Positions 1 to 33,409 of a DNA stretch of 33,409 bases are shown piece by piece; the first letter of the stretch is position 1, and each line of letters opens with the position of its first letter. This DNA is from a virus. Lineage: Duplodnaviria > Caudoviricetes. The notes beneath the pieces were generated by a model. That model was given only the letters and a program-made list of their open reading frames with translations. It had not been told where the DNA came from and did not search any database. The position numbers were made by a program, and so were the translations under genes. The stretch is from IMG/VR virus record IMGVR_UViG_3300031519_000113, positions 1 through 33,409 of that record; one strand, written 5' to 3'.

Positions 1-35
1 CGGCTCTTGTGTATAAACTGTTGATACTGATCCAT
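1..35 (-). CDS. nrdJ: 5' end (truncated by window edge) of probable class II, cobalamin-dependent ribonucleotide reductase
   Basis: Reverse complement of 35-1 reads ATG GAT CAG TAT CAA CAG TTT ATA CAC AAG AGC CG = MDQYQQFIHKSR, which resembles the 'YQQFIHKSRYARW' N-terminus of phage monomeric class II RNRs. The ATG overlaps the upstream stop (TAATG). Only 11 full codons are visible. Confidence 0.7.
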   Translation of the reverse strand, partial: MDQYQQFIHKS

Positions 36-382
36 TAAATATTCTCCTCTGCAACCATTACGGTTAGTTTGTTTAGATACCATGTAGCTTTCTGTAGGTC
101 TTCCACTTGCTTGCCCTTGTAGTCATAGCGCCATAAGTATTTCAGGCAGTTGCCCTTGAGATACCCTTTAAACGCTACTGAGGACATGGACTCTTCTATT
201 GCCTCAATACACTCAATGTTGCCTGTGTTATAATGCTTGGGTTTATTAACTACATCCTCAAGCTCGTTGTCCGCTATGTCATGGTAGGCTTTCATGGCTT
301 TGTCTATTGAAGGTACGATAGCAGGATGTTCTTTACGTAGTCTATCCCACTCAGCAGGTGTTGCGTCATTAAGTCTCATCAA
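35..382 (-). CDS. DUF3310 family protein (related to T7 gp1.7 nucleotide kinase)
   Basis: Motif VNKPKHY..GNIECIEAI...GYLKGNCLKYLWRY..KG..VEDLQKA.WYL is typical of DUF3310; located in the nucleotide-metabolism block. Confidence 0.8.
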   Translation of the reverse strand: MMRLNDATPAEWDRLRKEHPAIVPSIDKAMKAYHDIADNELEDVVNKPKHYNTGNIECIEAIEESMSSVAFKGYLKGNCLKYLWRYDYKGKQVEDLQKATWYLNKLTVMVAEENI

Positions 383-551
383 TCATTTCCTCATCTCTAA
401 AGTCTTCCGCTATTTCATCAAAGTTTCTGATAAGCCTATGTTCAAAAGCTTCTAACAAATCTTTAGTGCTTATGTCCAGTAGTTCTAGGACTAACAACTC
501 ATCTACATTTATTATAATCTTTTCTTTAAGTTCTTCAAGTGTTAAGGACAT
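369..551 (-). CDS. small acidic hypothetical protein
   Basis: 60-aa ORF overlapping both neighbours in the operon. Confidence 0.7.
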   Translation of the reverse strand: MSLTLEELKEKIIINVDELLVLELLDISTKDLLEAFEHRLIRNFDEIAEDFRDEEMIDET

Positions 552-919
552 GGCTTCTGCTTCCCTTTAATATACTTTGTCATTTCCTTTGCTGTGTCAA
601 CCGTGTAGTGCTTAAAGTTATTCTTCTCACACCACTCGCCCATTGTAATCTTACCGCCTTTCCTTACCTTCTTGCTTGGGTTGCTTAGGACAAACACTAG
701 TTCCCAGTTGTCGAGACTATCTCGCACCGCTGTATACTTCTGTGTATCTCCTGCCCTAAAGAACCCTTTGCACTCTATCAATACCTTCTTGTCTTCATGC
801 ACAAAGTCCGGTATGTACTTCCTGTGTGTCGTGTAAGGTAAGCTGTAAGGCTCAAACTTATACTGACTGTCTAACTTCTCTGATAAGTTTTTCTCAAGTC
901 CTGATCTAAAAGATGCCAT
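542..919 (-). CDS. T7 endonuclease I-like Holliday junction resolvase
   Basis: FRSGLE ... YIPDF ... IECKGFF ... DTQKY motifs of the T7 gp3 PD-(D/E)xK family. Start placed at the second Met (919), which has better SD spacing. Confidence 0.88.
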   Translation of the reverse strand: MASFRSGLEKNLSEKLDSQYKFEPYSLPYTTHRKYIPDFVHEDKKVLIECKGFFRAGDTQKYTAVRDSLDNWELVFVLSNPSKKVRKGGKITMGEWCEKNNFKHYTVDTAKEMTKYIKGKQKPCP

Positions 920-1661
920 TAAGTTCATCCTCTATAGTCAATCTGTGAAAGCTGTTCCAGTTACGCCTCATGTATAGCAAGTTCCAACATACCTCTAGCC
1001 TGTCCTGCCAATCCTCAGGGTGAGCCTTTTTCCATGCCTCTTGTACCTTAGCAAGCATCTCAACAGCAGGAACTTTTGCCAATATCTTCTCTGCTGTCTT
1101 AATCCCTACACCTACAAGCCCTTGAATCTTATCAGTAGAGTCACCAGTAAGCATTTGTAAACACATCTTGTAGTGACCTTGTTCTTTACTTGTGTGGTAT
1201 AAAGTTTCTTTGTTAAAGTTATAATGCCAACCTTCTACCATGTCAATGTCTTTATCTATGTGAGCTATGACAAAATGTTCCTCAGCGTCCAGTGCTTCCT
1301 GCGCCCAGATACTTACTATGTCATCTGCCTCACACCCATCTGACTTATGGTGGCCTAAGCTGTAGGCGTACTCATTAATTGCCTTACGCCTTTCCGTAAG
1401 CCTAGGATCAGGGTCTTCTTCGCCTTGTTGTTTTCGGTTGTTCTTATAATCCTCAGCTATCTCATAACGAAAGTTACCTGAGCCTTTGATAGCTACGAAC
1501 ACTTCACTACTGCAAGTGTCCCACCCTATCTTCTCTATCTCCTCATCGTAATATTTCTTAGCTGTCCCTAAACTAATGTCCTTCATTGCTATCCGATAGA
1601 TAATTGAATCAGCATCAATAAAGCATTTGTCAAAGGGCTTACCTTTTGGTTTAGTGTTCAT
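906..1661 (-). CDS. 5'-3' exonuclease (T7 gp6-like)
   Basis: IDADSIIYR, NFRY, YK.NR, EADD, DKD and GDSTD.I.GL.GVG.KTA (H3TH) motifs. Confidence 0.92.
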   Translation of the reverse strand: MNTKPKGKPFDKCFIDADSIIYRIAMKDISLGTAKKYYDEEIEKIGWDTCSSEVFVAIKGSGNFRYEIAEDYKNNRKQQGEEDPDPRLTERRKAINEYAYSLGHHKSDGCEADDIVSIWAQEALDAEEHFVIAHIDKDIDMVEGWHYNFNKETLYHTSKEQGHYKMCLQMLTGDSTDKIQGLVGVGIKTAEKILAKVPAVEMLAKVQEAWKKAHPEDWQDRLEVCWNLLYMRRNWNSFHRLTIEDELNGIF

Positions 1662-2256
1662 GTATCACTTCCAATATCAGTTCGTTAGCTACAGCATGTG
1701 GAATTCTAAACCACTCGTTAATGTTGTCACACTCTTTGGCTAGTCTTGCGTGTGCCGCAGCTTCCCCTGCTCTCCTGTCGTTTACCTCATAAGAGTACAG
1801 TAAAGTATAATCTCTGAAGGGTGAAGACGTTTGGTAATTCTTAATCCTATCCATAGCGTCTACTGCCATCCCTACCTTTACCCAACCTTCCCAAGCAGGG
1901 TTCGTGATTATATACACCTGACCCTCTGGACTAGTATCGTAGTTTGCTAAAGAACTAAAGGCCGCTTCCTCAAACCCTTTGTACTTTCCTGCTTTGTACA
2001 GGGGGTGTGTCTTAGGTACATATTTGCCATTGACAAACATTCTGGAGGTATTCTTTTTATTGTGAGATTTAACTCTACGTCTACCTCCATCTGCTTGACC
2101 AACGTACCACCACTCACCATCCTCATAAATACAGTTCTTGTTAGTGGGTGTCTGCCCAAGTGTTTCCGACTTTGTAATCACCCTCAAGTGGGCAGTTGAG
2201 TTTGTAGTAGAGTCCTGCGGCTTGCATACAACTTGTGGCAAGTCTCCCAAAGACAT
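1651..2256 (-). CDS. T5orf172/MUG113-like (GIY-YIG superfamily) protein; start uncertain (2295, 2256 or 2040)
   Basis: C-terminal GQVYIITNPAWEGWVKVGMA...RIKNYQTSSPFRDY...EWF matches the T5orf172 pattern. The 5' part overlaps the polymerase gene. Confidence 0.75.
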   Translation of the reverse strand: MSLGDLPQVVCKPQDSTTNSTAHLRVITKSETLGQTPTNKNCIYEDGEWWYVGQADGGRRRVKSHNKKNTSRMFVNGKYVPKTHPLYKAGKYKGFEEAAFSSLANYDTSPEGQVYIITNPAWEGWVKVGMAVDAMDRIKNYQTSSPFRDYTLLYSYEVNDRRAGEAAAHARLAKECDNINEWFRIPHAVANELILEVIHEH

Positions 2257-3868
2257 CTGATTTCCCTGCTCTAACTTCCGTTTGGATTTCATCATGTATA
2301 TTACCTATAAAGTTATAGTCTATACCCCATAGTATAGCATATTCGTCAAGTAAACACAACGCTTTCTTCATTACAATCGCACCTGCTGACTGCAATAAAG
2401 TGTTCAATGCCGCGTGTGCTGATCGTACATAGACCCTTCTTTTATCCAATCCAAGAACATAGCCTCTTCCAGATGCCACTCCAACTCGTTCTCGTAATCT
2501 TCCAAGAGATGGCGTATTTGCAAGGAACTTTTCCTTAAGTCGTTTACCATCAACTGCAGTTCCCCCAACGATACTTCCGATTTTTGCGTCCCCTGCTCCA
2601 TATAGGAAAGCGTATATAAAAGTCTTTGCTTGATCTCTAGTTTCAAGGCCCGCAGCCAACTGGTTTGCCGTGTGAATATCTCCGTTGAGTACTTCATTTG
2701 TATAACCCTCGTCATTCATATAGTGTGCTAACATTCTAAGCTCTAGCTGAGATGCGTCCATACCTACCAGTTTGTAACCTTCTGGCACAGTCCACACATC
2801 TCTGCACTCTCTGCCGTAAGGTGAATACACTGCCGGAATCTGTCCCATGTTCGGACTACTATGGGTCATGCGGCCTGTCACAGCACCGTTGGAATTAACG
2901 TACCCATGAACCCTGCCGTCATCCTTAACTGCCTCTAGCCAACTCTGAACCTGTGCTATGCGCTTCTGTAGCATAAGGTACTCACCTATCAACGCGGCCT
3001 CCGGTATGTCTTTGACTGCTCTAAGCACTGCCTCATCAACAATAGGTTGTCCTGTCTCCGTGAACTGCTTAGGCTTCCAACCGTAGTACTGTAGGTGTCT
3101 GCCTATCTGCTGTCGTGAACCTAGATTAAACACTGGGAAGTCTATGCGGCTAAAAGGTGCTATAGCTGTTTCCCACTGCTCTCCTAGGAACTTGAGTCCG
3201 ACAATAGAGATCGTACCATCTTTCTTAATCTTTGGTGTGACTTGTTTAATAAAAGTTGGCAGTGGTTTAAAAACTTCATGCACTTTATCTTCAAGGTCAT
3301 ACTTCTTCTCCTTTAATTCAGCTAACAATAAAAAACATTTCTCTTGGTCTAAGAGCCAACCTGTTTTAATCTGACTTGAAATAATACCCTGTACTTGATG
3401 CTCGAGATTAATGCATTCAGGCTCAAAACCCTTAAGCTCAGAAAGTAATCTCTTGTACACCAACGTATTAACTTTAACATCCTGTACACAATACTCCAAC
3501 ATATCATGCGAGAAATTATCCCAATCATTATAATCACCTTTTGGTTGGTTCAGTGTCTGTCCCCAACTCTCTAAAGAATGTCCACCGTCCCTTGAGGGAT
3601 TCGCTAGTCTTGATAGGACTAGGGTGTCCGTAATCTTACATTTGCTAAAATCAGTACCTAATAACCTCTCCAACACTGGTATGTCATAGCCAATTATATT
3701 ATGACCTATCACTTCACAGTTATCAAAGCCCAGAAGCCACTCATTGAAGTCAAATAAACTGAAGCCATGAAACTCAAAGAACTCTTCAGTGCCTACAATG
3801 TGAGCAACGATACACCACACCCTATCAGGGTTTAAACCGTTAGCCTCTATGTCAAATACTATTTTCAT
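2141..3868 (-). CDS. family A DNA polymerase with 3'-5' exonuclease domain (T7 gp5-like)
   Basis: Exo I FDIEANG, exo II GHNIIGYDIP, exo III YCVQDV, TGRMTHSSPN, motif A DASQLELRMLAH, motif B RDQAKTFIYAFLYG, motif C IHDE. Confidence 0.97.
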   Translation of the reverse strand: MKIVFDIEANGLNPDRVWCIVAHIVGTEEFFEFHGFSLFDFNEWLLGFDNCEVIGHNIIGYDIPVLERLLGTDFSKCKITDTLVLSRLANPSRDGGHSLESWGQTLNQPKGDYNDWDNFSHDMLEYCVQDVKVNTLVYKRLLSELKGFEPECINLEHQVQGIISSQIKTGWLLDQEKCFLLLAELKEKKYDLEDKVHEVFKPLPTFIKQVTPKIKKDGTISIVGLKFLGEQWETAIAPFSRIDFPVFNLGSRQQIGRHLQYYGWKPKQFTETGQPIVDEAVLRAVKDIPEAALIGEYLMLQKRIAQVQSWLEAVKDDGRVHGYVNSNGAVTGRMTHSSPNMGQIPAVYSPYGRECRDVWTVPEGYKLVGMDASQLELRMLAHYMNDEGYTNEVLNGDIHTANQLAAGLETRDQAKTFIYAFLYGAGDAKIGSIVGGTAVDGKRLKEKFLANTPSLGRLRERVGVASGRGYVLGLDKRRVYVRSAHAALNTLLQSAGAIVMKKALCLLDEYAILWGIDYNFIGNIHDEIQTEVRAGKSDVFGRLATSCMQAAGLYYKLNCPLEGDYKVGNTWADTH

Positions 3869-4374
3869 TAAAACTCCTCACACACCCCATGATTCACGAA
3901 CTCGCCATGTAGTTTCTCTCGCGCTTTATGTATTACTGTTGTAGCTTCAAGCAGGGTGTTATAAAGACCATAGCAATGCCTCTTCCCATTGTACTTTATT
4001 TGCACGCGCCACTTGCTGCTTTCAGGGAACCAAGTAACGCCTTTCACGCCTGATGTGTTATCCTTTCGCATACCTGAGTTACACTGGTTCTGTGAGGGAG
4101 TAGCAGGTCTCAAGTTTTCTATGCGGTTGTTTAGCTTGTTGTTATCAATATGATCCAAACACGCGGGAAGAAAACCGTGGTGCATTAAAAAGATTATGCG
4201 ATGGTTACGATACTTAACTCCTTCAATAGTGGTTAATAAGTAGCCACTTCCGTTTACTGAGCCAGCTTTGTCTCCTGCTTTGGCGGTGCCTTTATTGACT
4301 TTACGAATAAGATCACCAGTTTCCTTGTCATATCTAAACAACTTGTTTACTAAATCTAAATTTAACTCTTTCAT
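3868..4374 (-). CDS. free-standing HNH homing endonuclease with AP2-like C-terminal DNA-binding domain
   Basis: HRII...LDHIDNNKLNNRIENLRPAT..QN.CN followed by NTSGVKGVTW....KWRVQI...YG.Y; lies between helicase and polymerase genes. Confidence 0.9.
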   Translation of the reverse strand: MKELNLDLVNKLFRYDKETGDLIRKVNKGTAKAGDKAGSVNGSGYLLTTIEGVKYRNHRIIFLMHHGFLPACLDHIDNNKLNNRIENLRPATPSQNQCNSGMRKDNTSGVKGVTWFPESSKWRVQIKYNGKRHCYGLYNTLLEATTVIHKAREKLHGEFVNHGVCEEF

Positions 4375-4375
4375 A

Positions 4376-6004
4376 TTAAAACTCCGTTTCGTTACCTACT
4401 GGACAACTGGTTTCTATCATTCTACCAGACTCCTTATCATAATACAGGTAACAGGCTAACCCTGTCAAGCCCACGAACCTATTTTTTAACACCCTTACTC
4501 CAGTTGTGTTACGTGTCTCAGGGTCTGCGTGTTGCTGATCTCGCTCTAAACCAATAACTATGTCGCTAAGTTGCGCGATTGCCGCTGAACCTCTGAGTTC
4601 TCCCAAGCTGATCTTACCGCCATCTTCATGTGCCTTTGAGCCGCTAGGTCTACGCAAGTGTGATACTAAAAATAGCCCTACACCTGTCTCTTGTACTAGC
4701 TTACGCAAATTGGTCATAATGCTGTCGATAGCTTTACGTTCGTCACCGTTGTCCTGATCGCTGACCACGATGCTGAGGTGATCCAAGATGATCCACTTGC
4801 AGTCCAAACCTTTAGCCATGTAACGTATACGGCCTAACAGGTTGTCCTCGCTCGTAGAACCCCAGTGATCAAACATATAGATACGTCCTGAGCCTAGAGT
4901 CCTGTCCCAATAACCCTTCTTCTCTTCCTGTGATACCGTCTTGTCGAGGTGAAGCTGCTTGTTAGCCTCTATGGACATGATGCCTAACGCTGTCTTAGGT
5001 ATGTCCTCCTCTAACGCTAGGATACCAATGTTGTCCTCCGTAGCACCTAGCAGATAATGCTCTAGTTCTCTGACTATCTGGGACTTGCCCATGCCTGAGC
5101 CTGACGTAATGGTGACTAACTCCTTAGGTCTAAAGCCATGGGTAAACTCATTAAGACAAGCCCAGGGATAGTCAATTGACTTCACGTTGGACTGCTTAAT
5201 AATCATGTCCCAAGTCTCATTACCTGCCACGATACCGTCAGGCTGATAGGTCTTAGCGTTCCACCACTCCTTGACAAAATCCTGCACCTTACGAGCCTTG
5301 AGCATGTCCCCTGCATCCTTCATGGGCAGTGTGACGTTCTTAGCCTTATTGGGGGTGAACAAGTCCAGTACTGACCTTGCGGCCTCTTGTCCTGCTTTAT
5401 CATTGTCAAAGCATATGATCACATTGTCGAACGTCTCAAGCCACTCAAGATTAGCCTTGATGTCTTTAGCCGCACTAGCCGCACCTGACCTAATGGATAC
5501 TACAGGCCACTTACCGTCAAACATCTCATTAACTGCCAGAGCGTCTGCCTCTCCTTCTACTACTGTTATGTACTTGCCGCCTGACTTGAATGCTTGCTGA
5601 CCAAAGAGTCCTGCATTGTCAAAGGAGCCTGTCGCATAAAATTGTTTGTTCTCTACTATACGTACCTTAGTCCCTGTAGCCACGCCTGTATCTTTATCGT
5701 GGTAAGGGTAGTGGTGCTTGGTAATTGTCCCATCAGTACCGTACTCAACTGTGACACCATACCGCTTGGCTGTCTCTTGGTTGATTCTACGATCAGGGAT
5801 TGCCGCTATTACACCTGTCATCTCTAATATCCTTGTAGGCTTATTGTTGCTTGCTAATTGACTGATCTGTCCGTTGCCATGTTCATAATGACCACAACCA
5901 CCCGAAAAACAGGTGGCGTGGCCGTCTGAATAACGAGCCAGATTGTCGGATGAACCACACGATGGGCATGGTTCATGTCTAACAAAGGTTGACTCGACTG
6001 ACAT
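4376..6004 (-). CDS. DNA primase-helicase (T7 gp4-like)
   Basis: N-terminal Zn finger CPSC...CFSGGC, TOPRIM VVEGEADALA and FDND, Walker A SGSGMGKS, ILDHL, SHLRR, LRGSAAIAQLSD, VLKNRF, acidic tail ending in F. Confidence 0.97.
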   Translation of the reverse strand: MSVESTFVRHEPCPSCGSSDNLARYSDGHATCFSGGCGHYEHGNGQISQLASNNKPTRILEMTGVIAAIPDRRINQETAKRYGVTVEYGTDGTITKHHYPYHDKDTGVATGTKVRIVENKQFYATGSFDNAGLFGQQAFKSGGKYITVVEGEADALAVNEMFDGKWPVVSIRSGAASAAKDIKANLEWLETFDNVIICFDNDKAGQEAARSVLDLFTPNKAKNVTLPMKDAGDMLKARKVQDFVKEWWNAKTYQPDGIVAGNETWDMIIKQSNVKSIDYPWACLNEFTHGFRPKELVTITSGSGMGKSQIVRELEHYLLGATEDNIGILALEEDIPKTALGIMSIEANKQLHLDKTVSQEEKKGYWDRTLGSGRIYMFDHWGSTSEDNLLGRIRYMAKGLDCKWIILDHLSIVVSDQDNGDERKAIDSIMTNLRKLVQETGVGLFLVSHLRRPSGSKAHEDGGKISLGELRGSAAIAQLSDIVIGLERDQQHADPETRNTTGVRVLKNRFVGLTGLACYLYYDKESGRMIETSCPVGNETEF

Positions 6005-6372
6005 TAAAACTCCTCACCATCGTCTTGCTCTGCTACCTCTAAGACCTTGATCTTGTTAAGGTAGGTGCTAGTGCCATGTACTGGATGCGGTGCGCCTGAT
6101 TCTGCCCACAGTAACCGTACCTTAGAGCCACGACCAATCCGACCAGTAAAAGGCATACCTTCTTTGTCATAGACAGGTACGTCATACTTGGTGCTGAACT
6201 TCCGTTGTTTGACTCCTTCATACTCTCGCATCTTAACGCCTAAGCCTGATAGACTACTAGCGGTGTCCTCATCGACACTAATTACGACTGAGTATTTACC
6301 TGTGGATTGACCCTGATACATCTCGTGGGTGTCTAGGTTCTCAAATGCTAATGTTCCTTCTACTACTGCCAT
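6004..6372 (-). CDS. single-stranded DNA-binding protein (compact, gp2.5-like)
   Basis: Lies just upstream of primase-helicase; GKYSV, IGRGSKVRL and YLNKIKVLE motifs; acidic C-terminus EQDDGEEF ending in Phe. Confidence 0.78.
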   Translation of the reverse strand: MAVVEGTLAFENLDTHEMYQGQSTGKYSVVISVDEDTASSLSGLGVKMREYEGVKQRKFSTKYDVPVYDKEGMPFTGRIGRGSKVRLLWAESGAPHPVHGTSTYLNKIKVLEVAEQDDGEEF

Positions 6373-6461
6373 AGTTACTTCCTCGCTTGTTATGATACTT
6401 AAGTATCGTTTGGTTAAACTTTAATTATAATCTTTAAAATATTCCTTTGCTTCTTAAGTAT

Positions 6462-6490
6462 ATTATACTGCTAATTGATTGACCTGTCAA
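6462..6490 (-). promoter_or_regulatory. perfect-consensus sigma70 promoter for the replication operon
   Basis: Minus strand TTGACA (6490-6485), 17 nt, TATAAT (6467-6462), about 90 nt upstream of the SSB start. Confidence 0.9.
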
Positions 6491-6665
6491 GCACCAATTC
6501 ATCTAATTTTATTTCAGTGCTTGAATCGTTCCACGCATCTTGCATTGCATCCATTGAATACCTAGCACAAACATTGCATAGGTCTAAATGGTGTCCGGTG
6601 TTGTGGTCAATACGCAGAAGCTCGTATTGGCTCAGAATAGTATCACATGCTTTGCATCTGCTCAT
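6471..6665 (-). CDS. small CxxC...CxxC zinc-binding early protein
   Basis: CKAC ... CNVC in a 64-aa ORF; SD GGAGGT upstream; ATGA overlap with previous gene. Confidence 0.7.
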   Translation of the reverse strand: MSRCKACDTILSQYELLRIDHNTGHHLDLCNVCARYSMDAMQDAWNDSSTEIKLDELVLDRSIN

Positions 6666-6880
6666 TTAAATACCTCCTTATACTTCTTTGTCATATTCTC
6701 ATATGAATTATTATAATACTCATCCGTCATCTGCTTGGTTACTCTCGCCATTAGTTCAGAGAGAGGCATACAGTATACCTGATACTCTATAAGCTCATTG
6801 ACCATGTTCTGTGCCTCTGGCTCTATCCACTCACTAGGCTCATACTCATAGCCTATTAGTTCCTCTTTAATCTTGCTCAT
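6662..6880 (-). CDS. hypothetical early protein
   Basis: 72-aa ORF from the second Met (MSKIKEEL...), coupled to its neighbours. Confidence 0.65.
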   Translation of the reverse strand: MSKIKEELIGYEYEPSEWIEPEAQNMVNELIEYQVYCMPLSELMARVTKQMTDEYYNNSYENMTKKYKEVFK

Positions 6881-7061
6881 ATACTTGTCCAAATGTGATT
6901 AATATGAACGGTAAATATAGCATTAAGCCCATGAAAGGTAAAGCCCCTACTTCCTCCGTCTGTTTGTCCACTGTCCACACTGCGCGACTATCTGCAATTT
7001 CTAAGAACACCCCACAACCATTAATAAGTTCTATGGTTAAATGTCTATTAAATATCAACAT
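6867..7061 (-). CDS. hypothetical early protein with hydrophobic C-terminal segment
   Basis: 64-aa ORF; SD AAGGAG upstream; LPFMGLMLYLPFILITF segment. Confidence 0.65.
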   Translation of the reverse strand: MLIFNRHLTIELINGCGVFLEIADSRAVWTVDKQTEEVGALPFMGLMLYLPFILITFGQVYEQD

Positions 7062-7177
7062 CTTTTTTGCTCCTTTAGTTTAAAACCATTATAAAAATAC
7101 ATTATCCAACATTTAGCACAATAGTGCTGTTTTTGCTCTGTTATCTTTGCACACTCCCCACACTGACACTTAGTCAT
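7055..7177 (-). CDS. 40-aa Cys-rich putative zinc-finger peptide
   Basis: MTKCQCGECAKITEQKQHYCAKCWIMYFYNGFKLKEQKRC; ATG at 7177 overlaps the end of the upstream 57-aa ORF. More plausible than the 7330 start in the ORF track. Confidence 0.55.
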   Translation of the reverse strand: MTKCQCGECAKITEQKQHYCAKCWIMYFYNGFKLKEQKRC

Positions 7178-7343
7178 GGTTTGCCCCTGCGTGGTACATT
7201 GCTTTGGCTTTGAGGGACGCAATAGCCGCGTCAATCTCCCATTTTTGCATTGGCTCATATTGATAACTGTCTTCCAGTTCTTCTTTAGCGTGTAGGTCGT
7301 CACCGTGTAGCCAATCCCGTGCGTCGTCATTCCAGTTATTCAT
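7170..7343 (-). CDS. 57-aa acidic hypothetical early protein (not in ORF track)
   Basis: Manual translation MNNWNDDARDWLHGDDLHAKEELEDSYQYEPMQKWEIDAAIASLKAKAMYHAGANHD*; SD GAGGTG just upstream. Confidence 0.7.
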   Translation of the reverse strand: MNNWNDDARDWLHGDDLHAKEELEDSYQYEPMQKWEIDAAIASLKAKAMYHAGANHD

Positions 7344-7351
7344 AAATCACC

Positions 7352-7630
7352 TCAAATATTACAATAGTTTAAATTAAATCTGACTTGAACATGTACATAG
7401 CCGTCAGGGTAATTAGCATAAACGCTTCGCATTCCTTCCGCTATGTCTAATATTCTTTTGACAAACTCATCGCTTAAGTCTAAATCATTATGGAAAGCAA
7501 GCCTAGCAATTTGTTTGGTATCATCCTCACTTAGGAATGCATCAAAATATACTAGTATTTCCGCATCGTTTTGAATTGGATCATCACCACCTAGAACCGC
7601 AGGTAAATCTTTTGTCCATTTAGCACTCAT
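7352..7630 (-). CDS. hypothetical early protein
   Basis: 92-aa ORF; SD GGGGGTG; ATGA overlap with upstream ORF. Confidence 0.7.
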   Translation of the reverse strand: MSAKWTKDLPAVLGGDDPIQNDAEILVYFDAFLSEDDTKQIARLAFHNDLDLSDEFVKRILDIAEGMRSVYANYPDGYVHVQVRFNLNYCNI

Positions 7631-7791
7631 AAGTCACCCCCAAGGACAACAACTGCCATTGTGTACACTATAAGGGCTACTACAGACGTTCCAACGCTTA
7701 AGAGTCCCCACCCTACCACATCGACTATAAACGTCTTACGCGCCTCTATGCGAGCTTCTCGCTTGTCCATCAATATCTTTGCTTTATTCAT
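7627..7791 (-). CDS. 54-aa single-pass membrane peptide (not in ORF track)
   Basis: MNKAKILMDKREARIEARKTFIVDVVGWGLLSVGTSVVALIVYTMAVVVLGGDL*; SD GAGGA; ATGA overlaps at both ends. Confidence 0.7.
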   Translation of the reverse strand: MNKAKILMDKREARIEARKTFIVDVVGWGLLSVGTSVVALIVYTMAVVVLGGDL

Positions 7792-7889
7792 TTTTTATTC
7801 CTCTTATCGTGTTTTTCCTGAATAATTTGCTCTGACTCCCATACCGCATAGAAGCCGGATGCTATTAATAATATACTCATTACTGTCAT
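7788..7889 (-). CDS. 33-aa peptide with hydrophobic N-terminus (not in ORF track)
   Basis: MTVMSILLIASGFYAVWESEQIIQEKHDKRNKK*; SD GAGGAGGT; TAATG coupling. Confidence 0.6.
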   Translation of the reverse strand: MTVMSILLIASGFYAVWESEQIIQEKHDKRNKK

Positions 7890-8044
7890 TATGCTACCTC
7901 CTCATCTGGTATATAAAATATGATCTCAACTCGCGTACCCTGTAGATCAACGCTTTCCTCACGGTAATTACACGCTACATTTTCAGGCATTTGTGAAAGC
8001 CAGTGTGTAAATGCGCTATGTTCGTATAAGTCGTCAGTTTTCAT
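7889..8044 (-). CDS. 51-aa acidic hypothetical early protein (not in ORF track)
   Basis: MKTDDLYEHSAFTHWLSQMPENVACNYREESVDLQGTRVEIIFYIPDEEVA*; SD GAGGTG; ATGA overlap. Confidence 0.68.
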   Translation of the reverse strand: MKTDDLYEHSAFTHWLSQMPENVACNYREESVDLQGTRVEIIFYIPDEEVA

Positions 8045-8283
8045 GCTGTCACCTCATTAGTTAGGTTATCAATAAAACCTTGTGCTACTGCTTCAACATC
8101 AGACAGGACACCTTTTAACCAGTTATTAACGTGTTTTGTCGTGGTGACACTATATTTGGTGCTAGTCTTAACATATCGACCGCTTGGAAGCATTGCGGCC
8201 ACTGGTGTCTCATAGCTAAAAAATACTACTGTACCGTTGATTAATAGTTCTGTTTGGTTGCTTCCTATTTGTTTCAGTTTCAT
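8041..8283 (-). CDS. first early gene; conserved phage hypothetical protein
   Basis: FFSYETPVAA...YSVTTTKHVNNWL is a motif I recognise from small phage early proteins of unknown function; SD CAGGAG. Confidence 0.75.
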   Translation of the reverse strand: MKLKQIGSNQTELLINGTVVFFSYETPVAAMLPSGRYVKTSTKYSVTTTKHVNNWLKGVLSDVEAVAQGFIDNLTNEVTA

Positions 8284-8331
8284 CGTGGTGTTACTCCTGT
8301 TATGGTTAGTCTTTGTTGTCTTGATGGGTTC

Positions 8332-8360
8332 AGTATAGCGCCTAGGCTAACAATGTACAA
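8332..8360 (-). promoter_or_regulatory. sigma70-type early promoter
   Basis: Minus strand TTGTAC (8360-8355), 17 nt, TATACT (8337-8332), about 50 nt upstream of the first early ATG. Confidence 0.75.
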
Positions 8361-8441
8361 TGATTTAAACGCATGACCTTAATAAACTATATGCATCTAG
8401 TGCATAACCTACATGCTACCTTCTATCATGCGCGTGCGCGT

Positions 8442-8458
8442 AGCAATAACCATGCCAA
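8442..8458 (-). promoter_or_regulatory. sigma54 (RpoN) -24/-12 box, copy 1
   Basis: Minus strand TTGGCATGGTTATTGCT (GG-N10-GC; consensus YTGGCACG-N4-TTGCW). Confidence 0.75.
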
Positions 8459-8477
8459 CTATTGTAGGGTTGTGTCA

Positions 8478-8494
8478 TGCAAGAGTCATGCCAA
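8478..8494 (-). promoter_or_regulatory. sigma54 (RpoN) -24/-12 box, copy 2
   Basis: Minus strand TTGGCATGACTCTTGCA. Confidence 0.75.
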
Positions 8495-8546
8495 TGTTTA
8501 CTAGTGTGTGCTATGGGTATCCACATGTACACTCACACTTGCCTCA

Positions 8547-8563
8547 TGCAATACCCGTGCCAA
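8547..8563 (-). promoter_or_regulatory. sigma54 (RpoN) -24/-12 box, copy 3 (perfect consensus)
   Basis: Minus strand TTGGCACGGGTATTGCA. Confidence 0.8.
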
Positions 8564-8579
8564 CTTAAGCACCATGCCC

Positions 8580-8684
8580 CGTGTATAACCTGTGTAGCCT
8601 GTGGATAACCTGTGTATAACTTATGTGTGCCTAAGCACAGGCCGCGTGTAGCCTGTGGATAACTTATGTAAAACCTGTGGATAA
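8580..8684 (-). promoter_or_regulatory. cluster of co-oriented DnaA boxes
   Basis: Plus strand TGTGGATAA (= TTATCCACA) at 8600-8608, 8654-8662 and 8676-8684; TGTGTATAA at 8611-8619; CGTGTATAA at 8580-8588; degenerate TATGTAAAA at 8665-8673. Confidence 0.8.
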
Positions 8685-8891
8685 CTTCGGGGGCGGGGGG
8701 GCGCGTGGCTGCTGTAGTATTGTTACTGTACCCTCCGGCATACAAAATAGTAGGAAATTAGGATTGACAACTGTATCCTCATGTGTACTGTAACCTTATG
8801 TAATACATAAGAAAACACAGGTCGCCCCTAGGGTTGACACAAGCAGTGCAAAGGGACATAAGAATAACTTAGATAATATAGTAAATAATGC

Positions 8892-8920
8892 TTGACTTCT
8901 GCTTAATAATATGCTATAAT
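8892..8920 (+). promoter_or_regulatory. sigma70 promoter with extended -10 for the packaging/structural arm
   Basis: TTGACT (8892-8897), 17 nt, TATAAT (8915-8920), with TG-N immediately upstream of the -10. Confidence 0.85.
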
Positions 8921-8928
8921 AACTAGTA

Positions 8929-9050
8929 TACTAAAGAGATAAAGATAACCAAGCGCCTTAAGGGTACTTAAGAAAACTTTAAGAATTAACTTTAAAGAAA
9001 TAATTAAAGTAAATACTAAAGCATACTTAAGTATACTTAAGATAACCAAG
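8929..9050. repeat. AT-rich array of short CTTAAG/CTAAAG/TTAAAG repeats
   Basis: About 9 copies of (C/T)T(T/A)AAG at roughly 10-13 nt spacing; bracketed by AAGATAACCAAG at 8942-8953 and 9039-9050. Confidence 0.7.
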
Positions 9051-9059
9051 GGGTATATT

Positions 9060-9452
9060 TTGAGTAACGAAAAGCAGCCTGTAAAAAAGAAAGGAAGACC
9101 CAAGAAGAAAGATATTGTGTCAAAAACAACAGGCAATAGGAATAAGGTAGGTCGTCCTAAAGGTGATGCTTCAATCATCAACGACTATAAAGCTAGGATG
9201 CTTGCTTCACCTAAAAGTAGGAAGGTATTAGATTCTATATTGTCAGCAGCATTGGACGATGACCATAAGAATCAAGCAGCAGCATGGAAGCTATGTATGG
9301 ATAGATTACTGCCTGTCAGTTACTTTGAGAAGGATAAGGCAACTGGCGGTAAGAGTGCAATTAATATATCAATTACTGGTGTTGGTGGAGAGACTACTAT
9401 CATCTCTGGTAACGAACAAGAACCCATTGAAGGGGACTACACAGATGTATAA
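9060..9452 (+). CDS. probable terminase small subunit
   Basis: First gene of the packaging arm, upstream of TerL; basic N-terminus with two GRPK motifs; TTG start with SD AAGGGG. Confidence 0.65.
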   Translation: MSNEKQPVKKKGRPKKKDIVSKTTGNRNKVGRPKGDASIINDYKARMLASPKSRKVLDSILSAALDDDHKNQAAAWKLCMDRLLPVSYFEKDKATGGKSAINISITGVGGETTIISGNEQEPIEGDYTDV

Positions 9453-9819
9453 TGTCAACAAAGATTTAGATTACTTTACTAGAGAAGAGTTTGCTTGTCA
9501 GTACACAGGCGAGAACGAGATTAAAGATACACTACTCTTAAAGTTAGATATGTTGCGTGGGCGCTGTGGGTTTCCTTTTGTCATTACTAGTGGTTATAGA
9601 TCAGAAGACCACCCCATTGAAAAGAAGAAGGAGAGAGCAGGAACTCATGCCCAAGGTATTGCAGCGGACATTAAAGTCAGCAACGGAACACAGCGTTATA
9701 AGATTGTTGCAGAAGCTATTAAGATGGGCTTCTCAGGAATTGGAGTTGCTTCTAACTTTGTGCATGTTGACATCCGCAGCTTGGACACTAACGAGTCTCC
9801 TGTAATGTGGACGTACTAG
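9445..9819 (+). CDS. peptidase M15A-family endolysin
   Basis: YFTREEFAC, ITSGYRS..H, H..G.AADI and FVHVDIR Zn-peptidase motifs; start at ATG 9445 with SD AAGGGG. Confidence 0.88.
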   Translation: MYNVNKDLDYFTREEFACQYTGENEIKDTLLLKLDMLRGRCGFPFVITSGYRSEDHPIEKKKERAGTHAQGIAADIKVSNGTQRYKIVAEAIKMGFSGIGVASNFVHVDIRSLDTNESPVMWTY

Positions 9820-11073
9820 TTGGCTGATTTAAAGGTTGAACTACTACCTTGGCAGCAAACAGTATACGAAGACAAGACACGCTTTAAGGTTATAGCAGCA
9901 GGTAGGCGTACAGGTAAGTCACGATTGGCTGCTTGGGCTTTAATACTTAACTGTTTGTCAGCTAAGAAGGGTCAGGTGTTTTACGTAGCGCCTACACAGG
10001 GACAGGCTAGGGACATTATGTGGCAGATGCTGCTAGAGCTAGGCAACCCTGTTATCTCTTCAAGTCATGTCAATAACTTACAGATCAAGTTTATTAATGG
10101 CGCACTCCTGACACTTAAGGGCGCGGACAGGCCGGAGACCATGCGTGGTGTCAGCCTTAAGTTCCTAGTCATGGACGAGTACGCAGATATGAAGCCAGAG
10201 GTGTGGGAGCAAATCCTACGTCCGGCTCTTGCGGATCAGAAGGGTGATGCAATGTTCATTGGTACGCCAATGGGACGTAACCACTTCTATGATCTATATT
10301 CATACGCAACCATTAGTGAAGATGAAACCTTTATAGGCTATCACTTTACAAGCTTTGATAACCCACTGCTAGACCCTGAAGAGATTAAAGCTGCTGAGAA
10401 GTCAATGTCAGCCTTTTCCTTCCGACAGGAGTTCATGGCATCCTTTGAGGCTCACGGTAGTGAACTGTTTAAGGAAGATGATGTCAAGTTTAGTGAAGAT
10501 GAACCTAAAGACGGTGAGTTTTACATTGCAGTGGATTTGGCAGGTTTTGCTGACGTACAGAAAGTTACTACTAAAACAAATAGACTTGACCAAACAGCTA
10601 TATCAGTCGTTAAAGCAGGTGTTAACGGTTGGTGGGTCGCTAATATCATACACGGACGTTGGGGCGTAGAAGAGACTGCCAGAAGAATCTTTGAAGCAGT
10701 TAGAGACTATGAGCCAGTAGCCGTAGGTATTGAGAAAGGTGCCTTAAAGAACGCTGTACATCCCTACCTAAACGATCAAATGAAGAAAAATCAACGGTTT
10801 TTTAGGATAGAAGAGCTTACACACGGTAATAAAAAGAAAACAGATAGAATTGTGTGGGCATTACAGGGTCGTTTTGAGCATGGCAACATAACATTAAACA
10901 AAGGAAAGTGGAACAGTCAGTTTTTAGACGAGTTATTCCAATTTCCTAACCATTTAGTCCACGATGACTTGATAGATTCATTAGCTTATATAGATCAACT
11001 TGCAAAAGTTTCCTATGCTTATGATTATGAAGACGAAGACTATGAATTCCTAGACAAATACGCAGGGTATTAA
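9820..11073 (+). CDS. terL: terminase large subunit
   Basis: LLPWQ adenine motif, Walker A AGRRTGKS, YVAPT..QA, Walker B LVMDEYA, GTP.G.NHFY, nuclease AVDLAG and HDDLIDSL; TTG start. Confidence 0.96.
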   Translation: MADLKVELLPWQQTVYEDKTRFKVIAAGRRTGKSRLAAWALILNCLSAKKGQVFYVAPTQGQARDIMWQMLLELGNPVISSSHVNNLQIKFINGALLTLKGADRPETMRGVSLKFLVMDEYADMKPEVWEQILRPALADQKGDAMFIGTPMGRNHFYDLYSYATISEDETFIGYHFTSFDNPLLDPEEIKAAEKSMSAFSFRQEFMASFEAHGSELFKEDDVKFSEDEPKDGEFYIAVDLAGFADVQKVTTKTNRLDQTAISVVKAGVNGWWVANIIHGRWGVEETARRIFEAVRDYEPVAVGIEKGALKNAVHPYLNDQMKKNQRFFRIEELTHGNKKKTDRIVWALQGRFEHGNITLNKGKWNSQFLDELFQFPNHLVHDDLIDSLAYIDQLAKVSYAYDYEDEDYEFLDKYAGY

Positions 11074-11075
11074 CT

Positions 11076-13034
11076 ATGTTAGAAAATAAAGATAATTTCT
11101 CTACAGAACAAGACCTAGAAGGTTGGGTAATGACTAAATGTGATGCTTGGAGAGATCACTATGAAGCTAACTACTCACAAAAGTTTGAAGAGTATTATCG
11201 CCTATGGCGTGGTATCTGGTCTGAAGAAGACAGAACACGCGCAACAGAGCGTTCTAGGATTATTACCCCTGCACTACAGCAAGCAGTAGAGTCCTCAGTA
11301 GCAGAGCTAGAGGAAGCTACCTTTGGACGTGGTAAATGGTTTGATATTAAAGATGATATACACGATCAAGATAGTCAAGACATTGAGATGCTACGTAAAC
11401 ATCTTGAACAAGACTTTAAAAAGAATAAAGTACGTAAAGGTGTAGCAGAGTGTCTTATAAACGCTGCTGTGTTTGGCACAGGAATTGCTGAAGTTGTATT
11501 ATCCGAAGAAAAAGAAATGGCTCCTGCTACTCAGCCAGTTATGGGTGGTGAGCTACAGGCAGTAGGTGTAACCATACGTGACCGTACTTGTGTTAAGCTA
11601 CGTCCTGTAATGCCACAGAACTTCCTTATTGATCCAGTAGCTACTGATATTGATTCAGCTTTGGGTTGTGCTATTGATGAGTTTGTTTCCTCACACTCAG
11701 TAGAGCAGCTACAGGAAAGTGGAGTATACAGGGACGTTGATGTTCAATTAGCGGCTACTGATTTTGATATTGAGCCGGATCAAGACTTGACTGTCTATAG
11801 TGAGGACAAAGTACGCTTAACTAAGTACTACGGTTTAGTCCCTCGTCACTTGCTTGAAGAAGCAATGAAAGATGAAGATGCAGAAGAAGAGGTTGTTGAT
11901 TTAGACTCAGAAGAAGATTCTTCTTATTACGTAGAAGCAGTTGTTGTCATAGCTAACAGTGGTACTCTTCTTAAGGCTTCCGAAAATCCTTACATGATGG
12001 AAGACAGACCTATCATAGCATTCCCATGGGATGTCGTCCCTAGCCGTTTCTGGGGTAGAGGAGTATGTGAGAAAGGGTATAACTCTCAAAAGGCGTTAGA
12101 CACTGAAATACGAGCTAGGATAGATGCTCTTGCACTTACTATCCACCCTATGATGGCAATGGATGCCTCACGTATGCCTAGAGGTGCTAAACCCTCCATA
12201 CAGCCCGGAAAAACTATACTAACCAACGGCAATCCTTCTGAGATACTACAGCCATTTAACTTTGGTAATGTCAGTCAGATTACCTTTGCACAAGCGCAAG
12301 CCCTACAGACAATGGTACAGACATCTACAGGTGCTGTTGATTCCGGTGGTATATCAGGTGGTATTAACGGAGAAGCTACAGCTGCAGGTATCTCTATGTC
12401 CCTTGGTGCTGTTATTAAGAGACACAAGCGTACTTTAATTAACTTCCAAGAATCTTTTATTATTCCTTTTGTTACCAAAGCAGCTTGGCGTTATATGCAG
12501 TTTGAGCCTGAGATGTATCCGGTAGCTGACTACAAGTTCCATACATCTAGCTCACTAGGTATTATTGCGCGTGAGTACGAAGTTACTCAGCTAGTTCAGT
12601 TGCTACAAACCATGTCTCCTGACACCCCCATGTATCCTAAGTTGGTTATGTCTATCATTGATAACATGAACCTATCTAACCGTGAAGAGCTTATTAGAAC
12701 ACTTGAGCAAGCCAATACTCCTAACCCTGAAGCAGAGCAAGCTGCACAACAAGCTGAACAAGCAGCACAGCAAGCACAGTTGGCTTTCCAAGCTTCTCAG
12801 TCTGCTGCACTTAACGGACAAGCACAAGAGTCAGCAGCAAGGGCGCAGAAGCTTACTGTTGAAGCGCAGGTTATACCACAGGAGCTTGAGATTGATAGGA
12901 TTAAAGCTGTAACAACTAACCTCAGAGCAGGTGACGCTGATGATAAAGAGTTCCAGAAGCGTATTGAAATGTCAAAACAAATGCTTAAGGAAAGAGAAAT
13001 AGCTGTTAAGGAAGGAGTTAATATCAATGGCTAG
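11076..13034 (+). CDS. portal protein
   Basis: 652 aa directly after TerL; FLIDP and FWGRG motifs; Gln/Ala-rich helical C-terminus as in P22-type portals. Confidence 0.88.
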   Translation: MLENKDNFSTEQDLEGWVMTKCDAWRDHYEANYSQKFEEYYRLWRGIWSEEDRTRATERSRIITPALQQAVESSVAELEEATFGRGKWFDIKDDIHDQDSQDIEMLRKHLEQDFKKNKVRKGVAECLINAAVFGTGIAEVVLSEEKEMAPATQPVMGGELQAVGVTIRDRTCVKLRPVMPQNFLIDPVATDIDSALGCAIDEFVSSHSVEQLQESGVYRDVDVQLAATDFDIEPDQDLTVYSEDKVRLTKYYGLVPRHLLEEAMKDEDAEEEVVDLDSEEDSSYYVEAVVVIANSGTLLKASENPYMMEDRPIIAFPWDVVPSRFWGRGVCEKGYNSQKALDTEIRARIDALALTIHPMMAMDASRMPRGAKPSIQPGKTILTNGNPSEILQPFNFGNVSQITFAQAQALQTMVQTSTGAVDSGGISGGINGEATAAGISMSLGAVIKRHKRTLINFQESFIIPFVTKAAWRYMQFEPEMYPVADYKFHTSSSLGIIAREYEVTQLVQLLQTMSPDTPMYPKLVMSIIDNMNLSNREELIRTLEQANTPNPEAEQAAQQAEQAAQQAQLAFQASQSAALNGQAQESAARAQKLTVEAQVIPQELEIDRIKAVTTNLRAGDADDKEFQKRIEMSKQMLKEREIAVKEGVNING

Positions 13035-13290
13035 AACTACTCCGGCAAAAGGTAAAGCTAAAGTTAAAATTACATCTGGAGGTAAGAAGGTAAGCTACGG
13101 ACAAGCAGGTAAAGCTAAAGATGGTGGATCAAGGGTAAAGGCAGGTACATCTAAAGGAGATAGTTACTGTGCTAGAAGCCTTGGTATTAAGAAGGGTCTA
13201 TCTAAAGATAAACAGAACGACCCTAACACCCCCAATAACTTATCACGTAAGCGTTGGAAATGTTCTGGTGCTAAGTCTAGGAGAAAGTAA
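13027..13290 (+). CDS. small, highly basic protein
   Basis: 87 aa, Lys/Gly-rich, SYCARS...RKRWKC; SD AAGGAG. Confidence 0.8.
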   Translation: MARTTPAKGKAKVKITSGGKKVSYGQAGKAKDGGSRVKAGTSKGDSYCARSLGIKKGLSKDKQNDPNTPNNLSRKRWKCSGAKSRRK

Positions 13291-13433
13291 TGGCAGGACT
13301 ATATGATAATATCCATGCTAAACGCAAACGTATTGCAGCAGGTTCTAAAGAGAAAATGAGAAAAGCAGGAGCCAAAGGCGCGCCAACTGCAAAAGCGTTT
13401 AAGAAAGCTTCCAAAACAACCAAGAGGAAATAA
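13290..13433 (+). CDS. 47-aa basic peptide (not in ORF track)
   Basis: MAGLYDNIHAKRKRIAAGSKEKMRKAGAKGAPTAKAFKKASKTTKRK*; SD AGGAG; TAATG coupling. Confidence 0.78.
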   Translation: MAGLYDNIHAKRKRIAAGSKEKMRKAGAKGAPTAKAFKKASKTTKRK

Positions 13434-13434
13434 G

Positions 13435-13524
13435 ATGCCATACGGTACAGGAACATACGGAACTAAAGTAGGAAGACCACCTGCTAAAAAGAAACCTGCT
13501 AAAAAGAAAAAAGTAAAGAAGTAA
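13435..13524 (+). CDS. 29-aa basic peptide (not in ORF track)
   Basis: MPYGTGTYGTKVGRPPAKKKPAKKKKVKK*; SD GAGGA. Confidence 0.7.
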   Translation: MPYGTGTYGTKVGRPPAKKKPAKKKKVKK

Positions 13525-13646
13525 TGAAGGGTCAAACTCACGGTGGTAAAGGAAGTACTCAAAGAAAAACAGACTCAAAGAAGTTTGGAAGTAATTGGGA
13601 TTCTATTTATAAGACACCTAAAAAAAAGAAAACAAAAAAGAAATAG
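13524..13646 (+). CDS. 40-aa basic peptide (not in ORF track)
   Basis: MKGQTHGGKGSTQRKTDSKKFGSNWDSIYKTPKKKKTKKK*; TAATG coupling. Confidence 0.65.
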   Translation: MKGQTHGGKGSTQRKTDSKKFGSNWDSIYKTPKKKKTKKK

Positions 13647-13647
13647 C

Positions 13648-13676
13648 TTGACTTTTACTTTATAGTATGGTATAAT
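13648..13676 (+). promoter_or_regulatory. sigma70 promoter with extended -10 for scaffold/capsid genes
   Basis: TTGACT (13648-13653), 17 nt, TATAAT (13671-13676) with upstream TG-N; A-rich UP-element-like tract upstream. Confidence 0.88.
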
Positions 13677-13722
13677 ATATAGAGTAACTACCTTAATAAC
13701 TGTCCTTATGGAGAAACAGTAT

Positions 13723-13974
13723 ATGATTGATAAAGAACTTGAACAATATTATAGCACATATCGCGACCTGTTTGCAAGCGAAGGTTTTAAACTTTTAGTA
13801 CAAGACCTAACAAACAATGCTATGAATATTAATTCTATTGAAGCTACTAAAGATGCGAATGATATGTACTTCCGTAAAGGTCAAATGTCCATTATCGCAA
13901 GCATTGTAAACTTAGAGCAGCAAATAACTGCCGCTGAAGAAAGCGCAGAAGCAGACGAATCAGAAGAAGCTTAA
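13723..13974 (+). CDS. conserved hypothetical head-region protein
   Basis: 83 aa from the ATG following SD GGAG; helical, with acidic tail; between portal and scaffold. Confidence 0.75.
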   Translation: MIDKELEQYYSTYRDLFASEGFKLLVQDLTNNAMNINSIEATKDANDMYFRKGQMSIIASIVNLEQQITAAEESAEADESEEA

Positions 13975-14204
13975 TGGCTTTACTTTTTGATTTTAAATGT
14001 GAAAACGGCCATGTGAACGAACGCATGGCTTATACCGACTGCACACACATGCCATGCCTTGATTGTAATGCAATGGCTAAAAAACTCATATCTCCTGTTC
14101 GTTCTGTCCTTGATCCCATCTCTGGTGATTTTTTGGGTGCTACAGCTAAGTGGGCAAGAAACAGAAAACAGAAGTTAGAGCAAGAACGCAAGGCCAACTC
14201 TTAA
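13974..14204 (+). CDS. FmdB-like zinc-ribbon protein
   Basis: FDFKCENGH...CLDC...AKKLIS pattern; TAATG coupling. Confidence 0.75.
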   Translation: MALLFDFKCENGHVNERMAYTDCTHMPCLDCNAMAKKLISPVRSVLDPISGDFLGATAKWARNRKQKLEQERKANS

Positions 14205-14259
14205 TTTAGAAGCTTTGTATAATACACCTCCATAATGAGAATACTCACGGAGTTTAATA

Positions 14260-15045
14260 ATGGCAACACTAATAGACGAGCGTCCTGAAAAGGAAGAAGA
14301 AAAGACAGAAGAACAAACAAGTCAACTTACAGCGGAACCTGAGTTACAGGAGACTCCCCAAGAAGACGCTATCCCTGACAAGTATAAAGGAAAGTCAACT
14401 GCTGACATTGTAAGGATGCATCAAGAAGCTGAAAAGTTACTTGGTAGACAAAGTAGTGAAGTAGGGGAGTTACGTTCAGTTGTTGATAACTACATTCAGA
14501 CACAACTCGACACAACACCGCAAGCAAGCCCAGAACCTGAAGAAGACGTAGATTTTTTTACTGATCCAGATAAGGCGGTTGAAAAGGCAATTAGAAACCA
14601 TCCGTCAATTAAACAAGCTGAAGCAGTATCTCAGCAGTATAGACAGTCAGCAGCTCAAGGTCAGCTACAAGAGAAACATCCTGACATGCAAGCTATCTTG
14701 ACTGACTCTAAGTTTGTTGATTGGATCAAAGCATCAAAAATCCGTACACAGCTTTTTGCACAAGCAGACTCACAGTATGATTACGAAGCTGCTGACGAGC
14801 TTTTCAGTAATTGGAAGGAACGTAAGCAAGTAGTGACTAAATCTGCTGCTAATGAAAAAGCAAGCCGTAAGACCGCAGTTAAGGCAGCCTCCACAGGTAA
14901 CGCCAAAGGCAGTGGTGAGACAGCTTCACGGAAAATCTATAGACGTTCAGACATTATTAGACTTATGAAGGACGACCCTGACAGGTATTTATCCTTGAGT
15001 GACGAGATCAGTCAAGCGTATCAAGAAGGTAGAGTCCGCAACTAA
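14260..15045 (+). CDS. capsid scaffolding protein
   Basis: Acidic, helical 261-aa protein directly upstream of the capsid gene; IPDKYKGKS...EAEKLLGRQ motif; C-terminal AYQEGRV. Confidence 0.82.
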   Translation: MATLIDERPEKEEEKTEEQTSQLTAEPELQETPQEDAIPDKYKGKSTADIVRMHQEAEKLLGRQSSEVGELRSVVDNYIQTQLDTTPQASPEPEEDVDFFTDPDKAVEKAIRNHPSIKQAEAVSQQYRQSAAQGQLQEKHPDMQAILTDSKFVDWIKASKIRTQLFAQADSQYDYEAADELFSNWKERKQVVTKSAANEKASRKTAVKAASTGNAKGSGETASRKIYRRSDIIRLMKDDPDRYLSLSDEISQAYQEGRVRN

Positions 15046-15067
15046 AACTCTTTAAGGAAGTATTATC

Positions 15068-16006
15068 ATGGCAACATCAGTATATCCCAATATGGGCGGT
15101 GCAGTAGACAACACTAGCGCAGCTAAGTTTATCCCAGAAATCTGGAGTGACGAAGTAATTGCAGCTTATCAGACTAACTTGGTTCTAGCTAACCTTGTTA
15201 AGAAGATGAGCATGACAGGTAAGAAGGGCGATGTTATTCACGTACCTAAGCCTACTCGCGGTTCTGCACACGCTAAAGTAGCTAACACTGCAGTAACTAT
15301 CCAGAACTCTGTTGAGTCAGAAGTTTTGATTAACATTAACAAGCACTTTGAATTCTCTCGTTTGATTGAAGACATTACCGAAGTACAGGCTCTTGCTTCT
15401 TTGCGTCAGTTCTACACTGGTGACGCAGGTTATGGTCTAGCCAAGCAAGTAGACGATGATCTGTTTGCTCTTGGTAAGTCTTTTGGTAACGGTGATGGAT
15501 CAGCTTGGAACACAAGTGCTGCTTTCCAAATCGCTGCTGACGGAACTTTGGAAGCGTTTGACATTGATGGCGCTGCTGACGTTAACTTATTCAAAGACAA
15601 CTCTTTCCGTGCTTTGATTCAGAAAATGGATGACGCAGACGTACCAATGGACGGACGTAGCTTTGTTGTTCCTCCTTCACTACGTAACGAGATCATGGGT
15701 ATTGATCGTTACTCTTCCTCTGATTTTGTAGATGGAAGAAGCACTCAAACTGGTAAGATTGGTGAGCTTTATGGGGTTGACGTTTTTGTTTCTACTAACG
15801 TTCCTATCATCGACACTACTGGCGGTGCTACTGTACGTGGCGCACAGTTGATCCACAAGGACACCAATGTTCTTGCAGAGCAACAAGCAGTTCGTTCACA
15901 AATCCAGTACAAGCAGGAGTTCTTAGGCACTCTATACACTGCTGATACTCTTTATGGTTGTCAAGTTATGCGACCAGAAGCCGGCTTTGTACTAGCTGTA
16001 AACTAA
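15068..16006 (+). CDS. major capsid protein
   Basis: 312 aa; FIPEIWS and GDVIHVP motifs, C-terminal D.LYG...RPE; follows the scaffold gene and is followed by a terminator. Confidence 0.9.
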   Translation: MATSVYPNMGGAVDNTSAAKFIPEIWSDEVIAAYQTNLVLANLVKKMSMTGKKGDVIHVPKPTRGSAHAKVANTAVTIQNSVESEVLININKHFEFSRLIEDITEVQALASLRQFYTGDAGYGLAKQVDDDLFALGKSFGNGDGSAWNTSAAFQIAADGTLEAFDIDGAADVNLFKDNSFRALIQKMDDADVPMDGRSFVVPPSLRNEIMGIDRYSSSDFVDGRSTQTGKIGELYGVDVFVSTNVPIIDTTGGATVRGAQLIHKDTNVLAEQQAVRSQIQYKQEFLGTLYTADTLYGCQVMRPEAGFVLAVN

Positions 16007-16021
16007 GTTAGGTAGTAAACT

Positions 16022-16054
16022 AGGGGATTCCTTTCGGAGTCCCCTTTTCCTTTT
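16022..16054 (+). terminator. rho-independent terminator after capsid gene
   Basis: GGGGATTCC-TTTC-GGAGTCCCC stem-loop followed by TTTTCCTTTT. Confidence 0.88.
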
Positions 16055-16077
16055 GTTTGTTTCTGTAGGAGCTATTA

Positions 16078-17424
16078 ATGGCTATATTTAGAGGTGATGG
16101 CGGTGCAGGTGATTCCAATACGGATTCCATGTTATCGTTAGTTACAGCACAAGCGGTAATAGCTACTACAAAAGCAAGCGATGCAGCCGCTAGTGAAGTA
16201 AGTGCTAGTGACTCCGCAACAACCGCAACAACCAAAGCAAATGAAGCAAGTACATCAGCAACTAACGCAGCTAACTCTGCAACAGGCGTAGCAGATTACG
16301 CAACAGCGGCAGCTAATAGTGCCACAGCAGCAGCAAGTTCAGCCAGTACAGCATCTTCAAGTGCTACAACAGCTACAACAGCTAAAAATAACGCAGAGAC
16401 TGCTGAGACCAACGCAGAGACCGCTGAGAGCAACGCAAGCACAAGTGCAGCCACTGCTACCACTAAAGCTTCGGAAGCCGTTACAAGCGCAGCTACGGCC
16501 TCTACAGGGGCATCTACTGCAACGACCAAGGCTAGTGAAGCAGCCACTAGTTCCGGCAGTGCTTCTACTTCAGCAAGTACAGCAACTACACAAGCAAATA
16601 ATTCAGCAAGTTCAGCAACAGCATCAGCTAATTCTGCAACTGCTTCTTCCGGCTCTGCAAGTGGTGCAGCTACTTCAGCATCTAATGCAAGTGGTTCTGC
16701 TACAGCAGCATCTAACAGCGCCACAGCAGCCAATAGTTCTGAGACAGCAGCGGCCACATCAGCTACCAACGCTGCTAACAGCGCCACAGCATCAGCAGGC
16801 AGTGCATCTACAGCTACAACTAAAGCTAGTGAAGCAGCTACCTCTGCAACTAATGCAGCCTCTAGCGCATCTACAGCATCTACTCAGGCAAGCAATGCAG
16901 CTAGTAGTGCAACTGCTGCAGCTACTGCTGAAACCAATGCTGAGACTGCAGAGACTAATGCTGAAACTGCTGAGACTAATGCAGCCTCTAGTGCTTCAGC
17001 AGCAGCCAGTAGTGCAACAGCGGCAGCTAATAGTGCTACAGCAGCGGCAGCGGAATTATCTACAGCAGCACTAAAGGCTAATAACTTATCTGACTTAGCT
17101 AATGCAGGAACAGCACGTAGCAACTTAGGCTTAGGTACAGCGGCTACTACAGCAGCTAGTGCATACGCTACAGCAGCCCAAGGCACAAAGGCAGACAACG
17201 CTTTAGTAGCATCTACTGTATCAGCCTATGGTGCTACGCTTATAGATGATGCTAACGCAGGTGCAGCTAGGACTACATTGGGCTTAGGAGACATAGCAAC
17301 AACAGCAATCTCAGCATATGCTACAGCAGCCCAAGGCGCTAAGGCAGACTCAGCTTTACAATCCAACTCAACTTTAAACGCAGACAACATGACTTCCGGT
17401 ACGCTACTAGGTGGAACATACTAA
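16078..17424 (+). CDS. Ala/Ser/Thr-rich fibre protein (side-tail-fibre-like repeats)
   Basis: Long heptad-like repeats (ATTATTKASEA, AETAETN) and C-terminal NNLSDL..AGTARSNLGLG / ARTTLGLG fibre repeats. Confidence 0.72.
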   Translation: MAIFRGDGGAGDSNTDSMLSLVTAQAVIATTKASDAAASEVSASDSATTATTKANEASTSATNAANSATGVADYATAAANSATAAASSASTASSSATTATTAKNNAETAETNAETAESNASTSAATATTKASEAVTSAATASTGASTATTKASEAATSSGSASTSASTATTQANNSASSATASANSATASSGSASGAATSASNASGSATAASNSATAANSSETAAATSATNAANSATASAGSASTATTKASEAATSATNAASSASTASTQASNAASSATAAATAETNAETAETNAETAETNAASSASAAASSATAAANSATAAAAELSTAALKANNLSDLANAGTARSNLGLGTAATTAASAYATAAQGTKADNALVASTVSAYGATLIDDANAGAARTTLGLGDIATTAISAYATAAQGAKADSALQSNSTLNADNMTSGTLLGGTY

Positions 17425-17436
17425 AGGTATATAACT

Positions 17437-19401
17437 ATGGCAACAAAAATTGTAACTAAAAATAGCTCCACAGCAGGTAGCGCACCTTCAGCAAGTGATC
17501 TTGTACAAGGTGAACTAGCGGTAAACGTAGTTGACAAACGACTGTATACTGAGAACAACTCAGGCGCTATTGTTGAGCTAGGCACTAATCCTGCAGGTGC
17601 TGTAACAATGGCAAGCACTCTAGCTGTCACAGGCAACGTAGACTTTAATGGCGATTTAGACGTAGACGGCACAACTAACCTTGATGTCGTGGATATTGAT
17701 GGCGCTGTGGATATGGCAAGCACGTTGCAAGTAGACGGTGCGGCTACGTTTAATTCTACCGTCACAGCCGATGGTCTTACTGTTGAGGGTGAAATTACTG
17801 GCCCTGCTACAAACAACTTAACAATACGCTCTAAGTATAGCGCCACCATAGATATTGACTCTGACAATAACCAGACTGATAGAAACTTTCAGGTTATACA
17901 TGACGGTTCAAAGCTAATATTAAAAGCAGAAGAAAGTGGCGATGTGTCATTCTACGAGGACACAGGCACAACGCCAAAGTTCTTCTGGGATGCTTCTGCG
18001 GAGTATTTAGGTCTTGGTACAGCAAGTCCTGACACAAACCTACACGTTTATCACGCCACTAGAAACGGTATTGCTTTAATTGAAAGTGGAGATGCAGATG
18101 TAAGTCTTTACCTAAAAGACGGTAATAGCACAAGCATAAGTGCTGTAGGTATTGGTGCGACAACAGATGACTTGACTCTAAGAGCGGGCAACGCAGAACG
18201 CATGCGCATAGACTCAGCAGGTAACGTGGGTATTGGTACTTCGACATTTACAGGCGCTAATACTTTCATGGACGACTTAGTTGTGTACAACGCAACTGCG
18301 GGTACGGGCGCTGGGTTAAGTATCATAGGCAACGCTACAAACGGTTATTCTAGTATAGCTTTTGGCGACACTGCTGATTGGGACACGGGTCGCTTGCAGT
18401 ATAATCATGCAGATAACAGTATGGCTTTCCATGCTAACTCAGCAGAAGCCATGCGCATAGACTCATCAGGCAACCTGTTGGTGGGTAAGACTAGCTATAA
18501 CTCTGCTTTGCAAGGAGGCCAGATAGGGACTAATGGCATTGGTGCATTTACCACGGTTAATGCCTTCGCAGGTATTTTCAACAGGACAGGTACAGACGGT
18601 TCGCTTGTAGACTTCCGCAAAGACGGCGCACCCGTAGGTAGTATTGGTGTTGAAGGCAGTAGACCCTATTTTGCAAATGATGATACTGGTGGCTTTTCAA
18701 TTAGTAGTGCTGGTTATATTATCCCTGCAACTTCTACAGGTGCTGTTTCAGACGCTACTAAAGACTTGGGTATTTCAGGCGCACGCTTCAAAGACCTCTA
18801 CCTATCAGGCGGTGTTAAGAATACCAGTAGCATATATATGGGTCGCACCGACTTAAACACCTCAGTTTGGATTGGTAACTCTACTGTAAATGCAGGCACT
18901 AGCGGTGGCGCCGCTAGAGATAATGCGGTTGACTTAGGATACTCAGGCTCTCGCTGGAAAAACCTCTACCTATCAGGCGGTGTCTACCTAGGCGGCACAG
19001 GCGCGGCTAATAAGTTGGATAGCTATGAGGAGGGAACTTGGACACCTACGTTATATGCGGCAACAACTGGAACAAATAGAGTTGTAGCACATACAGCTTC
19101 TACTTACACCAAAATAGGAAGACTTGTTATATGTAAAACATTCCTAAACAATATTAACGGGACAGCTTTAAACGGTGACTCAGGCACTATTACTCTAAGT
19201 GGCTTGCCGTTTACTCCCAGCGCGTATGGGAATTTACGTAGCGTCTATAACGGTCTAAGTACTGTAAACCCAACAGCTTATGTTTCTTCCGCAGCAGTAA
19301 GTTTACTTAGGGACGATACGCAAGCAACTCTTACACCTACATTTATCAATACGGGAACTGTAGGTATTATGCTTGAGCTTACATTTGAAACAGCCGCATA
19401 A
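17437..19401 (+). CDS. tail fibre / receptor-binding protein
   Basis: N-terminal AP...L..GELAVN..DKRLY fibre anchor; repeated (E)xMRIDSxGN and DLG.S..R.K.LYLSGG modules; C-terminal LDSYEEGTWTP...YTKIGRLV domain. Confidence 0.85.
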   Translation: MATKIVTKNSSTAGSAPSASDLVQGELAVNVVDKRLYTENNSGAIVELGTNPAGAVTMASTLAVTGNVDFNGDLDVDGTTNLDVVDIDGAVDMASTLQVDGAATFNSTVTADGLTVEGEITGPATNNLTIRSKYSATIDIDSDNNQTDRNFQVIHDGSKLILKAEESGDVSFYEDTGTTPKFFWDASAEYLGLGTASPDTNLHVYHATRNGIALIESGDADVSLYLKDGNSTSISAVGIGATTDDLTLRAGNAERMRIDSAGNVGIGTSTFTGANTFMDDLVVYNATAGTGAGLSIIGNATNGYSSIAFGDTADWDTGRLQYNHADNSMAFHANSAEAMRIDSSGNLLVGKTSYNSALQGGQIGTNGIGAFTTVNAFAGIFNRTGTDGSLVDFRKDGAPVGSIGVEGSRPYFANDDTGGFSISSAGYIIPATSTGAVSDATKDLGISGARFKDLYLSGGVKNTSSIYMGRTDLNTSVWIGNSTVNAGTSGGAARDNAVDLGYSGSRWKNLYLSGGVYLGGTGAANKLDSYEEGTWTPTLYAATTGTNRVVAHTASTYTKIGRLVICKTFLNNINGTALNGDSGTITLSGLPFTPSAYGNLRSVYNGLSTVNPTAYVSSAAVSLLRDDTQATLTPTFINTGTVGIMLELTFETAA

Positions 19402-19446
19402 CAACCATACGCCTATCGGACGGTAGGCACAGACAGGAGCAACACA

Positions 19447-19695
19447 ATGGCTTTAGAAAAAGTAATATCAGAAGACAAGATTGAAATCGTAGGTGACTAC
19501 AAGACAGTACAAGTACGCACTTGCACCAAAGTCCTAGAAGACGGCGTAGAGCTATCCTCAGGCTACCACAGACACGTAGTAACCGCAGGACAGGACTACA
19601 GCAACGAGAGTGCAGAAGTACAGGCTATCTGTGCCGCTGTTCATACAGACGCGGTTATTGCCGCATACACCGCATCACTAGAATCAGGAGTTTAA
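19447..19695 (+). CDS. tail-fibre-associated small protein
   Basis: DKIEIV...VQVRT...EDGVELS..YHRHV motif directly downstream of the fibre gene; SD CAGGAG. Confidence 0.7.
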   Translation: MALEKVISEDKIEIVGDYKTVQVRTCTKVLEDGVELSSGYHRHVVTAGQDYSNESAEVQAICAAVHTDAVIAAYTASLESGV

Positions 19696-19697
19696 TC

Positions 19698-20003
19698 ATG
19701 GCAGTAACTTGGACAGTAGCAACACTAGAAAGAAACTCATCAGACGACGGAGTAGTAGTCGCTCATTGGAGAGCTAATGACTCTGAAGGCGAACACTCAG
19801 GTAGTAGCTACGGCACTTGTGGCTTTACGCCCGACAGTACTGCTGAAGGCTTTACAGCCTATGCAGACATTACAGAAGCTCAGGCTATTGGATGGGTTAA
19901 GGACGACATGGGCGAAGACGCTGTAACGGCTCTTGAAGCCTCTATAGCCGCCCAGATTGAAGAGTCTAAAGCTCCTGCTGTAGCTGTTGGAGTTCCTTGG
20001 TAA
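19698..20003 (+). CDS. tail-fibre-associated (assembly chaperone-like) protein
   Basis: MAVTWTVATLER...VAHWR...F.AYADITEAQAIGWV...GVPW; start at 19698 after SD CAGGAG. Confidence 0.7.
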   Translation: MAVTWTVATLERNSSDDGVVVAHWRANDSEGEHSGSSYGTCGFTPDSTAEGFTAYADITEAQAIGWVKDDMGEDAVTALEASIAAQIEESKAPAVAVGVPW

Positions 20004-20302
20004 TGAGCGATAACACTATTTCAATTCCAACTTGGGCATTACCTTTGGTAGTGTCCTTGTTCGTTGGTGCTATCTCTTATGGTGCGGCACAGGCTAATGC
20101 TGAAGCTACCTCTAGTGAAGTAAAGCGTATACAAGTTATCGTTAAAGAAACTGCTGTTAAAGCACAAGCTAACGGTCAGGCTGTAGCAATAACAGAAACG
20201 AAGGTTGATGCTATTGTTGACTCTCTCGCTAGGCAAGAGAAGATTCAAGAGCAGACCAATGAGCAGATACAAGCTCTAGTCCAAGCGTTACTGGCTAAGT
20301 AA
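20003..20302 (+). CDS. membrane-anchored coiled-coil protein (possible lysis accessory, i-spanin-like)
   Basis: N-terminal hydrophobic helix WALPLVVSLFVGAISYG followed by a predicted coiled coil; TAATG coupling. Confidence 0.55.
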   Translation: MSDNTISIPTWALPLVVSLFVGAISYGAAQANAEATSSEVKRIQVIVKETAVKAQANGQAVAITETKVDAIVDSLARQEKIQEQTNEQIQALVQALLAK

Positions 20303-20493
20303 TGAAGCTAGTCGTTGCCTTGGTGTTTCTTTTCAATGGTGAAATTGATCACGATAAGACAATGTATTTTCAAGAGCTAAATGCTTGCATGTACTACGCA
20401 CAGAACTATAGTAGAGAACGAAGTTACTTTGAGCCTACTGAATGCAAATGCAAATTAGCTTGGGTCGATAGGAAGACAAAGGTACTAAAGTGA
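20302..20493 (+). CDS. small Cys-containing protein (paralogue A)
   Basis: 63 aa, translationally coupled; aligns by eye with the next ORF. Confidence 0.68.
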   Translation: MKLVVALVFLFNGEIDHDKTMYFQELNACMYYAQNYSRERSYFEPTECKCKLAWVDRKTKVLK

Positions 20494-20705
20494 ACACTCT
20501 TGTGTTTGCTTTAATGCTTGAAACTCTTGTTGATGGGTACGTTGATAAAGTTAGCCAGTTTGGATTGTTTGAAGATTTAGATCATTGCATTTACTTTGCG
20601 CGACGCTTGACCCTGCAAGGTGATCCACAATATGAAGTTCCTTATCGGTCTTATTGTCTACCAAAATTTGTTGATTCAAAAACTGTAGTAATATTTAAGA
20701 GGTAG
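20490..20705 (+). CDS. small Cys-containing protein (paralogue B)
   Basis: 71 aa; GTG start overlapping the previous stop (GTGA). Confidence 0.68.
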   Translation: MNTLVFALMLETLVDGYVDKVSQFGLFEDLDHCIYFARRLTLQGDPQYEVPYRSYCLPKFVDSKTVVIFKR

Positions 20706-20707
20706 AG

Positions 20708-20809
20708 ATGAGCGAAGATTTTAAAGACCCTAAAGTTATTGGTGGACTTATACTGGCTATAATTTTATGCATAGCTACTGTTACAATAATAGTCGTAGAG
20801 AGATTCTAA
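20708..20809 (+). CDS. 33-aa single-pass membrane peptide (not in ORF track)
   Basis: MSEDFKDPKVIGGLILAIILCIATVTIIVVERF*; SD GAGGT. Confidence 0.62.
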   Translation: MSEDFKDPKVIGGLILAIILCIATVTIIVVERF

Positions 20810-20811
20810 CA

Positions 20812-20982
20812 ATGGTTGAAGAAACTAAACAAGTAATTGACGTAGCAGCAGCTTCAACAGCAGTTCTCTCTATGGCTGCTTGGCTACCACCTACAGCTTC
20901 CATACTGACTATTGTATGGTTAGGTATACGTATTTGGGAGTCTGACACAATCCAAGGTTTATTTGGTAGGAAATCTAAGTAA
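20812..20982 (+). CDS. small holin-like membrane protein
   Basis: 56 aa from Met at 20812; two hydrophobic segments and a basic tail (GRKSK). Confidence 0.55.
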   Translation: MVEETKQVIDVAAASTAVLSMAAWLPPTASILTIVWLGIRIWESDTIQGLFGRKSK

Positions 20983-20990
20983 ACTTTATC

Positions 20991-21019
20991 TTGACTTTTA
21001 GCTAAGGATATGCTATAAT
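20991..21019 (+). promoter_or_regulatory. sigma70 promoter with extended -10
   Basis: TTGACT (20991-20996), 17 nt, TATAAT (21014-21019) with upstream TG-N. Confidence 0.8.
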
Positions 21020-21020
21020 A

Positions 21021-21404
21021 ATGAGTATATTAAATAGTTTGATAAAACCAATAACTAGTATATTAGATAAAGTTATTGAAGATAAAGATACTAAGAATAA
21101 CATAGCTTTTGAATTGGCTACTATGGCAGAGCGTCACGCCCAAGAGTTAGCCAAAGGTCAGTTAGAAGTTAATAAAGTTGAAGCAGCACATAAGAGTTTA
21201 TTTGTGTCAGGTTGGCGACCTGCTATTGGTTGGATATGTGGATTAGCTTTACTCTACTCTACAATCTTAGCGCCCATCTTAGGCATCTGGTTTACTGTCC
21301 CTCCTGTAGATAGTTCATTGCTCACTAGCGTACTTATGGGTATGTTAGGTCTAGGAGCCATGCGTTCTTATGAGAAGAAAAATAACGTAGCGAGAGATAA
21401 CTAA
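21021..21404 (+). CDS. 3TM holin (GTA holin / DUF3154-like)
   Basis: [28 protein letters not shown] ... [13 protein letters not shown] signature. Confidence 0.85.
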
Positions 21405-24400
21405 TGGCAAGGTTTCCACAAAGTTTTAATAGAACTAGCAGTCCTTTTGCTAGTACTTTTGACGAGCCTGAGTTTGAAGTCAGGCCTGCTCCTGCTGCTC
21501 CTGCTCCTACGGCACCTAAGCCTAAAGCCCCTGCGCCTTATGATGACAGCAATCCTCCTTATCCTAGAGCAACACCTAAGCCTCCTGTAGCTCCTGTAGC
21601 TCCTGTAGCTCCTGTAGCTCCTGTAGCTCCTGTAGCTCCTGTAGCTTTGCCAACAAGAACAACAGACGGTTTGTTTTCAGACCTTATACCTAAGCCTACA
21701 ACTCCTACAATAGACCCTTGGGATGATTCTAATATTTATGATCCTAAGCCTTCTCCTACAATTACGCCTACAATTACGCCTACAATCACGCCTACACCTG
21801 CTGAACCCTCTGATGAACCTGTTACACCTGAAGAGTGGACACTACCTGAGTACGCTTATGGTATTAAAGTTTCTGATGATCCTGCATTAGCAGCGGCACT
21901 ACAGCGTCAGCATGATAACCCTAACCAAAGATTCCCTTTACTTGAACACTACGAAAAATTATATCAAGCAAATACCTACGAGTGGGGCGAAGCAACACAG
22001 TATACATCAGCGGAAGAAGGTTTGTCTAATTATGGTACTGAATATGAAAACATGGAAGAACAGTTCCGCGAGCATACTGTTTTTAATAATGCACAACTAT
22101 ATAGAAACGAACAAGAACAACAAGAAAACTTAGGTTACAACCCTGCAGGTATTAACGCAACATCAGAAAGGATGCTTGCTTATTTAGAAGCAAACAACAT
22201 TCCTTTATCTAAAGAAATAGGTGGTCAGACAGTTTACCTTAATCTTGGTAAAGATTTAATGCAAGCACCGGCAGACCAGATTTATTATGGTGATTCTGGT
22301 CTTGATCCCACAGACGACCAAGGTGGGCGCGGAGATAACTTAGGAAAGTTTACAAACTTTGGAGAAGTAGGTACTTATTCTACAGTTTACATAGCACCTG
22401 AGAGTGATTGGGACAACCCTTGGATGCAAGCTATGGGTGTAGTTTTCCCACAGTTCGGTGCTATGCTTGCAGCTATGAAGGGTTTGTCAGGTGAAACATT
22501 GCATGGGGATGATTGGCTTGCAATGACAGGTGCTTTTGAAGGCGCACCTAATTTTGGTGACATGTCTCCAGAACAAGTTAATAATTTAATTGGAGAGGTT
22601 CAAGATGTTTACAACGAATCTCAAGTAGAAGATGATGAACAAGACGAACTAGAAGCAGCTATACAGGCAGCTATACAGGCAGCTATAGATAGCGGATCAG
22701 AATCAATTTTTGATGAAGATGGGAATATAATTTATCCAACAGGAACTTTACCTGAAGGGCCAGATGATGGCCCTGAAATAGAACCTTATCCTTATGATGA
22801 AGAACCTATTGTAGCTGATCCTATTGTTGTTGGTGAAACAGATGCTGATGCTGCTGCAGATGCTGCACAAGCAGAAGCAGAAGCTCAGGCACAAGCAGAA
22901 GCTCAGGCACAAGCAGAGGCTCAAGCACAAGCAGAAGCAGAAGCTCAAGCACAAGCAGAGGCTCAGGTTGCTGCAGATGCTCAGGCCGCTGCAGATGCTC
23001 AGGCACAAGCTGAAGCAGATGCTCAAGCACAAGCAGAAGCAGAAGCTCAGGCCGCTGCAGAAGCAGAAGCAGAAGCAGAAGCAGAAGCTCAGGCCGCTGC
23101 AGATGCAGAGGCTCAGGCAGCTGCTCAAGCTGCTGCAGATGCACAGGCTGCCGCAGATGACGCAGCAATACAAGCGGCCTTAGATGCTGAAAATGAAGCT
23201 GCTGCTCAGGCTGCTGCTGATGCTCAGGCTGCCGCAGACGCTGCTGCTCAGGCCGCTGCAGATGCTCAAGCTGCTGCAGATGCTCAGGCCGCTGCAGATG
23301 CTGAGGCCGCTGATGAAGCTGAAGGAACAGGCGGTGAAGGTGGTGAAGAAGGTAACAATACAGGCGAAGATGCTGAGGATGAAGGTGAAGGAGTAGCAGA
23401 AGAAGAAGACCCTGAACCCACAGATGTAAGGACAAGACAAGTACCTAACCCTGATTTTAATCCTGAAGTACATGATAGCAGTATTCAACGTCAAATATAT
23501 GAAGCTGTTTTAAACGAAACAGACCCTGCAATGAGGGAAGCTTTAGAAGCAGAATATGAAAACATGGGTGGGCATCACTCTGAAGAGTTGTCAAACAATC
23601 AGTCTTATGATGATACTTATGGTAATTACCCTCCTGACTACATACAAGAAGAATACGACTATGAAACTTTTAATGAAGACGTTTTTGCTTCTCAGTATCC
23701 TGATGGATTTTTAGGTGGTTCTTTTAATGATTTAGATTCTAATAATGATGGTCTTGTTAGTGAAGACGAGTTGTACGATTGGGAGCATAATGTTTCTGGA
23801 GAAACTGAAGAAAACATAGATGATATTTTACAAAATGTAACTAACAGTGTTCAACAAGCTCAAGCTGTTGCTGAGGCATTAGCGGAGGCACAGATAGAAG
23901 CTGACGCAGCTTTAGCGGAAGCTCAAGCACAGGCACAGGCTGCTGCGGATGCTCAGGCTGCTGCAGAAGCAGAGGCAGCTCAGGCAATTGCGGATGCTCA
24001 AGAAGCTCAGGCTGCTCAGGCTGCTGCGGATGCACAAGCAGTTGCGGATGCTGAGGCTGCTGCAGAACAAGCTACTGCAGATGCTGCACAAGCAATTGAG
24101 GATGCTGAGGCTGCTGCAGAACAAGCTGCTGCAGACGCTGCTCAAGCAGTTGCGGATGCTGAGGCTGCTCAAGCTGCAGCTGAAGCACAGGCTGAAGCTG
24201 CTGCTCAGGCACAAGCAGAGGCTGAGGCTGCAGCGGAAGCAGCTGCTGAAGATGCTGCAGATGCTCAAGCTGCACAGGCTGCAGCAGAAGCTCAGGCACA
24301 AGCTGATATTGCTGCTGCAGACGCTGCTCAAGCACTTGAAGATGCAGAAGCTGCACAGGCTGCTGCAGATGCTCAGGCTGCTGTAGAAGCAGATGCTGCA

Positions 24401-25744
24401 GAGGCAATTGCGGATGCTGAGGCTGCTGCAGAACAAGCTGCTGCAGACGCTGCTCAGGCAATTGCGGATGCTCAAGCTGCTGCAGATGCTCAAGCTGCTA
24501 CAGATGCACAGGCAGTTGCAGATGCTCAAGCTGCTGCAGATGCTCAAGCTGCTACAGATGCACAGGCAGTTGCGGATGCTCAGGCTGCTCAAGCAGAAGC
24601 AGAAGCAGAAGCTCAGGCTGCTGCAGATGCTCAAGCACAAGCTGAGGCAGATGCTGCGGAAGCAGTTGCTGACGCGCAAGCTGACGTTACAGATGCTGAG
24701 GCTGCTCAGGCACAAGCTGAAGCAGATGCTGCTGCTGCCGCAGATGCTCAAGCACAAGCTGAAGCAGATGCTCAGGCTGCTACGGATGCTCAAGCACAAG
24801 CTGAAGCAGATGCTCAGGCTGCCGCAGATGCTCAAGCACAAGCTGAAGCTGATGCTGCTGAAGCAATTGCAGATGCTGAGGCTGCTCAGGCACAAGCAGA
24901 AGCAGATGCTGATGCTGCTGCAGATGCTCAAGCAAAAGCAGAAGCACAGGCAAAAGCGGCTGCTGAAGCACAGGCTGAAGCAGAAGCACAAGCACAAGCC
25001 GCAGAAACTGCTGCAGATAATTTAGCTGCTGAAGCTGCCCAGAACGCTGCTGATGCTGCTGATGATTTAGCACAGGCTGAGGCAGAGGCTGCTGAGGCTG
25101 CTGCTGACGCTGCTAAGGCTGCTGAAAAAGCAGCACAAGATGCTCAAGATGCTGCTGATGCTTTAGCTGAAGCAGAAGCAGAGGCTGCTCAGGCTGCCGC
25201 TGATGCTCAGGCTGCTGCTGAGGCTGCTGCAGAGGCTTCTGAAAAAGCAATAGCTGAAGCTGCTCAGGCTGCTGCAGATGCACAGGCTGCCGCAGAAAAT
25301 GCAGCTGCAGAAGCAAAAGCCATAGCTGACGCTAATGCAGAAGCTGCTGCTGAAGCTCAGGCTGCTGCGGATGCTCAGGCACGTTCCGATAGTTTAGATG
25401 CCGCTATTAACGCGGTGGGTAACGGAACTGGTACTGGAACTGGTAGCGGATCAGGTTCAGGTTCAGGCTCAGGTTCTGGTTCAGGCTCAGGTTCTGGCAT
25501 GGGAGGTGGCGGTACAAGAACTACTGATTCTTTATTTAAAGATATGCTTACTTTAAAAACAAAAGTAGCTGACACTCAACAAGCATTAGCTTTTGATCGT
25601 TATGTCCCACAAGAGCAAGCTGCTGCTTCTTCAGCACGAAATGATATTTTACAACAGTTTATAAACTCACAACAACAAACAGCTTCTCCTAGACGACAAG
25701 GTATGCTAACAGATGCTAAACCAACAAGAAGGTTCCCTTACTAA
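21404..25744 (+). CDS. giant low-complexity acidic Ala/Gln/Asp/Glu-rich protein with EF-hand-like loop
   Basis: 1446-aa ORF coupled (TAATG) to both neighbours; Pro-rich N-terminus, two Ala-rich repeat blocks, Gly-Ser tail. Confidence 0.85.
21584..21646 (+). repeat. perfect 9-bp tandem repeat (CCTGTAGCT)x7 encoding (PVA)7
   Basis: Counted directly. Confidence 0.95.
22840..23320 (+). repeat. degenerate coding repeat block 1 (AEAQAQ / DAQAAA)
   Basis: Recurring GCAGAAGCTCAGGCACAA and GATGCTCAGGCCGCTGCA 18-bp units; boundaries approximate. Confidence 0.9.
23850..25385 (+). repeat. degenerate coding repeat block 2 (18-, 42- and 54-bp units)
   Basis: Recurring [13 protein letters not shown](T/A), [16 protein letters not shown](I/V)A and [18 protein letters not shown] units; boundaries approximate. 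Confidence 0.9.
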
Positions 25745-26388
25745 TGACATACTTACAACTTGTAAACAGCGTACTGCGTAGAATTAGAGAAGATGAAGTC
25801 TCAAGTGTTTCTCAAAATAATTACTCAAAGCTTATAGGGGAGTTTGTTAATGATGCTAAACGTACAGTAGAAGACTCTTATGATTGGACTGCCTTACGTA
25901 CTACATTAACTGTTTCTACTATTGATTCAGTTTTTAACTATACTTTGATTGGTTCTCAAAACAAAATGAAGATTCTTGATGTCGTTAATGACACATCTAA
26001 CTTCTTTATGCAGTATAAGTCTTCTCACTGGATGAACAATGCTTTTTTAATTGATGATGTTCCTAAAGGAACACCTCAGTTTTATAGCTTTAATGGTGTA
26101 AACGCTAATGGCGACAATGGTGTAGATTTATATCCTAAGCCTGATAAAGTATATCAAGTAAGGTTTAACGTAGTATTACGTACACATGATTTTACAGCAG
26201 ATTCAGACATATTAAGCATCCCTTCTTCTCCTGTAGTTCAAATAGCAACTGCTTTGGCTGCAAGAGAGCGTGGTGAAACTGGCGGTACTAGCGCAGCAGA
26301 GTTGTTTGGTTTAGCTGATAGGACACTATCTGATGCTATTGCTTTTGATGCAGCACAACATCCTGAAGAAACTATCTGGTACTCTTAA
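25744..26388 (+). CDS. head-tail adaptor / tail tubular protein A-like
   Basis: [17 protein letters not shown]-terminus, W..LR and LYPKPD motifs; size and position. Confidence 0.75.
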   Translation: MTYLQLVNSVLRRIREDEVSSVSQNNYSKLIGEFVNDAKRTVEDSYDWTALRTTLTVSTIDSVFNYTLIGSQNKMKILDVVNDTSNFFMQYKSSHWMNNAFLIDDVPKGTPQFYSFNGVNANGDNGVDLYPKPDKVYQVRFNVVLRTHDFTADSDILSIPSSPVVQIATALAARERGETGGTSAAELFGLADRTLSDAIAFDAAQHPEETIWYS

Positions 26389-27924
26389 ATGGCACAACAA
26401 TTACAAAACATTACAGTAGCAGCACCGGCTTTCTTTGGTCTTAACACACAGGACTCTCCTATTGGTGTCAACCCTTCGTTTGCCTCTGTTGCTGACAACT
26501 GTGTTATTGATAAGCTAGGGCGTATTGGCGCGCGTAAAGGTTGGGATGTTGTTTCTACTAATGGTTCTTCTGTATTAGGAAGTAGCCGTGGTATAGAAAC
26601 AGTGTTTGAGTTTGTAGATCAAAGCGGAACTAAGGTAGTCATATCTGCAGGTAACAATAAAATATTTAAAGGCACTAGTACTCTTGTAGACATTACACCT
26701 AGTGGTTATACCCCAACAGCTAATAACTGGAAGTGTGTTACCTTTAACAATCACTTGTATATGGTACAGTTAGGACATCAACCTTTGCTCGCTACGGATG
26801 AGTCAGGGTCTTTTGTACTAGAGGCTGTAGCTGACCACTCACATTCTACAGGTACAATGCCTATAGCTAATGAAGCCTTAGCTGCTTTTGGTAAGTTATG
26901 GGTTACAGATATTGTAGGTAACAAGCACACAATCTATTGGAGTGATACACTTAATGGTCATGCTTGGACAGGCGGTGCTTCAGGAAGTCTTAATCTAACA
27001 ACTGTTTGGCCTACTGGTCACGATGAGGTAGTTGCACTAGCTGCTCATAACAACTTCTTAGTAATCTTTGGCAAGAAGTCTATACTTGTGTACTCAGGAG
27101 CATCTTCTCCTGCTACTATGACCCTTGCGGATACTGTAGAGGGCGTGGGTTGTATAGCGCGTGACTCAGTACAGCATACAGGGACTGATATTTTATTCTT
27201 GTCGGACTCAGGTGTGCGTAGCTTTGGTAGGACTATACAAGAAAAGTCTATGCCCATGCGTGACATTAGTAAGAATGTTCGTACTGATTTAATGCATTTA
27301 GTACCTTTACAAAATAATGCTATTAAGTCTATATACAGCGCAGATGAAGCATTTTATCTTTTAACATTACCGGATAGTAACTTAGTGTTTTGTTTTGACA
27401 TGCGGTCTCCTTTGGAAGATGGGTCACAACGAGCAACAACGTGGTCTAGTCTTTTGCCTTTGTCTATGGAAGTGCTTGAGGATGGTTCAATATACTTTGG
27501 TCTTGTTTCAGGGATAGTCAAGTATAATGGTTATTTAGACGGAACAAATAAGTATCAGATGCGTTACTTTAGTAATCCAATGGACTTTGGTAACTCTTCT
27601 AACTTAAAGTTTTTAAAGAAGTTTAACATTACTGTTATTGGTGGTCAGAATACTAACTCTACTTTAAGTTGGGGTTATGATTATAGTACTAACTATACTA
27701 AACAAGTGTTTAGTTTAACAGGCACAAGTAATGCAGGGGAATACGGTATTTCAGAATACAATACAACCGCAGAATATACAGCCTCTGCTGTAATTAACAC
27801 ACCAAAAGTCAACACTAGTGGTAGCGGTGAAGTAGTGACTATTGGTATTGAATCTGAGCTTAACGGTTCAGCCTTTTCCATTCAAAAAATTGACATACAC
27901 GCTCTACTAGGGAGACTCATTTAA
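26389..27924 (+). CDS. tail nozzle / packaged-DNA stabilisation protein (P22 gp10 / T7 gp12-like)
   Basis: 511 aa, beta-rich; GLNTQDSP, IYWSD and GVGCIARDSV motifs; follows the adaptor gene. Confidence 0.75.
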   Translation: MAQQLQNITVAAPAFFGLNTQDSPIGVNPSFASVADNCVIDKLGRIGARKGWDVVSTNGSSVLGSSRGIETVFEFVDQSGTKVVISAGNNKIFKGTSTLVDITPSGYTPTANNWKCVTFNNHLYMVQLGHQPLLATDESGSFVLEAVADHSHSTGTMPIANEALAAFGKLWVTDIVGNKHTIYWSDTLNGHAWTGGASGSLNLTTVWPTGHDEVVALAAHNNFLVIFGKKSILVYSGASSPATMTLADTVEGVGCIARDSVQHTGTDILFLSDSGVRSFGRTIQEKSMPMRDISKNVRTDLMHLVPLQNNAIKSIYSADEAFYLLTLPDSNLVFCFDMRSPLEDGSQRATTWSSLLPLSMEVLEDGSIYFGLVSGIVKYNGYLDGTNKYQMRYFSNPMDFGNSSNLKFLKKFNITVIGGQNTNSTLSWGYDYSTNYTKQVFSLTGTSNAGEYGISEYNTTAEYTASAVINTPKVNTSGSGEVVTIGIESELNGSAFSIQKIDIHALLGRLI

Positions 27925-28157
27925 TGTCCAACTATACAAAGACTACTAACTTTGCGACTAAAGACTCTCTCAGTTCGGGTGATGCGAACAAGATTGTTAA
28001 AGGTGCTGAAATTGACACAGAATTCAACAACATTGCCATAGCTAGTGCTACTAAAGCCAACACAGCTGAACCTACATTTACAGGGACAGTTACTGCTCCT
28101 ACTGTAGTTGTTACAGGCACATTAACGGCTAACACAATTACTGGAGGAGCGTACTAA
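27924..28157 (+). CDS. small tail protein (possible needle/plug-like)
   Basis: MSNYTKTTNF..KD...KIVKGAEIDTEFNNIA.A..TKAN motif; position after the nozzle gene. Confidence 0.6.
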   Translation: MSNYTKTTNFATKDSLSSGDANKIVKGAEIDTEFNNIAIASATKANTAEPTFTGTVTAPTVVVTGTLTANTITGGAY

Positions 28158-29134
28158 TGGGTATTTATGGAAATCCTAATCAAAATCCCGCAATAGGTTT
28201 TGGTGTTCCGTCTCCTGACTTAGCCCCGAACACACCGGCAACTGGCGGTTTTTTTGATAACTTTAATTTTGGGGATGCTTTGAGAGGAGGAGCTTCCTAC
28301 TACTTAGGCTCTGAAAACATAGACGCTGCAAAACAGTTAGGAAGAGAAGCGCAAGAAGGTATGGGAGCTTTGGCTGCCACTGCTCAAGAAGGTACTGCAT
28401 TTAAACCTTATACTGTAACTAGTGGTTTAGCTAACGTAGGCACAACTGCTGAAGGTGGTTATGGTATCAGCCTATCTCCTGAGCAAGAGGCTCTACAGCG
28501 ACAGCTAATGGGTCAAGCAGCAGGTTTGTTTGGTCAAGTAGGTCAAGACCCTGCAGCACAGCAATCAGCTATCTACGAGCAACTAAGGGCTACTCAGCGG
28601 CCTGAAGAACAACGTCAGCGTTTAGCTACCGAAGAGCGTATGCTTTCTCAGGGTCGATTAGGTATGCAGTCTAATGCTTATGGGGGTGCTTCTCCTGAAC
28701 TATTAGCACAGGAAACTGCTCGTCAGGAAGCAATGAGTCGTGCCAATATAGGAGCAAGACAGCAAGCTTTAGCAGAGCAACAGCAAGCTTTAGCCGGAGG
28801 ACAAGGGTTACTACAGGCAGGCTACTCTCCACAACAGCAAGCATTAGCTATGTTGCAAGGAAGTGCAGTACCTGCAGGATATGCAGATATTGGACGTAGA
28901 ACAGGTGCAGAACTAGGTTCTCAATTAAACTTGGGTGGTTTAGAAGGTCGTTTAGGTGCTGAAGATTTAGCAAACAGATTACAACTACAGCAGGGACAAG
29001 GAGTCCTAAACGCTCTACTAGGGCAGTCTGTTAACCCTATGCAGCAAGCTCAGTTAGATAAGATTTATGGAGAGTTAGGAATACCAACGCCTGACTTAGG
29101 TGGTTTGTTTGGTAGTATATTTGGAGGGGGCTAA
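28157..29134 (+). CDS. probable internal virion / DNA ejection protein 1
   Basis: Gly/Gln/Ala-rich, helical, no Cys; position equivalent to podovirus ejection genes. Confidence 0.62.
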   Translation: MGIYGNPNQNPAIGFGVPSPDLAPNTPATGGFFDNFNFGDALRGGASYYLGSENIDAAKQLGREAQEGMGALAATAQEGTAFKPYTVTSGLANVGTTAEGGYGISLSPEQEALQRQLMGQAAGLFGQVGQDPAAQQSAIYEQLRATQRPEEQRQRLATEERMLSQGRLGMQSNAYGGASPELLAQETARQEAMSRANIGARQQALAEQQQALAGGQGLLQAGYSPQQQALAMLQGSAVPAGYADIGRRTGAELGSQLNLGGLEGRLGAEDLANRLQLQQGQGVLNALLGQSVNPMQQAQLDKIYGELGIPTPDLGGLFGSIFGGG

Positions 29135-29138
29135 TACA

Positions 29139-30416
29139 ATGGCAAATAGAGATTTAGTAGGAATGCTTACAGGCATTAACTCAGCACAAAGACCTAATCC
29201 AAACGCAAGCTCAGATGATTGGCGTATGCAATTTGGTGAACAACAGGCTCAAAACCTTAACGTTGCAACAGGAAAACCTACTCCTGAACAAGCTATCCAA
29301 ATGGGCATGGGAAAGTTAAACCTAAACACAGTTGACGGTTTAAAAACTATGGCTCAGATGCAACAGCTGCGTGGTGATATGGCAGGAGCTGCTAAGACTG
29401 CTTCTATGATTCAAGCTATGAGGCAAGCACCTCTTGATGCTGCTGAAAAGAAGCGGATAGATGAACGTGATTATGATTTAAGAAAAAGGGAAGTAGAAGT
29501 TAAAGAAAGAAGCCCCGATATTAAAAACCCTGCGTTAATTCAGGAATATAACTTTGCTAAGAATGAAGGTTACGAAGGTACTTTTATGGAGTTTGTAGCT
29601 GCTAAAAAGTCACCTCTAGTTTCTACTCAAAACACCCCTCAACAACAAAGAGACACCCAGAGAATAGCTGCTCAAAGTAAGTTATACGAGAGGACACAAG
29701 AACAAATACCTGCGGCTCAAAAAAACCTAGGAACAGCAAAAGGTATTTTAGGTATTGTTTCTTCAGGTGAGGCCACTGGGCAAGCAGGAGCAACTGTTGC
29801 TAGTTTTGCAACATCTATACAAAGCACCTTAGAAGTTCTTGGTATAGCTGTTCCAGAAGAAATAGCAACCAAATCAGGTACTTTGGCACAAATGAAAAGG
29901 TATGCAGGAGAAGCTTTAATGCCTTTTATTGAACAACAAGGTAGAGGCTTCACTGACACAGAAAGAGAATATTTTTTAAAGAATGTTATTGCAGGTTATG
30001 ACCAACCTTGGCAGTTTAATGATGCTTACGGTACAGTTTTACTAAGCAAGTCTTTATCGGAAATAGAACAAAATAATTTTGCTTATGCAGTTTCTATTTC
30101 AGATGATTTGTTAGACAAACCCCCTCAAAATCTATGGTCAGATTATGAACGAAAAGTGCCACGTTTAAAAGTAGGCACTAAGACTAGAGGCGGTAAGAGT
30201 TATGAAGGTGCGATTGTTATTCAAGATAATGAAAACCTTAGCCAATACTGGACTAAAGAGTCTCCTAAAGGATTTAAAGTCGCTAACGGAGAAAACCCTC
30301 CTATAGAGTATGCTTGGGAAGACTTAGAAAAAACCGCTAAATATCGTAATCAAACTGTGCGTGAACTGTTAGTTGATTTTTCTAGGGGCGGTGATTTAAT
30401 AGGGGGCATATACTAA
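29139..30416 (+). CDS. probable internal virion / DNA ejection protein 2
   Basis: 425 aa from ATG 29139 (SD GGAGG); helical; QEYNFAK.EGYEGTFMEF repeat-like motif. Confidence 0.62.
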   Translation: MANRDLVGMLTGINSAQRPNPNASSDDWRMQFGEQQAQNLNVATGKPTPEQAIQMGMGKLNLNTVDGLKTMAQMQQLRGDMAGAAKTASMIQAMRQAPLDAAEKKRIDERDYDLRKREVEVKERSPDIKNPALIQEYNFAKNEGYEGTFMEFVAAKKSPLVSTQNTPQQQRDTQRIAAQSKLYERTQEQIPAAQKNLGTAKGILGIVSSGEATGQAGATVASFATSIQSTLEVLGIAVPEEIATKSGTLAQMKRYAGEALMPFIEQQGRGFTDTEREYFLKNVIAGYDQPWQFNDAYGTVLLSKSLSEIEQNNFAYAVSISDDLLDKPPQNLWSDYERKVPRLKVGTKTRGGKSYEGAIVIQDNENLSQYWTKESPKGFKVANGENPPIEYAWEDLEKTAKYRNQTVRELLVDFSRGGDLIGGIY

Positions 30417-33292
30417 TGAGTATGGTAATACTTCCTGATAAATATAAGAATCCGAACAAAGAAACTGACAGTAATGGTAGAGTTATGCTGCCTGAAGGGT
30501 ATCTTTCTTATAATCAAGAATTGCAAAGAATTGCGATTCAAAAAGAAACTGATGCTATAGAAGAATATAAAAGCTCTTTAACCCCTTACGACCCTAACGA
30601 ACTACCGTCTTTACCTCTAGAGAGAGAAGCTTTAAACCAAGGGCTGAACAGAGATACTAAAATAGAGGAAATAATTAAAGACGTTAAACTTAGAACTTCA
30701 CCGTTGACTAACCCTGTGTTAGAAGTAATGAATGCCATAAACTCCGGCATTATAGGTAGTGCTTGGGACTTAGCTGTTGCAATCCCTCAAGTTGGTATAG
30801 GAATGTACAATAAAGCTACTACAGGGGAGTTTGATTACCCTTCAATTGAAAAACCAAAAGCTTTAACAAACCAAACGTATGTAGCTAATGTTGATGACGC
30901 AGAAATCTTAGATAAAGGTGCTTTATACGTTCAACTTGGTGTGGGTATGAACTTAGCTGCGCGTCAGTTGGTTGGCAGTTTAGGGCGTAATTTTGCAAAA
31001 GACATTACTATTAAAGAAGTAGGAACAGGCACAACAATTAAAAAGGCCAAATCAATGCCTTTTTTAGGTGCTGAAAACGCTAGACGCGGTGTTGTAAGGG
31101 ACATAGCTTCTACTCCTCTTTCTACGGAAGTGGGGATAGGTCTTGCTATGGTAGCTTCAGGTGCCGTAGGAAAAGCACAAGACGTAAAAGTATTAGGAGT
31201 AGACCTATTAACCTTACCTTCTGAGTTAGCCGGTGGGGTTTACGCTGCTGCTAAGATGGCACCAAAACAAACATCAGCCGTTTTAAATGCATGGGAACAA
31301 AAGTTTGGTAAAGAGCCTGTTTTTGTTGCAAGTAAAAAAATAAGAGGACAGTCTGTAAGCCCTGTGGAAGCTAAACAAGCGTTAGAAGCATCTACAGGCG
31401 AAGAGGTTTTATCAGTAGCTGTTAGAACAGAAGACTCAGGTGTTTTAACATTGGAGCGTTCTCTTGCTGCTACAGACCCTATATTTAAAACAAGGGTAGA
31501 TGAAAGTATAGATTTAGCTCAAGGGTCTTTAGCTGACGAGTTAAGTAAGCTCACAGACCCAACTACTGGTTCCTACAATTGGGAAGCTTTTAAAGAAATG
31601 CTCCCTAAAATACAACAAGACTTGAGAAGTCAGGTAGATGATAGAGTTAATGTAGCTCAAGAAGAGTTATCTTTTATAGTACGTGCTTTTGAAAACGATC
31701 CAGTAAAGGCATCAAAAGAGTTTACAAAATCTTTTGATAATTTAATGTCTGATCTTACAGTTCAGGAGCAAAGATTGTGGCAACCTATAAATGATATAGT
31801 AACAGTCCCCACTCAATCTTTAAAAGCAGACGTAGCTAAAATTGTTAAGGATGCCAATAAATCTCAAAATTTACCTGTGGCTGAAATGTCTGAAATACTG
31901 GGAGTTGGTATACAAAGAACAAGCCAAGGTTGGAGAATAACAAATAACAAAAAACAAGCTACACAACCAACAGTAAAAATGTTAGATAAAGAAGCGCCTA
32001 TAGTTTTGACCACACTGAGATCAAATCTTAATCAAACTAGAAGAGCCTCTGCAAGAGCTACAGATTCAAAAGACCGTTACGATCAAGAAATATTGTTTAA
32101 GCTACAAGAAGCTGTTTTAAAATCTTTAACTAACACTGCTGATACTGTAAATCCAGAACTGAGGAATAATTATTTAGCTGCTATAAGTTTTACTAAGAAG
32201 ATGCACGAAGTCACTTCTAATGCTTCTTTAATACCTAAAGTAATTAAAGCAGAGCCTGAAAAGAAAGCAGCCACGTTGTTAGGAGGTAAAGATCAGGCAG
32301 ACATGGCGATAGCTGCTAGGGAACTAGAGGAACTTTTTGGTATAATAGCTAACGATAACCCTGCTGCTAGTTCTCGTCTTTTAAAACAATCAGAACAGTT
32401 TATTTTTAATAAATTTGCTGACCAAGTTGATCCAACGGACTTGGCTTCTTTTGATCTTTTTATTGCTAAAAACCAAGACTGGTTTAGAAGGTTTCCTGAG
32501 GCAGGTAGAGTAATTGAAGCAGCAAGACAAAAAGCTAAAAATCAAGGAGTAATAGTAAAAAGCGCTTTAAAAGCACAAGAAGCCGCAAAAGCAAAAGAGT
32601 TTTGGAATATTTCAGGTAAAACCCCCGAAGCAGCTATGGATATTATCTTAAATGCCGCCAACCCTACTCAAGTATCCGCGCAGTTTAGAAAGTTATTATC
32701 TAAAAGCCCTGTTGCCGTACAGGAGTTTAAAGATAACATAGCTAAAAAAATAGCAGCGGAGTCTATGTCTATAGTAGATAGGCAAATTGCAGGGGCAGGG
32801 AAACAACAAGTAATACAAACAGTTCCTTTTGAAATAGCCTTAAAGAAATATGCCCCTCTAACAGGAGTATTTAACACTAAAGAGCTTAAAGGTTTAGAGT
32901 TGTTACATAAAAAATCTGTTCAAATAGCTAAATCAATACAAGCTAAAGGAGGAACAGAACATCTAGAAGGAAAAGGAACAAACCTAGCAATTCTTTTAAC
33001 GGCTAAAGTTGTAGCCTTGAAAGCAGTTAGTGCGATAGCGGGATCACAATCTATTGTTTTGGCTAACAGTGCTTCTAACATAGCAGCTAAAGCAGTTAGA
33101 GGGTTGACAGATGATGTTGCCAACAATATTCTTAAAGAAGCTTATAAGAACGAAGAGTTAATGAAGATATTGCTGACTGAAAACATAACCCCTTCACAAC
33201 TGAGCGTGTTAAACAGTAACAAGTTTCAATCAGGACGTACTTTGTTCAAAGCTTTGACAGAAGGTATACTACAAGAACCTGAACAAGAGTAA
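30416..33292 (+). CDS. probable large internal virion / DNA ejection protein 3
   Basis: 958 aa, helical, last gene of the structural arm; no catalytic motif recognised. Confidence 0.62.
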   Translation: MSMVILPDKYKNPNKETDSNGRVMLPEGYLSYNQELQRIAIQKETDAIEEYKSSLTPYDPNELPSLPLEREALNQGLNRDTKIEEIIKDVKLRTSPLTNPVLEVMNAINSGIIGSAWDLAVAIPQVGIGMYNKATTGEFDYPSIEKPKALTNQTYVANVDDAEILDKGALYVQLGVGMNLAARQLVGSLGRNFAKDITIKEVGTGTTIKKAKSMPFLGAENARRGVVRDIASTPLSTEVGIGLAMVASGAVGKAQDVKVLGVDLLTLPSELAGGVYAAAKMAPKQTSAVLNAWEQKFGKEPVFVASKKIRGQSVSPVEAKQALEASTGEEVLSVAVRTEDSGVLTLERSLAATDPIFKTRVDESIDLAQGSLADELSKLTDPTTGSYNWEAFKEMLPKIQQDLRSQVDDRVNVAQEELSFIVRAFENDPVKASKEFTKSFDNLMSDLTVQEQRLWQPINDIVTVPTQSLKADVAKIVKDANKSQNLPVAEMSEILGVGIQRTSQGWRITNNKKQATQPTVKMLDKEAPIVLTTLRSNLNQTRRASARATDSKDRYDQEILFKLQEAVLKSLTNTADTVNPELRNNYLAAISFTKKMHEVTSNASLIPKVIKAEPEKKAATLLGGKDQADMAIAARELEELFGIIANDNPAASSRLLKQSEQFIFNKFADQVDPTDLASFDLFIAKNQDWFRRFPEAGRVIEAARQKAKNQGVIVKSALKAQEAAKAKEFWNISGKTPEAAMDIILNAANPTQVSAQFRKLLSKSPVAVQEFKDNIAKKIAAESMSIVDRQIAGAGKQQVIQTVPFEIALKKYAPLTGVFNTKELKGLELLHKKSVQIAKSIQAKGGTEHLEGKGTNLAILLTAKVVALKAVSAIAGSQSIVLANSASNIAAKAVRGLTDDVANNILKEAYKNEELMKILLTENITPSQLSVLNSNKFQSGRTLFKALTEGILQEPEQE

Positions 33293-33293
33293 C

Positions 33294-33328
33294 AAAAAGC
33301 CCCTTAGGTCTCCCTAGGGGGCTTTTGT
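33294..33328. terminator. bidirectional rho-independent terminator between the converging arms
   Basis: AAAAAGCCCCTTAGG-TCTC-CCTAGGGGGCTTTTGT, with A-tract on the left and T-tract on the right. Confidence 0.88.
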
Positions 33329-33390
33329 ATACTACAGTATACATTGTAAACTATAAGAAACACTTTAACGTACATATAAGTGTTGGCTAA

Positions 33391-33409
33391 CTACACTATT
33401 TCGCATGTA
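33391..33409 (-). CDS. nrdJ: 3' end of probable ribonucleotide reductase gene entering from the right edge
   Basis: Reverse complement reads T ACA TGC GAA ATA GTG TAG = ...TCEIV*, like the C-terminal 'C.GG.CEIV' redox tail of class II RNRs. Only 5 codons are visible. Confidence 0.55.

Follow-up and report, generated by a model that had tools for sequence, protein, structure and literature searches.

The non-coding DNA that separates the early arm of the phage genome from the divergent late arm carries four consensus DnaA boxes, one degenerate DnaA box and three sigma-54 boxes, all in one orientation; in the same place, relatives carry a similar array, sites resembling those of other host proteins, a defective-looking sigma-70 site or nothing recognised. 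This cassette is a real, conserved but accessory feature of the family. Our preferred reading, to which we give slightly less than an even chance of being right, is that these exchangeable look-alike sites dock host proteins on the leading end of the phage DNA, likely in or just inside the terminal repeat.

The DNA analysed (the window, 33,409 nucleotides) comes from brine and seawater samples and represents nearly the whole genome of a podovirus-like phage that is uncultured. Its early, or replication, arm runs leftward from 8283 and encodes an SSB-like protein, a primase-helicase, a DNA polymerase, an exonuclease and an endonuclease; the first three bear out the statement of the initial annotation that the phage has replication proteins of its own. 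The late arm runs rightward from 9060 and encodes the endolysin, large terminase, portal, major head protein and tail. On the minus strand, an ORF scan placed the first early ORF (80 aa, PHROG 5643) at 8041..8283, with its Shine-Dalgarno sequence at 8294-8298. On the plus strand, a putative small terminase gene (9060..9452), named by its position and with no PHROG or Pfam match, and the endolysin gene precede that of the large terminase (9820-11073), and the portal gene comes next. The late arm has a sigma-70 promoter at 8892..8920 (plus strand) that agrees with the consensus at 11 of 12 positions and has an extended -10 element; RNA contigs from two studies start at 8928, which is a weak hint that this promoter works. 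RNA contigs from four runs, which belong to relatives and make up a small share, leave 8139-8908 uncovered; this is not evidence of silence. An AT-rich array of short palindromic repeats (8957..9048, plus strand; 25% GC in 8880-9060) stands before the putative small terminase gene. After the last late gene, a hairpin with a flanking A-run and T-run (33293-33409) is likely a two-way terminator, at which the arms would converge. No match to an RNA polymerase family was detected among the 38 ORFs scanned, nor any match to a transcription activator among the window ORFs scanned.

No close cultured relative was found in the phage collection searched, the best cultured matches being partial and at most about 41% for the terminase, no higher than 35% for the capsid, and 53.5% identity for the DNA polymerase. 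Among ten phages compared, the terminase matched those of T5 and Thalassa and, weakly, that of RIO-1, which does not settle the packaging mode. In viral contigs, searches with terminase patterns put the size of the family at about 2200 stored stretches. The Shine-Dalgarno sequence, promoters of the sigma-70 type and, in relatives, a motif of the LexA type, compared with motifs that we take to be typical of these bacteria, suggest a gamma- or betaproteobacterium as host. In genome bins, the phage matched four contigs from three Bacteroidota bins, all short, and a single long one from a betaproteobacterial bin. The latter bin was rejected as a link to the host, because at L084:3540-3610 a host gene is abruptly joined to a phage terS-like gene and the bin holds no close primase-helicase; the junction is probably an assembly chimera.

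Read along the minus strand, on which all the following elements lie unless stated otherwise, the cassette runs from a C-run through the DnaA boxes, the sigma-54 boxes and a sigma-70-like promoter to the Shine-Dalgarno sequence and the first ORF. Its outer flank is motif A (8728..8747), a family-wide sequence composed of a T-run, GTAT and a terminal GGGTAC, which is a candidate packaging or terminus landmark. The C-run (8689..8701) lies 26 bases past motif A. DnaA boxes 1 (8676..8684) and 2 (8654..8662, 22 bases past box 1) are perfect, box 3 (8611..8619) agrees with the consensus, box 4 (8600..8608, 11 bases past box 3) is again perfect, and a degenerate box with one mismatch to the consensus is found at 8580..8588. 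The sigma-54 boxes have their -24/-12 consensus elements at the correct spacing and lie at 8547..8562 (box 1, perfect to the consensus used), 8478..8493 (box 2) and 8442..8457 (box 3). Between boxes 1 and 2 is the second family flank, motif B (8516..8538), which includes, on the other strand, a DnaA box with one mismatch (8517-8525), and directly after box 3 comes a CG-rich tract of 16 alternating purines and pyrimidines (8427..8442). Closer to the first gene, two ATGC-N7-(G/T)CAT dyads (8360..8405) abut the -35 element of a putative early sigma-70 promoter (8332..8360), which has a 17-base spacer and the T at -7. These dyads are not enriched in the family (5 sites versus 3.0 in shuffles of the corresponding stretches). 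From the early -35 element, the nearest DnaA box is 240 bases away and the nearest sigma-54 box 82 bases.

The density of sites in 8330-8705 exceeded that in 5000 dinucleotide shuffles, with 4 DnaA boxes and 3 sigma-54 cores compared to maxima of 2 (reached in 13 shuffles) and 1 (reached in 51 shuffles), respectively. The cassette holds 4 of the 6 consensus DnaA boxes and 3 of the 5 sigma-54 cores in the whole window, the two remaining sigma-54 cores both falling within genes, and no DnaA or sigma-54 site was present in six further non-coding stretches that were tested elsewhere in the window. The order and co-orientation of the sites described in the initial annotation were thus confirmed. 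The early sigma-70 promoter that it also placed here is plausible at 8332-8360, but by itself is not above chance (7 promoter-like sites versus 4.2 +/- 2.6 in shuffles).

Among relatives, the content of the stretch that follows motif A and the C-run on the early side is variable, and we refer to this stretch as the slot. A set of 251 family loci was reduced to 160 and then to 140 representatives by dropping near-duplicates and loci with fewer than 290 bases after motif A; being members of one family, these are non-independent samples. Eighty-four of them, hereafter the unbiased relatives, had been picked by terminase or motif A, blind to slot content, and this subset excludes the window and the 56 representatives that had been retrieved with patterns for DnaA boxes or other slot elements. 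For parS, LexA, Fur, NtrC, Zur, DnaA and sigma-54 sites we used what we take to be the generally known consensus sequences. Motif A was present in 40 of 45 terL-selected loci with more than 1300 bases upstream, and a C-run lay within 70 bases of it in 106 of 120 motif A loci; motif B was matched in 98 of 140 relatives with a loose pattern and the CG tract in 51 of 140 with a strict one.

At least two DnaA boxes were found in 32 of the 84 unbiased relatives and sigma-54 boxes in 26. The two features tend to occur together (both in 19 of the 84; odds ratio 9.4, uncorrected for kinship), but 45 of the 84 have neither. The motifs, whose conservation the initial annotation had proposed to check, are conserved in many relatives. 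Of the same 84 slots, 9 have parS-like, 7 LexA-like, 4 Fur-like and 4 NtrC-like sites and 1 has a Zur-like site, and in 24 of them none of the recognised sites was found within 290 bases. Counts in the 140 slots compared with shuffles were 322 versus 2.7 for DnaA, 105 versus 0.3 for sigma-54, 13 versus 0 for parS, 16 versus 1.3 for LexA, 8 versus 0.7 for NtrC and 7 versus 0 for Fur, with no enrichment in these slots of FNR, CRP, IHF, matS, SlmA, NrdR or ArgR sites or of a LysR-like dyad. The arrangement is also regular: neighbouring DnaA boxes are spaced in helical phase in 167 of 200 cases and by exactly 11 bases in 80, the sites face the early genes in 284 of 322 DnaA boxes and 96 of 105 sigma-54 boxes, and the last DnaA box is followed by the first sigma-54 box after 20-21 bases in 28 of 48 cases. 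NtrC-like sites, which are absent from the window, occur in 6 of 140 relatives, three of which (L212, L234 and L260) pair them with a sigma-54 box. In four relatives without DnaA arrays (L223, L264, L268 and L291), the slot is filled by a perfect or near-perfect 14-base palindrome in up to four copies. On the other side of the frame, IHF-like sites were seen on the late side of motif A (corresponding to window positions around 8760-8830) in 49 of 110 relatives as a raw count.

Slot content changes readily with respect to the terminase. In a tree built from 37 terL rows (the window and 36 loci, from a total of 80), the distribution of the DnaA array needs 7 changes, 6 of which are forced by supported branches, and loci with near-identical terL can have entirely different slots, as in L064 (5 DnaA boxes and 2 sigma-54 boxes) versus L066 (none). 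Part of this exchange may be due to recombination in the 1.1 kb that separates terminase from slot; either way, both forms of the slot operate with the same packaging motor.

Many slots contain sigma-70-like sites in which a good -35 element and a spacer of 17 bases are combined with TA at -12/-11, and often with an extended -10, but in which the T at -7 is missing. This T is required for efficient promoter opening. It was missing in 55 of 59 sigma-70-like sites within slots, and present in 117 of 124 sites on the late side and in 5 of 5 gene-proximal sites; the DNA that follows the T-less sites in slots is GC-rich (62-79%). Sites of the T-less type numbered 30 in the 84 unbiased slots versus 1.5 in shuffles, and they were seen in 3 of the 26 relatives that have sigma-54 boxes versus 23 of the 58 that have none (p 0.011, uncorrected for kinship). 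In the 51 relatives with a CG tract, the element directly before the tract is a sigma-54 box in 18, a T-less sigma-70 site in 24 and unclassified in 9. Because sigma-54 holoenzyme remains closed without an activator, the feature common to both elements is, we infer from their sequences, a parked polymerase; a phage factor that makes the T-less sites fire is conceivable. The frequent replacement of an absent sigma-54 box by a T-less sigma-70 site argues for a parked RNA polymerase and not for a sponge specific for RpoN. The T-less element extends beyond the family, since about 130 viral stretches matched it at the 17-base spacer versus 21 at a control spacer of 20 bases. Of 98 distinct loci from this search (GC 27-74%), 81 have no motif A in the fetched flank, although some of these may belong to the family. 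A recurring layout in viral contigs (L509-L628) consists of a -35 element, 17 bases, a T-less -10 element, a CG-alternating tract and an AT-rich run. The same combination of a T-less sigma-70 site and a CG tract lies about 200 bases into the left repeat of the cultured phage RIO-1.

The initial annotation placed the cassette at the end of the genome, a position that is not visible in the sequence itself but is likely by analogy with cultured phages. The cassette lies between divergent arms with the C-run on the early strand, in agreement, by analogy only, with mapped left ends, where C-runs are found within about 30 bases of the end in T7, BA14, phiEap-1, RIO-1, VpV262 and LUZ24. The ends of contigs are spread to either side of motif A, an observation limited to contigs, and no terminus emerged from Logan contigs of four DNA runs, whose depths sum many strains, or from the ends of three long contigs. 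Two early-arm contigs (L087 and L179) share their first base, which lies in motif A around window position 8729, two being too few to count. A contig of 32.8 kb whose end is 100 bases past motif A does not begin with the repeat.

A BLAST search with the cassette returned 104 records, from which phiEap-1, ZK1, A7, P483, phiK7A1 and Thalassa were taken. As these phages were selected for their boxes and not for the position of the boxes, having boxes is uninformative in them. Both copies of the end repeat account for 10 of 11 perfect DnaA boxes in phiEap-1, 12 of 13 in ZK1, 8 of 8 in A7 and 10 of 10 in Thalassa. In the Vibrio phage Thalassa, the repeats also hold 4 of 4 strict sigma-54 boxes, and 22 bases are identical to the window across sigma-54 box 3 and the tract that follows it. 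In phiK7A1 one sigma-54 box lies between two pairs of DnaA boxes, and three others lie elsewhere. Seven phages (T5, VpV262, T7, BA14, Berlin, RIO-1 and LUZ24) were chosen because their ends are mapped. In T5, 6 of 6 perfect DnaA boxes are in the repeats. In Vibrio phage VpV262, 6 of 6 sigma-54 matches are at 173-346, just inside the 138-base repeat, with a pattern that was relaxed after viewing the sequence and that gave 1 match when reversed as a control. No consensus DnaA box was found at the left ends of T7, BA14, Berlin, RIO-1, LUZ24 and VpV262, and the first five have no sigma-54 box there either, so that 5 of the 7 chosen phages have neither. Within Berlinvirus, terminal-repeat DnaA boxes are present in P483 and A7 and absent from BA14 and Berlin. 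Microviruses also matched the cassette in the search, among them Microvirus mar31 (MZ089777.1), which has, in intergenic DNA at 1964-2074, 11 consensus DnaA boxes with an exact 11-base period beside a CG-alternating tract. Microvirus mar31 is a circular single-stranded DNA phage, in which such an array has no linear end to protect.

In the docking platform that we tentatively favour, abundant DNA-binding proteins of the host, according to what each variant of the slot can bind, would coat the leading DNA end, some few hundred bases long, before any phage gene is expressed. The physical left end would be near motif A and the C-run, DnaA would form a cooperative array on the 11-base-phased boxes, and RNA polymerase would park without firing, as activator-less sigma-54 holoenzyme in this phage and at a T-less sigma-70 site in relatives. 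Until the true early promoter at 8332-8360 fires, the resulting protein coat would hold the free end and shield it from nucleases of the host or from defences that sense DNA ends, and the selected trait would be occupancy of the end and not one particular ligand. This explanation draws on the exchange of unrelated ligands, the helical phasing of neighbouring DnaA boxes, the restriction of the sites to a single gap, their location at the ends of cultured phages and the alternation of sigma-54 boxes with T-less sigma-70 sites. It is weakened by the lack of recognised sites in 24 of the 84 relatives, by the five chosen phages without boxes, by the array on a circular microvirus and by the survey of 499 phage genomes that, in the part of the report available, describes no positional skew of DnaA sites (PMC9437464). 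Headful packaging would abolish a fixed end, and the partial terminase matches leave the packaging mode unfixed, which further weakens it. Of the two roles offered in the initial annotation, host-factor decoy and landing cassette, the latter therefore fits better, on account of ligand exchange, the sigma-54/sigma-70 swap and, by analogy, the terminal position.

Titration of DnaA is established for datA of E. coli, a cluster of DnaA boxes outside an origin that needs an IHF site. The window's cassette resembles datA as a cluster outside an origin, but it adds polymerase sites, and none of the 140 slots has an IHF-like site. The corresponding explanation, that the amplified cassette is a protein-free sponge that titrates DnaA, blocking host re-initiation, and also RpoN, LexA, Fur or ParB, with variants that reprogram the host differently, is in our opinion unlikely. 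The boxes are phased and of the high-affinity type, the microvirus array is an example of DnaA arrays on multicopy replicons without ends, and engineered decoy sites titrate regulators in E. coli, according to the available text of PMC7826281. A sponge, though, could occupy any gap, and the other gaps of the window are empty. Its DnaA- and RpoN-specific form is weakened by the 45 relatives that have neither kind of site and by the exchange of the sigma-54 box for a T-less sigma-70 site, as titration of sigma-70 polymerase would hit the phage's own promoters and be costly to a phage that depends on it. Somewhat less probable still is that the sites sense the state of the host, tuning early transcription to cell cycle, nitrogen, iron or SOS status in the way of CtrA sites. 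CtrA clusters in terminal repeats do bind and regulate, as far as the accessible part of the report goes (PMC9437464), and a sigma-54-like promoter is described in the part available for phage YuA (PMC10914365). Most sigma-54 boxes of the family face the early genes, three relatives combine them with NtrC-like sites, and LexA-like boxes in relatives abut a -35 element. Nevertheless, that -35 element belongs to a site without the -7 T, the DnaA box nearest to the early -35 is 240 bases from it, the window has neither an NtrC-like site nor an activator match in its scanned ORFs, and parS is not a promoter element.

In T7, packaging involves a paused T7 polymerase at the concatemer junction, for which a stalled host polymerase or DnaA array could be a substitute, as a mark of the repeat boundary that serves terminase or the duplication of the repeat. 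We regard this as improbable. The phage has no RNA polymerase match among its 38 ORFs, motif A and the C-run vary far less than the slot does, IHF-like sites are found on the late side of motif A in the 49 relatives mentioned above, and RIO-1 has its T-less site and CG tract close inside its repeat; but T7-like phages with their own polymerase also have DnaA arrays in the repeat, and slot contents differ between genomes with near-identical terminase. The least probable of the explanations considered, and to us a very remote one, is that DnaA opens the duplex at a replication origin for the phage primase-helicase. Origins of the oriC type have co-oriented, phased boxes, as here with 11-base phasing, and a phage without its own polymerase to open an origin by transcription might use them. 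Such origins, however, also have an AT-rich unwinding element or DnaA-trios 3' of the boxes; here the DNA on that side is 48% GC with no trinucleotide repeat tract, and the AT-rich block is on the 5' side. A DnaA array is moreover absent from 52 of the 84 relatives, being kept by only 32, and the origins of T5 are near the genome centre, away from its DnaA boxes, in the available portion of 10.1101/866236. A GC-skew minimum around 8000-8500 was rejected as evidence for an origin because it coincides with the switch of gene strand, and PMC11512268, which in the part available offers an Ori-Finder prediction only, was not used as evidence. These explanations and the docking of host proteins are not all mutually exclusive.

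The closest published parallel to the docking platform is the injection-stop region of T5. From an in silico analysis, Davison described the terminal repeat of T5-like phages as containing eight DnaA boxes and proposed that membrane-bound DnaA stops injection, in the available part of 10.1101/866236; the mechanism of this stop remains poorly understood, according to the part available of PMC13250531. In both cases DnaA boxes lie in a non-coding part, for T5 of the terminal repeat, where they are proposed to hold entering DNA (10.1101/866236, available part), and the T5 region has LexA-like and Fur-like boxes, as do relatives of the window phage. In T5 (9150-10300 and 5900-6500), LexA-like boxes adjoin the DnaA boxes, and Fur-like boxes are present within the region of the injection stop. 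On the other hand, the boxes of T5 are paired at a distance of 3 bases within inverted repeats that lie some 6-9.5 kb into a repeat of 10 kb, and they need A1/A2, with injection in two steps, on the same partial source; in the window phage, whose podovirus-like genome measures 33 kb, the boxes are co-oriented and mostly separated by 2 bases. The paired inverted layout of T5 is likewise not that of the family, in which boxes predominantly point one way and the 11-base spacing recurs. A1/A2 had no match among the 38 ORFs of the window, many of which match nothing. T5 has no strict sigma-54 box, and sigma-54 is not mentioned in the available part of 10.1101/866236.

Clusters of CtrA sites in alphaproteobacterial phages (Mascolo et al. 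2022; PMC9437464, as far as available) are another parallel, as dense, high-scoring sites for a host regulator lie in terminal repeats or divergent gaps and are gained and lost among relatives, with binding and regulation shown. They involve one regulator and promoter sites, whereas the window family has several unrelated ligands in one slot, mostly off working promoters, and the distances of the DnaA and sigma-54 boxes from the early -35 are not those of CtrA-type overlap or adjacency. Phage phi29, as described in the accessible part of the same report, is similarly a lytic phage with sites for a host regulator (Spo0A) that uses the host ParB-type protein Spo0J in spore entrapment; this use is tied to sporulation, and parS is absent from the window and found only in relatives. 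The Pseudomonas phage YuA shares with the window a -24/-12 element in a lytic phage (PMC10914365, available part), but there it is a single working promoter, unlike the three tandem boxes of the window with no evident enhancer or activator. The initial annotation knew of no description of its combined architecture. DnaA boxes in a terminal repeat, proposed as an injection handle, had in fact been published for T5 (10.1101/866236, in the part available), and the combination was not found: a search of the literature, covering titles and the starts of abstracts and few subscription journals, revealed no DnaA and sigma-54 sites together at phage ends, no exchangeable slot and no T-less polymerase sites. 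The window adds to this the exchange of ligands in a single slot throughout the family, together with polymerase sites that apparently do not fire.

It is possible, though we would put it below the docking reading itself, that many unrelated lytic phages build terminal non-coding docking modules from interchangeable host-protein sites and non-firing polymerase sites, the injection stop of T5 being one case. The T-less sigma-70 site with its CG tract may be an unrecognised polymerase-parking element. The exchangeable slot constitutes a natural experiment in which no single ligand is required, and the comparison of P483 and A7 with BA14 and Berlin makes the long-open question of the T5 injection stop testable in small genomes. 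If true, the docking of host proteins would be a protein-free way of anchoring or shielding entering DNA, and thus a sequence-only counter-defence or entry aid that is invisible to gene-based annotation.
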